Shown here: one piece after another, positions 1 to 64,000 of the stretch
Numbering within the stretch: the first letter of the stretch is position 1
Layout: every line of letters begins with the position of its first letter
Assembly (NCBI GenBank): GCA_043809585.1
Contig: JBDROZ010000088.1
Coordinates: 1 to 64,000 of the forward strand
Direction of reading: 5' to 3'
Origin: Candidatus Eiseniibacteriota bacterium
GTDB lineage: Bacteria > Orphanbacterota > Orphanbacteria > Orphanbacterales > Orphanbacteraceae
DNA: 64,000 nt
Made by a program: the position numbers and the translations under genes
Notes under the pieces: generated by a model
Told to the model about the DNA's origin: nothing
The model's input: only the letters and a program-made list of their open reading frames with translations
Database searches by the model: none

Positions 1-85
1 TCTTCCAAGAACTCCGGACTGCCGTGTGGCCTCATCATCCACCTCCTGCCCGGAGTATAGGACTTTATTTATGCGATTGTCAATA
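1..85 (-). mobile_element. Probable left end of an IS630-family insertion sequence with start of its transposase (runs off window edge)
   Basis: The minus strand reads TA|TTGACAATCGCATAAATAAAG...TATACT...AGGAGGTGG ATG ATG AGG CCA CAC GGC AGT CCG GAG TTC TTG GAA (MMRPHGSPEFLE). This resembles IS630 transposase N-termini (MRPxGSxxxLExRR) as I recall them, and a TA dinucleotide at 84-85 fits IS630 target preference. Only 12 codons are visible. Confidence 0.5.
54..83 (-). promoter_or_regulatory. Sigma70-type promoter (TTGACA-N18-TATACT) driving the leftward gene at the window edge
   Basis: Near-consensus -35 at 83-78 and -10 at 59-54 in an AT-rich patch, followed by an AGGAGG RBS and ATG at 38/35. 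Confidence 0.6.
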
Positions 86-496
86 GTGTTTCCCGGGGGC
101 CATCGGGACCCCCTTCCTCTCGAAGGAGGCATACGCCTCGAGGGCGACCATTCTCGGGTCGTCCGCCTCGAGCACCGCCCCCTCGAGGGGGTTCTGGATG
201 CACCAGTTGATCATCTCCCGGAGGGCGATCACCCGTCCGAGCTGCTGCTGGAACTTCGGATACGTTTCCGGGTGGGTGTTCGCCGCGTTCGGATGGCACT
301 GGCCGCAGGCCACGCCGTTCGTGCCGATCTCCGGGCTGCCCCAGAGTCTCCGGCCTTCGTTCACGACGGTCATGTACTCGCCTTCCCAGCGCTTCAGGTC
401 CTCCTCGGTGAATTCGTCGGCCCGCACCGAGAGGGAACTCCCGATCACCGCGAGGACCATGGCCGCAATAGCCGCCCCAATGACTCTCTTCAGCAT
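80..496 (-). CDS. Small periplasmic monoheme cytochrome c, SoxA-like
   Basis: Sec signal peptide, CGQCH heme motif, and a YPKF...LREMINWCIQNPL segment resembling the SoxA heme domain with a Cys candidate ligand. AGGAG RBS. Confidence 0.8.
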   Translation of the reverse strand: MLKRVIGAAIAAMVLAVIGSSLSVRADEFTEEDLKRWEGEYMTVVNEGRRLWGSPEIGTNGVACGQCHPNAANTHPETYPKFQQQLGRVIALREMINWCIQNPLEGAVLEADDPRMVALEAYASFERKGVPMAPGKHY

Positions 497-507
497 CGTC
501 CTCTCCT

Positions 508-1587
508 TTAGAAATGGGCCTGCGGAGGGATCCGCCGGTTCGGGTCCTGGAACTCCCGGTCCTCGGGCCGGCCCGTTTTCGGGTCAAAGGCCACGACGCG
601 GTTCTCGTTGTTGTACAGGTTGTAATCCACCGCCACCCGGCCGTTATCGAGATCGATGAGCTGCCATCCCGTCGCGTCCCTCTCGAAGAACGGATCGGCC
701 CGGTTCATCGGCACCGTCAGCTTCGGGAGGTGCTGCTTCGCCTGGGCGTAGCTCTCGGGGTACGGCCAGGGCCAGGCGGTGGCCATCACGGCGTGGAAGC
801 TGATGTTGTCGATCTGATTGTACTGGATCTGGTGCACGTGGCCGTAGATCACGGTGGCGTCCTTGAAGGGCTTCAGCAGCGCCTGGACTTCCTCGGCGTC
901 CTCGGTCCAGAAGTTCCACCCCTTGTAGATCTTCTGGATGGGAGAATGGGAGAAGACCACGACGGGCGTCTCCTTCTTCACCTTCCCGAGATCCTCGGCG
1001 AGCCACTTCCGCTGCTCTTCGCCCACCATGAACGGAGAGCCGTTCGGGTTGTCGAGGCCGGCCATCTCGAGCATGCGCTGCTCGGCGGTGGGCCAGCGCT
1101 CGTGGGTCCACTCGTCGTAGGTCAGGATGCTGTTCAGCACCACGAAGTGGACCCCCTTGTGATCGAAGCTGTAGTGGTGGTTTCCGAACAGCTTCGACCA
1201 GTACTTGCCGAGGTCGAGGTAGTAGTCGTGTTCCCCGAGCAGCGCGTAGGTCTTGTAGTTCAGCTTGGCGAGCATCTCCGCGCCGTGGTCGAGTTCTTCT
1301 TTCTTTCCGAGCTGGCCCAGGTCGCCGCCGAACATGACGAAGTCGGGCTTCGGATTGAGAAGGTTCGTCTCCGCCACGGCCCGGATCAGTCCCCGGTCCC
1401 AGTTGCGAACGAACCGGGCCCCCTCGATCTGCTGAATGTGGGCGTCCGAGATATAGGCGAAACGGAAGTTCTTTCTCGGGTCGGCGAAGGCGAGCTCCAC
1501 CATGCTCACGGGAAGCAGGCTCGCGGCCGCGGCCGCTCCCGCTCCTTGCAGGAACCGGCGGCGACTCAGTCTGCGGGATTCTTTCAC
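508..1587 (-). CDS. Tat-exported calcineurin-like metallophosphoesterase
   Basis: GTG start at 1587 after AAGGAGG; twin-arginine signal SRRRFLQ; motifs SDAH, GGDL, GEHD, FSH, GHVH. It is the C-terminal part of track ORF 508..3159. Confidence 0.85.
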   Translation of the reverse strand: MKESRRLSRRRFLQGAGAAAAASLLPVSMVELAFADPRKNFRFAYISDAHIQQIEGARFVRNWDRGLIRAVAETNLLNPKPDFVMFGGDLGQLGKKEELDHGAEMLAKLNYKTYALLGEHDYYLDLGKYWSKLFGNHHYSFDHKGVHFVVLNSILTYDEWTHERWPTAEQRMLEMAGLDNPNGSPFMVGEEQRKWLAEDLGKVKKETPVVVFSHSPIQKIYKGWNFWTEDAEEVQALLKPFKDATVIYGHVHQIQYNQIDNISFHAVMATAWPWPYPESYAQAKQHLPKLTVPMNRADPFFERDATGWQLIDLDNGRVAVDYNLYNNENRVVAFDPKTGRPEDREFQDPNRRIPPQAHF

Positions 1588-1598
1588 GATCGCCTCCT

Positions 1599-2738
1599 TT
1601 ACTCGGTTCCGGACGCTTCCGCGAACTGATAGCTCGTGAGCGCCTCCATGAATGCCACGAGATCGTCGATCTCGGCGTCGGTCAGGCCGAGCGGGCGGAT
1701 GCCGCCGCTCAGGAAGTCGTTGACCTGGTCTCCCTCCGTCGTGACGCCGCCGTTGTTGTAATGTTCCACAACTTCCTTCAGCGTCTTCAGACTGCCGTCG
1801 TGCATGTACGGAGCGGTGAGATCGATGTTGCGGAGCGTCGACGTCTTGAAGGAACCGAGGTCGTCGAAGCCGCGGCTCACGGCGAACCGGCCGAGTTCGG
1901 AAGTCTTCGGGTCCGTGAGGACCTTCACGTCCACCTCCGACAGGGTCGCCTTCGCCTTCAGGAATTCCCCGGCGAGCTTCGGCACGTCCTTCTGGATGCC
2001 GTTGATTCCGACGCCGATGTTGTGAAAACGGTTGTCCGTGAAGAGCGCCTGAGTCTGTTCGATCCGGTGGCACGAGACGCACCGCCCCGCATTCACGAAC
2101 AAGTCGAACCCCCGCTTCTGGGCATCGGTGAGAGCGGTTTCGTCGCCGCCGTAGAGGTAGCGGTCGAACGGAGAGTCGCCCGCGACGACGGTCCTCTCGA
2201 AGGCCGCGATCGCCAGGGTCACCTCCCGGATCGTGGTCCCGTCGCCGCTCTTTCCGAACACCTCCTGAAACCGCTTCGTGTAGTCGGGATCGCTCCGGAC
2301 GATGGCGAGAATCGGCTCGTGGTCCTTCAGCCCCATCTCCACCGGATTGACGAAGGGATGAAGCGACTGGTCCTCCAGGTCCGGGGAGCGCCCGTCCCAG
2401 AAGAGGGTCGTGAAGTAGGCCGAGTTGATCACCGTCGGGGCGTTCCTGGTCCCCGTCTTCTTCTCGATTCCTTCGGAGACGAGAAGCGGGCTGTCGGTGA
2501 AGGCCTTGTCCTCGGCGTGGCAGGTGGCGCAGCTCACCTCGCCGGTCGTGCTGAATCGCTCGTCGTTGAAGAGAATCTCGCCGAGCTCGATCTTCTCCGG
2601 CGTCATGGGGTTGTCTTCGGGAATGGGTGCGGGCGGAAGCCCCAGCAGGGGATTCTCGCCGCCCGCCGCGACGACTCCCGCGGCGAGCATGACCAGCAAT
2701 CCCGCGGCGAGAACCGCCCTCGGCAGATGGTACATCAT
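1599..2738 (-). CDS. Di-heme cytochrome c peroxidase/MauG-family protein
   Basis: Signal peptide; CATCH and CVSCH; RNAPT, FWDGR, NPVEMG, FKTSTLRN, TAPYMHDG motifs. Confidence 0.9.
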   Translation of the reverse strand: MMYHLPRAVLAAGLLVMLAAGVVAAGGENPLLGLPPAPIPEDNPMTPEKIELGEILFNDERFSTTGEVSCATCHAEDKAFTDSPLLVSEGIEKKTGTRNAPTVINSAYFTTLFWDGRSPDLEDQSLHPFVNPVEMGLKDHEPILAIVRSDPDYTKRFQEVFGKSGDGTTIREVTLAIAAFERTVVAGDSPFDRYLYGGDETALTDAQKRGFDLFVNAGRCVSCHRIEQTQALFTDNRFHNIGVGINGIQKDVPKLAGEFLKAKATLSEVDVKVLTDPKTSELGRFAVSRGFDDLGSFKTSTLRNIDLTAPYMHDGSLKTLKEVVEHYNNGGVTTEGDQVNDFLSGGIRPLGLTDAEIDDLVAFMEALTSYQFAEASGTE

Positions 2739-2741
2739 GAT

Positions 2742-3206
2742 TCACCCTCCTTCCGGTGACTTTGCCTTCTTCCCCGCGCAATCTCCGCAAAGACCGCGAA
2801 ACTGAACCCGGTGGTCGGTTACCTCGAACCCGTGGGCCGAAGTGTCCGGCGAGGGAAGGGCATCGAGACGCCCGTCGAAAATGTCGATCACCTTGTCGCA
2901 GCGAAGACAGACGAGATGGTGGTGGAGGTCGACTCGCGGGTCGTAGCGGACCACGCGGCCGGGATGGCACGCCTTCGTGATCAGCGCCAGTTCCGCGAGG
3001 GTTTCGAGCGTGCGGTACACCGTCGCCCGCGAGATCCCGGCCCGCCGCCGGGAAACCGCTTCGAACACCTGATCGGCCGACGGATGGTCGTTCAGATCGA
3101 GGACCGTGTCGAGGATAATCCGGCGCCGGGAAGTGCACGGCACACCCCGGTCGCGGCAACAGGACTCGAGCGCGGCGAGCCGCCTCCGTTTATCCGGTTC
3201 GTCCAT
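2742..3206 (-). CDS. Fur-family transcriptional regulator (PerR-like)
   Basis: DHPSADQVF, ISRATVYRTL helix-turn-helix, HHHLVCLRC and CGDC zinc motifs. Confidence 0.9.
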   Translation of the reverse strand: MDEPDKRRRLAALESCCRDRGVPCTSRRRIILDTVLDLNDHPSADQVFEAVSRRRAGISRATVYRTLETLAELALITKACHPGRVVRYDPRVDLHHHLVCLRCDKVIDIFDGRLDALPSPDTSAHGFEVTDHRVQFRGLCGDCAGKKAKSPEGG

Positions 3207-3696
3207 GGATCACCTTCGCCCGCGGGCGAACGAATCGAGAAACCTGGTTGCGACATTATCTCATCTGAGGAGCGGGGTCAATCCAGTTTCTAACCTGGCT
3301 AACTTCCCGGGGGCCATCCGGCCGGCAAAGGTGGATACCCACTAATCTATTTTAAATGAATCTGTTATGGAAATATCGACAAGGCCGTCCGGCAAGTTTC
3401 TTTGACGACCCGCCCGATCGCCCTCGCCCGAAACGGGAGAGCCCCCCGAGGGGCGGCGCTTCGCTCTCACATGGGGCTCCCACGAGATCGGGGGCGGGCC
3501 TTTCGGTCCGCCCCCGTCGTCGCGTTCCGGCGAGGAGAGAACTACCTGAGCACGACGAACCGCTCGATCTCCGCTCCGCCCTGGTCCGACACGAGCCGGG
3601 GGAGACACATCCCCATAGAGGTTGCGGAGACAGCGCAAATGGGATTGAATCGAGTGGCGGCGGGGCGGGAGGCTCCGCCGGTGGGGGGGAGCGCTC

Positions 3697-5010
3697 TTGA
3701 ACCGTCCGACCTTGCCGCTCCGAAAGAGGACCGCCTTCACGCTCGTCCTCCTCCTTCTCGCCCTGCTGCTCGTCGAGGGATTCGTCTTTCTCGCCTACTG
3801 GGCGATCGAGAAACGCCCCTTCCCCCGCTCCGAGTTCCGAACCGCCATGGCCCTTGCGGGCCGGGGGGGCGATCCCGCCGCGGATCGCGAGACGGAGGGA
3901 GGGGAGATCACGGTCGGCGACCGGTGGGTCGAGGTCATTCATCCGTACCAAGGGTTCGTGCAGCACCCCGAGAAAAACCCGGACCGGTCCGTCTACGGCT
4001 TCCCGGGAGGAGAGGCCGATCTGTTCGTCGGGCGCGGAGCGGGGCGGCTCGTGATCGGCGTGTTCGGCGGCTCCTTCGCCGCCGAGACGCACCGGTACGG
4101 GATGGAGACCATCGCCCGGGAGCTGGAGCCGCTAGGCAAGGAGGTGGTCCTTCTCAATCTCGCCATGGGCGGCTACAAGCAACCCCAACAGTTACTCACG
4201 CTCTCCTACTTCCTCTCGCTCGGGGCCGAGTTCGACGGGGTCGTCAACATCGACGGCTTCAACGAGGTCGCCCTTCCCCTCGCGGAAAACGTGCCCGGCG
4301 GGGTGAACCCGTTCTTCCCGAGGAAGTGGTCGTGGCGGGTCATGGGCACGCTTCCCCCCGAGTCGATCACGGACCTCGCCGAGATGGGGGCGATCGATCG
4401 GCGGCGGCGCTCCTTTGCGCGGACGTTCTCCGAATCCCCTCTCCGGCGGAGCGTGACCGCCTCCTTGATCTGGCGATTCGGCGACGGGCGCATCGAGCGG
4501 CGGCGCGCGGAGATCGAGCGCTCCCTCGCGACCCGCGGGCGGTCGTCGACCGACTACTCCCTCACGGGCCCCCCCGCGGAGTTCAAGAGCGACTGGGAGC
4601 TGTGCGCGGCCCTCGCGGCGAACTGGGAGAGGAGCTCCCGCCTCATGAACGATCTCTGCCTCGCGAATGGCGCCGTGTACCTTCACTTCCTGCAGCCGAA
4701 CCAGTACGTGGAGGGCTCGAAGCCGATGGGCGAGGAGGAGAGGCGGGTCGCGATCTACTTGGGCCACCCGTACCGGCCCGGCGTTCTCCTCGGGTATCCG
4801 TTGCTCTGCGAGCGGGGCCGGGCTCTCGCCTCGGAGGGGATCCCGTTCCACGATCTCACGATGATCTACTCGGGTATCCCCGACGCGATCTACCGCGATT
4901 CGTGCTGCCATCCGAACGAGAGGGGCTACCGGCTCGTGGCCCGGGCGGTCGGCGAGGCCCTTTTCGCCGCCCTGTCGGGCGGGCGGGAACTCCCTCCCCG
5001 CTCCGAATAG
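3697..5010 (+). CDS. Membrane-anchored SGNH/GDSL-like protein
   Basis: N-terminal TM helix; FGGSFA, NLAMGGYKQPQQL, DGFNE, FLQP and D-x-x-H-like YRDSCCHPNERGY motifs. Confidence 0.7.
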   Translation: MNRPTLPLRKRTAFTLVLLLLALLLVEGFVFLAYWAIEKRPFPRSEFRTAMALAGRGGDPAADRETEGGEITVGDRWVEVIHPYQGFVQHPEKNPDRSVYGFPGGEADLFVGRGAGRLVIGVFGGSFAAETHRYGMETIARELEPLGKEVVLLNLAMGGYKQPQQLLTLSYFLSLGAEFDGVVNIDGFNEVALPLAENVPGGVNPFFPRKWSWRVMGTLPPESITDLAEMGAIDRRRRSFARTFSESPLRRSVTASLIWRFGDGRIERRRAEIERSLATRGRSSTDYSLTGPPAEFKSDWELCAALAANWERSSRLMNDLCLANGAVYLHFLQPNQYVEGSKPMGEEERRVAIYLGHPYRPGVLLGYPLLCERGRALASEGIPFHDLTMIYSGIPDAIYRDSCCHPNERGYRLVARAVGEALFAALSGGRELPPRSE

Positions 5011-5037
5011 AAGCCGGCGCCGCCCCCTGAATCAACG

Positions 5038-5068
5038 AGAAGCCGCCGGAGCCTTCCGGCGGATTCTT
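5038..5068 (+). terminator. Stem-loop downstream of SGNH-like gene
   Basis: AGAAGCCGCCGGA-GCCT-TCCGGCGGATTCT inverted repeat. Confidence 0.45.
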
Positions 5069-5221
5069 CATGCCCGGAGATCCGGACAGGCGCCCGCGCG
5101 CGGGGGGTGCGCGCACCGGTCGCCCCGTCGCCGCCGCCGCGGGCCGCTCTTGAGAAGGACGGGACGAGTCGTTAGAATGCCGGTGAAACCGGGTTGTCTC
5201 CGGGGGGAGTCCTCGATCGAC

Positions 5222-7614
5222 ATGAGAATCTTTCGTCTTCTCGCGCCCGCCATCTTCCTCTGCCTCGGGGCGGCCTCGGGAGAAGATTCGGAACCCCTCT
5301 CCCGCGAGCGTGTCCGGGCGGCCCTCGTCCTCTCCCGGGCGAGCGTCGAAGCCGGTTGGTACGGCCCTCAGGTCTCCGCCCAGGGCTGGGGCGGTGTCGC
5401 CTGCCTCGCCGGAACTCCCTACGACACGAGATTCCTCGAGGAGATCGTCCGGGAGCTCGGCGAAGGAAACCCCGCCGGGTACGACGCGATCGCGCTCATC
5501 CGGTGCACTCACGTTCCCGATCGGATCTACGACGATCTTTGCGGCGTGGTCCGGGAGTACCTCGGCGGCGGGGGATGCCTGATCGTCGACGGACCGCCCG
5601 CCGTCTGCGACGACCGGGGGGGGCGCGGGATCCTTCCCGGCTCTTCGAGGCGCTCGGCATGGAGTATGTGGGGTACTTCGGAGGGCCGGCCTACCGGATC
5701 CGGGTGGAGGAGAACGACCACTTCATCACCAGAACCGAAGATACCGGCGCCTATCTCACCCAGCCCCTCGACAACCCGACCGACGTGATCCGCTTTCGGG
5801 AAGAGGGCCTGGTCCTCCTCGCGGCGGCCGGAACCGAGGGGGCGCTCCCCTTCCTTTCGGTTCGGGAAGAAGGGCCGGGCCGGATCGTCCTGGTCAGCGG
5901 TTTGTTCGCGTCCGCCGGCGTCACCTCCCTCTTCCTGAACCAGAGCCCCCTCGGCTTCTATCCGAACCGGGTCTTCGACCCCCTGATCCGGGCACTCCAA
6001 TGGGCGGTCTACGGGGACCCCCGCGGTCCCTATCCGGCGCCCCAGCTCTCCAACGCGGAGATGACCGTCATGATCCGGCTCGACGCGGACGAGAGCGCCG
6101 ACCTGGATCAGCAGATCGAGACGCTCGACTACCTCGACAAGATCGCGGAGGAAACAGGCGTGGTCGCTCTCTACGGGTGGATCGCGGCGGACGCGGCCAA
6201 GGCGGGGTGGGACCGGCTCGCCCCCCTCGCGGGCCGGCTGGAGGAGCGGGGGGGCCAGATCGGGACCCACAGTCACCATCACGAACTCGAAGGGACGATC
6301 ACGGACGAGATCGCCCGGATCGAACTGGACTCGGCGATTCTCGAGATCGAAACGGGCGTCGCCGCGCGGGGCCACCCGATCGGGACCGTCGACTACTTCA
6401 TCAATCCGAACAACACGATCCCCATGGTCCACTACGGGTACCTGGCCGACCGATTCACGTTCTACATGACCCACGGGTTCGAAAGCCGGGCGCCGGTCGC
6501 CTACGGCAACCTCACGTGGTATGCGGGGGATCATCACGACTTCGTGGTGGTGAACGACTCCCCCGTCCCCGACTACCAGTGGTTCTACGACCCCGAGTGG
6601 AAATACACCGTCGACGAGGCGACCGCCTACGAGGATGCCCTCTTCGATCACCTCTTCACCGGAATCGGCCGGGGCGTCCTCTTCAATCAGATGTGGCACG
6701 ACTACGGGGTGAACTCCGCGCCGATCGAATACGGGGACGGCTTCGACTGGTGGGGGCTCTTCCCGAAACGGACCTATCCGCCGGGAGACCTCCGCCCCCA
6801 CTACGACGCCCTTCGGGCGAAGTTCGCCGCCTATCCCGTCTACTCTCCCGACGCGGTCGATCTCGGCCAGAAACTCCGCGCCCTGGCCCAGTGGGATCTC
6901 TCCTGGAAGGTCGAGGGGAACCGTCTCGTGATCGACCTCGATCTCAGAGGCGCCCCGTCCGATTCCCTGGGCCGGTACGTCGGGGGGATGGCGGTCCGGA
7001 TCGAAGACCGCCCGACGCCGGTCCGGTCGGTCCTTCTAAACGGCGAAGAGCTTCCGGCGTTCCGGGACGACCGGGTCATCCTGCCCGATCTCGGGCCCGG
7101 TCCGAACACGATCGAAGTGACGTTCGGCGAAGAGCCCTTGCCGGGGCCCCGCCTCGTCTACGCGTCCAAGAGAACACCCTCGATTCGACGGGAGGGGAAC
7201 CGGATCGTCGTCGACGTGAAGACGAAGGCGAAGGCCCGCTTCTCCTTCCACGTGGACGGTCCCTTCGTCCTCATGAACGCCGACGAGCAGACATGGGACG
7301 GGGAGGAAACCCTTCACGGGACCGCCTCGTCGGACCGCCGGGTCGTCCTCGAGGAGACGCCCGATCTCGGCCTCTCCTTTCTTCGATGCACCGTGCCGAT
7401 CCTCGGATATGAAAAGGAGGAGAACGCCTTGCGGTTCACCCTCGGGGCGCCGAAAGGGGATGAGCGAACGATCGTCCTCGAAACGCGCCGCCCGGTCCGC
7501 GGGGCGACATTCGACGATCATGACCTTCCTCTCTCCGACAGATCAGGGCCTTGGCGGCTCGACCTCCCCGAGTACTCCCGCGCCGGAACGCTCGTCGTCC
7601 GCTTCGGAGAGTGA
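5222..7614 (+). CDS. Secreted protein with polysaccharide-deacetylase-like (NodB-type) domain; frameshifted at a G8 run (5616-5623)
   Basis: ATG 5222 with signal peptide (MRIFRLLAPAIFLCLG) in the frame of ORF 5150..5788. Coding sense continues in the frame of ORF 5194..7614 (IRLDAD, IGTHSHHH metal motifs). One extra G joins them. Confidence 0.65.
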
Positions 7615-9007
7615 TCGGCGGCCGGGGGTTCTCTTCCTGATCCCGACCCTCGAGGCGGGGGGGGCGGAGCGGGTCTGCCTGCACTACGTGAACGGCCTCA
7701 CCCGTTTCCGGCCCGTCCTCGCGGTGCAGTTCCGCCGCGGGGCGCTGCTGGAGGAACTCTGCCCGGGGATACCCCTGGAGGAACTCTGCCCGAGGATACG
7801 CCTTCACGAGATTCAACGGCCGGCGCCTATCGCCGCCGCCGATGAGCGGAACTACCGCCGTCGGCGGGGCCCGCTGCGCCGACGGCTCGCCACCTTCGTC
7901 GAACGTCGCCTGGGAGAGGGGACAACCCGGTTTCTCCAGGAAAGGGAGCGGCGGTGGAACGCTTTGGTCCGCCGCGCGAGGACGGCGCTCCGTCCTCCGG
8001 TTTTCAACCCGGGAGGGAGGAGGCGACGGTTTGGGGGCCTCCCGAGGCTCCATCTTCCTTTCCATTTCCTCTTCCTGCTCGGTCAGGCCCGGCGCGTGGC
8101 CGCGCTCGCAAGGGAGACGGAATGCCCGATCGTCTCCGGATTCCTCCCCTTCACGAACGGGATCGCCCTCTTCGCGAAGGTGTTCTTCCATCGCCGGCTG
8201 AAAGTGGTCGTCAACGTGCACAGCGTGAAGAGCCGGATCCTCGAGGGGGAACCCCCTCGGGAGCGTTTCCTCATCGGATTCCTGATCCGCCGCTTCTACC
8301 CGAAGGCGGACCGCGTCGTCGCCGTGTCGGAGGGCATCCGGCGGGATCTGGTGGAGAGCTTCGGCGTCCCCGAGAGCAAGATCCTGGTCGTTCACAATCC
8401 GATCGATCTCGACCGGATCCGGCGCCTCTCCCTCGAGCCGGTCGACCACCCGTGGGTTTCCACGCCGGAGAAGCCCCTCGTCGTCGCCGCGGGACGGCTG
8501 GTTCGGCTCAAGGGCTTCGACCTGCTCCTCCGGGCGTTCGCCGGACTCCGGAAGAGTGCCGGCGCGAGGCTCTGGATCGTCGGCGACGGGGAAGAACGGG
8601 AGAATCTCGAGGGATTGGTCCGGGAACTCCGTCTGGAAGAGCGGGTCGCCCTTCTCGGGTTCCGGAAGAATCCGTGGAAATACATGAGGCTCGCGGACTG
8701 CCTCGTCCTCTCCTCGCGGGTCGAGGGGTCACCGAACGTGATCGGAGAGGCCCTCGCCCTCGGCCTCCCCGTGATCGCCGCCGACTGCTCGCCCGGCATC
8801 GGGGAGTATCTCGGGGAGGGGCGTTACGGCGTGCTCGTTCCTCCGGAGGACGCCCCGGCCCTCGCCTCCGGGCTCGACGATCTGTTGGCCGACGGGGACC
8901 TCCGAAGCCGCCTCGCGGCCGGAGGGGCCGAACAGGCGGAGCGATTCGCCCTCCCCCGGGCCGTGGCGACCTACGAGACCCTTCTCGAGGAGGTCGTCCG
9001 GGAATGA
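7611..9007 (+). CDS. Glycosyltransferase family 4 (GT-B); start uncertain
   Basis: GGAERV, AVSEG, GRLVRLKGF, EGSPNVIGEA motifs. GTG 7611 overlaps the upstream TGA but needs +1 G at G5 7624-7628; the alternative is an in-frame ATG at 7520. Confidence 0.85.
7748..7801 (+). repeat. 27-bp in-frame tandem duplication (LEELCPGIP/LEELCPRIR)
   Basis: CTGGAGGAACTCTGCCCGGGGATACCC followed by CTGGAGGAACTCTGCCCGAGGATACGC (2 mismatches). Confidence 0.9.
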
Positions 9008-10233
9008 CGGCGCACCCCCCCTCCACCCCCGGCGCGCTCGATGAAGACGGCCTCGAGCCGCGGCGCGTGCTCTTCCTGATTCCGACCCTCGAATACGGGG
9101 GGGCCGAGAGGGTGTTCGCCACCTATGTGAACCGGGCCCGCGCCATCGCACCGTCAGTGCTCCTCCACCGGGGTCTCATCGCCCCTCCCCACCACCCGTC
9201 GCCGGGGATCCCCCTCTCCTTCCTGCTCCCGGCGGAGCCCCGCTCCAAGCGCGATCGCTTCTGGAGCCGGTGGGAGCGTTTCCCCCTGCTCGCCCGGATC
9301 CGCGAGGCCTGGCTGATCCGGAAGGCCGCGGGTCGCCAGCGGTGCCCGGTCGTCTCCAGTTTTCTCCTGAAGAGCACGCGCGTGGCGGTCTTCGCGAAGA
9401 TCTTTTTCGCGCCCCGCCTCCGGGTCGCGGCCAACGTTCACGAACTGATGAGCCAGCACCTTCGTCACGCCCATCCATTCCCTCCGAGCCGGCGGCTTCA
9501 CGAGGCGCTCGCCCGCTTCGCGCTCCGGAGGGCGGACCTGGTGATCGCCGTGGCCGAAGGGGTGAAGACCGATCTCGTCGAACGGTTCGCCGTCCCGGCG
9601 GAGAAGATCCGGGTCGTGTACAACCCGGTCGACGTGGGCGGCGTGCGGCGATCGGGGGAGGAACCTTGGGGAGACGAGTCGTACGGCCCCCCGGGGCACC
9701 GGCTCCTCGTCTCCGTCGGGCGCCTCGTCGAATTGAAGGGTCTCGACTACCTCGTCGACGCCGTCGCGTCGATCTCGCCCCGGTGTCCCGTGACGCTGAT
9801 CATCGTCGGAGAGGGAACCGAACGTCCCGCACTGGAGGAGCGGATCCGAACGGGGGGGCTCGAAGACCGGGTCTTCCTGATCGGCGCGCGGGAGAACCCT
9901 TGGAAATACATGGCCCGTGCGGATCTCTTCATTCTCCCTTCGTTGACCGAGGCGTTTCCCAACGTGATCGGCGAGGCGTTCGCCCTCGGAAAGCCGGTGA
10001 TCGCCGCCGATTGTTCTCCGGGGGTCCGGGAGTATCTCCGGGATGGCGCGTGCGGCCTGCTCGTCCCTCCGGCGAACGCCCGCGCCCTGGCCGAGGGGAT
10101 CGAGCTCCTCCTCGAAGACCCGGCGCTCGGCCGGCGATTCGTGGAAAACGCCGGTAACTGGTTGCCGATGTTGGAGATTGAAGGGTCCGTCCGGAGGTAC
10201 GAAGAGGCGCTTGCCACCCTCTGGAAAGGGTAG
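9004..10233 (+). CDS. Glycosyltransferase family 4 (paralog of upstream GT4)
   Basis: ATGA overlap with upstream stop; VLFLIPTLEYGGAERV, GRLVELKG, EAFPNVIGEA motifs. Confidence 0.9.
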   Translation: MTAHPPSTPGALDEDGLEPRRVLFLIPTLEYGGAERVFATYVNRARAIAPSVLLHRGLIAPPHHPSPGIPLSFLLPAEPRSKRDRFWSRWERFPLLARIREAWLIRKAAGRQRCPVVSSFLLKSTRVAVFAKIFFAPRLRVAANVHELMSQHLRHAHPFPPSRRLHEALARFALRRADLVIAVAEGVKTDLVERFAVPAEKIRVVYNPVDVGGVRRSGEEPWGDESYGPPGHRLLVSVGRLVELKGLDYLVDAVASISPRCPVTLIIVGEGTERPALEERIRTGGLEDRVFLIGARENPWKYMARADLFILPSLTEAFPNVIGEAFALGKPVIAADCSPGVREYLRDGACGLLVPPANARALAEGIELLLEDPALGRRFVENAGNWLPMLEIEGSVRRYEEALATLWKG

Positions 10234-10444
10234 ATCCCCCCCGCCCCCCTCGCTCTCTTCACTGCCCGTACCCGAAAGAACAAAAGAAATAACGGTTCTT
10301 TGAGAACCGCCGAAGCTTTGTGATAGAGGGGCTTCTATTCATAGAGGCGCCCCGGCGGGCGGGGATCGTCGCGCGCGCCCCCTCGGCCGGGAGCCGGATG
10401 GGATCGACAACCCCTCATTGCGGGCATGGGGAAGGGGATCGGCA

Positions 10445-11695
10445 TTGGTCTCTCCATATCAGGGCGGCGGGACGGGTTCGGATTCGGGTGCCTCCGTTCC
10501 GGCGAGAGGGCCCGTCCTTCTCGTCGCGCCCGAGCCGTTCTACGAGGACCGGGGGACGCCGATCGCGATCCGCCAGGTGCTGAAGGGTCTCAGCGATCTC
10601 GGCTACGAGGTCGACCTCCTGACATTTCCCTGCGGGGCCGACATCGAACTCCCCGGGCTCCGGATTCTTCGCATCCCGAATCCGTTCGGGATCCGGAGCG
10701 TGCCGATCGGATTCTCATTCCGCAAAATCCTGCTCGATCTGGTGCTCGCCTCGTCCCTCCGTCGCCGCCTCCGGGAGAGGCCGTACATCCTCGTTCACGC
10801 CGTGGAGGAGGGGGCGTTTCTCGCCGCCTGGATCGCGGGGCCCCGGGGGGTTCCCGTCCTCTACGACATGCAGTCTTCCCTCCCCGAACAGTTGACCCGG
10901 TACGCCGTCTGCCGGCTCCGTCCCGTGCGGAAGGCGCTCTTCGCCTGCGAGCGGTGGCTTCTCTCCCAGGTCGACATGGTCGTCTGCAGCACCGGCCTAC
11001 AAGCCCACGTTCGAGCCCGGGCGCCGTCGGCCGCCGTCTCCGAGTGGCGCTTTTCGAGCGTCTGGCCGGGGGACGCGTCGATCGAAGAGGTGGCGAGGCT
11101 CCGCGAAAGGCTCGGAATCGGGAATGGGAAGAGGGTCGTGATGTACAGCGGATCTTTCGCGCCCTATCAGGGGCTTCCGACACTCCTCGACGCGGTCCCC
11201 CGGGTGCTCCGGGAAGTGCCGGAGACGGTTTTCGTCTTGGTGGGGGCCGACGGGAAGAAGAACGGAGCCCCCTGGCGGGATGCGGACCGCATGATCGAAG
11301 AGGGAACCCTCCTGGTCCTCCCGCGCCGCCCGAGGGAGGAGATGAGCACGTTCTACGCCCTCGCCGACGTGGTCGTCTCTCCCCGCGCCTACGGGAACAA
11401 CCTTCCTCTGAAGGTCTACGACTACATGGCGGCCGGACGTCCGATCGTCGCCACCGACAACGGAAGCCACCGGAAGCTGCTCGACGAGAAGTGCGCGATT
11501 CTCGTCCGCCCCGACGCGGATTCCCTCTCGGGGGGAATCGTCCGCCTCCTCCGGGACGGCGATGAGGCGGCCCGCTTGGGCGCCGCCGCCCGATCCCTTG
11601 CCCGGGAGCAACTTCAGGAGATCTCCTTCTTGGATTTCCTGGCGAGGCGATACGAGGCCCTCGGCGCGGGGAAGGGCGTTCATGGCCGAGGATAG
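10445..11695 (+). CDS. Glycosyltransferase family 4
   Basis: RGTPIA, YSGSFAPYQG, PLKVYDYMAAGRPIVAT motifs. TTG start at 10445 after GAAGGGGA is inferred. Confidence 0.85.
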   Translation: MVSPYQGGGTGSDSGASVPARGPVLLVAPEPFYEDRGTPIAIRQVLKGLSDLGYEVDLLTFPCGADIELPGLRILRIPNPFGIRSVPIGFSFRKILLDLVLASSLRRRLRERPYILVHAVEEGAFLAAWIAGPRGVPVLYDMQSSLPEQLTRYAVCRLRPVRKALFACERWLLSQVDMVVCSTGLQAHVRARAPSAAVSEWRFSSVWPGDASIEEVARLRERLGIGNGKRVVMYSGSFAPYQGLPTLLDAVPRVLREVPETVFVLVGADGKKNGAPWRDADRMIEEGTLLVLPRRPREEMSTFYALADVVVSPRAYGNNLPLKVYDYMAAGRPIVATDNGSHRKLLDEKCAILVRPDADSLSGGIVRLLRDGDEAARLGAAARSLAREQLQEISFLDFLARRYEALGAGKGVHGRG

Positions 11696-12650
11696 GGAGG
11701 CCGGCCGCGATCGGGTCTCGGTGGTGATCCCCGCCCGGAACGAGGGGGGCCGTATCGGCTCGGTCGTCCGCACCGTGCTCGGCCAGGCGACGAACGAAAC
11801 GGAAGTGGAAGTGATCGTGGTCGACGACGGTTCCACGGACGGGACCGAGGGGGAGGCGCGGGCGGCGGGCGCGCGGGTCCTCGGCCCGGGAGAGGCCGGC
11901 GGCGGGAATCCGGCGGCGGCCCGCAACCGGGGAGCGGCCGCGGCGACCGGAAGTATCCTGGTCTTCCTGGACGCCGACTGCCTTCCCGTCCCGGGTTGGC
12001 TCGCGGCCCTTCTCGGCGGCTACCGCCGGGGAATCGACGCGGTGGGAGGTTCCCTCGCGCTCCCCCCCGGCCTCCCCCTCTTCGCGCGGTGCGATCACTA
12101 CTGCGGGACCTACCACATGCATCCGAGGCGGAAGAGGGGAATCGTCGGCCACCACACCCCGTGCAATCTGAGCGTCCGGAAGGAAGCATTCGCGGAAACC
12201 TCCCGTTTCCTCGCGGAGGGCCCCGCCTCTTACGCCCACGAGGAACTCCACTGGCAGGAGGAGCTTCGGGCGAGGGGGGGCGCGATCCTCTTCGAGCCGT
12301 CGGCGAAGGTCTATCACCACGACCGCCCCGGTCTCGTCAATCTGCTCCGGCGGAACTACCGGTGGGGGTTCAGCGCCGTCGAGGCGAAGGCCGGACGGGG
12401 CACGGTCCGTTTCTCCCACCTCTACGGTCGTCCCTGGGTCGCCGTCGTGATGAGCCTCCCCCTGGCGATTCCGTCCACCGTCTACGTGGTCTTCTGCTGG
12501 CTGCGGGTCGGGGTGTACGAACCTCTCCTGCTCTTTCCGTTGGTTCTCGCGGCCCGTATCGCTTACGGTTTCGGGATGATGATCGGCGGGATTCGATGGC
12601 TCGGGCGGCGGCGGCGGGCCTCCGGGGAGGGGGGCCGCGATGAACGGTGA
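11682..12650 (+). CDS. Glycosyltransferase family 2
   Basis: VSVVIPARNE, VVDDGSTD, ARNRGA, FLDADC motifs; C-terminal TM helices. Confidence 0.9.
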   Translation: MAEDREAGRDRVSVVIPARNEGGRIGSVVRTVLGQATNETEVEVIVVDDGSTDGTEGEARAAGARVLGPGEAGGGNPAAARNRGAAAATGSILVFLDADCLPVPGWLAALLGGYRRGIDAVGGSLALPPGLPLFARCDHYCGTYHMHPRRKRGIVGHHTPCNLSVRKEAFAETSRFLAEGPASYAHEELHWQEELRARGGAILFEPSAKVYHHDRPGLVNLLRRNYRWGFSAVEAKAGRGTVRFSHLYGRPWVAVVMSLPLAIPSTVYVVFCWLRVGVYEPLLLFPLVLAARIAYGFGMMIGGIRWLGRRRRASGEGGRDER

Positions 12651-13458
12651 GAGACGGGGCGCCGAATTCCTCCGTCCGCCCCGGAACCGGTTCGAGGAAG
12701 TGTGGCGCCACCGTTATCTGCTCCGGAGCCTCGTGGTCCGGGACCTCAAGGTCAAATACCAGAGATCGTCCCTCGGGTTCGTCTGGACCTTTCTGAACCC
12801 CCTTCTCATGGCGGCCATCCTCGTCGCCGTCTTCCGGATCGTCATTCGCATCCGGATCGAGCACTACTGGGCGTTCGTCCTCTCCGGCTACTTCGTCTGG
12901 AACACGGTGCAGCACATCATCCTCGCCGGCTCCTTCATCCTCCAGGAACACGGGCGGCTGACCCGGAGCGTGGCGTTTCCGAAGGAGATCCTCCTCTTCG
13001 GAGCCGCGGTATCCCGGCTCGTGGAGTTCACGGCGGAGATCGCGCTGATCCTGATCGTTCTCGCCGTCGCCCACCACCGATCGGTGCCGGGGAGCTTCGC
13101 TCTTCTCCCCCTCCTCGTGATGATCCAGTTCCTGATCGCCGTCGGGATCATGCTCCCCGTCGCCACGGCCTCGATCCTGTACAGGGACGTGCAGCACACG
13201 CTCCCACTTCTGGTCACGTCCCTCTTCTATCTCACGCCGATCTTCTACCCCGCCTCGATGGTTCCGGCGCGGTTCCAGCCGTTCTACTTTCTCAACCCCT
13301 TCGCCGGACTGGTCACTCTGTTCCATCAGGCGCTCTACGAGGGCCGCTTCCCGTCCATGGCGCTACTGGCCGGAACGCTCGCCGCGGGGATCGTGATCTT
13401 CACCCTCGGATATCGCGTGTTCTTGCGTTACGAGGATGTGTGCAATGAACTCTCGTAA
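12640..13458 (+). CDS. wzm: ABC-2 polysaccharide export permease (Wzm-like)
   Basis: RDLKVKYQRSSLGFVWTFLNPL, YRDV, YLTPIFYP, LNP motifs; multiple TM helices. Confidence 0.9.
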   Translation: MNGERRGAEFLRPPRNRFEEVWRHRYLLRSLVVRDLKVKYQRSSLGFVWTFLNPLLMAAILVAVFRIVIRIRIEHYWAFVLSGYFVWNTVQHIILAGSFILQEHGRLTRSVAFPKEILLFGAAVSRLVEFTAEIALILIVLAVAHHRSVPGSFALLPLLVMIQFLIAVGIMLPVATASILYRDVQHTLPLLVTSLFYLTPIFYPASMVPARFQPFYFLNPFAGLVTLFHQALYEGRFPSMALLAGTLAAGIVIFTLGYRVFLRYEDVCNELS

Positions 13459-14224
13459 TGCCTCGGCGCCGTCGATCCTGGAATGCCGGGGGGTGTTGAA
13501 GCGCTATCACTATTACAGCCACAGGACGACGACCATGCGGGAGTGGTTCATCCGCGCCCTGAAGGGGCGGCCGACCCACGTGAAGGGGCCGGAATTCGTT
13601 CTCGGCAAAGTGGACCTGCAAGTGAAGAGAGGCGAGGTGGTCGCCCTCGTCGGCCCGAACGGATCGGGGAAGAGCACGCTCCTCCGTCTCATCGCCGGGA
13701 TTTACAAGCCGACGGAAGGGTCGATCGAGATCCGGGGGCGCCTCGCCGCGGTGATGGAACTGGGCGTCGGCTTCCATCCCGAACTGACCGGCGCGGAAAA
13801 TGCGGCCCTGAGCGGCGCGATCATGGGGCTCCGGCCCAAGGAACTGCAGTCGGTGCTCCCCGAGATCTTCGAATTCGCGGACATCGGAGGCTTCATCGAC
13901 ACGCCGGTGAAGTACTACTCCTCCGGAATGCAGGCCCGGCTCGCGTTCGCCGTCTCCATGGGCGTGGAGCCGGACATCATCCTCCTGGACGAAGTCCTCG
14001 CCGTGGGGGACGAGTCGTTCCGCCACCGGTGCTACGAGCGGCTCGAGTCTTTCCGGGCCTCGGGCAGGACGATTCTCATGGTCAGCCACGACCTCGAAGG
14101 GGTGCGGAGATTCTGCGAGCGGGCGATCTGGCTCGACGGAGGACGCATCCGGGCCTCCGGGCCGTCGGGGGATGTGGTGGACGCCTACCTCCGGGCCGTC
14201 GCGGGAGAGACCGGGCCCGCCTAG
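13445..14224 (+). CDS. wzt: ABC polysaccharide export ATPase (Wzt-like, no C-terminal carbohydrate-binding domain)
   Basis: Walker A GPNGSGKST, GFHPELTG, YSSGMQARLAF, LLDEVLAVGD, VSHD. Confidence 0.92.
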   Translation: MNSRNASAPSILECRGVLKRYHYYSHRTTTMREWFIRALKGRPTHVKGPEFVLGKVDLQVKRGEVVALVGPNGSGKSTLLRLIAGIYKPTEGSIEIRGRLAAVMELGVGFHPELTGAENAALSGAIMGLRPKELQSVLPEIFEFADIGGFIDTPVKYYSSGMQARLAFAVSMGVEPDIILLDEVLAVGDESFRHRCYERLESFRASGRTILMVSHDLEGVRRFCERAIWLDGGRIRASGPSGDVVDAYLRAVAGETGPA

Positions 14225-14539
14225 AGGCCATGAGTTTCGGTTTCACGGTCTTCCTCCTCACCGAAGACCCTCGGAGCCTCCCACATCTCCGGGGAACTCC
14301 ATCATCCCTGATCGGCCGAACCGGCGTAACCTGTTGGTCGTCGGAAACTTCAGCGCCTAGCGGCGCTTCGCCGCCCGGAAAGTCCGCCGCCCCGGCGAGG
14401 AATCGCCCAAACCTCTTGTTCCGCCGCCGAAAAGGTGGTATTCGTTTGAGGCTGTGGCTCCGTAAACGGACGTTGGGAGGGTGCGGCCGAACCCGGCCGG
14501 CATCCGGCGCGTAACCTGAAGAGTAGAGAGGAACGGTCT

Positions 14540-15007
14540 ATGAGAAGAATCGGTGCTCTGGCGATCGTGCTTTGTTGCTCCTTGGTCCTCGCCGGCACGG
14601 CCTTCGCCGACCGGTCGAACACGGGCTGTGGAATCGGGACCATGATCTTCGAGGGGAAGGAAGGGCTGCTCTCCCAGATCTGCGCGGCGACCTTCAACGG
14701 CTCCTTCGGGAACCAGACCTTCGGGATCACGTCGGGAACTCTCGAGTGCAAGCCCGCCCCGTCCTTCGTGGCTTTCGAGCGGCTGAACAAGTTCGTCGGC
14801 GACAACATGGACAATCTGGCCATGGATATCTCCAAGGGGAACGGGGAGTACCTGACCACCCTGGCGGTGCTTCTCGACGTTCCGGTGGAGCAGCGGCCCG
14901 CTCTGTACGGCCGGCTGCAGGCGAACTTCTCCAACATCTACACGAGCGAGAACGTGACCCACATCGATGTGCTGAACAACATCGAGACGGTGCTGTCGGC
15001 GAGCTAA
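14540..15007 (+). CDS. DUF3015-family secreted protein
   Basis: Signal peptide; GCGIG, TFNGSFGNQTFGITSGTLEC, LAMDISKGNGEYL motifs. Confidence 0.85.
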   Translation: MRRIGALAIVLCCSLVLAGTAFADRSNTGCGIGTMIFEGKEGLLSQICAATFNGSFGNQTFGITSGTLECKPAPSFVAFERLNKFVGDNMDNLAMDISKGNGEYLTTLAVLLDVPVEQRPALYGRLQANFSNIYTSENVTHIDVLNNIETVLSAS

Positions 15008-15018
15008 GGGTTTTTCGA

Positions 15019-16950
15019 TTGAGTCTTGGACAGGGGAGTGCGCGGACGGTTCTACTGGTCGGCGCGCTCCCTTTGCTTTTTCTTCTCGTCCACCCGCCGG
15101 GGGCGGGCGCTTCCGGCCTCCCCGCCCCGGAAGCGACCTACGTCCGGGAACTGGTCGATCTCGCCCGGGCCGCGAAGCTCCACGAAGACCCGTACTGGCG
15201 GACCCTCCTCCACTGCAAGCAGGGCCTCTTCGGGCCGGGAAGCCTCGTGGACGACCCGAAGTTCTTCGCCTCCCCGAAGGGGAAGCACGACCCCGAGGCC
15301 GAGCTGGAGGCGACGATCCGCTCCTTCTTCCTCCCTCCCCCCGAGGAGGGGAAGCACCCGGTCTGCCGCTTCGCGGCCCGCTTCGACTGGCTGAAGGAGA
15401 AGCTCGAGATCGACGAGTCCCGGCTCCCGGTTCCCGTCTGCGGCCCCTTCGAGGAGCTGATGGACCGGATCCGGCCCGAGTCGATCACCTTGATCTTCCC
15501 GACGTCCCACATGAACAGCCCGGCTTCCATGTACGGGCACACGCTCCTGACCGTCGACACCGCTTACGACAGCGAGCTCCTCTCGTACGCGATCAACTAC
15601 TCGGCGGTGACCGACGAGACCTTCGGGCCTTACTACATCGCGAAGGGACTCTTCGGCCTCTACAAGGGCTATTTTTCGATCCTCCCCTACTACGCGAAGC
15701 TGCAGGAGTACCGGGACGTCAACGACCGGGACATCTGGGAGTACCCCCTCGACCTCGACGACGGCGAGATCCGGCGGCTCCTGCTGCACATCTACGAACT
15801 GGAGGACGTCTACTCGGACTACTTCTTCTTCAACGAGAACTGCTCCTACGATCTGCTCTTCCTGCTGGACGCCGCCCGGCCCGGCCTCGGTCTGACCGAC
15901 AGGTGCGCCTGGTGGGTGATCCCTCTCGACACGATCCGGGAGATAAAAAAGAGCGGCCTCGTACGGGACGTGGTCTACCGGCCGTCGAAGTCGACGAAGA
16001 TCAAGCATATCGCTTCCCTTCTGCCGGAGAGGGGGATCGACGACGCCCTCGCCGTCGCCCGGGGGGATTTGGAGCCGGAGAAGATCGCCGAGGCGGACAT
16101 GCCCAAAGAAGAGAAGATCCTCGTGTGCGACCTGGCCTCCGAGTATCTTCAGTACGAGTACATGGGAGGGAAACTGGCGAAGGATGCCTACATCGATCGC
16201 TTCATGAAGACCTTGAAGGCCCGAAGCGATCTCGGCGGGGCCGGGGAGGAGCGGTACGCGATTCCCCCTCCGGCGCGGCCGGACGAGGGGCACCACTCGA
16301 ACCGGGTGAGCGTCGGATACGGCGTTACCGAGGACCGGCCGTTCCAGGAACTCCGGCTCCGGCCGGCATATCATGTTCTTCTCGACAACGACGGCGGCTA
16401 CAAGAGAGGATCCCAGATCGTCTTCTTCGAATTCGCCCTCCGGTACCACTCGGGGGACGACCGGCTCGAGATGGAGTCCCTCAACCTGATCGACATCCTC
16501 TCCCTCGCCCCCCGGGACCGCTTCTTCGCGCACACGTCGTGGAAGATCGGGACCGGGTTCTTCCGGAGAACCATGGAGGACGGGAGGAGGTCCATGGTCT
16601 ACGGACTGAACCCCGGCTTCGGGCGGGCCTACGAGAGCGACATCCTCGGCCTCTGGTATCTGATGATCGAGACCGATCTCCACGTGGGCGGGGCCTTGGA
16701 TGGGGGCCATTCGGCCGGGGCGGGCGCGTCGACGGGAATCCTCAGGAACCTGACGGGGCGATGGAAACTCCATCTCTTCGCCCGGGACGTCTATCATGGG
16801 CTCGGAGACCGGGACAATCTCTTCCGGGCCGGGCTCGGGCAGAATTTCGAGATCAGCGCCGACCGGAGTCTCACGGCGGAGGTCGGGGCCCGCATCGAGC
16901 GGGAAGAGACGGAAATCGAATCATCGATTCGCTTGAACGCGTTCTTCTAG
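15019..16950 (+). CDS. DUF4105 (Lnb N-terminal-like) domain protein with C-terminal beta-barrel-like region
   Basis: SPASMYGHT, RDIWEY, YFFFNENCSY motifs; ends in aromatic FF. TTG start is inferred; it is the C-terminal part of ORF 14572..16950. Confidence 0.8.
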   Translation: MSLGQGSARTVLLVGALPLLFLLVHPPGAGASGLPAPEATYVRELVDLARAAKLHEDPYWRTLLHCKQGLFGPGSLVDDPKFFASPKGKHDPEAELEATIRSFFLPPPEEGKHPVCRFAARFDWLKEKLEIDESRLPVPVCGPFEELMDRIRPESITLIFPTSHMNSPASMYGHTLLTVDTAYDSELLSYAINYSAVTDETFGPYYIAKGLFGLYKGYFSILPYYAKLQEYRDVNDRDIWEYPLDLDDGEIRRLLLHIYELEDVYSDYFFFNENCSYDLLFLLDAARPGLGLTDRCAWWVIPLDTIREIKKSGLVRDVVYRPSKSTKIKHIASLLPERGIDDALAVARGDLEPEKIAEADMPKEEKILVCDLASEYLQYEYMGGKLAKDAYIDRFMKTLKARSDLGGAGEERYAIPPPARPDEGHHSNRVSVGYGVTEDRPFQELRLRPAYHVLLDNDGGYKRGSQIVFFEFALRYHSGDDRLEMESLNLIDILSLAPRDRFFAHTSWKIGTGFFRRTMEDGRRSMVYGLNPGFGRAYESDILGLWYLMIETDLHVGGALDGGHSAGAGASTGILRNLTGRWKLHLFARDVYHGLGDRDNLFRAGLGQNFEISADRSLTAEVGARIEREETEIESSIRLNAFF

Positions 16951-16962
16951 CCGAGAGAATTC

Positions 16963-17571
16963 ATGACCACAAAACTGTGGATTGTCGTTCTCCTTCTCCT
17001 CCTTCCCGCCTGCGCCTCCGTCCCGCACGAGGGGGTACCGGGGCCGGCCGGCGGTCTCCCTCCTCCGGAAAGGGAAACATCGGGAGCGCCGACGCTCGGG
17101 GCGGAATCGATCGACGGTTCGATCGCCGAACTCCTCGCGGAGAGCGAGGCCGACTCGTGCTCCATCTGCGCCCGGGAAGCCCGGGAACGGGCCTTTGCCA
17201 TCGCCGAAGAGCGGTTCCCTCCGGGCGCCCTCGTGAAGAGCGAGGGGGATGAGCGCTTCTGGCTCCTCCCCGGGGAGCCGAACACCTTGGCCCTCGGTTC
17301 CTCCCCGCCGGGGGACCCCGTGATCGTCTTCCGCTTCCACACGGCCGGAGAGCGGCTCATCGGAGTCAACCCCGCCGATCTGACCCCCGACGACCTCGCC
17401 GGTTCCCTCCTCTCCGAACCGCCGGGTACTTCGCTGCATGGGATCATCGAGGCCATTCCGTACGTCTACGGCGACGGCCCGACCTTCCTCTACCAGCCGA
17501 CGAGCGGCCGCCTCGTCGTGATGTGCCGGATCGTGAAGAGATGGCAGTGGAAGCCGGGCGCCACGCAATGA
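16963..17571 (+). CDS. Hypothetical lipoprotein
   Basis: Lipobox LPAC after a hydrophobic stretch; CSIC motif; directly downstream of the DUF4105 gene. Confidence 0.65.
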   Translation: MTTKLWIVVLLLLLPACASVPHEGVPGPAGGLPPPERETSGAPTLGAESIDGSIAELLAESEADSCSICAREARERAFAIAEERFPPGALVKSEGDERFWLLPGEPNTLALGSSPPGDPVIVFRFHTAGERLIGVNPADLTPDDLAGSLLSEPPGTSLHGIIEAIPYVYGDGPTFLYQPTSGRLVVMCRIVKRWQWKPGATQ

Positions 17572-17573
17572 AA

Positions 17574-17601
17574 AGCCCTCCGGCCGGATCGCCGGAGGGC
17601 T
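17574..17601. terminator. Bidirectional terminator-like hairpin between convergent genes
   Basis: AGCCCTCCGGC-CGGATC-GCCGGAGGGCT perfect 11-bp stem, preceded by an A-tract. Confidence 0.65.
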
Positions 17602-17649
17602 CACTTTGTCGGCTCCGCTCGTCCGCCTTATCGGCAGAGGGCATCGCCT

Positions 17650-18117
17650 CTAGACCAGTTCCTTGACCTTCGCGAGCAGTTCCGCCGGCACGCGGGCGCC
17701 GCCGGGGCCCACCGATTCCGACCAGAGCACCTTGCCGTCTTTGCCGATCAGAACGGTCGCGCGGTCGGAGATGCCGGGGCCGTCGAGCCAGAGACCGTAC
17801 TTCTTGGCGACCTCGCCTTTCGGGTGGAAATCGGACATGAGGGGGTACCGGATCCCGCTGAATCCGGCCGCCCACGCTTTGTGGCAGAACTTCGAATCCA
17901 CGCTCATACCCAGAACCTGGGTGTTCGCCGCGTCGAACTGCTCGAGGAGCGCGTTCAGACCCGGGATCTCGATGCTTCAAGTGGGCGTGAAATCGAGCGG
18001 ATAGGAGACGAGCAGCACGTTCTTCGAGCCGCGGTAGGCCGCCAGCGACATTTTCTTGTCGATGTGGCTGTCGAGCTCGAAATCAGGCGCCGTCGCTCCT
18101 GCGGCGATCAAGGCCAT
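17650..18117 (-). CDS. AhpC/TSA-family peroxiredoxin, selenocysteine at codon 47 (UGA 17979-17977)
   Basis: Track ORFs 17977..18213 and 17650..17907 are in frame and join across TGA: ...YPLDFTPT-U-SIEIPGL...SVDS...DRAT. UGA sits at the peroxidatic Cys of PxxxTxxC. GGAGG RBS before ATG 18117. Confidence 0.88.
17940..17976 (-). promoter_or_regulatory. Candidate bacterial SECIS element
   Basis: 3' of the UGA the mRNA reads AGCAUCGAGAUCCCGGGUCUGAACGCGCUCCUCGA, with UCGAG/CUCGA pairing and a CGG-GU-CUG core similar to the E. coli fdhF CAG-GU-CUG SECIS apex. Confidence 0.5.
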
Positions 18118-18466
18118 GGAACTTACCTCCGATTGTTTCGGGTTTCGTGTCCGCGCGGCCGGAGCCGGGGGCCGCGTTCCTCTTAAAGTAATGACTCGCC
18201 GGCTGTCCGGCAAGCCGGGCCGCCCCCCCCCCGGGGCTGTTCCGGATCCGGAAGGGCCGCCGATCCATGGGGCGGCGGGCCTGCATGCGCGTTACTCGTT
18301 GCACGGCAATCACTCGCGTCGCCCGATCTTCTTCGGTGGGCCGTGGAGGGACACCCCACCCCCCGTCTCCTGCCGGCCGAAACCGATCCGATCAAGGGGA
18401 ACGGCTCGCGGGTGCCCGAACGGCGGTGCGTCCTCCCGTTCCCGCCCCATCTCCGGGATCGGGATC

Positions 18467-20233
18467 TCAGAAACTCCAGAAGCGCGGAATGAAGGTGACG
18501 GAAAGAATCCAGAACAAGATGCTGAGCGGAACGCCCGTGCGCAGGAAATCGGTGTACTTGTAACCGCCGGGGTTGTAGATCATCGTGTTCGTCTGGTATC
18601 CGACGGGCGTCGAGAAGCCGGTCGAGGCGGCGAAGGTGATCGCCATCAGGAGCGGCCGCGGGTCGACGCCGATCTGCTCCGCCGTCGAGATGGCGATCGG
18701 CGCGAGCAGCACCGCCGCCGCATTGTTGCTCATCGTATCGGTCATCACCGACGTCATCAGGTAGACGACGGCAAGCACGGCGACCGGGCCCATCGACCCG
18801 ACGACTCCCACGGCCTTTTCCGCGATGAGCCCGGCCGCGCCGCTCGTCTGCATGGCGATGCCGAGCGGCAGGATGCCGGCGAGCAGGAAGATCACCTGCC
18901 AGTTGATGGCGCGATAGGCTTCCTCCAATCGCAGGCAACGGGTCAGCACCATCGCCAGGCAGCCGAGGAGCGCCGTGACCAGGATGGGGAGGATGTCGAG
19001 CGCCGCGAGCCCGACGACGGCGGCGAGGATCCCGAATACCAAGGGTGCCTTGTGCCGCAACCCCACCCCCGGCACCTCGTCGAGGACGATGAAGTCCCCG
19101 TCGCGCCGGAGCGCCTTGATCTGCTCCTCGTGCGCCTGGATCAGCAGGGCGTCTCCGAGGCCGAGCTCGACCGAGTTGAGCTTGTCCCGAATCGGTTCTC
19201 CCCGCCGCTGGATCGCCAGGACCAGCGCCTTGTAGCGATTGCGGAAGTCGAGCTCCTTGAGGTCGTGGCCGATGAGGGTCGATCCCGGCGCGACCAGTGC
19301 CTGGACGAGGCGCATGTCCTCGGTCTGGAGGGTCTCGTCGCGCAGCTTGAAATCGACGTTGAGTTCCAGTTTCGCCGATTCCCGAAGGCGCATCAGCTCG
19401 CCGATCTTGCCGCGGACGAGCAGCACGTCGCCCCCCATGAGCGCCTGGCGGAGGGGGGCCCACACCGCCTTCTTGACGTGCAGGAGGCGCAGGATCGTGA
19501 CGTCGTGGGTCTCGCCGAGCCGGCTTTCCATCACGGACTTGCCGATCAGCGGCGACTTCTCGCCGATCCGGAGCTCGGTGATGTACTCCCCCAGCTGATA
19601 GGCGACGGCGAGTTCCTGCGCCTGACGCTCGGGGAGCAGCCAGCGTCCCAGGAGCAGGAAGAAGAGCACGCCCCCGACGAAGAGGATGAGTCCCATCCGG
19701 CTGAACTCGAACATGGAGAACGCCCCGTAGCCGGCCTGTTCGGAAATCGCGCTCACCAGCAGGTTCGTGGACGTGCCGATGAGCGTACAGACGCCGCCGA
19801 ACTGCGAGGCGTAGGAGAGCGGGATGAGCAGCCTCGAGGCGGCGATCTTGCGGCGGTTCGCGACGATCATCACCAGGGGGATGAACACGGCGACCGCCGC
19901 CGTGTTGTTGATGAAGGCCGAGATGACGGTGATCGAACCCATGATGACCACGAGCGCGGCGAAGTAGTTGCGCCCGAAGCGCACCATCAGCTGCCCGATG
20001 GCGGCCGTGGCACCGGTCTTCTGAAGTCCGGCGCTCAGTATGAACATCGCCGCCACCGTCACGGTCGCCGGGTTGCTGAAGCCGGAGATCCCCTCCTCCG
20101 GGGTGACCAGCCGGAGCGCGAGAAGCACTCCCAGCACGAGCAGGGCGACGAAGTCGATCGGGTACTTTTCCGTAACGAATAGGGCGACCGCGCCGGCGAG
20201 GATCGACATGACCAGAATCGCTTCGAGCGGCAT
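18467..20233 (-). CDS. SLC13/CitMHS-type permease with two TrkA-C domains
   Basis: SGFSNPATVTVAAMF, SAFINNTA, TLIGTSTNL, SNNAAA, TPVGYQTNTMIYNPGGYKYTDF motifs. Confidence 0.92.
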   Translation of the reverse strand: MPLEAILVMSILAGAVALFVTEKYPIDFVALLVLGVLLALRLVTPEEGISGFSNPATVTVAAMFILSAGLQKTGATAAIGQLMVRFGRNYFAALVVIMGSITVISAFINNTAAVAVFIPLVMIVANRRKIAASRLLIPLSYASQFGGVCTLIGTSTNLLVSAISEQAGYGAFSMFEFSRMGLILFVGGVLFFLLLGRWLLPERQAQELAVAYQLGEYITELRIGEKSPLIGKSVMESRLGETHDVTILRLLHVKKAVWAPLRQALMGGDVLLVRGKIGELMRLRESAKLELNVDFKLRDETLQTEDMRLVQALVAPGSTLIGHDLKELDFRNRYKALVLAIQRRGEPIRDKLNSVELGLGDALLIQAHEEQIKALRRDGDFIVLDEVPGVGLRHKAPLVFGILAAVVGLAALDILPILVTALLGCLAMVLTRCLRLEEAYRAINWQVIFLLAGILPLGIAMQTSGAAGLIAEKAVGVVGSMGPVAVLAVVYLMTSVMTDTMSNNAAAVLLAPIAISTAEQIGVDPRPLLMAITFAASTGFSTPVGYQTNTMIYNPGGYKYTDFLRTGVPLSILFWILSVTFIPRFWSF

Positions 20234-20475
20234 GACTGCGGTCAATCCCGTTTATGGCCCTTTGAATCGCGTGCCCGCCGCCTCGAAGGGATCGAAGCCG
20301 CGGCCCCGGGTCGAACTCCACAACAAGATACCCACTCCCCCGGCGCATCACAACCATGAAGGGGGAGGCGTCCGGGCCGACGGCCCTTAATTCAAGCACG
20401 AACTCTTTCATAATCATGTGGTTATGCCGACACCACACCTTCATGGCCCCCTCGCGACGTCCCCGGCCGAGGGCG

Positions 20476-20598
20476 GAACACTCCGGGGGAGAACACTCCG
20501 GGGGACACAATACCGAATTTGCTATTCGAGGGACACAATACCGAACTCGAGTTCGGTATTGTGTCCCCGCTTCTCGTCTTGTGTCCCCGCTTCTCGTC
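20476..20598. repeat. REP-like cluster: perfect 38-bp palindrome flanked by short tandem repeats
   Basis: GGGACACAATACCGAACTC|GAGTTCGGTATTGTGTCCC at 20530-20567; an extra GGGGACACAATACCGAA arm at 20501; (GAACACTCCGGGGGA)x2; (TTGTGTCCCCGCTTCTCGTC)x2. Confidence 0.85.
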
Positions 20599-20964
20599 CG
20601 TCGATCGCGACGCGAACAGCACGTGACACTGTGCGATCTGGTCCAGTGAGTCGATTCGGATCGCGACGATACGGCGTGATTGGGGCTGGTGGGTCTCGAG
20701 CGCGTCCTCGAGGACCTCCAGCAGCGGGTCGTCCCCGAGGATGCCGACGACGGTGGGGTCGTCTTCCGAAAGGTAGGTGCCGTCGGGCCAGGTGACCAGA
20801 CGGCTGAAGTTCAGAAGGTACGCGCCCTTGATCTCCGATTCCGTGGGCGGCTCCGCATCGGCGAAGCTACGCCCTGCCGGAAGAACGCAGAGAAACAGGA
20901 TCGCAAGGGCGAGCGCGGTCTCGGCCTTCAAACCGAGAGATGGTCTCAGTCGAATCCCCGGCAT
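20599..20964 (-). pseudogene. Truncated YfiR-family (DUF4154) periplasmic protein
   Basis: Signal peptide, IKGAYLLNFSRLVTWP, VGILGDDP, CHVLF motifs. The reading frame then runs into the repeat cluster and the expected C-terminal part is missing. Confidence 0.7.
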
Positions 20965-21392
20965 CTCGATGCCTTTCCGGCCGAGTCGTGGCGAGTTGTC
21001 ACCCGGTGCAACGGGAAGAACCCTGGTCGAGAGTCACATCCCCCCGGTCGGTCGGGGAATCAGCCTACTTATCGGTGATCATGCCCGATCTCATGAGGTT
21101 CTTCGCGATCCGGCAACATCCGGAAGAGGGTTCTTCCGAAGGCCCCGGAGAAGGCCTGAACCGGCTCTTCCCGGCCGGTATGGAATCGGTCCTGCCGATA
21201 GACATGCGATGGAGCTCTCTGCTTCCGAAATCGTCCTGTATGATCGCCTTGCGCAACCCCAAAGAACTCAACGCGCTTCATCCTATTGGTAGGGACGCCT
21301 CCCTGCGATGTCGGCGACCCTTCACAATGAGATCGGTATGAACTACACTCGTGGTCCCCTCGATGTTCCGCCAGGAATCTGGCGAGAGGACC

Positions 21393-23681
21393 ATGATGAT
21401 CGGGAAAACCATCGCCCACTACCGAATCCTCGAGAAGATCGGGGCCGGCGGCATGGGTGAGGTGTACCGTGCCCTCGATACGAAGCTCGGGCGAGAGGTG
21501 GCCGTCAAGGTCCTCCCCGCCAGCTCTGCCCTGGACCCGGAACTTCTGCAACGATTCAGACGTGAAGCCAAAGCCATTGCCGCCTTCAAGCACCCGAACA
21601 TCGTCACGATCTACTCCGTCGAGGAGGTCGAGGGACTCCACTTCATCACGATGGAGTTGGTGGAAGGACCGACCCTTTCAGAGATCATTCCCGAGGGTGG
21701 TCTTCTTCCGGGTCGTTTCTTCGAAATCGCTCTCCCCCTCGCCAAAGCGGTGGGCTGCGCACACAAGCAAGGCATCACTCACCGCGACCTAAAGCCGGCC
21801 AACATCATGATGGATGAGGAGCGACGACCGAAGATTCTCGATTTCGGACTCGCGAAGCTTTGGGTTCCCGAGCGAACGGACCTCGAAGAGACGATTCCCG
21901 ATGACCTGCAGATGACGAAGATGGGAAGCATCCTCGGCACGGCCGCTTACGTGTCTCCCGAGCAAGTGTGCGGTGGGATCGTCGGGGCCTGGTCGGATAT
22001 CTTCTCGCTGGGGATCATATTCTATGAGATCCTGACCGGAGCCCGGCCCTTTTGCGGCAGGTATCCCGCTGAGATCATGCACAACATAGTCAACGAAGAC
22101 CCCCCTCCGCATGCATCCATACCGGACGCACTGCGCAGGATCATCGATCGTTGTCTTCGGAAGGTACCCGCGGAACGCTTTCAGCGTGCGGATGAGCTTT
22201 TGGGCGCCCTCCAAGAGGCGGTCGGAGCTTTTGAAACGGCTGGGGAGACGGACCTCATCGTGGCCCCGCCCGAGGCCGCGGCGGCCATTGGACGGGAAGA
22301 CTGGGAGACCGCGTACGGAGCGCTTCATGCAATCCGTGAGCGACGAGAACTGTCTCCCGGCGAGCTGGAAATGCTCGGCACGTGCGCGAGTTGGCTCGGC
22401 GATTTCGAAGAGTGCGTCCAGGTCTGGGAAAGGGCCTACGCGAAATACGCGAAAGCGGAGATGAACACCGCAGCGGCGCGGATCGCGCTCGAACTGGCCG
22501 CGCTCTACATCGAGAAGAACGCGGAGGCGATCGCCGGGGGGTGGCAGAAACGGGCGGAACGTCTCCTCCAGAACGTACCCGACTGTATCGAACACGGTCT
22601 CTTGCTTCGCCGAAGGGCGATCTCCGCGCTCGAAAGCGGCGACCACGCCGGCGCTTTCGAACTGAATCGGAGGTGCGGGGAACTCGCGGCGCGCTTCCAT
22701 GACCTCGACCTCCAGGCCGTTGCGCTTCACGATCAGGGACGGATTCTCGTCTCCCGGGGTGACGTCGAAGAGGGGAGGGCTCTCATCAACGAGGCCATGG
22801 CTTCCGCCGTGAGCGGAGAGGTGGACCCGACCACTTTGGGCAATCTTTACTGCCGCACGATGACGGTGTGCCGCTCGCTGGCCGACTTCGAGAGCGTCCG
22901 GGAGTGGAGCGAAGCGGCATGGCGTTGGTGTGAGCCCCAGTCGGCTCCCGGCTATCGCGGTGTCTGTCGGATACACAGCGCGGAAACGATGCGTCACCTC
23001 GGGCTATGGGACAAGGCGGAGCAGGCCGCCCGGAGGGCCTGCCGAGATTTCGAGAATAGCGGAATCGAGGGCCACGCGGGCGAGGCTTTCAACGAACTCG
23101 GGGAACTCGCTCTCCAAAGGGGGAATTATCGGGAAGCGGAGGATGCCTTCGAGCGCGCACACGAATTCGGCCACGATCCGGTTCCCGGGCTGCCCTTGTT
23201 GCGGCTCGCCCAGGGAAAGGGCGGGGCGGCCAAGACCATCTTGGATCGCGCGCTCGGCGAGCACACCGAAGACCGTCTTCGCCGGGCGAAGTTGCTTACG
23301 GCGAACATCACCGTCTCCTTGGCCAATGGTGAACTCGACCGTGCGGCGGATGCCGTTACCGAGCTTGGTGATATCTCGAAGAGTTTCGGCTGCAGATACT
23401 TCGAGGCCCACGCACTCATGGGACTCGGCGCTTTGGAGCTTGCAGGCAAGAACTATGGCGCCGCCGCTCCAATACTCCGCGAGGCCTTGTCCATCTTTGG
23501 TGAACTGAGTTTTCCCTTCTATGCGGCGGTGACCCGAGTTCATCTGGCCAAAGCGTATCTTGGTGAAGGGAATGACGAGGACGCGAAACTGCAGATCGGG
23601 GCGGCCCGCAAGACATTCCGTGAATTGGGCGCCAAAGCGGATCTGGAGGCCGCGTCTCGGTTGATCCCCCATGCAGAATAG
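21393..23681 (+). CDS. Hanks-type Ser/Thr protein kinase fused to TPR/MalT-like helical region
   Basis: GAGGMGEVY, VAVK, HRDLKPAN, DFG, SPEQ, DIFSLG motifs; C-terminal helical repeats; no TM helix seen. Confidence 0.92.
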   Translation: MMIGKTIAHYRILEKIGAGGMGEVYRALDTKLGREVAVKVLPASSALDPELLQRFRREAKAIAAFKHPNIVTIYSVEEVEGLHFITMELVEGPTLSEIIPEGGLLPGRFFEIALPLAKAVGCAHKQGITHRDLKPANIMMDEERRPKILDFGLAKLWVPERTDLEETIPDDLQMTKMGSILGTAAYVSPEQVCGGIVGAWSDIFSLGIIFYEILTGARPFCGRYPAEIMHNIVNEDPPPHASIPDALRRIIDRCLRKVPAERFQRADELLGALQEAVGAFETAGETDLIVAPPEAAAAIGREDWETAYGALHAIRERRELSPGELEMLGTCASWLGDFEECVQVWERAYAKYAKAEMNTAAARIALELAALYIEKNAEAIAGGWQKRAERLLQNVPDCIEHGLLLRRRAISALESGDHAGAFELNRRCGELAARFHDLDLQAVALHDQGRILVSRGDVEEGRALINEAMASAVSGEVDPTTLGNLYCRTMTVCRSLADFESVREWSEAAWRWCEPQSAPGYRGVCRIHSAETMRHLGLWDKAEQAARRACRDFENSGIEGHAGEAFNELGELALQRGNYREAEDAFERAHEFGHDPVPGLPLLRLAQGKGGAAKTILDRALGEHTEDRLRRAKLLTANITVSLANGELDRAADAVTELGDISKSFGCRYFEAHALMGLGALELAGKNYGAAAPILREALSIFGELSFPFYAAVTRVHLAKAYLGEGNDEDAKLQIGAARKTFRELGAKADLEAASRLIPHAE

Positions 23682-23947
23682 GATCGGGGTCCCGGCGGCG
23701 GCAATTCCTCCGGCGCCTCGAGAGGCCCGCCCACCGGTCTCTGCTCCCATCGAGATCGATCATGGCATATCGCTGAGTTCGTCGAGATCGGCCGATCGGT
23801 TTCCGGAACAGGATTCCCCATTCGGAAGGCGCTTCCTTTGAAACGCTCATTGACCACACCGCTCTTTACCGTCATGGCGGTTTGTGTGGTCACCGGAGCG
23901 GGCCCGGCCGGCGGGACGCCGGCACAGGCTGGAGGGGCGATGCAAGA

Positions 23948-23974
23948 AAGCCGCCGACCAAAGGCCGACTGCTT
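23948..23974 (-). terminator. Terminator-like hairpin after tRNA-Glu
   Basis: Minus strand AAGCAGTCGGCC-TTT-GGTCGGCGGCTT followed by TCTT. Confidence 0.45.
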
Positions 23975-23982
23975 CGAAAAAA

Positions 23983-24057
23983 TGGTACCGCTACGGGGAT
24001 TCGAACCCCGGTTACCTGGCTGAGAACCAGGCGTCCTAACCCCTAGACGATAGCGGC
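23983..24057 (-). tRNA. tRNA-Glu (anticodon CTC)
   Basis: GCCGCTATCGTCTAGGGGTTAGGACGCCTGGTTCTCAGCCAGGTAACCGGGGTTCGAATCCCCGTAGCGGTACCA: cloverleaf, CCTGG/CCAGG anticodon stem, GTTCGAATC T-loop, encoded CCA. Confidence 0.97.
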
Positions 24058-24118
24058 ACCGAACAGGACTTTTCGTTCGGAGAAAATTATAGGATCTCGC
24101 CCGGATCGGCGCAACCCC

Positions 24119-25081
24119 CTATTCCGGGGTTTTCGACGGCCCCCCGGGCTGAGTGCCCGTATCCTCTTGCAATAATTCGAGTTCTTCAAGCCAGAGAAAA
24201 ACTTCGCCGACCAGGGTCCGGAGGAGTTCTTCCTTTTCCGGGAGAACGTGACCCCCTTCGAGGAGGACGATCTTCTTCGGCTCCCGGGCAACCTCGTGGA
24301 GGACCCGGACCGACTCGGCCGGGATCCGGGGGTCCCGTTCGGCGTTGACGAGGAGGAGCGGGCAGGGGGCGATCTCGGGCACGAGCCGGACCGGATCGAA
24401 CCGGGCGACCACGCGGCCGAGCATCCGGCCCACGATCGCCTTCAAGAAATCGGGTCTTCCGGGAAGAGCGCGGGCGATCACCGGTCCGACGTCGCCGCCT
24501 CCGTAGAGAAGGGCGGCGGCGTCCGGCTTTTCGCTCATCGATGCGAGGGCGGCGGCGAAGGGGACGCCGAGACTGACGCCGACGACCACGATCTTCTCCG
24601 CGCCGAGACACTCTTCGAGGAAGCGCCGTCCGAGGGCGAAGGCGACAAGGCTCTCCCCGACGCCTTCGACGATCGCGCCGAGTCCACCTACCTTCGCGAG
24701 GATGCTTCCGCGGGGCAGCTTCGCCTTCAGCGGATACTCGAGGGCGAGCACCACCATGCCGGATCGCGGCGGCGCCAGCCGTGCCGCGTTCGCCCCCGTC
24801 CCGATCCCCCCGATGAGGAGAACCCCGACACCCGCCTCCGTTCCGTCCGCGGGAAACCGGATCAATCCCTCGCCTCGTTCGCCGTCCGCTCCCTCGATCG
24901 AAACCGGCACGATCCCCTCCTCCGCCTCCCCGATCGAAGCGCCCGCGGAACGAACGCCGGCGGCGGTCTTCATCGCTTCATCGAAACGGGAGTCGGCGAT
25001 CCGAACGAGGGACCACCAGTAGAGGACGACCGTGAGAAGGAGAAAGAACAGAAGAAGGACGAAGCCAAGAGCGATCTTCAT
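24119..25081 (-). CDS. Membrane-anchored alpha/beta hydrolase
   Basis: N-terminal TM helix; nucleophile GVSLG, acid D in ERDPRIP, His in GGH. Confidence 0.75.
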   Translation of the reverse strand: MKIALGFVLLLFFLLLTVVLYWWSLVRIADSRFDEAMKTAAGVRSAGASIGEAEEGIVPVSIEGADGERGEGLIRFPADGTEAGVGVLLIGGIGTGANAARLAPPRSGMVVLALEYPLKAKLPRGSILAKVGGLGAIVEGVGESLVAFALGRRFLEECLGAEKIVVVGVSLGVPFAAALASMSEKPDAAALLYGGGDVGPVIARALPGRPDFLKAIVGRMLGRVVARFDPVRLVPEIAPCPLLLVNAERDPRIPAESVRVLHEVAREPKKIVLLEGGHVLPEKEELLRTLVGEVFLWLEELELLQEDTGTQPGGPSKTPE

Positions 25082-25550
25082 GGAACGGACCTCCGTCCCT
25101 TCCATTGTAACGAAGTTCTGTCCTCCTTGGTCCCCTCTTCCGCACCCTGGAACAGCTGTGGGAAATTCGGGGCTGACAAGCCCGCCTGCTCCCTCCGCTT
25201 CCTCTCCTTCCGGCGGGGCGGGGGATCGGAGGAGGGAAGGGGATCGGGGCAGACTGGGACGCTCGTCGTGCTGCGGGAGAGTACCCTCCCATTCTCCGGG
25301 CGCGCGCAATCTGCGGTGCGCAGATCTTCCTTGAGCTCCCCGGCTATGCCCCGGCCCCTCCCGATGCCGATTCCCCGTGCCGCCGGCCTCTTTCCGGGAG
25401 TGAGTGTCGCAACACGCACTCGCCCCACGGCACGGCGTTCGGGCCGTCGGGGAACGTGGCGCGAAAGCGACGACGGAGAGGCGCCGTCGCAGCCCGCGAG
25501 CGCCGGCCGCAGCAGGAAACCCCCGGGAGCCGCGGCCTCCTCGAGCCTGC

Positions 25551-26147
25551 CTACTCGAGCTCGAGCTTGATCGACTCGCAGTGGACGAGGGGGTTTTCGA
25601 GCACCCTCCGCCGGAACTCGACGACCTTGTCGAGGGATCCCGCGAAGGTCCCTTTCCCCTTCAACTCGTAGTCGTGTTCGGGCGCGTACCCCTCGACGCC
25701 CTTGGCGTCCTTGTGGTGCTTCTCATTGATCCGGAGATCGCCGAGCGGCACGATTCCCTTCGGCGGGTTCTCCAGGAGCTCCCGGATCTCGGCTCCTTCC
25801 TCGGTGGAGTAGGTCTCGAAACGGACGCCGAACCGGGCCACCGCGACGGCGCGCGACGCCTCCACCGAAATGCCGAGATCGGGAGGGGCGCTCTTCAGCG
25901 CCTCCATCACCGGTCCGTGGATCCCCTCTTCCACGGCGAGGGAGGTTTTCTGGTCCCGCCGGAAACCGATCCACTCGGCCAGCTTCTCCGGGAGCCCCTC
26001 GTCTTCGCCGAGGTCGACCTCGATCTTCTCCTTTTCGCAGTAGTAGACCTTGCCCGATAGGCTCCGGCCTGCCAGGTAGCCGGCGATGTAGCCGCGGACG
26101 AGCGGGTAGGGCCCGTGAACGAGCAGCACCCGGAATCGGCGATCCAT
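25551..26147 (-). CDS. Hypothetical protein
   Basis: Clean ORF with strong RBS (AAGGGGGGAG), protein-like composition, co-oriented downstream of the antiporter. Confidence 0.7.
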   Translation of the reverse strand: MDRRFRVLLVHGPYPLVRGYIAGYLAGRSLSGKVYYCEKEKIEVDLGEDEGLPEKLAEWIGFRRDQKTSLAVEEGIHGPVMEALKSAPPDLGISVEASRAVAVARFGVRFETYSTEEGAEIRELLENPPKGIVPLGDLRINEKHHKDAKGVEGYAPEHDYELKGKGTFAGSLDKVVEFRRRVLENPLVHCESIKLELE

Positions 26148-26177
26148 GATCTCTCCCCCTTTGAGACCTTCCTTCTC

Positions 26178-27770
26178 CTAGAGAAACACGATCGTCACGA
26201 GGACGAAGATGGGAATCAGAATCGGAAGGGAGTATTTGAACATGTACCCGAAGAAGCTCGGCATCGGGACGCCCGCCTCCTCGGAGATCGACTTGACCAT
26301 GAAGTTCGGCGCGTTGCCGATGTACGTGTTCGCCCCCATGAACACGGCGCCGACGGAGAGCGCCTTCAGATAGATCGCCCGTTCGGCGATGAGTGCGTGG
26401 ATCGCCTCGATCTCCGGCATCCCGGCGTAGAACTTGCCGAGCATCGTGTTCAGAAAGGTGAGGTACGTGGGGGCGTTGTCGAGGAAGCTCGACAGCCCGC
26501 CGGCGATCCAGAAGTAATCGGCCGGGCTCTCGGCGGCGCGGATCAGGAAGGCGAGGGCCCCCTCGGAGCCCGCCTTCAAGATCGCGAGGGCCGGGATGAT
26601 GCACATGAAAATGCCCGCGAAGAGGTACGCCACCTCCTTGATCGGGAACCAGGAGAACTCGTTCGCCTCCCGGGTCGCCTTCTTCGTCGCCCAAAGAGAG
26701 AGGACTCCCATGGCGATCAGCATGCCGTCCCGGAACATGTTCTGATAGGGGACGTGAACGCCGTGGATCGAAATGTGCCCCGCCTTCCAGATGCCGGAAA
26801 TCAGCACGGCCCCCATGACTCCGCCGAGGAAGAGGAGGTTTTGGAGCCCCTCGATCCGGATGCCCCCCGTCTCGGACCTCTGAAGCGCCTCCTGGAAATC
26901 CTCGTCCCGCCGGAACTGGATCGTGTCTATCACGAAGAAGAGAATCAGGAGAAGGCCGGCGACGAAGAGCATCTCCGGCAGGAGGTGCATGGTCCAGAAG
27001 AAGGGGACGCCGTGCAGGAACCCGAGGAAGAGGGGCGGGTCGCCGAGGGGCGTGAGCGACCCCCCGATGTTGGAAACGAGGAAGATGAAGAAGATCACGA
27101 TGTACGCCTTCTTCTTCCGCTCCTTGTTCATGCGGAGCAGGGGCCGGATCATGATCATCGAGGCGCCGGTCGTCCCGATCCAGGACGCGAGAAGCGTGCC
27201 GATCAGGATCACCACCGTGTTCGCGAGGGGCGTCCCCCGGAGGCTCCCTCGGACGGCGATCCCGCCTGCGGCGGTGAAGAGCGCCCAGAGAAGCAATATG
27301 AACGGAATGTAGTCGACGATGTAGATGTGGAGGATCTCGTAGAGAGCGTCCCCCCGGTAGAAGGAGAGGAAGGGGATGGCGAAGATCATCGCCCAGGCGA
27401 AGGAGACCTTCGGGAAGTTATGGTGCCACCAGTGGGACGCCACGAGGGGGAAAACGGCGATCGAGAGGAGGATGCCCACGAAGGGGATGACGCTCCAGAG
27501 GGGGAGCTTCTTGCCGATGCCCGATTCGTGGTGCCCCTCCGCGCCGCTCCGGACTTCCCCGGTATCCGCCATGGTGCCGGTGTAGGCGTGATCCGAGGCG
27601 TGGGACCCGTGGTCGTCGGGTCCACCCGTCTGCTGGGCGAGGGCGGGGAACGCCGAAGCGAACAGGAGAACAAGCAGAAGGGCGAGAACCTTGGCCGGAG
27701 AGCCGGCGGAGGAAACGGAGGGACGGGATGGGGACGGACAACCTCGGGAACGGCTGCTACGGTGGATCAT
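26178..27770 (-). CDS. Putative Na+/H+ antiporter or ion-transporter (IT superfamily, DUF1646-like) with His-rich N-terminal extension
   Basis: IGTTGASM, SNIGGSLTPLGDPPLFLGF, SSFLDNAPTY, GANTYIGNAPNFMVK motifs. Start codon uncertain. Confidence 0.85.
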   Translation of the reverse strand: MIHRSSRSRGCPSPSRPSVSSAGSPAKVLALLLVLLFASAFPALAQQTGGPDDHGSHASDHAYTGTMADTGEVRSGAEGHHESGIGKKLPLWSVIPFVGILLSIAVFPLVASHWWHHNFPKVSFAWAMIFAIPFLSFYRGDALYEILHIYIVDYIPFILLLWALFTAAGGIAVRGSLRGTPLANTVVILIGTLLASWIGTTGASMIMIRPLLRMNKERKKKAYIVIFFIFLVSNIGGSLTPLGDPPLFLGFLHGVPFFWTMHLLPEMLFVAGLLLILFFVIDTIQFRRDEDFQEALQRSETGGIRIEGLQNLLFLGGVMGAVLISGIWKAGHISIHGVHVPYQNMFRDGMLIAMGVLSLWATKKATREANEFSWFPIKEVAYLFAGIFMCIIPALAILKAGSEGALAFLIRAAESPADYFWIAGGLSSFLDNAPTYLTFLNTMLGKFYAGMPEIEAIHALIAERAIYLKALSVGAVFMGANTYIGNAPNFMVKSISEEAGVPMPSFFGYMFKYSLPILIPIFVLVTIVFL

Positions 27771-27970
27771 GCTCGCGAAGCCCCTCCAGGTTCGATCGGC
27801 CGGGCAAGGGGATAAGTCTTTCAATGAACGACGATTCTCGCACCCGGGCGCGGGTTGGTCAAGGGAAGTCCTCCCCCGCGCCGGGTAGGCGTGCCGTGAA
27901 GGGAGGTGATATAATGAAACGGACCATCACTCCGACACGGCCCGATCATCCCCCAACCGCGGAGGCCGGA

Positions 27971-29377
27971 ATGAGACGACATCTCCTCCTGTTGCTCGCG
28001 ATCCCTGTCCCCCTGATGATCTTCGCCGGATGCGACGGCGACACTTCGAGCGGACCCGACGGCCTCTTGGTGGAAGAGGCCCGGGAGGTTCTCACGGTAC
28101 GCCTCGAGGCCGCCTACGAGGGGCGGGACCATGCGGAGTTACAAGCCCTCCTCCACCCCGACTTCCGTTTCACCTTCCTGGACGGCGAGGCGCCGGGGGG
28201 GAGCGTCGAAGGAGCGTGGGGAAAGACGACCGAACTCGCGGTGATGCTCGAACTCTTCGGGAGCCCGTCCGTCGACTCCATCGGTTTCGACATCTCGATT
28301 CCCGACGAGGAATTGACCGTCATCGAGGGGACCGGCGAGTACGACTACCGGGCGTCGACGGTGGTCGGGTGGAAGGTGACGATGGAGGCCGCCGGCAAGG
28401 CGGGCGACACGCTCTTCGTCGCGGCGATCCACACCTACCACCTCCGGAAAGACCCCGAGGGGGGCGCCTTCAGGATCTACGACCAGGTGGAGAACGCGAT
28501 CGCCTCCGGCGGCGCCTACTTCGGGAGCGGCGTCGACTTCACGAGCTGGGGCGATTTGAAGAAGATATTTCACGAACCGATGAGCCTCCCGGCGACGAGG
28601 ACGATCAAGGGGACGGTCACCGTGGACTCGACCGGCGGCGCGATGCAAGGGGTCGTCGTCACGGCGGGAGATCATGCCGACACGACCGACGCCTACGGTC
28701 GGTTCGAGGTTGCCGACGTCCCGGGGACCGTGCATTCCGTGGTCTTCTTTCACCCGGCCATGTACGACGAGGTCGTGACCGTGAACGGCGGAGACGAGGT
28801 GGTGCGGATCGACGTCGCATTGTCTTCCCTCGGGTTCCACGAAACACCGGCCGCGATCATCACCGAGGACCTTCCGACCGCTTATTCGAGGGAGGACAGC
28901 GTGCAGTACGCGGCCCTCCTCGATTCGCGCTACCGGTTCGAGCTCCTCACCTGGGAAGTCGACCCGAATGATCCGAATCCTTGGTGGGACCTGACCGAGG
29001 AGCTCCGCATCGCCGGAAATATGTTCTCCCACCGTTACAACGACGACCACCAGCGGGTCGACCGGATCAAGCTCGAGATGACCGAACGGTCGATGACGCC
29101 TCTCGTCGACGTCTATCCCGACCAGCCGGGCGGGGAGACATGGCACGAGGTGACGGCCCTGGTCGACCTCCTCGTGGTGGTCGAAGACCCGGACGACGTG
29201 GATGGAGTCATCAACTTCGTGGTCACCTCGGACCAGATCTTCGTCGTCCGTCCCGATCCGGGACACGAGGGGCGGTATCTGATCTACCGACAAACAGACC
29301 AGGAGCCGATCAACAAGACGCCGAAACCCGGCACGGAAACATCGACGTGGGGCTCGGTGAAGGGGCTCTTCCGGTAG
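27971..29377 (+). CDS. Lipoprotein with two NTF2-like modules, a carboxypeptidase-regulatory-like domain and a C-terminal TWGSVKGLFR tail
   Basis: Lipobox FAGC; duplicated (A)LLxxxF/YRF...W...EL...xF segments; TTDAYGRF in the middle domain. Confidence 0.7.
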   Translation: MRRHLLLLLAIPVPLMIFAGCDGDTSSGPDGLLVEEAREVLTVRLEAAYEGRDHAELQALLHPDFRFTFLDGEAPGGSVEGAWGKTTELAVMLELFGSPSVDSIGFDISIPDEELTVIEGTGEYDYRASTVVGWKVTMEAAGKAGDTLFVAAIHTYHLRKDPEGGAFRIYDQVENAIASGGAYFGSGVDFTSWGDLKKIFHEPMSLPATRTIKGTVTVDSTGGAMQGVVVTAGDHADTTDAYGRFEVADVPGTVHSVVFFHPAMYDEVVTVNGGDEVVRIDVALSSLGFHETPAAIITEDLPTAYSREDSVQYAALLDSRYRFELLTWEVDPNDPNPWWDLTEELRIAGNMFSHRYNDDHQRVDRIKLEMTERSMTPLVDVYPDQPGGETWHEVTALVDLLVVVEDPDDVDGVINFVVTSDQIFVVRPDPGHEGRYLIYRQTDQEPINKTPKPGTETSTWGSVKGLFR

Positions 29378-29478
29378 GAATCGAGAACGCGTAGTCAAAG
29401 ATCAGCACAGGTCAGGGACAGACACTGGTGCCTGTCACCGAGAATCTGGTATGTTCCCGTCATGGGAGGAAACGGGGC

Positions 29479-30819
29479 ATGCTCAGCGCGGCGGATTTGA
29501 AAGTCCCGAATCTCGGGGAACGCAAGCAGTTGTCCCCCCTGAACTTCTCGACGGTGCGGGGGGACGGGATCGGCAACTTCATCCTCGACGAAACGAAAGT
29601 GCGGGCCCAGATCGAGCTCCGACCGGGGGCGGAGAAGCGGGACGACCTCTTCTTCGAGAAGGCGGGACCCCGGGAGCATCTCTTCTTCGAACCCGCGAAG
29701 ACGAAGGCCGCGATCGTGACCTGCGGCGGCATCTGCCCGGGCGTGAACAATGTCATCCGGGCGCTCACCCTCGAGCTCCACCACCACTACGGCATCCGGG
29801 AGATCCTCGGCATCCGGTACGGATTCCAGGGGCTGAACCCGGCGGTGGCGGCGCCGCCGGTCCTGCTCGATCCCGACTTCGTCGAAGACATCCACCGGGA
29901 GGGGGGTACGGTGCTCGGCTCCTCACGGGGGGCTCAGGACCCCAGTTTGATCGTCGACTTCCTCCGGGACGAGGGCATCGACATCCTCTTCTGTATCGGC
30001 GGCGACGGTACTCTCCGGGGCGCCCACGCCATCGTGGGAGAGGTGGACCGCCGGAAGGCGAAAATCGCGGTCGTCGGCATCCCGAAGACGATCGACAACG
30101 ACATCCCCTTCGTCCGGAAGACCTTCGGCTACAGCACCGCCCTCGAGAAGGCGAAGGAAGTGATCGAGTGCGCCCACGTCGAGTCGAAGGGGGCGCGCCG
30201 GGGCATCGGCCTCGTGAAGCTGATGGGGCGGGACGCCGGCTTCATCGCCGCCGGCGCTACCGTGGCGAGCCAGGAGGTGAACTTCACGCTCATCCCCGAA
30301 GTCGCCTTCGACATGGACGGAGAGCAGGGGTTCCTTCGAGCTCTGGAGCGGCGAATCGACGAGCGGGGGCACGCGGTCATCGTCGTCGCCGAGGGGGCGG
30401 GGCAGCACCTCTTCCGGGGCGACGCCGGCCGCGACGCCTCGGGCAACGTGGAACACCACGACATCGGCGCCCACCTCGCCGGGGCGATCCCGGCCCACTT
30501 CGAGAGCGCGGGGAATCCGGTCACGCTGAAGTACTTCGACCCGAGCTACGTCATCCGGAGCGTCCCCGCCAACGGCGAGGACAGCGTCTTCTGCAACTCC
30601 TTCGCCCGCCACGCGGCCCACTGCGGCATGGCGGGGAAGACGGACGTCACCATAGGCTACTTCCACGACATCTTCCTCCACGTCCCGATCTCCCTCGTCA
30701 CGTCGCGCCGGAAGTGCATGTCCCCCGAAGGGCGGCTCTGGATGTCCGTCCTCGAGTCGACGGGCCAGCCGGCGACCTTCGGCCGCCATATCGTCGAGTG
30801 CGAACCCTTCGAGTTCTGA
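29479..30819 (+). CDS. pfkA: 6-phosphofructokinase (PfkA family, probably ATP-dependent)
   Basis: TCGGICPG, GGTVLGSSRG, IGGDGT, PKTIDND, KLMGR, AEGAG, DPSYVIRS motifs. Confidence 0.93.
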   Translation: MLSAADLKVPNLGERKQLSPLNFSTVRGDGIGNFILDETKVRAQIELRPGAEKRDDLFFEKAGPREHLFFEPAKTKAAIVTCGGICPGVNNVIRALTLELHHHYGIREILGIRYGFQGLNPAVAAPPVLLDPDFVEDIHREGGTVLGSSRGAQDPSLIVDFLRDEGIDILFCIGGDGTLRGAHAIVGEVDRRKAKIAVVGIPKTIDNDIPFVRKTFGYSTALEKAKEVIECAHVESKGARRGIGLVKLMGRDAGFIAAGATVASQEVNFTLIPEVAFDMDGEQGFLRALERRIDERGHAVIVVAEGAGQHLFRGDAGRDASGNVEHHDIGAHLAGAIPAHFESAGNPVTLKYFDPSYVIRSVPANGEDSVFCNSFARHAAHCGMAGKTDVTIGYFHDIFLHVPISLVTSRRKCMSPEGRLWMSVLESTGQPATFGRHIVECEPFEF

Positions 30820-30830
30820 CGAAACCAACA

Positions 30831-30915
30831 TCGATCTCGCAGAAACTGCGGCCCCGAATTCGGTGGGGGGGAGCCAGGGGATAGGGCCGGCTTGCTCAAA
30901 CACTCCTCGCGTGCC
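30831..30915 (+). repeat. Dispersed intergenic repeat, copy 1 (left part only)
   Basis: TCGATCTCGCAGAAAC...GAATTCGG...GAGCCAGGGG...AGGGCCGGCTTGCTCAAACACTCCTCGCG matches 39545-39630. Confidence 0.85.
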
Positions 30916-30994
30916 CCCCCGGGCGGCGGGCGTCCCCTCTTTTGACTACATTCATTAGTGCCTGTCCCCCCACCCACCTTCGGAGGTCATCGCT

Positions 30995-32470
30995 ATGTCG
31001 CGTCCGTTCCTGTGCTTCGTGGTCCCCGTGTTATTCGGACTCCTCCTCGCGCCCGCGGCGCACGCCGAGGTCACCACCGAACTGGTCGCGACCGATCTCG
31101 CCTGGCCCGTCTTCGCGACCGCGCCGGAGGGGGACGACCGGCTCTTCATCGTGGAACAGCGGGGCGTCGTCCGGGTCTGGAAAGAGGGCGCCCTCCTCGC
31201 CGAGCCCTTCCTTGATATCGACTCGCTGGTCGCCGGGGTCTCCCAGTTCAGCGAGCGGGGGCTCCTCGGCCTCGCCTTCGACCCGGCGTACGACAGCACG
31301 GGCCATTTCTTCGTGAACTACACGAACAACGCCGGGACCACCATCGTCGCCCGGTACACCGTGCAGGGAACGGACCCGGACAAGGCGGACCACTCGTCGG
31401 CGGAGATCGTCCTCACCCAGAGCCAGCCCTTCTCGAACCACAACGGCGGCATGCTCGCCTTCGGGTCCGACGGCTATCTCTACATCGGATTCGGCGACGG
31501 CGGGGCGGGAGGCGACCCGAACGAAGTGGCCCAGAACCTCCTGGAGTGGCTGGGCAAGATCCTCCGCATCGACGTCGGCTCCCTCCCCTATTCGACACCC
31601 CCCGACAATCCCTTCTTCGGAAACCCGAACGCCCGGGACGAGATCTGGGCCCTCGGCGTCCGGAATCCGTGGCGGTTCGGATTCGACCGGGCCACGGGGG
31701 ACCTCTGGATCGCCGACGTGGGCCAGGGGAGCTACGAGGAGATCGACTTCCAACCCGCCTCGAGCCCCGGCGGCGAGAACTACGGCTGGGACAATATGGA
31801 GGGCTTCCACTGCTACGAGCCTCCCGTGGACTGCGGCGCGGACACTCTGGTTCTCCCGATCCACGAGTACGACCATTCCGCCGGCAACTGCTCGGTCACC
31901 GGCGGCTACCGCTACCGGGGATCCCTCGCCCCCGAACTGGCGGGGCTTTATCTCTTCGGGGATTACTGCTCGAACCGGATCTGGGCGATGGAATGGGCCG
32001 GCGACTCGGTGGTCGCCATTACCTCCCTCACGGCCGAACTGAACTCGGACGGGCAGGTCTCCGGCCTTTCCGCTTTCGGTGAGGACGGATCAGGCGAATT
32101 GTACATGGTGAGCCGGGGGACCGGTTTGAACGGCAAGGTCTTTCGCATCGTCCCCGGATCGACCGGAATCGGCGGCGCGGAGAGCCTCCCCTCGACGCTC
32201 AGGCTCGGGAGCCCGATGCCGAACCCCTTCGCGAACTCCACACGTTTCGATCTCGGTGTCAACCGGCCGGGAGAGGTGACGGTTCGCGTCTATGACGTGG
32301 CGGGCCGGGAGGTGAGGCGGCTCGAGTCCGGATTCCGGGGGGCCGGGACCGGCGCATTCGAATGGGACGGCCGGAACTCCTCGGACCGGGAGATGCCGTC
32401 GGGCGTCTATTTCGTTCGGGCGGAGCGGGGGGACGCCGTCACGACCCGGCGGGTCCACCTCATTCGATGA
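30995..32470 (+). CDS. PQQ-dependent sugar dehydrogenase (GSDH family) with FlgD-Ig C-terminal tail
   Basis: Signal peptide; ERGLLGLAF, NHNGG, GKILRID, GVRNPWR, NYGW motifs; PNPF...YDVAGR...WDGR...SGVYF tail. Confidence 0.92.
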   Translation: MSRPFLCFVVPVLFGLLLAPAAHAEVTTELVATDLAWPVFATAPEGDDRLFIVEQRGVVRVWKEGALLAEPFLDIDSLVAGVSQFSERGLLGLAFDPAYDSTGHFFVNYTNNAGTTIVARYTVQGTDPDKADHSSAEIVLTQSQPFSNHNGGMLAFGSDGYLYIGFGDGGAGGDPNEVAQNLLEWLGKILRIDVGSLPYSTPPDNPFFGNPNARDEIWALGVRNPWRFGFDRATGDLWIADVGQGSYEEIDFQPASSPGGENYGWDNMEGFHCYEPPVDCGADTLVLPIHEYDHSAGNCSVTGGYRYRGSLAPELAGLYLFGDYCSNRIWAMEWAGDSVVAITSLTAELNSDGQVSGLSAFGEDGSGELYMVSRGTGLNGKVFRIVPGSTGIGGAESLPSTLRLGSPMPNPFANSTRFDLGVNRPGEVTVRVYDVAGREVRRLESGFRGAGTGAFEWDGRNSSDREMPSGVYFVRAERGDAVTTRRVHLIR

Positions 32471-32999
32471 CGACCACGCCCCAAGGGTAATTCTCTCTCG
32501 TCACCGAATGGCTCCCCGCGGGCGAAGCGGCGAGGTCCGCGTCGAAGGCGAGGGGCGATTCCCCTTCGGTCAGGTAGAGTTCCTCGAATTGGACGCTGTA
32601 GGCCTTCGCCGAGAGGTTCTTGATCTCGTATACCCGGTCGTAGAGGCAGAGGCAGCGGCAACCCCCCTCCGTCAGGACCTCCCCCTCACGGACGTAGATC
32701 GTGTCCCCCGACACTTCGACCTCCGCCGTCAGCGAATCGGGGCAGCAGTTGCCCCCGGAGTTGACGTGGGTGAGTGAAAGCGTGCCGTCCATGTAGGACC
32801 ACTCCACCGAGTCCGTGCTCGAATCTTCCTCCAACACCTTCGGGGGGGGCTCCACCCCGTACTTGCATTCGGAATAGGAGAGAAGAGCGCCGGAAGGATC
32901 ATCGGACGCGGAGGGCTCGGTCCCGCCACAGGCGAACCAGAACAGGACCGGAACGAGAATCAAGAGCGGGACCGCGGAAGATCGTCGGGAGATGAGCAT
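32460..32999 (-). CDS. Cys-rich hypothetical lipoprotein
   Basis: AAGGGGG RBS, lipobox WFAC, GNCC and CRCLC motifs. Confidence 0.7.
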   Translation of the reverse strand: MLISRRSSAVPLLILVPVLFWFACGGTEPSASDDPSGALLSYSECKYGVEPPPKVLEEDSSTDSVEWSYMDGTLSLTHVNSGGNCCPDSLTAEVEVSGDTIYVREGEVLTEGGCRCLCLYDRVYEIKNLSAKAYSVQFEELYLTEGESPLAFDADLAASPAGSHSVTRENYPWGVVVIE

Positions 33000-33116
33000 C
33001 GTAAGGCCCCCTTTCGGGTGGGAACCGCCGGTCCGGGTGCGGCACCGTGGGCGCTGTTTCGATCGCTTTTGATTATACACCCGCCCCCCCCCCGGCCCGC
33101 CAAGGGGGCCGACCGA

Positions 33117-33327
33117 CCGAGGATGGTCTTCGCGGCGAGACGCGCGATCCGCGAGGGCGAGGAGCTCCATCCCCGCCAAATCGAAAGGGCTCGCCCGCTT
33201 CTTCGTCACCTTCATCGGCCGCCCGAAGGAGGGGCCCGTGGCCCTCGCCCTGGAGGAGCTCGCCTTCTTCAGCGAAGAGGTCACTCTTCTCGGCTCCTAT
33301 CACGCCGACCCCGAGCGATTCCGGTAA
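33117..33327 (+). pseudogene. Gene remnants: SET-domain-like fragment abutting a prephenate dehydratase (PheA) C-terminal ACT fragment
   Basis: RMVFAARRAIREGEEL in one frame; FFVTFIGRPKEGPVALALEELAFFSEEVTLLGSYHADPERFR* in another, ending at TAA 33325-33327. Confidence 0.55.
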
Positions 33328-33383
33328 CGAAAAAGGACGGACCGAAGCCCGCCCCTTCCCGTTTCTTCCCGCGACGTTCTCGA

Positions 33384-34334
33384 TCAGGAGACCGGGATGC
33401 GATCCTTGTTCGCCGCGAGCCAGCCGGCGAAGCTCTGAAGCTCCGGGTTCAGCTCCCGGGTCTTGTCCACCTTGCGGGGACCGCAGAAGACCTCCTGAAA
33501 GTCGTGCTTGAACTGGAACATGTTGCCGAGGTCGTCGGCGCCGGGGAAGCCGAGCCCCCGGTAGACGTCGAAGGGGACGGCGCGGTAGGTCACCTCCGTC
33601 CCGAGGGCGTCGCCGAGGGCGGCGGCCATTTCCACGCCGGTCAGGTGTTCGCCGGCGATGCCGACCCTCTTGCCGACGTACCCGTTCCCCGACTTGAAGA
33701 TCCCGTAGGCGGTCCGGCCGATGTCCTCGGCGGCGATGCCGGGGAGCTTCCGGTCCCCCATGGGCAGGTTGAAGGAGAGCTTCCCATCCTCCCCCTTCCG
33801 GGGACCCATGCCGAAGTGGATCAGGTTGTCCCAGTAGAACGAGGTGAGCAGGAACGTGGTCGGCACGCCGAGCTCCCGGAAGATCCCGTCCGCTTCCCCC
33901 TTCGCGTCGAAGTGGGGCACCTTGTACTTCCCTTGAAGAGTGGGCATCCGGTCGTCGTCCAGGGCGACGTGCTTTCGCGTGTCTTCCAGGGTCGACCAGA
34001 TCACGTGCTTCAAACCGGTCTCCTTCGCCGCCGACGCCATGTTCCGGACATGGGCGAGCTCTTTCTCGGGTGAGAAGTGCTCCCAGAAGAAGGTGACGAA
34101 GTAGGCGCCGTAGGCCCCGTCGAAGGCCTTCCTTAGACTCTCCCGGTCGTCCACGTCCGCCTCCGCCACCTCGGCGCCGAGCGCCGCGAGGGCCTTCGCC
34201 TTGTCCGAGTTCACGTTCCGGGTGACCGCCCGGGCGACGAATCCGCCCTCCCGGTCGCTCTGAATGGCGCGGACCAGGCCGCCCCCCTGCGCGCCCGTCG
34301 CGCCCATCACCACGATGACTTTCTTGTTCGACAT
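33384..34334 (-). CDS. NmrA/HSCARG-family NAD(P)-binding protein
   Basis: VMGATGAQGG, AVTRN, VPHFDAK, AAEDIG motifs. Confidence 0.92.
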   Translation of the reverse strand: MSNKKVIVVMGATGAQGGGLVRAIQSDREGGFVARAVTRNVNSDKAKALAALGAEVAEADVDDRESLRKAFDGAYGAYFVTFFWEHFSPEKELAHVRNMASAAKETGLKHVIWSTLEDTRKHVALDDDRMPTLQGKYKVPHFDAKGEADGIFRELGVPTTFLLTSFYWDNLIHFGMGPRKGEDGKLSFNLPMGDRKLPGIAAEDIGRTAYGIFKSGNGYVGKRVGIAGEHLTGVEMAAALGDALGTEVTYRAVPFDVYRGLGFPGADDLGNMFQFKHDFQEVFCGPRKVDKTRELNPELQSFAGWLAANKDRIPVS

Positions 34335-34527
34335 GAGTCAGGTTCCTCCGGCTTTTCATATTATGGGGGGGATCGCGGGGGCCCACAGCGGCGGGCATAC
34401 TTCTATATAGGAAATTTCGGGGAGGGGCGCTTTTCTGCGCCCTGGGCCGGTAGGAACTCTTGCCCCGGTACGGCGACGGCCGAATTCCGGAAAAATCCGA
34501 ATCCGCAAATGGTTGACCTTGAATCGT

Positions 34528-36453
34528 TTACTCGATGTACCCCAGTTCCCGGAGTTCTTCGAGAAGCCGTTCGTCCGGGTCGACCGCGTCTCCCCGGAGG
34601 CGGAATTCCTCGCCGATATCCGCCGCCATCTCCCTTCGCCACCGGGAGAGTTGGTACCACAGGGAGTCGGCGACGCGGCCCTTCTCCGCGATGAGGTCGT
34701 GAAGTTCGAGAGGGTCGTCCCGGTAGGAGAAAAGCTCCGATCGCGCCTCCCCGTAGTGCGCCACGAGGTGGTGTTCGGCGTCGAGCACCGCCATTTGATA
34801 CCCTATGTCCTCGAATTCGCTGAACACGAACGGACGAAACGTCCCGGTCTCTCCCATGATGAGAGGGCAGAGGGACTCACCGCTGAGCGGGGCGGGAGCG
34901 CGGGCTCCGGTAAGATCGACAATCGTCGGCAACAGATCGATCAGGCCGACCGGAATGGCGATCCTGGTTCCGGCCCACTCCGCCCCCGGCAGCCGAAGGA
35001 GGAGGGGCACATGGGTCACCGTTCGATAGAGGTTCCCGTGGAGGACCGACCCGTGCTCCATGAACTCCTCGCCGTGGTCGGCGGTGAGAATCACCACCGT
35101 GCGGTCGCCGATTCCCTCGGTCCGGACGAACTCGAGAAAGGGGCCCAGCAGGTCGTCGGTGTACCGAATGCCTCCGGCGTAGAGCGCGCGGAGGTACATC
35201 GCGTCAGCCTCCTCGATTTCGAACCCGGGGTCCTCGCCCCGGGCCTTCATCAGGCGGTACCGGCTGAGATACCGGCCGGTAGGACGCACCTCCCCGACGT
35301 ACTCCTCCTCGAGGAACATCTCCTGATACTCGGACAGGCGGGCGTAGGGCGAGTGGATGTCGTAGATGTGAACGAAGAGAAAGAAAGGATCCTCGCCATG
35401 CTTCCGGAGCCAACGGATCGCGCGCGGCACGATGTTCTCAGCCCTCCGGCCCCAATCGGTGAAATGATCGTATCCCTGTTCGAGCCCGTACCGGTCCGTA
35501 AGAAAGGTCGCATCCACGATACCCGCCGTCCTGTATCCCGCCTCCCGGACAATCTCCATCGCCAAGACTCTCCGTTTGGGGAGCCTCATCCCCAGCATCG
35601 TCGCCTTGTTCACCGAGGGGTAGAGGGAAGTGAGGAATGATGCATGGGACGGGAGCGTACTGGGGGACTGGCTGTGCGCGTTTTCGAAGAGGACGCACTC
35701 GGAGGCGAATGCGTCGATGGCGGGAGAAGTCCGAAGAGGGCACCCGTAGCATCCGAGGAAGTCGGCACGCAGCGTGTCCAGCGATACGAGAATGACGCTC
35801 GGACCGCCCGGATGAGCGCCCCACAGGAGGATCGGCACGGCGAGATTCCCGGCAAAGAAGAGGAGCGCCACTCCCCCTACGAGAAACCGCCCCGCCCTCG
35901 CCACCGGGACGGAGAGAGAGGCGGGAAAACGCTTTCGGGCGGCCAGCACGCCCGTCTTGTAAAGGAGCGCCACCGAAGCGAGGCCGACCGCTGCGACTTC
36001 GAGGTTCGCGAGAAGCACCTTGCCGCTCGCAAAGCCCCCGGGAATCCGCAGGCCCCAGAGGTCCGTTGTCGTCCTCCAGGCGGAGGCAAAGCCGTAACGG
36101 TTCATCGTCCAACCGTGACGGAGAAGGACGGCCCCGATCGAGGCCATGGCAAGTCCGAGCAGGATCGGCCTGCTCACCCGCATCCGCCGCTGCCGGCCGA
36201 TCAGCCAACCCAAAACGAAAGCCGTGACGATGACGGCGGAAGAAACCAGCGCGACTCGGTTGACGGAGTTTCGGATGACGATCGCGGCGTTTCGAAAGAA
36301 GTGCTGGGGAATGTACTGTTGCTCGTGCACTTCCGATAGACCGAGAACGAGACCGAAGAGGATTCCGAAAGAAAGCAGGGTGGCGGCGATCCGGGAAGGA
36401 CCGCGGAACCGCTTCCGGAAGGACGAAGGGGGAGGACCCGCTTCCGTCGGCAT
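34528..36453 (-). CDS. Membrane-anchored sulfatase-like (alkaline phosphatase superfamily) protein
   Basis: Several N-terminal TM helices; SLDTLRAD, STLPSHASFLTS, DIHSPY, TADHGEEF, HVPL, LRELGY motifs. Confidence 0.88.
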   Translation of the reverse strand: MPTEAGPPPSSFRKRFRGPSRIAATLLSFGILFGLVLGLSEVHEQQYIPQHFFRNAAIVIRNSVNRVALVSSAVIVTAFVLGWLIGRQRRMRVSRPILLGLAMASIGAVLLRHGWTMNRYGFASAWRTTTDLWGLRIPGGFASGKVLLANLEVAAVGLASVALLYKTGVLAARKRFPASLSVPVARAGRFLVGGVALLFFAGNLAVPILLWGAHPGGPSVILVSLDTLRADFLGCYGCPLRTSPAIDAFASECVLFENAHSQSPSTLPSHASFLTSLYPSVNKATMLGMRLPKRRVLAMEIVREAGYRTAGIVDATFLTDRYGLEQGYDHFTDWGRRAENIVPRAIRWLRKHGEDPFFLFVHIYDIHSPYARLSEYQEMFLEEEYVGEVRPTGRYLSRYRLMKARGEDPGFEIEEADAMYLRALYAGGIRYTDDLLGPFLEFVRTEGIGDRTVVILTADHGEEFMEHGSVLHGNLYRTVTHVPLLLRLPGAEWAGTRIAIPVGLIDLLPTIVDLTGARAPAPLSGESLCPLIMGETGTFRPFVFSEFEDIGYQMAVLDAEHHLVAHYGEARSELFSYRDDPLELHDLIAEKGRVADSLWYQLSRWRREMAADIGEEFRLRGDAVDPDERLLEELRELGYIE

Positions 36454-36865
36454 GGTTCGCCTCCGGCACCGGGGGCACCCGAAGAAGCCGGGACTCCGGA
36501 CGCACTCTCGGCGCGAACCGATCATCGGGCCCGGCGCTCCTTCGAAGGCATTACCTCCTTCTCGGGGAACCGGGAATTCGGCCCCCGGTCACGGGCGCCG
36601 CGCTCGATCGATCATCCTTGGCTCCTATATATTTTACCCGATCGGTGGGCTCCCGCGTAAGGAGATTTGGGGCCCGCGGGCCGCCTCCCGTTCCTTCTGT
36701 TCCCCCCCGGTTTCGCAAAACCGCGCCGGACCCCCGGAAGTGATCTCGGTAGGTGAAACCCGGCCCTTGAAGAAGAGGGCGAGTTGTGGGAAGCTATCCG
36801 GAGGAGTTTCCGTCTCCACCCCACCCCGGTTTCGATAACCCATCCGCCTCAGTTGGAGGGATTTC

Positions 36866-38209
36866 ATGAATCTATCAGAGCGACTGGAGAACACGGCGGT
36901 GATCGGCGCCGCGGGCAAGATGGGGAGCGGGATCACGCTGCTTCTCGCGAAAGAACTGGCCCGGACCCGGCTCACGCCGGAAGGCAAGGGGAAGGTCTGC
37001 CGCCTCGCTCTCGTCGACGTGAGCGAGGCCGCCCTCGACGGGCTCCTGAAGTACATCCGCGGGCAGATCACGAAGCTGGCCGAAAAGAGCATCGGCGAGA
37101 TCCGGACGCTCTACAAGGACCGGGAGGACCTCGTCGAGAATGGCGAGATGGTCGACGAGTTCGTCGCCCAGGCGATGTCGATCCTCCGGCCGTCGACGGA
37201 CCTCGGCGCCGCCAAGGGGGCGCGGCTCGTCTTCGAGGCGGTGGTCGAGAACGAGGACCTCAAGATCGACCTCCTCGGCAAGGTGAAGGGGTTCGCCGAT
37301 CCGGACGCCTGGTATCTGACCAACACGTCGTCCATTCCGATCGGCGGGCTCGATGGAAAGCTCGGGCTCGGCGGCCGGATCATCGGCTACCACTTCTACA
37401 ATCCGCCGGCGGTGCAGAAGCTGCTCGAGCTGATCACGTCGGACAAGACCCTTCCGGCCCTGAAAGAGGCGGGGACGGAGCTCGCGAAGCGGCTCGGCAA
37501 GAAGATCGTCCCCTCCCACGACGTGGCCGGCTTCATCGGCAACGGCCACTTCATGCGGGACGGGCTCCACGCCATCGCGGCGGCCGACCGCGTCCGGAAG
37601 GGGGGCGACTGGGCCCCCGCCCTCTACAAGATGAACCGGGTGAGTCAGGATTGGCTCCTCCGCCCCATGGGCATCTTCCAGCTCGTCGACTACGTCGGCG
37701 TCGACGTCTTCCAGTGCATCTTGAAGGTGATGGACCGCTACCTGCCGGGAAAGGGCCTCCACTCGGACTTCATCGACTCCCTGGTGGGGAAGAAAGTGCT
37801 CGGCGGACAGAACCACGACGGCTCCCAGAAGGACGGCATCCTGAAATACGAGCGGGGGCGGCCCGCCGCCGTCTACGATCCGGGCAAGGGGGCCTACGTT
37901 CCCATCGATGCCGAAGGGTGGTCCAGCGCCGCGGACAAGGAATTCGGCCCCCTTCCCGAGGGTTTCCGGCCGTGGAAGGCCCTCCTCGCGGATCGGAAGA
38001 AAGAAGAGGCCATCGAGGCGCACTTCGCGGCGCTCCGCTCCATGAAGACCGAAGGGGCCTCTCTCGCCATGGAGTACCTGAAGGCGTCGAAGAAGATCGG
38101 CGAGGGGCTCGTGAAAGACGGCGTCGCCGCCGCCCCGAAGGACGTGAACGACGTTCTGATGAGCGGCTTCTTCCACCTCTACGGGCCGATCAACGAATAC
38201 ACCGGGTGA
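36866..38209 (+). CDS. 3-hydroxyacyl-CoA dehydrogenase family protein
   Basis: GAAGKMGSGI, EAVVE, TNTSS, HFYNP, GFIGN, PMGIFQLVDYVG motifs. Confidence 0.9.
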   Translation: MNLSERLENTAVIGAAGKMGSGITLLLAKELARTRLTPEGKGKVCRLALVDVSEAALDGLLKYIRGQITKLAEKSIGEIRTLYKDREDLVENGEMVDEFVAQAMSILRPSTDLGAAKGARLVFEAVVENEDLKIDLLGKVKGFADPDAWYLTNTSSIPIGGLDGKLGLGGRIIGYHFYNPPAVQKLLELITSDKTLPALKEAGTELAKRLGKKIVPSHDVAGFIGNGHFMRDGLHAIAAADRVRKGGDWAPALYKMNRVSQDWLLRPMGIFQLVDYVGVDVFQCILKVMDRYLPGKGLHSDFIDSLVGKKVLGGQNHDGSQKDGILKYERGRPAAVYDPGKGAYVPIDAEGWSSAADKEFGPLPEGFRPWKALLADRKKEEAIEAHFAALRSMKTEGASLAMEYLKASKKIGEGLVKDGVAAAPKDVNDVLMSGFFHLYGPINEYTG

Positions 38210-38228
38210 TCCCGGGGAGGATCGATCG

Positions 38229-39473
38229 ATGAAAAAGCTCCGCAAGAAGATATTCGGCTGCGCCCCCGCCCACACGGTGTTTCTCGGTCCGGGCCGGAAG
38301 GAGTTCCATCCGAAGAAGCCGCGCCCCGGCATCGAGCACTACATCGTGGAGGCGGCGAGGGGGTCCGTCGCCCAGGTGAAGAACCCGGACGCCATCGACC
38401 AGGGGGTGATCGGCAACTTCATGGCCTCCCGGTTCAACCGCCAGGGGCATCTCGGGGCGCTCCTTCCCGAGGCGCACCCGGGGCTGCTGCACAAGCCGTG
38501 CACCCGCGTCGAGGGGGCCTGCGGCTCCGGCGGCGTCGCGGTGACGACGGCGGCCACCGCCCTCCTCGCGGACATGGCCGACACGGTGCTCGTCGTGGGC
38601 GTGGAAGTGCAGAACACGGTGAAGGCCCTCTACGGCGCCGACATCCTCGCCGGCGCGGGCCACTACAGCCGGGAGCGGAAGAACGGCCACGTCTTCTTCT
38701 TCCCGAACCTCTTCTCCGAGCGGGCCGGAGCGTACTCCGCGAAGTACGGCAAGGAGGACGCCCGGCGGGCCATGGCCGAGTGGTACGCCCTCGCCATCGA
38801 AAGCGCCCGGCGGAACCCGAACGCCCAGGAGCACCACAACGCCGACCCCGATCCGCGGGCGACGGGCATGACCCCGCCGAACCCCAAGGCGTTCCTCGAG
38901 CACATCAACGTCTTCGACTGCTCGAAGGTGACCGACGGCGCGTCGGCGCTCATTCTCGCCACCGAGGAGGGATTGAAGAAGCTCGGCGTGCCGATGGACA
39001 AGGCCGCCGAGATGGTCGGCTTCGCCCACTGCGAGGGGAACCTCGCGAAGGACCCGGCGGACCTGACCCGCCTCGACACGACCGCGGCGGTGGCGGCCGA
39101 GGCGCTCGCCATGGCCGGCGCGAAGCCGTCGGAACTCGGCCTCCTCGAGGTCCACGACTGCTTCACCATCACCGGCCTTCTCGCCCTCGAGGCGGTCGGC
39201 CTCGCGGCGCCCGGCAAGGCGGCGGCCTATCTCCTCGACGGGAAGACGGCCTTGGGCGGCGATTGCCCGACGAACGCCACCGGCGGTCTCGTCGGCTTCG
39301 GCCACCCGACCGGCGCCACCGGCGTCCGGCAGGTCGGCGACATGACCCTCCAGCTCACCGGCCGCGGCGGCGACTGCCAGGTGAAGTTCACGGACAAGAA
39401 ACCGTACGCCCTGTCGATCAACATGGGCGGCAACGACAAGACCCTCGTCTCCTGCGTCATGCGGGCGACCTGA
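38229..39473 (+). CDS. Thiolase (SCP2-thiolase type acetyl-CoA acyltransferase)
   Basis: EGACGSG, DCSKVTDGA, EVHDCF, GHPTGATG, NMGG motifs. Confidence 0.92.
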   Translation: MKKLRKKIFGCAPAHTVFLGPGRKEFHPKKPRPGIEHYIVEAARGSVAQVKNPDAIDQGVIGNFMASRFNRQGHLGALLPEAHPGLLHKPCTRVEGACGSGGVAVTTAATALLADMADTVLVVGVEVQNTVKALYGADILAGAGHYSRERKNGHVFFFPNLFSERAGAYSAKYGKEDARRAMAEWYALAIESARRNPNAQEHHNADPDPRATGMTPPNPKAFLEHINVFDCSKVTDGASALILATEEGLKKLGVPMDKAAEMVGFAHCEGNLAKDPADLTRLDTTAAVAAEALAMAGAKPSELGLLEVHDCFTITGLLALEAVGLAAPGKAAAYLLDGKTALGGDCPTNATGGLVGFGHPTGATGVRQVGDMTLQLTGRGGDCQVKFTDKKPYALSINMGGNDKTLVSCVMRAT

Positions 39474-39501
39474 TCGGGCGGACATACTGGTCGAACGAAC
39501 C

Positions 39502-39529
39502 GCGCCCCCGCGGGAGATCGCGGGGGCGT
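39502..39529 (+). terminator. Hairpin downstream of thiolase
   Basis: GCGCCCCCGCG-GGAGAT-CGCGGGGGCGT. Confidence 0.55.
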
Positions 39530-39544
39530 CTTGGTATCTACACC

Positions 39545-39714
39545 TCGATCTTGCAGAAACAGTAGCCCTGAATTCGGGCGGCAGGAGCCAGGGGGCCAGG
39601 GCTGGCTTGCTCAAACAGTCCTCGCGCGCCGGCCTGGGCATTCCGGGATTCCACCACATGGGGTGAGGCCGGCGCGCTGCGGAACTCGCCGCTCAGCCCT
39701 AACCCCCTGGCTCC
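39545..39714 (+). repeat. Dispersed intergenic repeat, copy 2 (long nested hairpin)
   Basis: Nested arms GGAGCCAGGGGG/CCCCCTGGCTCC, AGGGCTG/CAGCCCT and GCGCGCCGGCCT/AGGCCGGCGCGC; the 5' part matches 30831-30915. Confidence 0.85.
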
Positions 39715-39831
39715 CCGAGTTGGCCCACTACGTGTGAGTCCTTTGAGAGATCGAGGCTAATGAACCTATTTTGCCAGTAGAGCTACGTGCATCTGCTTGA
39801 ATGGGGAGGATGGACCGGAGGAGGCTCTCCG

Positions 39832-40647
39832 CTATCGGATCAAGATCATCCGCCCGGTCTCGAATCCCCGCGCCGTCTCGAGGCGGAGGAGGTAGACGCC
39901 GGGAGGAGCTTCCCGGCCGTTCTCGTCCCTGCCGTCCCAAAACAGTGTTCCGGTCTCCGCCGCACGATCTTCAGCAGAGAGAACACGAGCCAGTCGTCCC
40001 GCGGTCGTGAAGACCGAGATCCGGGCCGGGCCGGTCGAAAGCAGCCGGTAGAAAATCCTCGCCTCCCCCATCCTCGCGGGATTGGGGTGAGCGAAGATCA
40101 TCGATCGGCCGGAGGGGATCCCCTCGGAGCCTGGCACGAAGACCACCGCCGAGGAAGTCACCTCGACCGTGTCGGGAACGATGGCGAAGGCCACGTTCTG
40201 CCCGTTCGAATCGATGGCGTCGAGGTCGGCGAGAAGCAGCGTTTGTTCGCCGAGCGGCGATTCAGGACGGGCGTGCACATGGAACGACGCGATCGTGCCG
40301 TGTCCCGTGAGTCCCGGAGGGGAGGTCAGGGTTACGCTGTAGGCCGCGAAACCGGCCACGCTGTCGACCAGGGCAAACTCCAGGACCGTCTCGGCGCCCC
40401 AGAAAGCGCCCTTCACGCCTCCTTCGACCCGGAAGGCAGCCGGATCATAGTGGAGCTGGAAGCCCATGCCGAATAGATCGGTGAGCGTGTCCGAGACCGA
40501 TCCGGCAACGACGTGAACCCAGAGCGACTCCCCTTGCACGACCTGGGTCGAGTCGGCCGCCACTTGAAGCGGCGTCTGCCCGTGAAGCGCCGTCGCCCAG
40601 CAAAGGAGCACGACCAACACTCCCACGGCGATGGATGGATACTTCAT
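39832..40647 (-). CDS. Secreted cohesin-domain protein with FlgD-Ig tail
   Basis: Signal peptide; VVQGESLWVHV...DLFGMGFQLHYDP...GHGTIASFHV cohesin-like pattern; HPNP...WDGRD...PGVY tail. Confidence 0.75.
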   Translation of the reverse strand: MKYPSIAVGVLVVLLCWATALHGQTPLQVAADSTQVVQGESLWVHVVAGSVSDTLTDLFGMGFQLHYDPAAFRVEGGVKGAFWGAETVLEFALVDSVAGFAAYSVTLTSPPGLTGHGTIASFHVHARPESPLGEQTLLLADLDAIDSNGQNVAFAIVPDTVEVTSSAVVFVPGSEGIPSGRSMIFAHPNPARMGEARIFYRLLSTGPARISVFTTAGRLARVLSAEDRAAETGTLFWDGRDENGREAPPGVYLLRLETARGFETGRMILIR

Positions 40648-40678
40648 GCTCTTCCCCTCTTTCGACGGGTGCCGCTTC

Positions 40679-43600
40679 TCACCGGATCAGAATCATCTTG
40701 CGGGTCTCCTTGAAGTCGCCCGCCTTCATCCGACAGAAGTAGACACCGCTCGCCATCCCCTTCCCGTCGAGCGTGATCGTGTGCCAGCCGGCGGGATAGA
40801 CCTCCTCGTCCACGAGGTTCTTCACGTGCCGTCCCGCCACGTTGTAGATATCGAAGCTGACCGCCGAGCGCCGGGGCACCCCGAATCGGACGAGCGTCAC
40901 CGGGTTGAACGGGTTCGGCCGGTTGCCGTCGAGGACGAACCGGGTCGGCGTCGGCACCGCCACCGGACTCGAAAGCGTCATCTCCGGCGAAGGGAGGAGT
41001 CTGGTCGAGGAGCTGATCTCGACCTCCTCGAGAACGATCTCGGCGTCCCCCGGCATGACGCCCACTACTTCCATCCAGACCGTGAGGATCGGCGCGCCCG
41101 GCTCCATCTTGCCGGCGCCGGGCCGTCCCCGGGTACGGGTGTAGGCGGCGGCGAGCCGGCTCCCCTCCTCGTCCCAACGGTTGTACCGGAGGAGCCGCCC
41201 GTCATCGAGCGTTTCGCTCAATTGAATCGTATCGATCGCGAGGAACCGTCCGGGAAGATCGAGGGCCAAACCGATTCCGAAGAGATCGGTCGTCTCCCCT
41301 TCGGTGCTGTCGAGGGCGATCTCCACGGGGAACCGGGTCCCGACCGGGAGGGGCGGAATGACGACGGAGGCGAACACCTCCGGCTGGGCTCCCGCCTCTT
41401 CGTCCTTCGCGAAGGCATGGGTCTCGCCGAAGTTGAGACCAATGGCGAGAATGTCGTTCTGGTCGACGACGCCGTCTCCGTCCGCGTCGGCGTGGGTCGC
41501 CGCATCTGTCTCCCACGCGAGGGCCGGCTGTCCCACCCAGGTGAGGTTCCCGTTCGGCCGGACCGGTCCCGTCGTCCCGAAGTAAAGGCCAATCGGGAGG
41601 AGGTCGTTCTGATTCGCCGTGCCATTGGCGTTGCAGTCGCCGGGCCAGACAGTCACCTCTGTGCCGATCGTGACGGTCTGTTCCGCTACCGTCTTCATAG
41701 CTTCGACGTTGCCAGCGTGGTCCGTGGCAATGGTGAAGAACCCGTAGGTATGGCCCCTCTCGCCGTTGAAGATGATCGGTCCATCTCCCGGGTCGTCCAT
41801 GTAGTCCATCGAATAGGACTGAAAGTACCCGTCATTGTCCGAGACATAGAGGGCGATGCTCTCGAATCCTGATCCGGGCGTCGCGTCCGACGCAGTCCAA
41901 GGAATCGAAAACTCCGTGTCCTCGATGATCGGGGGAAGCGAGTCCACATGGCTCGCAGGCTTGTCCGCATCGATCGTGTGGAAGATAGCCGGCGTCGCGA
42001 CCGGCGCGTTCACGTCGAAGACGATGCTCGCTTCCGCATCGATTACGTCGCCGGTGACCGCATCGGCTCTTGGGCGGATCGAGTAATTCACGAACCCCTG
42101 ACCGTTCCCGATCAAAGTGTCATTCACCGGGAGGAAACCGGCAAACGGGTCCGTCGGCAGTTCACCGGTCGCTGGGTCGATCGATTTCAGATGCCAGAAG
42201 ACCTCGTTCTCCTGGACGTCGATCCCGGCCGTGATATCGACGAAGAGCCCGAGCGAATCCCGGAGGTCGAGTCGTTCCGAGAAGAACGCCACGTTCTCCG
42301 GCGGTTGGAAGGTGAAATTGCCGAATCCGAAACTGGAGAGCCGGAATGTAGCCGGATCGAGATCAGGGTCGAGTTGCTGGCGGATATCGACGATTTGGGC
42401 GGGAGCAGTCGCGAGTTCGGGGTCGTTCTCGTAGTTGATCGAATAGGGGAGCGTGCGGTCGACACCGACCCAGTTCTCATCGCCAAAGCTGGATGGGCCA
42501 AGTATCTCGTTGGGATCACATGCATTGATGTTTTGCAGGCAGAACTTACGAAAATCTGCATAGCACAGCAAGCCGGTCGTAAAGCTGCAAATGGGCACCT
42601 CGCCAACGGGAAGGCACCACAACAGCGTAATCGCCGCACACACAATCTGCGCACAATCCTCGCAGAATTCTTCAACCTCATCACACGTAGCGTTAGGTCC
42701 AGGGGTTGCTCCAGGGCAAAGTTCCCAAAATCCACCACCTACCCTAGCCACGGTGTGAATCGATGAGCAATTCCAACCGTTCTTCAACAGCCCGGAAACA
42801 GCTGGCTCATCCAGTAGGCCAACGGCGACATAGATGGACAGAACGTAGTCCCGAAACTCGACCTCGTCGACAATTAGCGGTAAAACGTGGATGGGAATGT
42901 CATAAGCATCCTGATCCAGAAGCACCTGCCTTCCGTTCTCAATTTGCTCAACCAAGAAGGTCAAGTACTCCACGGGCGTAAGTGCCGTGGCCGAAACAGA
43001 GAATCCGAATAGACTTGTCCAATAGTTATCGATCCCAAATTGTGCTTCCACGGTCTCGCCTGGCGGAACATTTCGGATAATCAAAGGAACCGTTATCGTT
43101 AGACTCTCGGAAAACGCACTTAACAGGTAGTCTGGATTGGATATTTCCTGGCCATCAATTACAAGATCACTCAACTTAAGAAATCCGGCTGAGGTTGTTA
43201 CGGAAATGTCTGCGCTGCTAGGCAAAGAACCAAACGCAAGGAGATACGGAATGTCAGTATTGCCCGAATTAGTAAACGAAAAGCCAGCCATGTTGTGGCG
43301 ACCGGCACGCAGATATTGAGGTACATTCTCGGTGATTTGTACATCGAGAGGTTGGGCCAATTCTACGTTGAAGCCCATGGGTAGGTAGACCGTCCCGATG
43401 TTGGGAAGATCCACCGCAACGTCATACGCGCCGAGACGAACCCCCGTCAGATCCCACCTGATCTTCGCGTCCATGGTGCTCTGGAATTCTATCATCTCCG
43501 CCTGATAGAGCAGCGAATCGTCTTGGGCGAGCCAGACGGTCATGGAGTCCCGGAATCCCGCGCCCGAGAGCTGGCAGGTGACCTTACCCGCGTTTCCACC

Positions 43601-46600
43601 GGCGTCGGGGGTGATCGACGTGATGGAGAGGGAGAGCGCCTCGACGAGAAGGGTGCAATCTTCGAGGAATACGAATCGGGGCAGATGGCGGGCCATCACC
43701 ATGATGTAGTAGGTGCCCGCCTCGGTGGAAGGGACCGTCAGGATGTGATTCGCCGTGAACGGTTCCCGGGAGACATAGTCGTGGTCATTCAGAGTCGGCA
43801 TGCGATCGTAGGCGACGTAGATCTCGTTTCCGGCACCGGACGTATCCGACTCGAGCGAAACTTTCAGATCGAAGCCGGCCCCCACGTCGATGCCGAAGTA
43901 CCTCATCTGCCCTTCTCGAAACTGCTCCGTCGCGGGCGTACCCAGCATGAGCATGTTCACGCTGACGTCGGTGACCGTATCGGCGGCGGTCCAGTTGTTG
44001 TTGTCGTTCGTCTCCCGGATGTTGTTCCGGATGTCGGTCTTCGCGATGAAGTAGTAGTCCCCCGGCGTCACTCCGGGGAGCACCTCCTCGAGAGACCCGT
44101 CCGCCCGCATGCGGTAGGTTTTCTCCAGTCCCACCTTGTGGGTCTTCCGGATCGATGTTCCCGGGGCGATGTGGATCTCATCTTCGAACACGCCTAAGAG
44201 AGGGTCTTCCACATCGAACAAGGGGTCCGTGGATATGTAGATTCCATCCCGGACGATTCCATCCGCCGGATTCGTCCCTTGGTTCGACACCGTCCACGAA
44301 ACGAAGGCCGAATCGCCGGGTACTGCAGCGCCCGGAGGATTCACGGCCGAAACGACGAGATCGGCCGGCGCAGGTAGGAGGGCCGTGAAAGGTAAGACAT
44401 CGCTGTTATTGGCTTCCGAGGTTCCTTCGTACACGTCCCTCTCGTTGTCCACTTCCAGGATCAGGTGGTAGCCGCCCGACACGTAGATCGGAAGTTCGGC
44501 GACGAGAGTGTCGTCATAGCTCTCGGAGGTTCCGAGGCCGCCGGTCCTCTTCACCGTCCCGAGAAGATCGTCGTAGTTGTCGATGTAGGCATCCAGGGAG
44601 AGATAGACCGCGTCGTACCAGCTCTTCGACGACGAGACCGGCTCGCCGAGATTCTGGGCAGTCCAGGAAATCAAGATCGGCTGGCCGGCGACACCTTCCG
44701 CGGGTGCGCTCAGTCCGGTCACCGACAGATCGGGGGTCGGCACGATCTCGATGGTCACCGGTGAAGCGCTCGCCGCGACGTTGTTCTCCGGATCCGCGTC
44801 ACCTACGGCGTCCGCCGAATCGACCTCCACGATCAGGTAATAGTCGCCGATCAGGTTGTCCGGTAACTCGACGGAGAAGCTCCGGCTGTAGCTTTCTCCG
44901 GCCCCCAAGACGCCCTCGTGCCTCTTCCCTTTCAGATGGAAATCGGTTCCGGGCTCGAGGGTGACATCCGAGGACAGATACGCGTGGTCGATCCACTGGT
45001 CGACGAGCGTCGCCGCATCCCCGATGTTCGTGACGGTCCATCCGATGAGAAGGCTGTCTCCAACGCCGATCGTCCCCGGAAGGACCAGATTGGACACCGC
45101 GAGATCGACGGGCGGGTAAGGGAGGATCTCCACCGCCGCGCTCGTGAAGACGTTGTTCCCCTCGTCGGTGTGTTCGAACACATCGTCCTCGACGTCCGTT
45201 TCCACATGGAAGTAGTGCGGACCGGCGATACCGGGTGGGACGGTGATCTGTGCGGTTCGGTCATAAGTCGCCATCGTGTCGAGAGGACCGCTCTTACCGG
45301 CGGTGGCTAGCCGCACCTGGCTCGGGTCTCCGAACACGGCGCTTTCGGAGATGTAGACCCCGTCTTTCCACGTGCGATTGCCGATCGACCCAAAGCCGTC
45401 GTTGCCGACCGTCCAGCTCACGGCGATTCGCGCACCGGCCTGATAGGAGCCGCCCACGGGGGCGTTGTATACACGGAGGTCGGGCCAGGGGGAGAGGTCG
45501 ACCGAGACCGTCCCCGCGCTCCGGCTCACGTTGTTCGTGTCCGCCGCGTGCTCGTAGACGTTTTCGTACCAGTCGGTTTCCGCGAAGAGGTAGTACTCTC
45601 CCTCGGTTTGCGGCGGGAGGTAGACCTTCTTGGTCACCGTGTAGGATGAGTCGACTTCCAAGACGCCGTAATGAGTGTGCCCCCCATGGAGATACTCCGT
45701 ATCGTGGTCGTACGCCGTATCGAGGCTCATCGAGTACCGGTCATGCCACCAGTCTTCGTAGGTCGGTCCGATTCCGGTGTTCTTCACGGTCCATGAGAAC
45801 TGCAACGTATCACCCGAACTCCCACTGGAGGGGAGAGTGATGTTCTCCACCACGAGGTCGGGCGGTGGACGGAGGACGACCTCGAGATCCGCTCTCGTCC
45901 AATTGTCGAACTCCTCGACGTACTCGTAAACGTCTCCCCTCTCGTCGTAATGGGGGATCACGGCGGTACCCCCGTGATCGGTGAAGACGAAGAAGTACCC
46001 AGTCTCCGCCCTCCCGACGAGGGTAAAGGCGAGCCCGTCGATCGGGATCACCACGGTGGCCGACGTATCGTAGCTCTCGCCCGGCCCGAGCGCCCCCCTG
46101 TGCTTGAACCGGCCGAGGTTCTTGTCGAGAACCCGAATGTCTCCACCATAGGTTAGAACGAAGTTGAACAGGGAGTCTTCGGAATGGAAGACCGCGTCAT
46201 ACCACTCCTCGGCTCCCGTCATGCCCGGCCCCGTGTTTTCGACGGTCCATCCGACGTTCACCGGGTCCCCTGTAAAAGCGATCTCCGGCGATCTCGAGAC
46301 GCTGACGACCTGTAGGTTGGGATAGAGCGCCAGGGTGACTTCGAGAGGATCCGACACAGCGACGTTGTTTTCGCTCGTCGACTCGGCCATCTCTTCGTCC
46401 ACGTCTGTAACGACGATCACATAGTAGGTGCCGGCGATTCCCTCGGGAAGCTCTCCGTCTTGAACATTCGTGTAGCTTTCGCCGGCCTGCAGATAGCTGA
46501 CGTTGCCGTGCCGGCCCAGGGAAATGTCTTCTCCGACGTCGAGCAATGTATCCGTCGAGAGATAGACCGCGTCTTCCCAGGAAGGCGTGTTGGTCCCGCC

Positions 46601-47593
46601 CGGCCCGAGGTTCGAGACCTGCCAACTTACCTGAATCGTCTGACCCGAGAAGGCCGAATCCGGCGCGCTGACCTGCGTGACCGCGAGGTCGGGGAGGGGC
46701 GCGACGATGACGCCGTTGGAGCGCCCGCCGAACGGACCTTCGTTGCCGGCGCAGTCGATGGCGGCCGCCTTGGCGAAGTGGGTCTCCCCGGGCTGCCCGG
46801 TTAGGGAGAGGCCGTGGGGCACGGTGACGGACGTGTCCAGGATGATGGTGGTGAAACCGATGTCGATGGCCACCTGGACGTGGAAACCGGCGACGTACTG
46901 GTTGTCGGTGCCGGAGAACTCGAAGCGGACCTCGCCGTCGTCGTGAAGCCGGCCGGTCGGGGCGTTCGCCGTCGGAAACGTCTCGTCGACGACGATGCCG
47001 GGGGAGAAAGGCCCCGGGAAGTAATGACCGCCGCCGTCCGGTGTGGCGGCGATCCGGGCGTAGTAGTGACTCCCTTCCGGAAGGCCGACCGGGTAGGTGT
47101 AGGCGAGCGTGTCTCCCATCACGAACTGGTCGATGATCGACGCCTCGCTCGGCCCGGCGGCGACATCGAGCCGGTAGCCGACGGCGGTCGTGACCGAGTC
47201 CCAAACGAAGGCGATTTCATCGTTCGCGCAGTCGCCCCCGTCCGGCACGACCCGGTTGTTGAACACCGAGGATGACCGGGTGAACCCGTCGCCCAACGCC
47301 ACCTCGGCGAAGAGGTTGTTGAACACCGTGAACTCTCGGGCAACGGCGTCGTCGAATTCCGGAATCGCCTGGAGATCGTTATAGATGGTGAATTCCCGGG
47401 AAACCACGTCATCGATCGGCGGATGATCCAGCACGTTGTTGAAGACCGTAAACTCCCGAGTGGTCGCGTCGGTGATTTGAGCGAAGACGAGGGGACCTTG
47501 TGGAAAGAGCGCGATGAGCGCGGCCAAGGAGGTCCGGACGACTATCCCGTAGCCGGAACGAGCGATTCCCTCTCCCTCTTTCCCCTGTTCCAC
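40679..47593 (-). CDS. Giant secreted protein (2304 aa): N-terminal 20-aa repeats, about 6 CARDB domains, IPT-like domain, variable Cys-rich region, DPN-motif domain, dockerin-like, cohesin-like and FlgD-Ig domains
   Basis: Repeated PDLxV...WTVxNxG...WxDxVYLS...YY...NN units; CDPNEILGP; WPGDCNANG/DADGDGVVDQND; PNPFNP...SGVYF tail. Confidence 0.88.
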   Translation of the reverse strand: MEQGKEGEGIARSGYGIVVRTSLAALIALFPQGPLVFAQITDATTREFTVFNNVLDHPPIDDVVSREFTIYNDLQAIPEFDDAVAREFTVFNNLFAEVALGDGFTRSSSVFNNRVVPDGGDCANDEIAFVWDSVTTAVGYRLDVAAGPSEASIIDQFVMGDTLAYTYPVGLPEGSHYYARIAATPDGGGHYFPGPFSPGIVVDETFPTANAPTGRLHDDGEVRFEFSGTDNQYVAGFHVQVAIDIGFTTIILDTSVTVPHGLSLTGQPGETHFAKAAAIDCAGNEGPFGGRSNGVIVAPLPDLAVTQVSAPDSAFSGQTIQVSWQVSNLGPGGTNTPSWEDAVYLSTDTLLDVGEDISLGRHGNVSYLQAGESYTNVQDGELPEGIAGTYYVIVVTDVDEEMAESTSENNVAVSDPLEVTLALYPNLQVVSVSRSPEIAFTGDPVNVGWTVENTGPGMTGAEEWYDAVFHSEDSLFNFVLTYGGDIRVLDKNLGRFKHRGALGPGESYDTSATVVIPIDGLAFTLVGRAETGYFFVFTDHGGTAVIPHYDERGDVYEYVEEFDNWTRADLEVVLRPPPDLVVENITLPSSGSSGDTLQFSWTVKNTGIGPTYEDWWHDRYSMSLDTAYDHDTEYLHGGHTHYGVLEVDSSYTVTKKVYLPPQTEGEYYLFAETDWYENVYEHAADTNNVSRSAGTVSVDLSPWPDLRVYNAPVGGSYQAGARIAVSWTVGNDGFGSIGNRTWKDGVYISESAVFGDPSQVRLATAGKSGPLDTMATYDRTAQITVPPGIAGPHYFHVETDVEDDVFEHTDEGNNVFTSAAVEILPYPPVDLAVSNLVLPGTIGVGDSLLIGWTVTNIGDAATLVDQWIDHAYLSSDVTLEPGTDFHLKGKRHEGVLGAGESYSRSFSVELPDNLIGDYYLIVEVDSADAVGDADPENNVAASASPVTIEIVPTPDLSVTGLSAPAEGVAGQPILISWTAQNLGEPVSSSKSWYDAVYLSLDAYIDNYDDLLGTVKRTGGLGTSESYDDTLVAELPIYVSGGYHLILEVDNERDVYEGTSEANNSDVLPFTALLPAPADLVVSAVNPPGAAVPGDSAFVSWTVSNQGTNPADGIVRDGIYISTDPLFDVEDPLLGVFEDEIHIAPGTSIRKTHKVGLEKTYRMRADGSLEEVLPGVTPGDYYFIAKTDIRNNIRETNDNNNWTAADTVTDVSVNMLMLGTPATEQFREGQMRYFGIDVGAGFDLKVSLESDTSGAGNEIYVAYDRMPTLNDHDYVSREPFTANHILTVPSTEAGTYYIMVMARHLPRFVFLEDCTLLVEALSLSITSITPDAGGNAGKVTCQLSGAGFRDSMTVWLAQDDSLLYQAEMIEFQSTMDAKIRWDLTGVRLGAYDVAVDLPNIGTVYLPMGFNVELAQPLDVQITENVPQYLRAGRHNMAGFSFTNSGNTDIPYLLAFGSLPSSADISVTTSAGFLKLSDLVIDGQEISNPDYLLSAFSESLTITVPLIIRNVPPGETVEAQFGIDNYWTSLFGFSVSATALTPVEYLTFLVEQIENGRQVLLDQDAYDIPIHVLPLIVDEVEFRDYVLSIYVAVGLLDEPAVSGLLKNGWNCSSIHTVARVGGGFWELCPGATPGPNATCDEVEEFCEDCAQIVCAAITLLWCLPVGEVPICSFTTGLLCYADFRKFCLQNINACDPNEILGPSSFGDENWVGVDRTLPYSINYENDPELATAPAQIVDIRQQLDPDLDPATFRLSSFGFGNFTFQPPENVAFFSERLDLRDSLGLFVDITAGIDVQENEVFWHLKSIDPATGELPTDPFAGFLPVNDTLIGNGQGFVNYSIRPRADAVTGDVIDAEASIVFDVNAPVATPAIFHTIDADKPASHVDSLPPIIEDTEFSIPWTASDATPGSGFESIALYVSDNDGYFQSYSMDYMDDPGDGPIIFNGERGHTYGFFTIATDHAGNVEAMKTVAEQTVTIGTEVTVWPGDCNANGTANQNDLLPIGLYFGTTGPVRPNGNLTWVGQPALAWETDAATHADADGDGVVDQNDILAIGLNFGETHAFAKDEEAGAQPEVFASVVIPPLPVGTRFPVEIALDSTEGETTDLFGIGLALDLPGRFLAIDTIQLSETLDDGRLLRYNRWDEEGSRLAAAYTRTRGRPGAGKMEPGAPILTVWMEVVGVMPGDAEIVLEEVEISSSTRLLPSPEMTLSSPVAVPTPTRFVLDGNRPNPFNPVTLVRFGVPRRSAVSFDIYNVAGRHVKNLVDEEVYPAGWHTITLDGKGMASGVYFCRMKAGDFKETRKMILIR
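47255..47478 (-). repeat. Four tandem 20-aa (60-bp period) repeats near N-terminus of the giant protein
   Basis: DATTREFTVFNN / DVVSREFTIYND / DAVAREFTVFNN / DGFTRSSSVFNN. Confidence 0.8.
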
Positions 47594-47605
47594 GTCGACC
47601 TCCTT

Positions 47606-48835
47606 CTACGGGAGCTCCGCCCGCGCCTGAACGGCGGCGAAACCGGAACGGGGAAGGGAATCGAGCGTCGCTGTCCAGGTCGAGGCGAGATCGTCCCCGC
47701 TGGTGTACGACGCGACCACATTCAGGTCGATTCCGGACTTGGGGATCAGCCGGACTTTCACGGTCGAGGCGATCGGAACGTTCGTGGCGTTCACCACCAC
47801 GTCCACGGGACCGAGGGCGGCCAGGTTGACGTCTCCCGGTGGAGTCGTGAATTCGCCATTCGGATCGACCGGCACCGATTCCCCGTTGATCGTAACGACG
47901 ACGAGCGTCGGCGCGTCCGCGGGGGCCCAGATCACCGGATCGTCGACGCCGAGGGGGGTCAAGACCGTGAAGTTCGGGTTCGTCGGATTGACGGTGACCG
48001 TGTTGCCTTCGACGCGAATTCGTCCCGCTCCCCCGGGACGACTATTCACCCCCCCTGCAGCCCGGATCGTCCCGTTGCTCGTGATCATGTCCGAGATCAG
48101 GCGGATTCCACCGCCACTTCCACTCCCCCCGACCGATGCGATGTAGTTGTTGCCCACCCCACCGTTGGCGGAGACCATCCCCGAAATCAGAATCGACTCG
48201 TCCGCGGCGATCAGAATCGCCCCTCCCCCCGCACCTCCGCCATAGCCGGCCGAGTTGGTGGTGGCGCCCCCCCCCGAGCCTCCGATGAGGGGCAGGACCC
48301 GCGCGTTCCCGTAGGTGGGACTCAGCGGGCCGTTCCCCCCTCCTTGGGTGCCGTAGCTCCCGGCGCCGTTCGGGTAGAGCCCCCCACCGGGGCCGAGACC
48401 CGCGCCTCCGGGACTGCTCGTGGAGGAGTAGGCCCGACCACCCCGGAAGCCTCCCGGACCGCCCTCCGAAGGTGTGTAGCCCGTTCCCGTGCCGTCCTGC
48501 CCGTCCAGATAGACATTGCCGTCAATCGTGACCGTACCATCCACCAGCCAGACCACGGGGGCACCGGACGGATGATTGATGAACCTCACGTTCACCCCCG
48601 CCGGGATGTTCACGGACGAGAACTTGAAGACCACCGCCCACTCGGTGGAATCGTATACGCCGTCGCCGCTCCCGGCGGTTGTCCAGTCGGCGGTCGGCGC
48701 GAGCGAGAGATCGATGGTGTCGTTCGAGAGCGGATTATAGGCGCCATCCGACCCGTCCGAACCGACGTCGATCTGGGCGAACAGGGCGGTAGGCAGTAGT
48801 AGGCCGAGAAACGGAATCAGAGCTATCGCGCGCAT
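47606..48835 (-). CDS. Secreted glycine-rich protein
   Basis: Signal peptide MRAIALIPFLG; GSDGSDG, GGPGGFRGG, GGSGGG, GGGAGGGAILI, GSGGGIRL repeats; AGGGGAGG RBS. Confidence 0.8.
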   Translation of the reverse strand: MRAIALIPFLGLLLPTALFAQIDVGSDGSDGAYNPLSNDTIDLSLAPTADWTTAGSGDGVYDSTEWAVVFKFSSVNIPAGVNVRFINHPSGAPVVWLVDGTVTIDGNVYLDGQDGTGTGYTPSEGGPGGFRGGRAYSSTSSPGGAGLGPGGGLYPNGAGSYGTQGGGNGPLSPTYGNARVLPLIGGSGGGATTNSAGYGGGAGGGAILIAADESILISGMVSANGGVGNNYIASVGGSGSGGGIRLISDMITSNGTIRAAGGVNSRPGGAGRIRVEGNTVTVNPTNPNFTVLTPLGVDDPVIWAPADAPTLVVVTINGESVPVDPNGEFTTPPGDVNLAALGPVDVVVNATNVPIASTVKVRLIPKSGIDLNVVASYTSGDDLASTWTATLDSLPRSGFAAVQARAELP

Positions 48836-49445
48836 CGTGATCCTCCCCTGATCGAACTCCTGGCTCGCTTCTCGTTCAGGCAACACCGGCAATCGAAGAC
48901 GCCGGTCCGCAATGACCCTAACGAGCGTTTCCGGGTAATTGAAGTCGATGCGTAAACGGGCTCCGTGCCCTAAACAATCCGCGATCGCGACTCAGGATGG
49001 AGCGATTCCCCATCGAAGGGATCCACGAGGCTTTGATTCACCATCGGCTGAAGGTGCAAGAGCGCTGTTGAGAGGGCGACGGGATGAGAATCGGGCGCAC
49101 AGGGGAGAACACCCATTGAACCATCCTTGAAAAGCGGACCGAGACGAATACCAGGGCATATTAGCACACTTGTGGTCGTTGCATCAAGCGGCTTCTCTTG
49201 AAATTGACGGGGATCAAGCAACCCATTGATCGGGGGGGCCTTGCAGGAGCCTGTCCGGTTTTCAATTGACTCGTTCATGTTCCGATGATATCCTTTTTAT
49301 CTTCAACTCTTGCTCTGCTGTCCAGGAATTCTCGATTTACATTGCATTGTCGCACGCAACCCATACTCGGCTTTCGATTTTCACGATCGGCGAACGCCCG
49401 CGTCGTCGACAGTCGGATCGGCACTTCCACGTCGGAGGAACGAAC

Positions 49446-51896
49446 ATGCGTCTTCACCATTCCCGTGTTGTCTCGACGGTTCTTTCGTTCATATTCACAA
49501 TTCTTTGCGTTCTGGTGATTCCGGTGGCATCCTCCGCAGCGACCTACACCGTAACGACCCTCTTCTACACCGGGCCCGGGTCGATCGATCAGGCGATCAT
49601 CGACGCCAACGCCAACCCGGGGGCGGACCAGATCACGTTTTCGGTCAGCGGATCCATCTCCCTTTCGAGCGACCTGACGCCCCTCACCGACGACAGCACT
49701 TCGATTCTGGGTGACACGGCTCCCACCGGAATCGAGCTTCACGGATCGGGAGCGACTGCGGGGCTTCGTCTCGACGGCGCTTCGTATTGCGTCATCCAGG
49801 GGATGACCATCGAGGCGCTGACGGTCGGGATCGACATGTACAACGGGGCCAAGCACAACCAGATCGGTCAGCCGGGACCGGGCGGGCCCGGCAACGACAT
49901 CCGGGACAACACCATCGGCGTCCGGCTTCGGGCGCCCGGAACCGACTCGAACTTCGTGATGAACAACGAGATCCACGGCAATCCCGGCCCCGGCGTCGTC
50001 TTCCGAAACGGGCCGAGGCACAACCAGATCGGCGGGCTGCTCACGGCGGACCACCAGGGAAATCGCATCTACAACAACCAGGTGGGCATCACGATGTACG
50101 GGGCGAACCCGACTCCGGTCGAAGAAAACTACATTCTCGGAAACAAGATCGGAACGGACGGGAGCGGGACGACGCCCCTCGGCAACGACTATGATGGAAT
50201 CATCCTCTGGAAGGAAGCCTGTCTCCTTAATCAGATCATCGGGAACATCATCGTCGACAACGGGCGCTATGGCGTATGGATCGATTCGAGCGCCCACCAC
50301 AACACACTGGAAGGCAACTTCATCGGCGTGGACCGGACCGGTCTGGCCCCCCTCGGGAACGCGAACCACGGCGTCTGCCTTGCGATGACGGCCCCGTCCA
50401 ATGTCGTCGGACCGAGCAACGTGATCAGCGGAAACGGCGGTGACGGCGTGTACGTCCAGACGCCTCAGTCGAGCGGGAATCAAATATTCGGAAACGTGAT
50501 CGGGTTGAATCTCCCCGGTGATTCGGCGATCGGAAACACCGGGAACGGCGTACGAGTACAGGACGGAACCATGAACACCCGTATCTGGGAAAACGTCATT
50601 TCGGGCAATGGGCTCGACGGAGTCGAATTCTCCGGCAACGACCCCCAGTACAACACGGTCCGCGAGAACAAGATCGGCACCGATGCGAACGGCGCCTATG
50701 ATATCGGAAACGGCTACAACGGCGTTCACCTCGACCATACCACCTCGCTCGACTCCGTGGTCGCGAACCTCATCTCGGGTAACGGCGGATACGGCGTGGC
50801 GATCGAGAGCCTGGAAGCCACGGATCATCACATTTCAGGAAACTACATCGGAACCGACGAGACGGGGACATACGCCATTCCGAATGATCTCAGCGGTATC
50901 CTCCTCGCGACCTCCCGAAACCTGATCGGCGGCCTGGCCGAGGGGGACGGAAATCTCATTTCGGGCAACACCGGATGGGGCATTGAGATGACCTGCGAAG
51001 CAGCCGGGTTCTTTCAGAGGTACAACAAGGTTTACGGAAACGTCATCGGTATGAGCGCCTCGGGAAATGCGCTCGGGAACGGCCTTGGCGGCATCGTGAT
51101 CGGGGACGAGTTCGTCGACAACCTCGTTGGTGACTATCCGACCGTGACCGGTGCGAAGAACGTGATCATGCGGAACAACGGGCCCGGTGTCCGGGTCGGA
51201 GAGTTCGGGGCGAGCGGAACCCCCATCGAAAACAAGATCCTCACGAACCGGATCACCTTGAATTCGGGTGAAGGCATCCGCCTAGTGTTCGGCGGAAACG
51301 ACCTGATCTACCCGCCAATCATCACAAACGTCACGGGCACGGACGTGTCAGGAACGACGAATCTGAGCGGTCTTCCGGAGACACTGGTTCAGATCTTCTA
51401 CGGACCGGACGACGAAGGGGCCAACTACGTGGGTGAAGTGCTCGTTCCGGCCGGCACCGCGAACTGGAGCCTCTCGACCAGCGCGATTCCCCTCGGCGCC
51501 CATGTGACCGCGACGAATACGTCCATTTGGCCCGGGCGCCCTTCGCCGCAAACTTCCCCCTTCTCGGAGGCCTATCTCTACGAAGACACGGGGGTCGAAC
51601 AGGGAGAGGGTCTACCGAAGGTGTTCGAGCTCCGTCGCACGGGATCCAACCCGGTCCGAGACGGGGCCCGCTTCTCGTTCGCTGCGCCGGTTCCGACCCG
51701 TCTTTCGGTCGAGGTCTTCGGCATGAACGGGCGGCTTATCCGGTCGTTGACTCAGGGCGAGATTCCTGCCGGGCTTAACGATATCCGGTGGGACGGCCGG
51801 GACGAAGCGGGCCGGCCGTCACCGAGCGGCATCTACTTCCTGAGGGCCGAGTTTGGTGAAGGGGTGATCACCAAGAGGATCACCGTGATACGTTAG
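49446..51896 (+). CDS. Secreted parallel beta-helix repeat protein with FlgD-Ig tail
   Basis: Signal peptide after GGAGG RBS; many GNxIG/NVISGN repeats; WDGRDEAG...SGIYF tail. Confidence 0.88.
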   Translation: MRLHHSRVVSTVLSFIFTILCVLVIPVASSAATYTVTTLFYTGPGSIDQAIIDANANPGADQITFSVSGSISLSSDLTPLTDDSTSILGDTAPTGIELHGSGATAGLRLDGASYCVIQGMTIEALTVGIDMYNGAKHNQIGQPGPGGPGNDIRDNTIGVRLRAPGTDSNFVMNNEIHGNPGPGVVFRNGPRHNQIGGLLTADHQGNRIYNNQVGITMYGANPTPVEENYILGNKIGTDGSGTTPLGNDYDGIILWKEACLLNQIIGNIIVDNGRYGVWIDSSAHHNTLEGNFIGVDRTGLAPLGNANHGVCLAMTAPSNVVGPSNVISGNGGDGVYVQTPQSSGNQIFGNVIGLNLPGDSAIGNTGNGVRVQDGTMNTRIWENVISGNGLDGVEFSGNDPQYNTVRENKIGTDANGAYDIGNGYNGVHLDHTTSLDSVVANLISGNGGYGVAIESLEATDHHISGNYIGTDETGTYAIPNDLSGILLATSRNLIGGLAEGDGNLISGNTGWGIEMTCEAAGFFQRYNKVYGNVIGMSASGNALGNGLGGIVIGDEFVDNLVGDYPTVTGAKNVIMRNNGPGVRVGEFGASGTPIENKILTNRITLNSGEGIRLVFGGNDLIYPPIITNVTGTDVSGTTNLSGLPETLVQIFYGPDDEGANYVGEVLVPAGTANWSLSTSAIPLGAHVTATNTSIWPGRPSPQTSPFSEAYLYEDTGVEQGEGLPKVFELRRTGSNPVRDGARFSFAAPVPTRLSVEVFGMNGRLIRSLTQGEIPAGLNDIRWDGRDEAGRPSPSGIYFLRAEFGEGVITKRITVIR

Positions 51897-52175
51897 AGAA
51901 GGTTCGATCAACGACGTCCGATTCCGGCGCGCATGGGTCGAAAGGCGCCCGTCCGGCTCGAAGACCGAGGCATCCCTGTGATTTTCGATGGGAGCGATGC
52001 CTCCGGTTCGAGGGTAGGACCGGGCGCCCCTCCCTCCCCCCCTTGAACGGGCCCCTCCCTTTGGGATACAATCCCCCCACTATCGGACGGGTCGTAAGCC
52101 TCCGCAATTTCATAGCCTTGTCGGCCGCGCCGTCTCGAGTACCCCCGCGGGCCCGAACGAGGGAGGAGACCGCTC

Positions 52176-55100
52176 GTGAATGCCAGGATGTCCGCGAAGG
52201 AGACCGCCGTCGTCGGTCCGGGAACGACAGTGCTCGTGCTCACCCTCTTCGTACTCTCCGGCGCCGCGGGGCTCGTCTACGAAATCATCTGGACCCGGAT
52301 GCTCACCCTCGTCTTCGGAAACACGGTCTACGCCGCGAGCACGGTGATCGCCTCCTTCATGGGGGGCCTCGCCATCGGCAGCTATATCTTCGGGAGGCTC
52401 GCCGATCGGCGGCGCGACACGCTCCGCATCTACGGAATGCTCGAGTTCGGCGTCGGTATCTTCGCCCTCTTCGTGCCGACGATCTTCACGGGTCTGAACG
52501 GCGTCTACGGCCACCTCTTCCGCTCTTTCGGCGAGCAGACGGCCCCCTTCTTCATCGCCCGATTCGTACTCTCCTTCACGATCCTCCTCGCCCCGACCAT
52601 TCTGATGGGCGCGACCCTCCCCGTGCTCACGCGGTTCTTCGTGGTCCGGCGGGCCCGCCTCGGGCGCCAGGTGGCGAACCTGTACGCGCTGAACACGCTC
52701 GGGGCGACGGCCGGCTGCTTCCTGGCGGGGTTCTTCATGATCGAGCGCCTCGGCGTTTCCAGGAGCAACTACGCCGCCGCCGCCGTCAGCCTGATCGTGG
52801 CGACCCTCATCGTGATCACCGCCCATCGGCTCGGACCGGGCGCCGCGGGGACGGTCCCGGAGAAGACGCAGGCCAAAGAGAAGAAGAAGGATTCCGAGGG
52901 GCGTTACTCCGACGGCGTCCGCCGGCTCATCCTGATCGGCATCGCCTTCGTCGGGTTCTCCTCCCTCGGCTACGAAGTGCTCTGGACGCGTGTCATCATC
53001 TACGTGACGAGCGCGAGCATCGAGGCCTTCACGGTGGTGCTCACCACCTACCTCGCCGGGATCGCCCTCGGCAGCCTTCTCGTCGCGCGGTGGGTCGACC
53101 GCTGGAAGAGACCCCTCGCCGTGTTCGGTGCCATCGAGATCGCCGTCGGCCTCGCCGCGATCGCCTCGATCCCTCTCCTCGCCGACCTGTACCGGGTCTC
53201 CGCCTTCGTCTCCCAGCTGCATATCCCCGGATTCTGGGGATGGACGGCGGTGCGGTTCCTCTTCACCGCCATCGTGATCGCCCTGCCCACCCTTCTCATG
53301 GGGGCCGCCTTTCCGGTCGCGACGCACGCCTTCATCCGCACCATGGGCGGCGTGGGCCGTGGCGTCGGGAGCCTCTACGCCATGAACACCGTGGGGGCCG
53401 TGGCCGGCTCCCTCGCCGCGGGATTTCTCATCCTCCCGGCCCTCGGGGCGCAGAACGGCCTGATGGTCCTCGCCCTTCTCAACATGATCGTCGGCGTGAT
53501 CCTCTGGTCCTCCGAGAAGGGGCGCCGGATCGCGGGCATGGCGGGGGGGGCGGCGGTCGCCGCGGCGGGCTTCCTGATCGGCCTCTTCTTCATTCCGCCT
53601 CACGCCTTCCACCGCCTCTTCAACCAATCCCGGGCGGCTTCGAAGATGATCTACTGCAGCGAGGACGCGACGGCCACGGTCACGGTCCACCAGTTCCCGC
53701 CGGGGTACAACTTCGAGGAGGACCTCCGGGTCATCTGCACGAACGGCGTGGACGTGGCGGGCACGGACTACATGCTCCGCACCACCCAGCTCGTGCAGGG
53801 GCACCTGCCCCTGCTGGTCCAGAGGCCGGGAGCCCGGGCGATGCAGGTCGGTTTCGGGAGCGGCGAGACGGCGCGGGTCATCCTCCTGGAAGGGGCGGAG
53901 CACCTCGACGTGATCGAGATCTGCGACGGGCTCGTGGCGGCGGCCCCCCTCTTCGCCGACATCAACCGGCTCGCCTACCAGGGCCCGAAGGCGCGGGTCA
54001 TCATCATGGACGCGAAGAACTACGCGCGGCTCACCGGCGAGAAGTACGACCTCATCATGAACGACTCGATCCACCCGCGGGTGAGCGGCAACGCCAGCCT
54101 CTACACGGTCGACTACTTCGCCGACTGCCGGGCGAGCCTGGCGCCGGGGGGCTACATGTCGAGCTGGTTCCCCGTTTACGGGATGCGGCCGGAGGAACTG
54201 AAGATGATCCTCCGCTCCTTCCAAACCGTCTTCCCCCACGCCACCCTCTGGATGGCCCACAACACGGTCAACCGCCACGCCCTCCTCCTCGCGCCCCTCG
54301 AGGACGGGCCGGTCCGGATCGACTACGGGGACTTCCACCGCCGATTCACGCGCCCCGAGATCCTCGAGGATCTCGCGCCGATCGACATGGACGATCCCGT
54401 CTTCTTCATCAGCAGCCTCGTGATGGACGAAGACGCCCTCCGCGAGTACAGCCAGGGGGCGGATCTGAACACCGACGACCATCCCCGGCTCGAATACCGG
54501 GTGCCGAAGCACCTCGAGAACGACGAACTCGCGTGGGCGAACATCCTCGAGTCGCTCCTCCCCTACCGCTCGGACGTACGCACCCTCCTGACCGGCCTCC
54601 CCGAGGACCCGGAGGAGCGGCGGGAGCTCGTGGATCTCCTCGGGCGCTACTACGAGGGGAACGGGTACGTGCTCCGGGGGATGGTGAAGGGGCTCCGCGG
54701 GGACAAGGATGCGCTCGGCGAGTTCGACAAGGCCGAGGAGGTTTGCCCCGAGCATCAGGCGGTCCGGATCGCCCGGGAGCGCCGGGAAGAGCAGCTGTCG
54801 GTCCGGATCGTGGAGGCGATCTCCCGGCCCGGCGACGCGGACGCCGTCGCGCGGCTCAGCGACGCCTACTGGCGGGCCGGCCGCATCGAGGAGGCGGCGA
54901 GGGAGATCGAGCGGGCCTCACGGATGGCGCCCGACAACCCGGCGTACGCGAGGCGGCTCGGTGAACTCCGGACGAGCCTCGGCAACCACCGGGGGGCCCT
55001 CGAAGCGTACAACCGCGCCCTCGAGCTCGCGCCGGAGAACCCGGTGATTCTGGTCGGCATGGCCGTTTCTTACGAGGCCGTCGGCCAGTGGGAGGACGCG

Positions 55101-55598
55101 GCCCGCTGTTACCGGGAGGCCACCTCCCGGGGGGGCGACCGGCGGAGCGATCTCCAGATCAGCCTGGCCCTCGCCGAGATGCGCCTCGGCCGGGTCGACA
55201 AGGCGGCGGAGGCGTACGGCCGGGCCCTCGAGCTCGCGCCCCACTCCATCGTCGCCCTGAACCATCTCGCGCTCCTCGAGTCGGAGCGGGGGAACCGGGA
55301 CGAGGCGATAGCGCTCCTCCGGCGGGCGATGCAGGCCAACCCGCGACATCCCGACGCCTGGAACTCCCTCGCCTGGATGTACGCCGAGGAGGGGACGAAT
55401 CTGGACGAGGCGCTCCGGCTCGCGGAGCGGGCGGTCGAGCTGGCGCCCACCGCGAACGCCTACGACACCCTCGCCTGGGTGCGCTTCAAGAAGGGTGAGC
55501 GGGCCGAGGCGCGCGCCGCCGCGCGCCGCGCGCTCGAGCTCGATCCCGGGAAGGAGTCCTCCCGGGATCTCCTCGGGCGGATCGAAGAAGGCCGCTAG
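52176..55598 (+). CDS. Fused MFS-like membrane domain/spermidine synthase-like methyltransferase with C-terminal TPRs
   Basis: LSGAAGLVYE, LYALNTLG, VGFGSGET, MDAKNY, YDLIMND, NTDDHPRLEY motifs; TPR repeats. Confidence 0.9.
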   Translation: MNARMSAKETAVVGPGTTVLVLTLFVLSGAAGLVYEIIWTRMLTLVFGNTVYAASTVIASFMGGLAIGSYIFGRLADRRRDTLRIYGMLEFGVGIFALFVPTIFTGLNGVYGHLFRSFGEQTAPFFIARFVLSFTILLAPTILMGATLPVLTRFFVVRRARLGRQVANLYALNTLGATAGCFLAGFFMIERLGVSRSNYAAAAVSLIVATLIVITAHRLGPGAAGTVPEKTQAKEKKKDSEGRYSDGVRRLILIGIAFVGFSSLGYEVLWTRVIIYVTSASIEAFTVVLTTYLAGIALGSLLVARWVDRWKRPLAVFGAIEIAVGLAAIASIPLLADLYRVSAFVSQLHIPGFWGWTAVRFLFTAIVIALPTLLMGAAFPVATHAFIRTMGGVGRGVGSLYAMNTVGAVAGSLAAGFLILPALGAQNGLMVLALLNMIVGVILWSSEKGRRIAGMAGGAAVAAAGFLIGLFFIPPHAFHRLFNQSRAASKMIYCSEDATATVTVHQFPPGYNFEEDLRVICTNGVDVAGTDYMLRTTQLVQGHLPLLVQRPGARAMQVGFGSGETARVILLEGAEHLDVIEICDGLVAAAPLFADINRLAYQGPKARVIIMDAKNYARLTGEKYDLIMNDSIHPRVSGNASLYTVDYFADCRASLAPGGYMSSWFPVYGMRPEELKMILRSFQTVFPHATLWMAHNTVNRHALLLAPLEDGPVRIDYGDFHRRFTRPEILEDLAPIDMDDPVFFISSLVMDEDALREYSQGADLNTDDHPRLEYRVPKHLENDELAWANILESLLPYRSDVRTLLTGLPEDPEERRELVDLLGRYYEGNGYVLRGMVKGLRGDKDALGEFDKAEEVCPEHQAVRIARERREEQLSVRIVEAISRPGDADAVARLSDAYWRAGRIEEAAREIERASRMAPDNPAYARRLGELRTSLGNHRGALEAYNRALELAPENPVILVGMAVSYEAVGQWEDAARCYREATSRGGDRRSDLQISLALAEMRLGRVDKAAEAYGRALELAPHSIVALNHLALLESERGNRDEAIALLRRAMQANPRHPDAWNSLAWMYAEEGTNLDEALRLAERAVELAPTANAYDTLAWVRFKKGERAEARAAARRALELDPGKESSRDLLGRIEEGR

Positions 55599-55628
55599 AA
55601 GACAAAAAAAGGGAGACGGTCTGCCGCG

Positions 55629-57050
55629 ATGAAAACGGACCGCGTCCTCCTCCTGGCCTTCTTGCTCGCCCTCGCGGTACGCATCGCCGTGATCGACCGG
55701 CCGATCTGGTACGACGAATCCTGCACTTACTGGGAGGCCCGGCCGGAAGAGAAGATCCCGGCCCTCACGAGCATTACCCCGATCCCGTCGTACATCGTGA
55801 AGTCCCTCGCCGGGCGTTTCGACGAGCCGTGGATGCTCCGGCTCCCCTTCCTCGCCGTCGGTCTCGCGTCCATCCTCGTCTTCGCCCGGGCGGTCCGGGA
55901 GTGGCACGGAAGGGAAGCGGCGGGATGGACGGCGATTCTCCTCGCCCTCTCCCCCTTCCACGTCTGGTACACCACCGAGGCGCGCATGTACGGGGCCCTC
56001 CTCCTCGCGGCGGCGATGATGTACCTCTATCTCGGCCGGGCGATCCGGGGGACCGGCCGCGGGGCCTGGATCGGCTACGGCGCGGGGGCGCTGATCGGCG
56101 TCTATCATCATCCGTTCACGTGGCTCCTCGTCGGCACCCACGGACTCTATCTGCTGATCGAGAGGCGCGGGATGTTCCGTCCCCTCGTCGTCACCGCGAT
56201 CGTCGTCGCGGCGGCGACGGCGCCGGCCACATGGTACGTCCTCGTGGTTCACCGCCTCTCGTCGGACCGGATCGGGTGGATCGAGAGCCGGCCGGCGATG
56301 GCCGTCGCGGGGACATTCTACAGTTTCGTAATGGGGCTCCTCTTCCTCCCGAAGCTCTGGTGGTGGGCCCTCACGGGCTTCGCCGCCCTTCTCTTCGGCG
56401 CCCTGACGGTCCGGGGCGCGATCGCGAAACGCCGCGAAGCACTGCCCGTTTCCATGGCGCTCGTCGTCCCCCTCTTCCTCGTGATCGCCGGTTCGTTCGT
56501 CCGCGACATCTACAGCGATCAGACGACGCGCTACCTCGCCTTCTCGGAGCCCTTCCTGATCCTCCTCGCCGCCCTCGGACTCGGGACCATCCGGTCTCGG
56601 GGAATGAGGGCCGCCGCGGGCGCGGGCGTGGTTCTCGTTCTTCTCCTCGCCCTCTCGCCCATCCACTTTCTCTGGGACGAAGTCGGCACCGGACGCTTCG
56701 AAGAGGCCGCCGAGGAGATCCGAACCCGGATCCTCCCGGGGGACGTCATCATCAGCCCGAGCCTCGTCGGCCTGCCCGTCGCCTACCAGCTTCGGGGCGG
56801 ACTCCACCGGGAGATGCGCATCGGACACAGCCGGGAGGTCATGGCGGAGTCCCACGATTCCCCCCGGATCTGGCTGCTCGGCATGAACCACCGCTCCACC
56901 CGGCAGTTCCTCTGGTCGCCGGAAAACATCGACCTTCCCGCGTCGCCCGCGCCCGAGGGGTACCGGCTCGTGGATCACCAAGTCTTTCCGGGACGGAAGC
57001 CGATCTCGCTCACGCTGTACGAGAGGGCGGGGGGAAGTGGTCGAAGGTAA
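55629..57050 (+). CDS. GT-C fold glycosyltransferase (GT39/ArnT/PMT_2-like)
   Basis: IWYDE, LRLP, LSPFHVWYTTEARMY, RY motifs; multiple TM helices. Confidence 0.85.
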   Translation: MKTDRVLLLAFLLALAVRIAVIDRPIWYDESCTYWEARPEEKIPALTSITPIPSYIVKSLAGRFDEPWMLRLPFLAVGLASILVFARAVREWHGREAAGWTAILLALSPFHVWYTTEARMYGALLLAAAMMYLYLGRAIRGTGRGAWIGYGAGALIGVYHHPFTWLLVGTHGLYLLIERRGMFRPLVVTAIVVAAATAPATWYVLVVHRLSSDRIGWIESRPAMAVAGTFYSFVMGLLFLPKLWWWALTGFAALLFGALTVRGAIAKRREALPVSMALVVPLFLVIAGSFVRDIYSDQTTRYLAFSEPFLILLAALGLGTIRSRGMRAAAGAGVVLVLLLALSPIHFLWDEVGTGRFEEAAEEIRTRILPGDVIISPSLVGLPVAYQLRGGLHREMRIGHSREVMAESHDSPRIWLLGMNHRSTRQFLWSPENIDLPASPAPEGYRLVDHQVFPGRKPISLTLYERAGGSGRR

Positions 57051-57091
57051 ACGCTGCAGGGGAAACCGGTCTTGTCGCCAACAGTTTTGGA

Positions 57092-57130
57092 TTGACATTA
57101 ATCGATAAATGGAGCGTAATATCTATTTAT
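57092..57130 (+). promoter_or_regulatory. Sigma70 promoter with overlapping inverted-repeat operator
   Basis: TTGACA (57092-57097)-N17-CGTAAT; inverted repeat ATAAATGGA-N8-TCTATTTAT (57105-57130) covers the -10 and the start codon. Confidence 0.65.
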
Positions 57131-57572
57131 GATCTCCCGAAGTGCTTCCTACGCGATCCGGGCCATGGCCTTCATCGCTTCGGCCGAGCCCGAAACCCGT
57201 CTCCTCTCCCGGGATATCGCCGCGGTTCTGGAGCTCCCGCCCCAGTTCCTTTCGAAAATCTTGCGGACCCTCGTCGGGAGAGGGCTGCTGCAGAGTCGAC
57301 CCGGCAAGTCCGGAGGGTTCCGACTCGCCCGACCGGCGGACACCATCGTGTTGATCGAGATCGTCGATCCCTTCGACCGGCTGATCGATCGAAGGCGCTG
57401 TCTCCTCGGACTGCCGCGGTGCTCCGAGGAGTCCGGTTGCCCCCTTCACGGCGAGTGGAGACCCTTCGTCGACTCATTCATCGAGGTACTCACCCGATGG
57501 AAGCTCACCGACATGGCGACCGCGACGGCAACTACCGGCGGGCCGGTCTGGCGGGGAGGGGCCACGACGTGA
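57129..57572 (+). CDS. Rrf2-family transcriptional regulator with Fe-S-type Cys motif
   Basis: YAIRAM, FLSKIL, SRPGKSGGFRLAR, CLLGLPRCSEESGCPLH. Confidence 0.92.
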   Translation: MISRSASYAIRAMAFIASAEPETRLLSRDIAAVLELPPQFLSKILRTLVGRGLLQSRPGKSGGFRLARPADTIVLIEIVDPFDRLIDRRRCLLGLPRCSEESGCPLHGEWRPFVDSFIEVLTRWKLTDMATATATTGGPVWRGGATT

Positions 57573-59476
57573 TCTTCCGGCCCGACGAAGTGGTCGTGCC
57601 CGACCGGTCGTACTGGAAGGACCAGATCCGGTGCCAGGCCGCCTGTCCCGTGCGCACCGACGCCCGCGGCTACGTGCGGGCCATCGCCGAAGGGGACGAC
57701 GAGCTCGCCTACCTCATCGCCCGGGGTCCGAACCCCCTCGCGTCGATCTGCGGCCGCATTTGCGGCGCCCCCTGTGAGGCGGCGTGCCGCCGGGGCGAGT
57801 TGGACCGGCCCATCGCGATCCGCGCGCTGAAGCGATTCGTGTGCGAGCGCTGCGGACCCGAGGCGCCCCGGACGGACGGAAGAGCCCTGATCGATTTCCT
57901 GAAGGAGGCGGCCCGCCGATACGGGCCCTTGCCCTGCGAAGACCGGGAAGAGCTGCTCCCCCTCCTGCAGTCCCTCCTCGAAGGGGAGATCGAGCCGGTG
58001 TCCGGCAAGAGCGTCGGCATCATCGGCGCGGGACCGGCGGGGCTCGCCGCCGGCCACGATCTGGCCCTCCTCGGATTCGAGGTGACCCTCTACGAAGCCG
58101 AGCCGGTGCTCGCGGGAATGCTCGCCGTCGGGGTGCCCGAGTACCGGCTCCCCCGCGACCTGATCCGCGCCGAAGTCGACGTCATTCTCGCGCTCGGCGT
58201 GCGCCCCGTGACCGGTTGCGAAGTGGGAAAGGACGTTTCCCTCCCGGAACTGCGGAAACGGCACGACGCCGTCATCATCGCCGTGGGGGCGAAGCGGTCC
58301 CGGACCCTCGATATTCCGGGGGCGGACGCCCGGGGGGTTCTCGGAGGCGTCGAGTTTCTCCGGGACATCGCCCTCGGGCACCCCCCGAAAATGGGAAGCC
58401 GCGTCGTCGTGATCGGGGGAGGGAACGTGGCCTACGACGTGGGCCGCACCGTGCTCCGCCAGATCTCGTACGATGCCGCGCGCACCGCCCTCCGGGAAGA
58501 GGGAGTCGCCGCCGTCCACCTCTGCTCCCTCGAATCCCTGGAGGAGATGCCCGCCGACGACCTGGAGATCGTCGAGGGAGACGAAGAGGGTATCGTGCGG
58601 CACAACAGCCTGGGCCCCCTGGAAATCCGGAAGGACGGCGAAGGCGGCGTCCGGGGCGTGGTCTTCCGTAAGTGCCTCCGGGTGTTCGACGAATCCGGGC
58701 GTTTCGCGCCCCTCTACGACGATTCCTCCCTCGAAGAGATCCCCTGCGACAGCGTGCTCCTGTCGATCGGCCAGGGTGTGGACCTCCGGTTCGTGGACGG
58801 CGCGCGGGATGGTCTCGAAGTGACGGGGCGGGGGTTCCTCGCCTGCGATCCGGAGACGGGGGAGACCAACGCCGGAGACGTCTTCGTCGCCGGCGATCTC
58901 GCCTACGGACCGAAGCTCCTCATCCACGCGGTCGCCTCGGGAAAGCGGGTCGCCCGGTCCGTCTACGAACGGATCACGGGGAAGCGCCTCGGCGCGGAGG
59001 GCGTGGAGCTGCACCTCGCCATCCCCGACTACCGGCGGGAACCGGACTACGAGAACCGGCGGCGCGCGGCGATTCCCGTTTCCCCCGTCGCGGAGCGGCT
59101 CCGCTCCCATGACGCGCCCGTCGAGAGAGGATACGGCCCGGAGCAGGCCCGCCGGGAAGCGTCCCGGTGCCTCGACTGCGGGGTCAACACGGTCTTCGAC
59201 GGCGACAAGTGCGTCCTCTGCGGGGGATGTGTCGACGTCTGCCCCGAACTCTGCCTCCGCATCGTCTCGGCCGATCGCCTCCCGGGAGCCGAGGGGGTCC
59301 TTCCCGGAGTCCTCGATGCGCAGCTGACGGGGACCCGTGCCGAAGAGGCATCGGCCATCATCAAGGACGAGACGATCTGCATCCGGTGCGGCCTGTGCGC
59401 GGAGCGCTGCCCCACCGGCGCGATCACGATGGAGCGATTCCAGTTCAAGGAGATCCCGAAATGCCGAGTCGATTAG
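57569..59476 (+). CDS. Cytoplasmic FAD/NAD(P)-dependent oxidoreductase with N- and C-terminal Fe-S clusters (GltD/NfnB-like)
   Basis: GTG 57569 overlaps the Rrf2 stop; CQAACP, CGRICGAPCEAAC, GAGPAG, GGGNVA, CVLCGGCVDVCP, CIRCGLCAERCP motifs; no signal peptide. Confidence 0.9.
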   Translation: MIFRPDEVVVPDRSYWKDQIRCQAACPVRTDARGYVRAIAEGDDELAYLIARGPNPLASICGRICGAPCEAACRRGELDRPIAIRALKRFVCERCGPEAPRTDGRALIDFLKEAARRYGPLPCEDREELLPLLQSLLEGEIEPVSGKSVGIIGAGPAGLAAGHDLALLGFEVTLYEAEPVLAGMLAVGVPEYRLPRDLIRAEVDVILALGVRPVTGCEVGKDVSLPELRKRHDAVIIAVGAKRSRTLDIPGADARGVLGGVEFLRDIALGHPPKMGSRVVVIGGGNVAYDVGRTVLRQISYDAARTALREEGVAAVHLCSLESLEEMPADDLEIVEGDEEGIVRHNSLGPLEIRKDGEGGVRGVVFRKCLRVFDESGRFAPLYDDSSLEEIPCDSVLLSIGQGVDLRFVDGARDGLEVTGRGFLACDPETGETNAGDVFVAGDLAYGPKLLIHAVASGKRVARSVYERITGKRLGAEGVELHLAIPDYRREPDYENRRRAAIPVSPVAERLRSHDAPVERGYGPEQARREASRCLDCGVNTVFDGDKCVLCGGCVDVCPELCLRIVSADRLPGAEGVLPGVLDAQLTGTRAEEASAIIKDETICIRCGLCAERCPTGAITMERFQFKEIPKCRVD

Positions 59477-59928
59477 AGCCCGAGCCTCTGCCGCGACGTG
59501 ACTTCCTCGGCCTCGCCGGTCTCTGGGCCGCCGGCGCGGCGATCGTCGGGTCCATCGCGGGCATGGCCCGGCTGCCCGTACCGCAGGTCCTGCCCGAGGC
59601 GGATCGCCGGTTTCGCATCGGCAAGCCGGGCGAGTTCCCGCCCGGCACGTCCCGGATCATCCCGGGGAGAAACGTCCGCGTGGTCTCGGAGGAGCGGGGT
59701 ATCGCCGCGGTTTCGCTGGTCTGCACGCACCTCGGCTGCATCGTGTCGGAGACGAGCGATGGCTACTCGTGTCCCTGCCACGGGTCGAAGTTCGGCCGCG
59801 GGGGCGAGGTGATCCAGGGGCCGGCCCCGAGACCTCTCCGGTGGCTCGAGATCAGCCGGGCCGCGGACGGGGCGTTGGTCGTCGACGGGGACCGGGAGGT
59901 CGATCCGTGGACCTTCTACCGGGCCTAG
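59461..59928 (+). CDS. Rieske [2Fe-2S] protein of a Rieske/cytochrome b complex
   Basis: Tat-type RRDFL plus TM helix; CTHLGC, CPCHGSKF, GPAPRPL. Confidence 0.93.
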   Translation: MPSRLEPEPLPRRDFLGLAGLWAAGAAIVGSIAGMARLPVPQVLPEADRRFRIGKPGEFPPGTSRIIPGRNVRVVSEERGIAAVSLVCTHLGCIVSETSDGYSCPCHGSKFGRGGEVIQGPAPRPLRWLEISRAADGALVVDGDREVDPWTFYRA

Positions 59929-59941
59929 AGGGGAGACCGTC

Positions 59942-61489
59942 ATGAGCGATCACGGCCTTTCGTCGTTCGCCGCGAATCTCCGCAAAGTGCCGGAGACGCT
60001 CCGGGCCTCTTTCGTCCGGCACGGGGCGCCGGTTTCCGACCGGAGCCGGTCCCAGGCGGTGTTTGGCAACCTGTTTCTGCACATCCATTCGACGAGGGTT
60101 CACATCCGAACGCTCCGCTTCTCGACGACCATGGCCCTCGGCGTGGCCACCGCCTCGTTCTTTCTGGTGCTCTTGGCGACGGGCGTTCTCCTGATGGTCT
60201 ACTACAAGCCGGCCGTCGACCTCGCCTACGACAGCATCAAGGACATCGAAAACGTGGTGCCCACGGGCCGGTACATCAGGAACATCCATCGGTGGTCGGC
60301 CCATCTCATGGTCGTCACGGTCCTGCTCCATATGTTCCGGGTCTTCTACACGGCGAGCTACAAGTCCCCCCGGGAGTTCAACTGGCTCATGGGCATGGTG
60401 CTGCTCGTTCTGACCCTCGGCCTCTCCTTCACCGGGTATCTCCTGCCGTGGGATCAGCTCGCCTACTGGGCGGTCACCATCGGGTCGAACATCGCCGCCT
60501 CCCCCCGGGAACTGACCGACGTGCTCCGGATCACGGACCACTTCGACCCGGGAGGATTGCAGCGGAGGCTCCTGCTCGGTTCGAATCTCGTCGGTCCCGA
60601 GGCGCTGATCCGCTTCTATCTTCTTCACGTCATGGTTCTTCCCCTCGCCCTTGCGGCCGTCCTCGGCGTCCACTTCTGGCGAATCAGGAAGGACGGAGGC
60701 CTCGGGCGGCCCGGCGGCCCTCCCACGACCGCCGGAAAAGGCGCCGCGCCTCCCGGCTCGGAGAGCGCGCCGCCGGAGAGCGCGCCCCGGAAGACCTACG
60801 GTCTCATGTGTGTCGTTCGGGACCGTACGCCCGCCACGAACCTCGATCCCGCCGACACGGTGCCTTCCTGGCCGTACGTCCTCCGGGCCGAGCTGCTGGT
60901 CTTCATGATCTCCATGCTCGTCTGCGTCGTGCTCGGCCTCGCGGCCGACGCCCCCTTGAAGGAAATGGCGAACCCCTCGGTCCCCGAAAACCCGGCCAAG
61001 GCGCCCTGGTATTTCCTCGGGCTCCAGGAACTGGTTTCCTACTCGGCGTTCGCGGGAGGACTCGTGATCCCGGCCATCACGCTGCTCGGGCTCGCCCTCA
61101 TCCCCTACCTCGACCGGGAACGGGAGGAGGCGGGCGTGTGGTTCAGCGGAAGCGCCGGCCGCCGCGTCGCCGTCGCGAGCCTCCTCTTCGCGGCGATCGG
61201 CGCGGCGCTCGCCGTGGCGATTCCGGTCCGCTTCGGGTGGATCCGGAACTGGTTTCCCGACGCCTCCCAGCTCTGGGTGATTCTCGTCAACCCGGGAACG
61301 CTGCTCACGGCGGCGTACGCGGCCTACTCCCTGATCGTGTTGAAGCGGACCGGCTCCACCAGACTGGGGGCCATCGCGCTCTTTACCTGTTTCGTTGCCG
61401 GTTTCGTGGTCTTGACCTACGTCGGTTCGGAGCTCCGGGGTCCCAACTGGGAATTCTTCTGGAGCAAGTCGGGCTGGCCGGTGCATTGA
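59942..61489 (+). CDS. Cytochrome b (fused b6 + subunit IV type)
   Basis: RNIHRWSAH...LHMFRVF, REFNW, TGYLLPWDQLAYWA, FYLLH...VHFW, NPAKAPWYF motifs. Confidence 0.93.
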   Translation: MSDHGLSSFAANLRKVPETLRASFVRHGAPVSDRSRSQAVFGNLFLHIHSTRVHIRTLRFSTTMALGVATASFFLVLLATGVLLMVYYKPAVDLAYDSIKDIENVVPTGRYIRNIHRWSAHLMVVTVLLHMFRVFYTASYKSPREFNWLMGMVLLVLTLGLSFTGYLLPWDQLAYWAVTIGSNIAASPRELTDVLRITDHFDPGGLQRRLLLGSNLVGPEALIRFYLLHVMVLPLALAAVLGVHFWRIRKDGGLGRPGGPPTTAGKGAAPPGSESAPPESAPRKTYGLMCVVRDRTPATNLDPADTVPSWPYVLRAELLVFMISMLVCVVLGLAADAPLKEMANPSVPENPAKAPWYFLGLQELVSYSAFAGGLVIPAITLLGLALIPYLDREREEAGVWFSGSAGRRVAVASLLFAAIGAALAVAIPVRFGWIRNWFPDASQLWVILVNPGTLLTAAYAAYSLIVLKRTGSTRLGAIALFTCFVAGFVVLTYVGSELRGPNWEFFWSKSGWPVH

Positions 61490-61498
61490 GGTGAATCG

Positions 61499-63037
61499 AT
61501 GAACCACTCCGTCGATCCAGCGGAATCCATGGCCGAGAAGGTGGGAGAAGAGGCGCGCCGAAGAGACCGGTGGGTCAAGATCGGCCTGCTCGCGTTCAGC
61601 GCGGCGACCCTCGCGTTGCTCGTCACGGCCGCGCTCCGGGAAAACGTCTTCACCGAATGGAAGGCGCACCAGAGGCGATATGCCGCCATCCTCCGGGAGA
61701 AGGCCGCCGACCGGGACGGCGAGCTGCTCGCCGAGCGCTTCCGGGTGGAGATGCGGCAGGTCGTCCTTCCCGAACTCGGGACCGTCGACCGATGCGTTTC
61801 CTGCCACACCGGCATGGACGACCCGCGAATGACCGGCGTCCCGGCCCCCTACGCCGCGCACCCCGGAGACTACCTCCGGGAGCACGAGATCGAGAGGTTC
61901 GGCTGCACCATTTGCCACCGCGGCCAAGGAAGGGCGATGGACTTCGAACAGGCGAAGTCGGAGAAGCACCACTGGGACTACCCCCTCCTCCCGACCGTGT
62001 ACGCCCAGTCCTCCTGCGGAGTCTGCCACTCCCCCGAGGAAGTGGCCGTGCGGGGCGGCGACTGGTACGCCGCCGGGGCGGCGCAGTTCGAAGAGAAAGG
62101 CTGCCGCTCGTGCCACAAGCTCGGGGGCCGGGGCGGCAATCTCGGACCGGAGCTGGACAACGAGGGCCTGAAGGTCCGGGGCCAGCTTCCCATGGCCCGC
62201 GTGGAAGGTCCGAAGACTCTTCCCGAGTGGCTCGCCGAGCACTTCCGTGACCCCGGAGGGATCGTGGCGGGGAGCCGAATGCCCTCGCCCGGCCTCAGTC
62301 CCGACGAAAACCGGGCGCTGACGACGTTCATGCTCTCCCTCCAGGACCGGGACCTCCCTTCCTCCTACCTGACACCGGAGCGCCACCTCGAGGTGTACCG
62401 GAATGCCCGCCCGCCCGAGAGAACGGGAGAGGATCTGTACCGGACATTCTGCTCCCACTGCCACGACACGGGACGGTCGGGAAGATTCGACAAGTTCTTC
62501 GGAATCTTCATTCCCGCGATCCGGGGAGAGAGCTACCGGAGCACGGTTTCCCCCGCGTACCTCGCGGCGAACATCCGCGAAGGCCGGCCGGGGAAGATCA
62601 TGCCCGGCTGGAGTCCCGCTTCCGGCGGCCTGTCGGAGGAGGAGATTCGGCGTGTCGCGGTCTACCTGCTCGGGCGGGAAGTCTCCCCGGACGAATGGAA
62701 CGACCCGAAACCGTCCCCGGCGCCGAAGGGGGACGCGGAGCGGGGCCGGAGGCTCTTCGCGAAAAACTGCTCCGGCTGCCACGGCGCGGACGGGGCCGGA
62801 CGGGTGGGTCCGTCGCTGGACACGGCCGTGTTCCGGCGGTACGCCGGCGACCCGTTCCTATTCCGCACCATCGCGGAGGGACGGAGGAACACGGCCATGC
62901 CGGCGTTTCTCGGGCCCGTGGCCGGCGGACTCGGTGAGGGAGACGTGAACGATCTGATCGCATTCCTGAGGACCCTCGGCCGAGGCGCGGTCGCTCTCGC
63001 CGCTCCGGCCGCGGGGGCTCCGGTCTCCGATCCATAG
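61499..63037 (+). CDS. Membrane-anchored hexaheme cytochrome c
   Basis: N-terminal TM helix; six CxxCH motifs: CVSCH, CTICH, CGVCH, CRSCH, CSHCH, CSGCH. Confidence 0.9.
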   Translation: MNHSVDPAESMAEKVGEEARRRDRWVKIGLLAFSAATLALLVTAALRENVFTEWKAHQRRYAAILREKAADRDGELLAERFRVEMRQVVLPELGTVDRCVSCHTGMDDPRMTGVPAPYAAHPGDYLREHEIERFGCTICHRGQGRAMDFEQAKSEKHHWDYPLLPTVYAQSSCGVCHSPEEVAVRGGDWYAAGAAQFEEKGCRSCHKLGGRGGNLGPELDNEGLKVRGQLPMARVEGPKTLPEWLAEHFRDPGGIVAGSRMPSPGLSPDENRALTTFMLSLQDRDLPSSYLTPERHLEVYRNARPPERTGEDLYRTFCSHCHDTGRSGRFDKFFGIFIPAIRGESYRSTVSPAYLAANIREGRPGKIMPGWSPASGGLSEEEIRRVAVYLLGREVSPDEWNDPKPSPAPKGDAERGRRLFAKNCSGCHGADGAGRVGPSLDTAVFRRYAGDPFLFRTIAEGRRNTAMPAFLGPVAGGLGEGDVNDLIAFLRTLGRGAVALAAPAAGAPVSDP

Positions 63038-63053
63038 GCCAGAGAGGAGCGAT

Positions 63054-64000
63054 ATGATGGACGACCGAACCCACGAGCTGGCTCCTCGATCGGAGGACGG
63101 CGGGACCTCCCGCTCGATTCCCGGGCGCGGCATCGGCCGGCGCCGCTTCCTGCAGCTCGGCGCCGGCTTCGCCGCCTGGATGGCCCGCCCGGCGGGGGCC
63201 GCGCTCGAGGAGTTCGATGTCGTCGACGTCGACCCACTCAGGAGCTATCCCTATCGGGGGTGGGAGGATCTCTACCGGGAGCGCGCCGGGTGGGACCGCG
63301 TCGTCCGTTCCACCCACTCGGCGAACTGCACCGGCTCGTGCTCGTGGAAGGTGTACGTGAAGGACGGCATCATGATCCGGGAGGAACAGGCGGCGGATTA
63401 TCCCCGGATCAACGAGGACCTCCCCGACTACAATCCGCGGGGCTGCAACAAGGGCGCATGCTTCGTCGAGTACGTGTACGGCGCACAGCGCCTCAAGTAC
63501 CCGCTCATCCGCGCCGGCGAGCGGGGGAGGGAAAGTGGCGGCGCGTGGGGTGGGACGAAGCCCTCGAGTACGTGGCGGAGAAGCTCCTGGACAATGTCTA
63601 CAACCACGGCCCCGACACCAACACCTTCTTCTCGGTCATCCCGGCCATGTCGCCGGTATCGTTCTGCGCGGGATCGCGCCTCGCCCATTTCATCGGAGGC
63701 GTGTTCTGCTCCTTCTACGACTGGTACTGCGACCTTCCCCCCGGAGAGCCGATCACGTGGGGCGTGCAGACCGAGGCGTGCGAGTGCGCGGACTGGTTCA
63801 ACGCCAAACACATCGTTCTCTGGGGATCCAACATCAACGCCACGCGGATTCCGGACGCCCACTTCGCCTGGGAGGCGCGGTACAACGGGGCGACGGTGGC
63901 CTGCGTCTCGCCCGACTACAACGCCAGCTCGATCCACGCAGACCAGTACGTCCGAATCGAACCGGGGATGGACATCGTCCTGGCCAACGCCGTCTGCCGG
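63054..64000 (+). CDS. Tat-exported type II DMSO-reductase-family molybdoenzyme alpha subunit (periplasmic NarG-like); partial, frameshifted at G5 63523-63527
   Basis: Not in the ORF track. ATG 63054; GRRRFLQ; THSANCTGSCSW...PRGCNKG. After +1 G it reads ERGEGKWRRVGWDEAL...SFYDWYCDLPPGEPITWG...WGSN...TRIPDAHF. Confidence 0.88.
   Translation, partial: MMDDRTHELAPRSEDGGTSRSIPGRGIGRRRFLQLGAGFAAWMARPAGAALEEFDVVDVDPLRSYPYRGWEDLYRERAGWDRVVRSTHSANCTGSCSWKVYVKDGIMIREEQAADYPRINEDLPDYNPRGCNKGACFVEYVYGAQRLKYPLIRAGERGRESGGAWGGTKPSSTWRRSSWTMSTTTAPTPTPSSRSSRPCRRYRSARDRASPISSEACSAPSTTGTATFPPESRSRGACRPRRASARTGSTPNTSFSGDPTSTPRGFRTPTSPGRRGTTGRRWPASRPTTTPARSTQTSTSESNRGWTSSWPTPSA

Follow-up and report, generated by a model that had tools for sequence, protein, structure and literature searches.

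The diheme enzymes MauG, which goes with preMADH and amicyanin, and MbnH, which goes with MbnP, combine a His/Tyr-ligated E-heme, an inter-heme tryptophan and a Gln/Pro/Glu pocket with a co-encoded, Trp-rich periplasmic partner (PMC11892367). BthA from Burkholderia likewise is a His/Tyr diheme enzyme, and its gene lies beside that of PhosA, an exported protein of metallophosphoesterase fold, putatively a purple acid phosphatase facing outward from the outer membrane; BthA reduces H2O2, lacks the inter-heme Trp and the calcium site and is induced under anaerobic growth, and oxidation of the neighbouring phosphatase was proposed by its authors (PMC6405878). The passages of that report considered here mention neither a His/Cys cytochrome nor a link to PerR or OxyR. 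In flavodiiron proteins, a hydrolase fold holds a dimetal site of four His, two Asp, one of them bridging, and one Glu close to a redox cofactor (PMC12799149). The cytochromes SoxA and TsdA share the PF21342 fold with a CxxCH motif and a distal Cys; TsdA binds thiosulfate via Arg109, Arg119 and Ser127 around Cys123, and Arg119 does not vary among TsdA and SoxA proteins (PMC4423706). The locus described here, located at the start of a window of 64,000 nucleotides (the whole stretch of DNA analysed) from a Candidatus Eiseniibacteriota bacterium, shares features with all of these systems.

Gene arrangement and conservation

Four genes on the minus strand form an operon in the order Fur-family regulator with PerR-type features (2742..3206, 154 aa; PF01475, E 7e-24), DH, a bCcP/MauG-superfamily diheme cytochrome c that bears a Sec-like signal (1599..2738, 379 aa; PF03150, E 2e-54), MPE, a Tat-signal protein with calcineurin-like (GpdQ/CpdA-type) fold (508..1587, GTG start, 359 aa; PF00149 and PF10518, TAT_signal), and a single-domain cytochrome c of the SoxA/TsdA fold (80..496, 138 aa; PF21342, E 1e-12). 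The intergenic gaps of 3, 11 and 11 bp agree with the four co-oriented genes 3-11 bp apart seen in the initial annotation, and the motifs it had pointed out, LKEVVEHY, FWDGR and HPFVNPVEM in DH and GWNFW and AWPWPY in MPE, are all present; its observations at the gene level are confirmed and its reading of the locus is partly supported. Shine-Dalgarno-like sites are strong before the DH, MPE and cytochrome genes and weaker before the Fur gene. Positions 1..86 (minus strand) hold the end of an insertion element, which we take to be IS630-like and which lies outside the system. Five other contigs also contain window positions 1-79, and in the four close copies the match continues up to position 86; this multi-copy end sits within the stop codon of the cytochrome gene, and the copy on contig C122 encodes a frameshifted transposase-like protein. 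This element, the operator at 3248-3264 and the Asn to Glu change (GEHD) in MPE, both described below, were absent from the initial annotation.

In the 80 closest loci MPE lies beside DH without exception and the cytochrome gene is present in 78, both misses being contig ends; the linkage of the three genes is therefore not due to chance, and the conservation of the trio on which the earlier reading depended is supported by this neighbourhood survey. The linked unit, a likely peroxide-sensing regulator followed by three proteins that carry export signals, extends across many bacterial phyla. The hosts include sediment anaerobes, methanotrophs and rhizobia, cultured ones among them being Methylomicrobium lacus, Steroidobacter gossypii, Methylocystis sp. 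MJC1 and Sinorhizobium meliloti.

Regulator and operator

The Fur-family protein has H41, D89, H95, H97 and D108 as well as two CxxC motifs, which corresponds to a predicted PerR-type regulatory site His-Asp-His-His-Asp, in which the Asp stands five residues past the first CxxC, and also to a predicted Cys4 zinc site. Its closest PDB match is PerR of B. subtilis (2fe3), and D108 aligns with the PerR Asp at a position occupied by Glu in Fur structures. Asp rather than Glu at this position is diagnostic of PerR, and it is found in all 38 parsed Fur neighbours of the loci. The NCBIfam scores stay below the cut-offs for both Fur (88.9 against 220) and PerR (84.6 against 180). A motif with the consensus TTGAGACA-n-TGTCTCAA, trained on 30 other loci with the window excluded, reaches a mean of 15.9 bits in the training loci as opposed to 7.2-7.8 in shuffles. 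In the window, it finds the palindromic putative operator ATGAGATAATGTCGCAA (3248..3264, minus strand), which with 20.2 bits is the top-scoring site of the 4.24 Mb genome; the second-best site precedes the other Fur-family gene. By eye, the putative operator overlaps the -10 region 17 nt past TTGACC (3281-3276); a promoter scanner did not call a promoter at 3248-3264. The Fur/PerR protein probably binds this palindrome.

Among 88 trio loci with sufficient flanking sequence, 37, many of them close kin, carry a PerR-type (Asp) Fur gene and eight a two-Cys OxyR gene (45/88); in addition there are seven OxyR-like genes of the HTH-only kind, and at 34 no PerR/OxyR-type regulator was found within 1.5 kb. 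Catalase and peroxiredoxin genes are among the neighbours of the loci. Peroxide-type regulators also accompany loci devoid of the diheme gene, namely a PerR-type protein at L135 and OxyR-like HTH genes at L117 and L118, and catalase and OxyR genes occur near L120. The initial annotation had proposed an uncharacterised periplasmic system for either protein modification or peroxide response; the latter part is supported by the PerR-type Asp, the OxyR neighbours and the operator motif, and the former is weakened by tryptophans that are kept where the diheme enzyme is missing (see below).

The diheme enzyme

DH matches PF03150 with 184 bits (cut-off 25.6) and the residues of its two CxxCH motifs, C70/C73/H74 and C220/C223/H224, are invariant. 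Tyr327 aligns with the Tyr of the closest PDB match 6e1c (E 8e-52), which we take to be MbnH, and with the Met of the canonical bCcPs 2c1u, 1iqc and 1nml, and it maps gap-free onto MauG residue 294, presumably the Tyr ligand. It is present in 107 of 109 homologues, the inter-heme Trp114 in 104. The Tyr previously noted in place of the distal Met withstands this comparison, and the predicted His/Tyr ligation of the E-heme (Y327) together with a predicted distal pocket of Q124/P128/E134 supports DH as a MauG-type (His/Tyr) member of the bCcP superfamily, for which bis-Fe(IV) chemistry would be predicted by family.

DH is nevertheless distinct from its best-known relatives. It scores 266 bits with the MbnH model TIGR04039 (cut-off 363) and 199 bits with the MauG model TIGR03791 (cut-off 444), neither MADH subunits nor MbnP are encoded nearby, no MADH-like gene recurs around the 80 closest loci, and the gene next to DH belongs to PF00149. 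W114 is the only Trp in the DH of the window; Gly/Ala occupies the position of MauG Trp199, the surface relay Trp of that enzyme, and the conserved Tyr108, Tyr153 and Tyr311 are possible relay residues in its stead. BthA is a distant match only (6nx0, E 1e-11). In the closest DH clade MPE is the next gene in 21/21 scorable loci; Tyr-type dihemes that are more remote are also encoded where MPE is lacking, in three cases next to a 2-Cys OxyR gene. A distant MPE near another diheme gene (L130) was considered as a second recruitment and rejected because the diheme protein there carries Phe in place of the Tyr.

A calcineurin-like fold with an altered metal site

The DxH, GD, H and GHxH motifs and the calcineurin-like fold are present in MPE, and the Asn ligand of the GNH(D/E) motif is not. 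D48, H50, D89, E119, H214, H250 and H252 are the predicted dimetal ligands; in the alignment, GEHD replaces the GNHD of GpdQ, and the resulting set consists of four His, two Asp and one Glu. E119 is found in 76/76 cytochrome-linked MPEs, and among 62 parsed distant representatives 51 have GEHD and none GNHD. An AF2 model based on an alignment of 109 diverse rows reached a pLDDT of 92.8 (an earlier model from a shallow alignment of 30 sequences, pLDDT 50.6, was discarded). Among solved folds the nearest is GpdQ (Z 25.5, rmsd 2.8, 239 aligned), followed by Rv0805 (Z 24.3). Compared with the class III phosphodiesterases GpdQ, Rv0805 and CpdA, MPE retains six of the seven metal ligands as well as the His that comes next, but differs by the Asn to Glu exchange at the second metal, a Tat signal, Trp-rich loops, a C-terminal extension, an identity of 17-20% and its redox-carrier partners. 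The cytochrome-linked clades show no variation at H120, the general acid of the hydrolases (76/76), or at R296; W224, W272 and W274 are likewise kept in 76/76 sequences, diheme-less clades included. Database sources label MPE as Icc/CpdA. The family comprises at least 4,519 close sequences, and an Atlas search returned metallophosphoesterase clusters only.

The likeness to flavodiiron proteins is one of working principle. The predicted ligand composition alone matches, and the folds differ, calcineurin-like in one case and metallo-beta-lactamase plus flavodoxin domains in the other; MPE would moreover be periplasmic, and its redox cofactor would be a c-type heme carried by another subunit rather than FMN.

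The cytochrome and its predicted docking on MPE

The CxxCH motif (64-68) and Cys99 occur in 76/76 aligned homologues of the cytochrome, a His68/Cys99-ligated heme is predicted, and PF21342 is matched with 48 bits (cut-off 27), C99 aligning with the Cys of TsdA and SoxA. These features agree with the small SoxA-like cytochrome of His/Cys type that had been supposed. Unlike SoxA and TsdA it consists of a single small domain, which is nearer to the N-terminal domain of SoxA (best match, 39 bits) than to the catalytic one (8.7 bits) and stays below the cut-off of TIGR04484 (45 against 110 bits). At the positions of TsdA Arg109, Arg119 and Ser127 it has Q85, M95 and P103 (69, 73 and 74 of 76, respectively); none of the 76 sequences has the Arg that binds thiosulfate, four positions ahead of the Cys. 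Databases label the cytochrome as thiosulfate dehydrogenase.

A complex of MPE and the cytochrome was predicted with a score of 0.88, the best of three controls reaching 0.00. The mark applied is reached by 116/157 solved and 2/215 mismatched pairs, a calibration that is rough here; custom paired alignments and ligands went into this prediction but not into the calibration. Contacts agreed by at least 70% between three runs, one of which scored 0.54, and the partners had a pLDDT of at least 88. In the predicted interface, MPE H50, W224, W272 and W274 touch Q66-N70 in the CxxCH loop. The cytochrome is therefore predicted to be a stable partner of MPE, in line with the role as redox partner suggested for it earlier.

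Exchange of cassette parts

Our survey comprised 158 loci, including the 80 close relatives. In 135 of the 153 non-truncated ones an electron carrier recognized by HMM is encoded directly downstream of MPE, and of the 18 others eight proved on inspection to have a cytochrome c after all, either a longer one of His/Cys type or a different one. Cupredoxin, CuA, Rieske or cytochrome c partners are encoded beside MPE relatives or joined to them in one chain; true fusions exist with cupredoxin, CuA-like and Rieske domains (P0343, P0348, P0355). Apparent fusions to cytochrome (P0396-P0398) were rejected as likely frameshift artefacts because MPE is truncated and the signal peptide internal. In five gammaproteobacterial loci and on rhizobial plasmids the place of DH is taken by genes for CcoN-like and triheme CcoO-like proteins. 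One genome on a single contig, G350, has MPE, cytochrome and cbb3-like oxidase and no PF03150 (CCP_MauG) gene genome-wide; in G284, the assembly of which amounts to just 1.4 Mb, the sole PF03150 match is of Met type. The fixed core of the cassette is MPE plus cytochrome, whereas in some clades DH is missing or a cbb3-like oxidase stands in its place. A quick tree separates MPE groups A and B (diheme-linked), C (Lcl-linked), D (oxidase-linked) and E (cupredoxin-linked), with two diheme-less G rows nested inside A; it carries a long-branch warning and no order of events is drawn from it.

Function of the cassette

MPE is likely a redox enzyme rather than a phosphatase or a target of DH. The explanation we prefer, and hold to be about evenly poised between right and wrong, is that MPE and the cytochrome constitute a peroxide-induced, periplasmic heme–dimetal oxidoreductase of two subunits that passes electrons to H2O2 via DH. 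The metal pair, perhaps Fe or Mn, would oxidize a small molecule, the electrons would run along the conserved tryptophans and on through the heme to DH, and this His/Tyr enzyme would spend them on peroxide; peroxide itself would probably switch the cassette on by releasing the PerR-type repressor. As a guess, the substrate could be a reactive species of oxygen, nitrogen or sulfur, or else a metal ion in reduced form, of a kind that does harm in the presence of peroxide. The fixed core of MPE and carrier, the altered metal site, the predicted complex and the signs of peroxide control speak for this reading; the exchange in the DH slot, the lack of PF03150 in G350, the distant Tyr-type dihemes away from MPE and the reduction of H2O2 by BthA count for interchangeable electron sinks. 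On the other hand, His/Cys hemes are usually of low potential, which sits poorly with taking electrons from a mild reductant, and the strict tie of the closest DH clade to MPE would also fit a dedicated maturase. The retention of H120, the complex run of 0.54, the close kinship of many PerR loci and the regulator-free loci were likewise counted against our preferred reading.

Electron flow in the opposite direction is unlikely, though not negligible. Here the low-potential heme would feed a diiron site reducing H2O2, O2 or NO, just as FMN does in flavodiiron proteins, and DH and the cbb3-like oxidase would merely be co-regulated scavengers. The identical ligand set, the heme loop predicted beside H50 and the peroxide-type regulators at diheme-less loci are all in accord with this, but an electron-donor gene was seen in none of the cassettes and the swappable partners are electron sinks (peroxidase-type diheme, cbb3-like oxidase) or high-potential carriers, among which cupredoxin, CuA and Rieske proteins are counted.

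It is quite improbable that DH in a bis-Fe(IV) state oxidizes Trp residues of MPE to a quinone or kynurenine cofactor, as in MauG/preMADH and MbnH/MbnP, with the cytochrome serving the matured enzyme. This proposal of the initial annotation draws on the His/Tyr ligation, inter-heme Trp and Q/P/E pocket of DH (PMC11892367), the adjacency in 21/21 loci of the closest clade, three invariant Trp predicted at the heme interface near H50, the analogous suggestion for BthA (PMC6405878) and unlinked Tyr-type dihemes in several genomes with diheme-less cassettes. It is weakened because no Trp is specific to diheme-linked MPEs and the same residues persist without DH, as in G350 and G284; members of the MPE family also exist without any MauG- or MbnH-like enzyme, the unlinked dihemes inspected have neighbours of their own, and the DH of the window lacks a second Trp, although one of its tyrosines could relay.

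An ordinary periplasmic phosphoesterase, co-regulated with peroxidase and cytochrome, would agree with the GpdQ/Rv0805-like fold, the invariant H120 and R296 and the name Icc/CpdA, but the family-wide loss of the Asn ligand, scores below every NCBIfam phosphodiesterase cut-off (e.g. 29 against 225 bits), the fusions to redox carriers and a cytochrome predicted on the loops around H50 render it very unlikely. Least probable of all is a Sox-like mini-system with thiosulfate chemistry at the Cys ligand and MPE acting like the thiohydrolase SoxB, for despite PF21342, the invariant Cys99, SoxYZ and flavocytochrome c sulfide dehydrogenase (FCSD) genes next to the oxidase-type cassette on Sinorhizobium plasmids, FCSD in Rhizobium gallicum, a SoxAX fusion near L145 and rhodaneses near some loci, the thiosulfate-binding residues are replaced, the fold of SoxB matches distantly (Z 13.4 against 25.5 for GpdQ) and, apart from one clade, sulfur genes do not recur around the 80 closest loci. 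The oxidoreductase that we favour may all the same be compatible with a sulfur compound as substrate of its metal pair.

A literature search returned no report of a redox function for the calcineurin-like family nor of this gene cluster, which may already be listed in the MbnH/MauG papers or in Supplementary Fig. 1 of the BthA report. To our knowledge, no redox function has been assigned to this fold. With slightly more confidence than doubt we propose that the GEHD branch of the calcineurin-like superfamily, which counts thousands of sequences now annotated as phosphodiesterases, consists of periplasmic dimetal oxidoreductases in which a flavodiiron-like site evolved independently and is wired by Trp residues to an exchangeable carrier, i.e. 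a His/Cys cytochrome, cupredoxin, CuA, Rieske protein or cytochrome c, and that in the organism studied here it forms, together with a diheme enzyme capable of bis-Fe(IV), a pathway of peroxide defence that has not been described before. If true, this would provide a redox function for the calcineurin-like fold and would require re-annotation of the family presently labelled Icc/CpdA and of its cytochrome. It would also offer a testable answer to the question of what His/Tyr diheme enzymes lacking a known protein substrate do, for example BthA, which also lies beside a gene for a phosphoesterase-fold protein.

The cassette in the window and its predicted function

The cassette is best explained as a peroxide-induced heme-dimetal oxidoreductase, composed of a phosphoesterase-fold protein and a cytochrome and passing electrons to H2O2 via a diheme enzyme, an explanation for which we see chances about evenly balanced. 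Its four genes form a head-to-tail run on the minus strand with intergenic gaps of 3, 11 and 11 bp, just as the initial annotation had described. Domain searches identified them as encoding a Fur-family regulator (3206-2742), a diheme CCP_MauG protein (DH, 2738-1599), a Tat-signal calcineurin-like protein (MPE, 1587-508) and a SoxA/TsdA-domain cytochrome (496-80). All products stay below the curated NCBIfam thresholds of named enzymes: DH scores 266 bits (cut-off 363) for MbnH and 199 (444) for MauG, the cytochrome 45 (110) for SoxA and MPE 29 (225) for CpdA. Each gene is present once in the genome, except that the regulator has one distant Fur paralogue and the MPE fold some weak matches.

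Positions 1-86 hold one end of an IS630-like element, present in multiple copies, and overlap the stop codon of the cytochrome gene. The insertion appears to have taken place at a CTAG within this codon, giving the cytochrome an extra Tyr138 followed by a new TGA; GKH is the C-terminus in 54 of 76 homologues. The element has a strong sigma-70-like promoter (83..54, 11/12) for its own transposase. Genes unrelated to the cassette occupy 3697-12650 on the plus strand, beginning with that for a 437-aa protein without Pfam match, followed by a polysaccharide deacetylase-like and several glycosyltransferase-like ORFs, named by eye from their translations.

Distribution and gene arrangement

Relatives of MPE are encoded on at least 501 stretches of the species-level genome set. 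A neighbourhood survey bore out the trio of DH, MPE and cytochrome as a conserved unit, with DH preceding MPE at all 80 of the closest loci and the cytochrome following it at 78, the other two being contig ends. The hosts of these 80 loci include Acidobacteriota, Latescibacterota, Planctomycetota, Gemmatimonadota, Calditrichia, Armatimonadota, Gammaproteobacteria and others. Occurrence is patchy: the cassette is present in one of ten genomes in the window's own phylum, and MPE matches are present in 44/401, 18/251 and 23/251 genomes of three other samples, each tally counting its centre genome and two of them one unpublished genome each (G053, G688), used for no other claim. Beyond the trio, the only genes shared by more than a handful of loci are those for regulators (Fur 40/80, LysR 12/80) and a ferritin-like protein (9/80). 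A Methylocystis bryophila plasmid (L228) carries a lone, 69%-identical MPE gene amid transposase and siderophore genes. Neither a diheme nor a cytochrome is annotated there, and the gene is probably a remnant that was displaced.

Arrangement classes were drawn from extended flanks of 40 gammaproteobacterial stretches and of additional loci. Classes A and B have the order DH-MPE-cytochrome. Class C (7 loci) consists of MPE-cytochrome without adjacent DH, mostly followed by an Lcl_C protein, and class D (5 loci) of MPE-cytochrome with CcoN-like and cytochrome c genes downstream; class D also occurs on rhizobial plasmids together with SCO, hemA and P-type ATPase genes. MPE-cytochrome stands alone in class G (2 loci, DH being 16 kb off in one), class E pairs MPE with a cupredoxin, frequently alongside an ECF sigma factor, or, in Acidobacteria, with a cytochrome c, and in the five members of class F a carrier was not found. 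HMMs detected a carrier directly downstream of MPE at 135 of 153 non-truncated loci, and inspection reveals one at 8 of the 18 misses. The count is not independent, since close relatives make up 80 of the loci. Fusions of MPE to cupredoxin, CuA-like and Rieske domains also occur. The fixed core of the cassette is MPE plus an electron carrier. Genome G350, a single-contig assembly of 2.54 Mb and unreported completeness, contains a class D cassette and no match to PF03150.

The oxidase accompanying MPE and cytochrome at L119, L121, L122, L123, L125, L230 and L231 is divergent and cbb3-like (CcoN-like about 230 bits, cut-off 583; further hemes are fused to CcoO), with a carboxypeptidase-regulatory-like protein encoded upstream in most cases. 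At the diheme-less class C loci L116, L117, L118, L120, L136 and L137, MPE and cytochrome are followed by a protein with an Lcl C-terminal domain (PF07603), and the class C cytochrome has a conserved C-terminal extension.

Regulation

The cassette may well be under peroxide control, mainly because two unrelated peroxide-type sensors adjoin it. The best PDB match of the Fur-family regulator is B. subtilis PerR, with which it shares an Asp (D108) at a position occupied by Glu in Fur proteins; the PerR-type Asp is present in 38 of 38 parsed Fur neighbours. In the 88 trio loci whose upstream flank spans at least 1.2 kb, a PerR-type Fur is encoded at 37, a two-Cys OxyR-like regulator at eight, an OxyR-like protein with helix-turn-helix only at seven, another Fur at two and no such regulator at 34. 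Within 1.5 kb of 14 DH-less loci, one PerR-type Fur and two helix-turn-helix-only genes were found and 11 loci had none; catalase and OxyR genes lie slightly beyond these flanks at L120. OxyR is the best NCBIfam match of the OxyR-like proteins, yet they stay under its cut-off. Helix-turn-helix-only genes directly upstream of the cassette (L065, L066, L067, L070, L073, L076, L078, L117, L118; Steroidobacter-like and other loci) encode proteins of about 110 aa in loci with a clean ORF, without a sensing domain.

A 17-bp palindrome trained on 30 other loci averages 15.9 bits compared with 7.2-7.8 for shuffled sequences, and the candidate operator at 3248-3264 is the top site genome-wide (20.2 bits). 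Since the second-best site (G000:C6:1199-4099, L213) precedes a Zur-like Fur-family gene, itself followed by ZnuA-type ABC transporter genes, the motif may be common to both Fur-family regulators. Only 2 of 40 Fur-less loci have a palindrome of at least 14 bits.

The diheme enzyme

MauG-type and canonical enzymes are told apart by His/Tyr versus His/Met ligation, according to PMC11892367. The Tyr ligand proposed in the initial annotation held up in the alignment: Tyr327 matches Tyr in PDB 6e1c and position 294 of MauG, and lies where canonical bCcPs have Met. Of 109 homologues, 107 retain it, 104 retain W114 and 107-109 retain Q124, P128 and E134. Viewed from the DH side, MPE is the next gene in 21 of 21 scorable close dihemes; more distant Tyr-type dihemes are often without MPE, and three adjoin two-Cys OxyR. 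A separate Tyr-type clade without MPE (L323, L324, L334, L344, L346, L347) has a conserved gene for a lipoprotein-like product of about 250-265 aa downstream, a distinct uncharacterised pairing. MauG-like dihemes at L166, L180 and L181 (268-353 bits, TIGR03791) lie ahead of genes for a small cupredoxin-like protein and for a diheme cytochrome; the fetched 1.5-kb flanks contain no MADH gene.

The metal site of MPE and the direction of electron flow

The AF2 model of MPE (pLDDT 92.8) is nearest to GpdQ (Z 25.5, rmsd 2.8, 239 residues aligned) and Rv0805 (Z 24.3), with SoxB at Z 13.4. In the alignment, MPE reads GEHD where GpdQ/Rv0805-type enzymes have GNHD. This Glu (E119) is kept in 76 of 76 cytochrome-linked rows, and of 62 parsed among 150 distant representatives 51 have GEHD and none GNHD. 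Mapping from the GpdQ ligand assignment predicts D48, H50 and H252 at one metal, E119, H214 and H250 at the other, and D89 as bridge. Flavodiiron O2/NO reductases likewise hold each metal by two His and one carboxylate, with one Asp as bridge (PMC12799149). Their fold is unrelated; the match is an analogy between ligand sets and not proof of iron or redox activity.

MPE and cytochrome could also work in reverse, as a flavodiiron-like reductase. His/Cys hemes usually have low potential, and the heme predicted for the cytochrome (His68/Cys99) fits this direction better than the preferred one. We nevertheless rate reversal as unlikely, albeit the foremost of the alternatives.

Tryptophans and the predicted MPE-cytochrome complex

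Next in probability, and improbable too, comes the proposal of the initial annotation that DH modifies Trp residues of MPE. Across all classes, 63 of 64 MPE rows retain W224, and W227 is Gln in class C. The class-wise alignment revealed no MPE Trp co-varying with DH, and W272 and W274 are retained in every cytochrome-linked class with or without DH, which argues against modification. Furthermore, the predicted interface already offers an account of Trp conservation. The MPE-cytochrome prediction scored 0.88 (runs 0.54, 0.89 and 0.88; best of three controls 0.00). In calibration, 116 of 157 solved pairs and 2 of 215 mismatched ones attained this mark, figures that apply only roughly here. At least 70% of contacts agree between runs, with partner pLDDT of at least 88. 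From the modelled contacts (H50-Q66, W272-C67/Q66, W224-P69/N70 and W274-C67/P69, full numbering), the heme-binding loop of the cytochrome is predicted to dock at metal ligand H50, between invariant Trps. Conservation of these residues would thus be explicable as interface and electron path even without modification, though it would be compatible with one too. Our PDB searches returned no comparable complex.

Possible anion binding and the sulfur link

As H120 and R296 are invariant across the 76 cytochrome-linked MPE rows, the protein may still bind anions; that MPE is a plain phosphoesterase appears very unlikely.

Sox-type chemistry is the least probable reading, despite one lineage with a sulfur link, rhizobia, in which SoxYZ and FCSD genes lie beside class D cassettes or remnants. 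The cytochrome matches the N-terminal domain of SoxA (39 bits) better than its catalytic domain (8.7 bits). Thiosulfate binding in TsdA involves Arg109, Arg119 and Ser127 around Cys123, Arg119 being invariant in TsdA and SoxA (PMC4423706). Counted from C99, the window cytochrome has Q85, M95 and P103 at these offsets and so lacks the invariant Arg, which makes carrying electrons a likelier role for it than catalysis on thiosulfate. On the rhizobial plasmids (L227, L231, L232, L234), SoxY, SoxZ, cytochrome c and FCSD flavoprotein genes adjoin the cassette in Sinorhizobium, where the oxidase genes are displaced from MPE, and FCSD in Rhizobium gallicum.

A putative electron sink

Our literature search, with most subscription papers outside its reach, found no paper on the cassette; the nearest published pairing to DH and MPE is BthA with PhosA. 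New in this analysis are the predicted docking of the heme loop at the metal site, the match to the flavodiiron ligand set, the candidate operator, the absence of the SoxA/TsdA Arg from the cytochrome and a genome (G350) that has no CCP_MauG gene. We favour DH as an electron sink because DH and the cbb3-like oxidase swap as extra partner, both can be sinks, and the His/Tyr enzyme BthA reduces H2O2 (PMC6405878). On this reading, peroxide would induce the cassette, MPE and cytochrome would act jointly as a heme-dimetal oxidoreductase, and the electrons released would pass through DH to H2O2.

Follow-up and report, generated by a model that had tools for sequence, protein, structure and literature searches.

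An operon predicted to couple a periplasmic nitrate reductase to an anammox-like, NAD(P)-linked Rieske/cytochrome b complex

Introduction

For anammox bacteria, Rieske/cytochrome b complexes are described to which a hexahaem cytochrome and an NAD(P) oxidoreductase also belong (PMC12954380). Quinol-driven reduction of NAD(P)+ with a membrane-bound flavoprotein is a proposal for anammox bacteria too, and for one of the two anammox complexes the driving acceptor is not known (PMC12954380). A different design is found in haloarchaea, where Rieske and cytochrome b genes directly precede those of a Tat-exported NarG, NarH, an EB_dh-like haem protein and a chaperone (PMC3509893). This gene order was also read directly in Haloferax volcanii pHV3 (L079).

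A preliminary description of a stretch of 64,000 nucleotides (the window; positions 1 to 64,000 of contig JBDROZ010000088.1, Candidatus Eiseniibacteriota bacterium) suggested that an operon at its end merges both designs. The gene sets of the haloarchaeal periplasmic nitrate reductase (pNar) and of the anammox NAD(P)-linked bc complex do stand combined here. Literature searches found no description of this operon type.

Results and Discussion

Gene layout

The operon consists of the following features.

57092..57130, + strand: promoter-like stretch read by eye, a candidate lead (TTGACA 57092-57097, 19 nt, TAATAT 57117-57122)
57129..57572, + strand: Rrf2-family regulator, 147 aa (Pfam Rrf2, 90.1 bits versus 30)
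57497 (ATG, 659 aa) or 57569 (GTG, 635 aa)..59476, + strand: Fe-S flavoprotein, NfnB/GltD-like (Pfam/NCBIfam)
59461..59928, + strand: Rieske protein, 155 aa (Pfam Rieske, 43.3 bits)
59942..61489, + strand: fused cytochrome b6-like and subunit-IV-like protein, 515 aa (Pfam Cytochrome_B, 126.1 bits)
61499..63037, + strand: membrane-anchored hexahaem cytochrome c, 512 aa (six CxxCH)
63054..65995 (63054..64000 within the window), + strand: alpha, Tat-type type II molybdoenzyme with NarG-type active site (NCBIfam TIGR03479)
63523..63527, + strand: run of five G at which the alpha frame shifts by one base (assembly reading frames)
65992-67296, + strand: beta, 434 aa (TIGR03478, 499.7 bits, cut-off 480.7)
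67287-68039, + strand: gamma, EB_dh-type haem b protein, 250 aa (TIGR03477 63.9 bits, cut-off 169.85; EB_dh 21.3 bits; both below cut-off)
68036-68692, + strand: delta, NarJ/TorD-type chaperone (Nitrate_red_del, 57.6 bits), located after gamma in relatives too

All six coupled genes of the preliminary description were confirmed in the window. They are tightly packed, all on the + strand, neighbours either overlapping by 4-76 nt or being separated by gaps of 9-16 nt, and the GTG start of the flavoprotein gene at 57569 overlaps the Rrf2 stop codon as GTGA. The motifs listed there (APWY, CPCHGSKF and six CxxCH) are present, and conserved in relatives. The operon continues beyond the window end on the same contig (92,096 bp), and the beta, gamma and delta genes, for which an extension of the sequence had been suggested, all lie directly after alpha. 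In gamma, Met146, Met162 and Lys240 are invariant (57/57 sequences).

The promoter-like stretch contains AT-rich palindromes and ends at the Rrf2 start codon; a consensus scan restricted to promoters with spacers of 16-18 nt gave none. The Rrf2 protein has a Cys motif of the form C-x6-C-x5-C (three putative cluster-binding Cys) and matched none of the NCBIfam equivalogs NsrR, IscR and RirA at cut-off. Control by Rrf2, assumed earlier, does not characterise the family: only 9/52 relatives have an Rrf2 gene in the 1.2 kb that precede the flavoprotein gene.

The flavoprotein and Rieske/cytochrome b module

The flavoprotein is composed of an N-terminal Fer4_20 domain (58.6 bits) with eight conserved Cys, a FAD/NAD(P) core (Pyr_redox_2, 91.7 bits) and a C-terminal domain with a Fer4 match and 12 conserved Cys. 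Its best solved relatives are 9bov_A (288 bits), 8oh5_C (240 bits) and NfnA 9n5u (237 bits), as well as the NfnB-type proteins 4ylf_B and 5jca_L. Prediction of transmembrane helices gave none, and the protein is predicted to lie on the cytoplasmic side.

The Rieske protein has an RR motif, one membrane helix and two invariant boxes, CTHLGC and CPCHGSKF. Among solved structures it is closest to 9rk4_A (Kuste4569, 78.6 bits) and 9rk3_A (Kustd1480, 60.1 bits). The earlier suggestion that GSKF marks a lower-potential centre is contradicted by Kustd1480, which has the same Ser/Phe pair and whose Rieske centre titrates at +335 mV (PMC12954380).

Cytochrome b has about nine membrane helices (4 + 5) and the His spacing of the b6 type (match to cytochrome b6, 142.5 bits). 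The haem ligands His116, His130, His229 and His244 are invariant, and the N-terminal His47, His49 and His54 are conserved. The Qo motif reads AKAPWYFL; APWY, which is without the acidic residue of the PEWY type, was present in 61/61 sequences. Among 19 cytochrome b sequences no invariant Cys for the attachment of haem cN was found before helix A, at the place which we take to correspond to the b6 position. In the hexahaem cytochrome c, which has one N-terminal helix and a CcoP-like C-terminal part, the six CxxCH motifs are invariant in 48/48 sequences; His121, His129, His248, Met261, Met368 and Met467 are invariant too.

The upstream genes match the anammox kind of NAD(P)-linked Rieske/cytochrome b complex. 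It shares with the Kuenenia stuttgartiensis complexes Kuste4569-4574 and Kustd1480-1485 a cytoplasmic NfnB/GltD-like NAD(P) oxidoreductase, the Rieske protein, the membrane-anchored hexahaem cytochrome, a cytochrome b of the b6-like type whose subunit-IV part has five helices, and a conserved His before helix A, where AlphaFold3 models put an extra haem b (PMC12954380). It differs in that cytochrome b and subunit IV form a single polypeptide, the flavoprotein gene comes first, and no Cys is conserved at the place of haem cN attachment in b6f and in the anammox models. The terminal enzyme here is a putative Mo nitrate reductase, encoded together with beta, gamma and delta, in contrast to the HAO-like octahaem protein of Kuenenia, and the carriers belong to non-anammox phyla.

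Conservation in relatives and a sister operon

The gene order flavoprotein-Rieske-cytochrome b-hexahaem cytochrome before alpha was found in 54/55 related loci; counted were genomes of related species in which the sequence before alpha was long enough. Synteny of the bc module and the flavoprotein with the molybdoenzyme, named as decisive in the preliminary description, is thus conserved. The beta, gamma and delta genes are retained in 60/61 related loci. The carriers, mostly Acidobacteriota from soils and peat, bear at least 11 phylum names, and pairwise identities of six components correlate with coefficients of 0.79-0.90 (25 loci).

The module is repeated before an alpha gene of the Kuenenia NXR type (872.6 bits to 7b04_B) in four metagenome loci (L084, L087, L089 and L092). 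One of these, L084, has the identical order of nine genes including Rrf2. Cytochrome b of the sister operon is about 60% and the flavoprotein about 55% identical to the proteins described here, whereas its alpha belongs to the NxrA lineage and is 25-30% identical. The cytochromes b of the pNar- and NXR-type operons fall into one clade (SH-aLRT 100). The parts of the operon, their order, their conservation and their predicted membrane sides are established at the level of sequence.

Proposed electron path and direction of the flavoprotein

These features suggest an operon of eight genes, with Rrf2 in front in this lineage, that would encode a periplasmic NarGH-type nitrate reductase hard-wired to a bc complex of the anammox kind. 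If the electron path is included, we regard the chances of this reading as about even. Menaquinol would be oxidised at the Qo site; menD is present in the host genome (399 bits; genome 97.5% complete). The high-potential electron would pass from the Rieske centre to the hexahaem cytochrome c, the haem b of gamma, the Fe-S clusters of beta and the Mo centre of alpha, where nitrate would be reduced to nitrite outside the cytoplasm. The second electron would cross the membrane via the two b haems, possibly pass a further haem held by His47/49/54, which are invariant, and enter the flavoprotein on the cytoplasmic side at its Cys-rich C-terminal domain, so that NAD(P)+ would be reduced at the FAD. 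Because there is no conserved Cys for haem cN, electron transfer from haem bH into the first Fe-S cluster is putative.

It is plausible that electrons are bifurcated to NAD(P)+. That the flavoprotein end, in keeping with the anammox proposal, works in the direction of NAD(P)H is a tentative reading, to which we give slightly less than even chances. The uphill branch would cost about 250 mV plus the membrane potential, and the margin would be small. With two NuoD loci (complex I) and an oxidase encoded in its genome, the host is not evidently short of NAD(P)H.

In the opposite direction the flavoprotein would be an electron input: NAD(P)H would reduce the b haems or an N-side quinone, the Q cycle would run in the ordinary way, and the whole would be an NAD(P)H:nitrate oxidoreductase. 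Such a path is downhill throughout, and proteins of the NfnB/GltD type normally accept hydride from NADPH. The option was also weighed for anammox (PMC12954380). However, a non-pumping input of NAD(P)H would be wasteful in a genome with two NuoD loci, as it would forgo about 250 mV; the argument from wastefulness has also been made for anammox (PMC12954380). An input role moreover leaves unexplained why the module is paired with very high-potential acceptors in both its pNar and NXR versions. We consider it unlikely.

Still less probable is a simple chain from quinol to nitrate, in which the bc module and the hexahaem cytochrome would supply pNar through a normal Q cycle and the flavoprotein would have a side role, for instance as ferredoxin link, redox valve or sensor. 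Haloarchaea do pair Rieske/cytochrome b with pNar and have no flavoprotein (PMC3509893), and some relatives of the cytochrome b lack a flavoprotein gene (L101 and 13 rows so labelled in the cytochrome b tree). On the other hand, the flavoprotein has been retained in 54/55 relatives, its 21 conserved Cys are present in at least 49/50 sequences, and 16 nt are shared between its gene and that of the Rieske protein.

Apparent frameshift in the alpha gene

In this assembly the alpha gene is in two pieces, one frame covering 63054-63527 and another 63527-65995. The shift is carried over into the assembly's gene call (P0001, 845 aa) and had been overlooked in the preliminary description. At the site of the five G the alpha proteins of relatives read GERGEGKW in a single frame, and an extra (sixth) G is present there in a 256-nt contig from an independent assembly of one run on this sample. 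Since the independent contig has the extra G, the frameshift is likely an assembly error. Depth in the independent assembly was only about 3, and because a second contig there shows a different one-base indel, indels can be regarded as noise at this depth. A genuine frameshift, which would mean that the operon is dead in this organism, appears improbable: the shift is contained in both assembly and gene call, but the sixth G speaks against it and every other gene of the operon is open.

Enzyme type and substrate of alpha

The two pieces of alpha scored 179.5 and 877.1 bits with TIGR03479 (cut-off 984.75), the alpha profile of the type II DMSO-reductase family. The protein has a twin-arginine signal (RRRFLQ), the FS0 motif HSANCTGSCSW (His-x3-Cys-x3-Cys) and the Mo ligand Asp in SFYDWYCDLPPG. 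In relatives SFYDWYCDLPPG is invariant, and so is the gate-motif Glu (51/51 each), and HSANCTGSCSW is found in 50/51.

Compared with solved structures, alpha is closest to the perchlorate reductase subunit PcrA, the match to PcrAB (PDB 4ydd, 5e7o) extending over the full length with 750-754 bits; NarG (431 bits), EbdA (283 bits) and Kuenenia NxrA (160 bits) follow. Of the PcrA gate residues (PMC8301774), Phe164 and Tyr165 are kept, as is the Mo ligand Asp170, whereas Trp461 is replaced by Glu, as in NarG. From E. coli NarGHI (PDB 1q16) alpha retains all six active-site and FS0 residues compared (His49, Asn52, Tyr220, Asp222, His546 and Glu581), and so do four aligned relatives. NarG differs in facing the cytoplasm, in having no Tat export and in being about 270 residues longer (39% identity), and its partner NarI, the membrane anchor, oxidises quinol directly. 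Profile searches detected no NarI-like gene in the operon, the third subunit being of the EB_dh type, and with the narG equivalog TIGR01580 alpha scored 125.9 + 512.7 bits, far under the cut-off (1084.15).

The pHV3 locus of Haloferax volcanii encodes, like the present operon, Rieske and cytochrome b followed by Tat-NarG, NarH, an EB_dh-related protein and a TorD-family chaperone, and its alpha is 48.8% identical; in contrast, it is without flavoprotein and multihaem cytochrome c. Its NarG has Asp at the position of His546 of E. coli NarG and of the alpha described here (PMC8301774).

From these comparisons alpha is read as a periplasmic nitrate reductase, very probably fed by the bc module of the operon. 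The 'oxyanion reduction' proposed earlier can be narrowed to nitrate by the NarG residues, the gate Glu and the result for chlorite dismutase (PF06778), which was not found in the host genome (97.5% complete). Searches of the genome found neither NirK nor NirS, and the NrfA-like match was 25.9 bits only. Perchlorate, chlorate or selenate as substrate would fit with PcrA being the closest solved structure; the Trp to Glu exchange at the gate in 51/51 sequences, the retention of six/six NarG residues, the lack of chlorite dismutase, and ClrA, which is only 35% identical to alpha and differs in its motifs, make this very improbable. Just as improbable is a reversed operon delivering electrons from nitrite oxidation to the chain, an earlier idea for which no support was found: enzymes of the family are reversible and the sister operon has an NXR-type alpha, but the alpha studied here groups with reductases (about 46-49% identity to PcrA and haloarchaeal pNarG), and a bc complex driven backwards by nitrite (+430 mV) would profit nothing from an NAD(P) module.

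Implications

A possibility, which we put forward tentatively and with less confidence than the direction of the flavoprotein, is that the flavoprotein-Rieske/cytochrome b-multihaem unit is a portable 'turbocharger' for reductases of strong periplasmic oxidants (pNar here, NXR-type in the sister operons), splitting each menaquinol so that nitrate receives one electron and the other is driven uphill to NAD(P)+. Should this be true, and should complex I re-oxidise the NAD(P)H, each nitrate could yield about 6 charges in place of 2 (our own arithmetic, near the thermodynamic limit). Quinol-based bifurcation to NAD(P)H would then be common among bacteria of soils and sediments and not an anammox oddity. 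Across dozens of species genomes and many phyla, gene order ties the module described here to a defined acceptor enzyme that is easy to assay; therefore a direct assay, nitrate-dependent reduction of NAD(P)+ from menaquinol, is possible. Among the genes annotated as 'nitrate reductase / nitrite oxidoreductase' in uncultured bacteria, many belong to a distinct respiratory design, one that may differ in energy yield and that exchanges its molybdoenzyme between two lineages.

Organization of the operon

The window comes from a metagenome-assembled genome (4.24 Mb, 123 contigs, 97.5% complete) and makes up the opening 64,000 bases of a contig of 92,096 bases (C88, numbered as the window). The preliminary description had recognized six closely packed genes; every assignment was upheld by Pfam and NCBIfam. 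When the contig was followed past the window edge, the beta, gamma and delta genes that had been expected there were all found downstream of alpha. The operon is composed of the following genes:

57129-57572, + strand, Rrf2 regulator (Pfam/NCBIfam)
57497 or 57569 to 59476, + strand, Fe-S flavoprotein (Pfam/NCBIfam)
59461-59928, + strand, Rieske protein (Pfam/NCBIfam)
59942-61489, + strand, fused cytochrome b (Pfam/NCBIfam)
61499-63037, + strand, hexahaem cytochrome c (Pfam/NCBIfam)
63054, past the window edge, to 65995 on C88, + strand, molybdoenzyme alpha with Tat signal (Pfam/NCBIfam)
65992-67296 on C88, beta (TIGR03478, 499.7 bits, above cut-off)
67287-68039 on C88, EB_dh-type gamma
68036-68692 on C88, NarJ/TorD-type chaperone, delta (Nitrate_red_del, 57.6 bits)

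Neighbouring genes of the operon within the window overlap by 4-76 nt or are separated by gaps of 9-16 nt, and alpha, beta, gamma and the chaperone gene overlap successively by 4-10 nt. A scan for consensus promoters gave 0 promoters, and 10 terminator-like sites were counted where 7.3 were expected, so that internal stops are not evidenced. A cytochrome b561-like gene 171 nt past the chaperone gene (C88 68864-69865; Ni_hydr_CYTB, 55.1 bits) was left out of the operon because it was present in none of the relatives searched.

The region upstream of the operon (52176-57050) codes for a membrane protein of 1140 amino acids, TPR-rich in its tail, and for a PMT_2-type glycosyltransferase (35 bits), neither of which belongs to the operon. 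A Cys-rich stretch of about 100 residues extends the beta protein at its C terminus; it is common to some relatives (430-438 aa) and missing from those of Terriglobia (~335 aa). Farther along C88 (87086-88702) there is a second molybdopterin enzyme, whose gene contains one in-frame TGA and could be a selenocysteine formate-dehydrogenase-type gene.

Reading frame of the alpha gene

A frameshift in alpha had been overlooked in the preliminary description. In the assembly the frame switches at a run of five Gs (63523-63527), and the assembly's gene call is a truncated protein of 845 amino acids. In all relatives the two pieces of alpha adjoin in one frame. The same stretch was also present, as independently assembled contigs, in two runs of one biofilm-metagenome sample; no RNA source was listed for it. 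A 256-nt contig of depth 3.3 spanning 63523-63527 had one extra G, which restored GERGEGKW, and another contig nearby had a different one-base deletion. At position 63737 a base was missing from one contig of run X1 while another contig agreed with the window, a sign of indel noise at low depth. Such indels in the contigs of the biofilm sample are noise at that depth. It is improbable that the alpha gene is truly broken in the source organism.

Conservation and distribution of the operon

In one genome per species, the scan picked out 76 loci; their alpha relatives showed identities of 60-78%. Synteny proved to be conserved: flavoprotein, Rieske protein, cytochrome b and hexahaem cytochrome preceded alpha in the same order and on the same strand in 54 of the 55 loci having at least 5.7 kb of sequence upstream, and beta, gamma and delta followed in 60 of the 61 loci with room downstream. 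Control by Rrf2, which had been put forward for the operon, is not a family trait, as an Rrf2 gene stood ahead of the flavoprotein gene in only 9 of 52 loci.

The one exception among the 55, an Acidobacteriaceae locus (L071), is no case of intact alpha lacking the module, its alpha being a 5'-truncated remnant (564-aa frame, 9881-11575). The truncated gene retains beta, gamma and delta, and the upstream genes are unrelated; the operon has decayed at this locus.

Judged by record titles, Acidobacteriota accounted for 39 of the 54 syntenic loci and 5 were unnamed; ten other phylum names occurred once each, some of which may be binning errors. Within the window's own small phylum, alpha was found in one genome out of ten, that of the window. 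The distribution is therefore patchy, and the operon was probably transferred. Pairwise identities of six components were correlated (0.79-0.90, 25 loci), a pattern which shared descent produces as well, and which is thus evidence only that the genes move as a group.

Identity of the molybdoenzyme

Among solved structures, alpha matched perchlorate reductase PcrA best (754 bits), followed by E. coli NarG (431 bits), ethylbenzene dehydrogenase alpha (283 bits) and Kuenenia NxrA (160 bits). In a common alignment its identity was highest with the periplasmic NarG of Haloferax volcanii (48.8%) and lower with Thermus NarG (40.6%), E. coli NarG (39.4%), Ideonella ClrA (35.1%) and the NXR-type alpha of a metagenomic locus, L092 (29.5%). 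The NCBIfam score did not make alpha a NarG equivalog. A tree of 19 rows with only 6 references (without PcrA, SerA, DdhA, EbdA and Nitrobacter NxrA sequences) grouped the bc-linked alphas with support 86. Because this tree did not settle the deep forks, placement of alpha rests on the pairwise identities and on residues.

The residues corresponding to His49, Asn52, Tyr220, Asp222, His546 and Glu581 of E. coli NarG are identical in alpha. Aligned with PcrA, alpha retains the gate residues Phe164 and Tyr165 and the ligand Asp170, and has Glu in place of the gate residue Trp461; Glu at this position is given as the NarG state in PMC8301774. SFYDWYCDLPPG and the gate Glu were invariant among 51 family members, and HSANCTGSCSW was found in 50 of the 51. 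No chlorite dismutase was detected in the 97.5%-complete genome, and alpha carries a twin-arginine signal. Together, these features identify alpha in all tested respects as a predicted periplasmic nitrate reductase (pNar).

The Rieske/cytochrome b module

The best solved relatives of the Rieske protein were those of the NAD(P)-linked anammox complexes of Kuenenia, Kuste4569 (9rk4, 78.6 bits) and Kustd1480 (9rk3, 60.1 bits). A lower potential had been suggested from its GSKF motif; this is contradicted by Kustd1480, whose Ser/Phe pair is the same and whose potential is the higher of the two measured (PMC12954380).

The N-terminal half of the cytochrome b is closest to cytochrome b6, with four haem His residues in b6-type spacing (13 and 14 residues). 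About nine helices (4 + 5) are predicted, likewise in keeping with the five-helix subunit IV of the anammox models (PMC12954380, section 3.3). In 61 sequences His116, 130, 229 and 244 were conserved and the Qo motif AKAPWYFL was invariant; His47, 49 and 54 ahead of helix A were each present in 60 and the C-terminal His515 in 59. These latter histidines are candidate ligands of additional haems; for anammox, one further haem b, held by a His of the same N-terminal region, has been proposed (PMC12954380). A Cys for attachment of haem cN was not conserved before helix A in 19 sequences.

The flavoprotein has an NfnB/GltD-type core, no predicted membrane helix, and eight N-terminal and twelve C-terminal conserved Cys residues. 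All six CxxCH motifs of the hexahaem cytochrome were retained in 48 of 48 sequences, in which three His and three Met were also invariant, and two Met and one Lys of gamma were kept in 57 of 57. The genome codes for a second cytochrome b nearer the canonical form (contig C52, 32111-32650; PF00033, 185 bits), so that the bc module of the operon appears to be an extra, dedicated one.

Related modules and known systems

A metagenome scan with the cytochrome b alignment gave 80 loci. In four of them (L084, L087, L089 and L092) another kind of alpha stands downstream of the module, the cytochrome b being 57-62% and the flavoprotein 54-56% identical to those of the operon. The alpha of L092 matched Kuenenia NxrA (7b04_B) over its full length with 872.6 bits. 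L084 (447-12723) has the order Rrf2, flavoprotein, Rieske, cytochrome b, multihaem c, NXR-type alpha, beta, EB_dh gamma, NarJ-like protein; gene order is thus that of the window operon, whereas the enzyme lineage differs. In the cytochrome b tree pNar-linked and NXR-linked modules formed one clade (support 100). Two loci, L113 (5493-11616) and L119 (5663-10649), contain flavoprotein, Rieske, cytochrome b and multihaem genes without a molybdoenzyme, followed by unrelated genes, and in L101 the bc-multihaem unit is present but the flavoprotein is missing.

In a full-text search of main articles, the operon was nowhere described in its joined form; the survey by ten Brink et al. 2013 (BBA) reportedly covers multiple Rieske/cytochrome b clusters and may have a bearing on whether the joined operon is new. 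The 13 titles listed under the Kuenenia locus tags were all on anammox. Each of the two halves is already known by itself: the haloarchaeal Rieske/cytochrome b-pNar arrangement from PMC3509893, and also observed directly in the Haloferax volcanii locus, and the anammox NAD(P)-linked complexes from PMC12954380. Four candidate prior descriptions, judged from excerpts of the papers, were different things: the 'NXR' of Zixibacteria RBG-1 (PMC3903129), the Caldithrix Nap with Rieske/cytochrome b (PMC5317091), the Methanoperedens Nar, whose Rieske/cytochrome b cluster is separate (PMC4683180), and Margulisbacteria (PMC6349859). As far as can be seen, the joined operon is an unpublished variant, of which the window provides one further member.

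Proposed electron path

Established at the level of sequence are the parts of the operon, the co-inheritance of these parts, and the membrane sides that signals and helices predict for them. The donor would be menaquinol, oxidized at the Qo site, in support of which the genome contains menD (399 bits); a search of it for the futalosine route (PF02621) gave nothing. One electron would pass from the Rieske protein through the hexahaem cytochrome, gamma and beta to alpha and reduce nitrate outside, and the b haems would carry the other across the membrane to the flavoprotein. The energetics would be tight: a gain of about 505 mV would have to cover about 250 mV and, on top of that, the membrane potential, as estimated from potentials quoted in PMC12954380 and the textbook nitrate couple.

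At the flavoprotein end, reduction of NAD(P)+ is tentatively favoured, at slightly under even chances, by three arguments: the homology to the anammox complexes, the high potentials measured for the anammox Rieske proteins (+303 and +335 mV; PMC12954380), and the two NuoD loci of the genome, which would make a non-pumping input of NAD(P)H wasteful.
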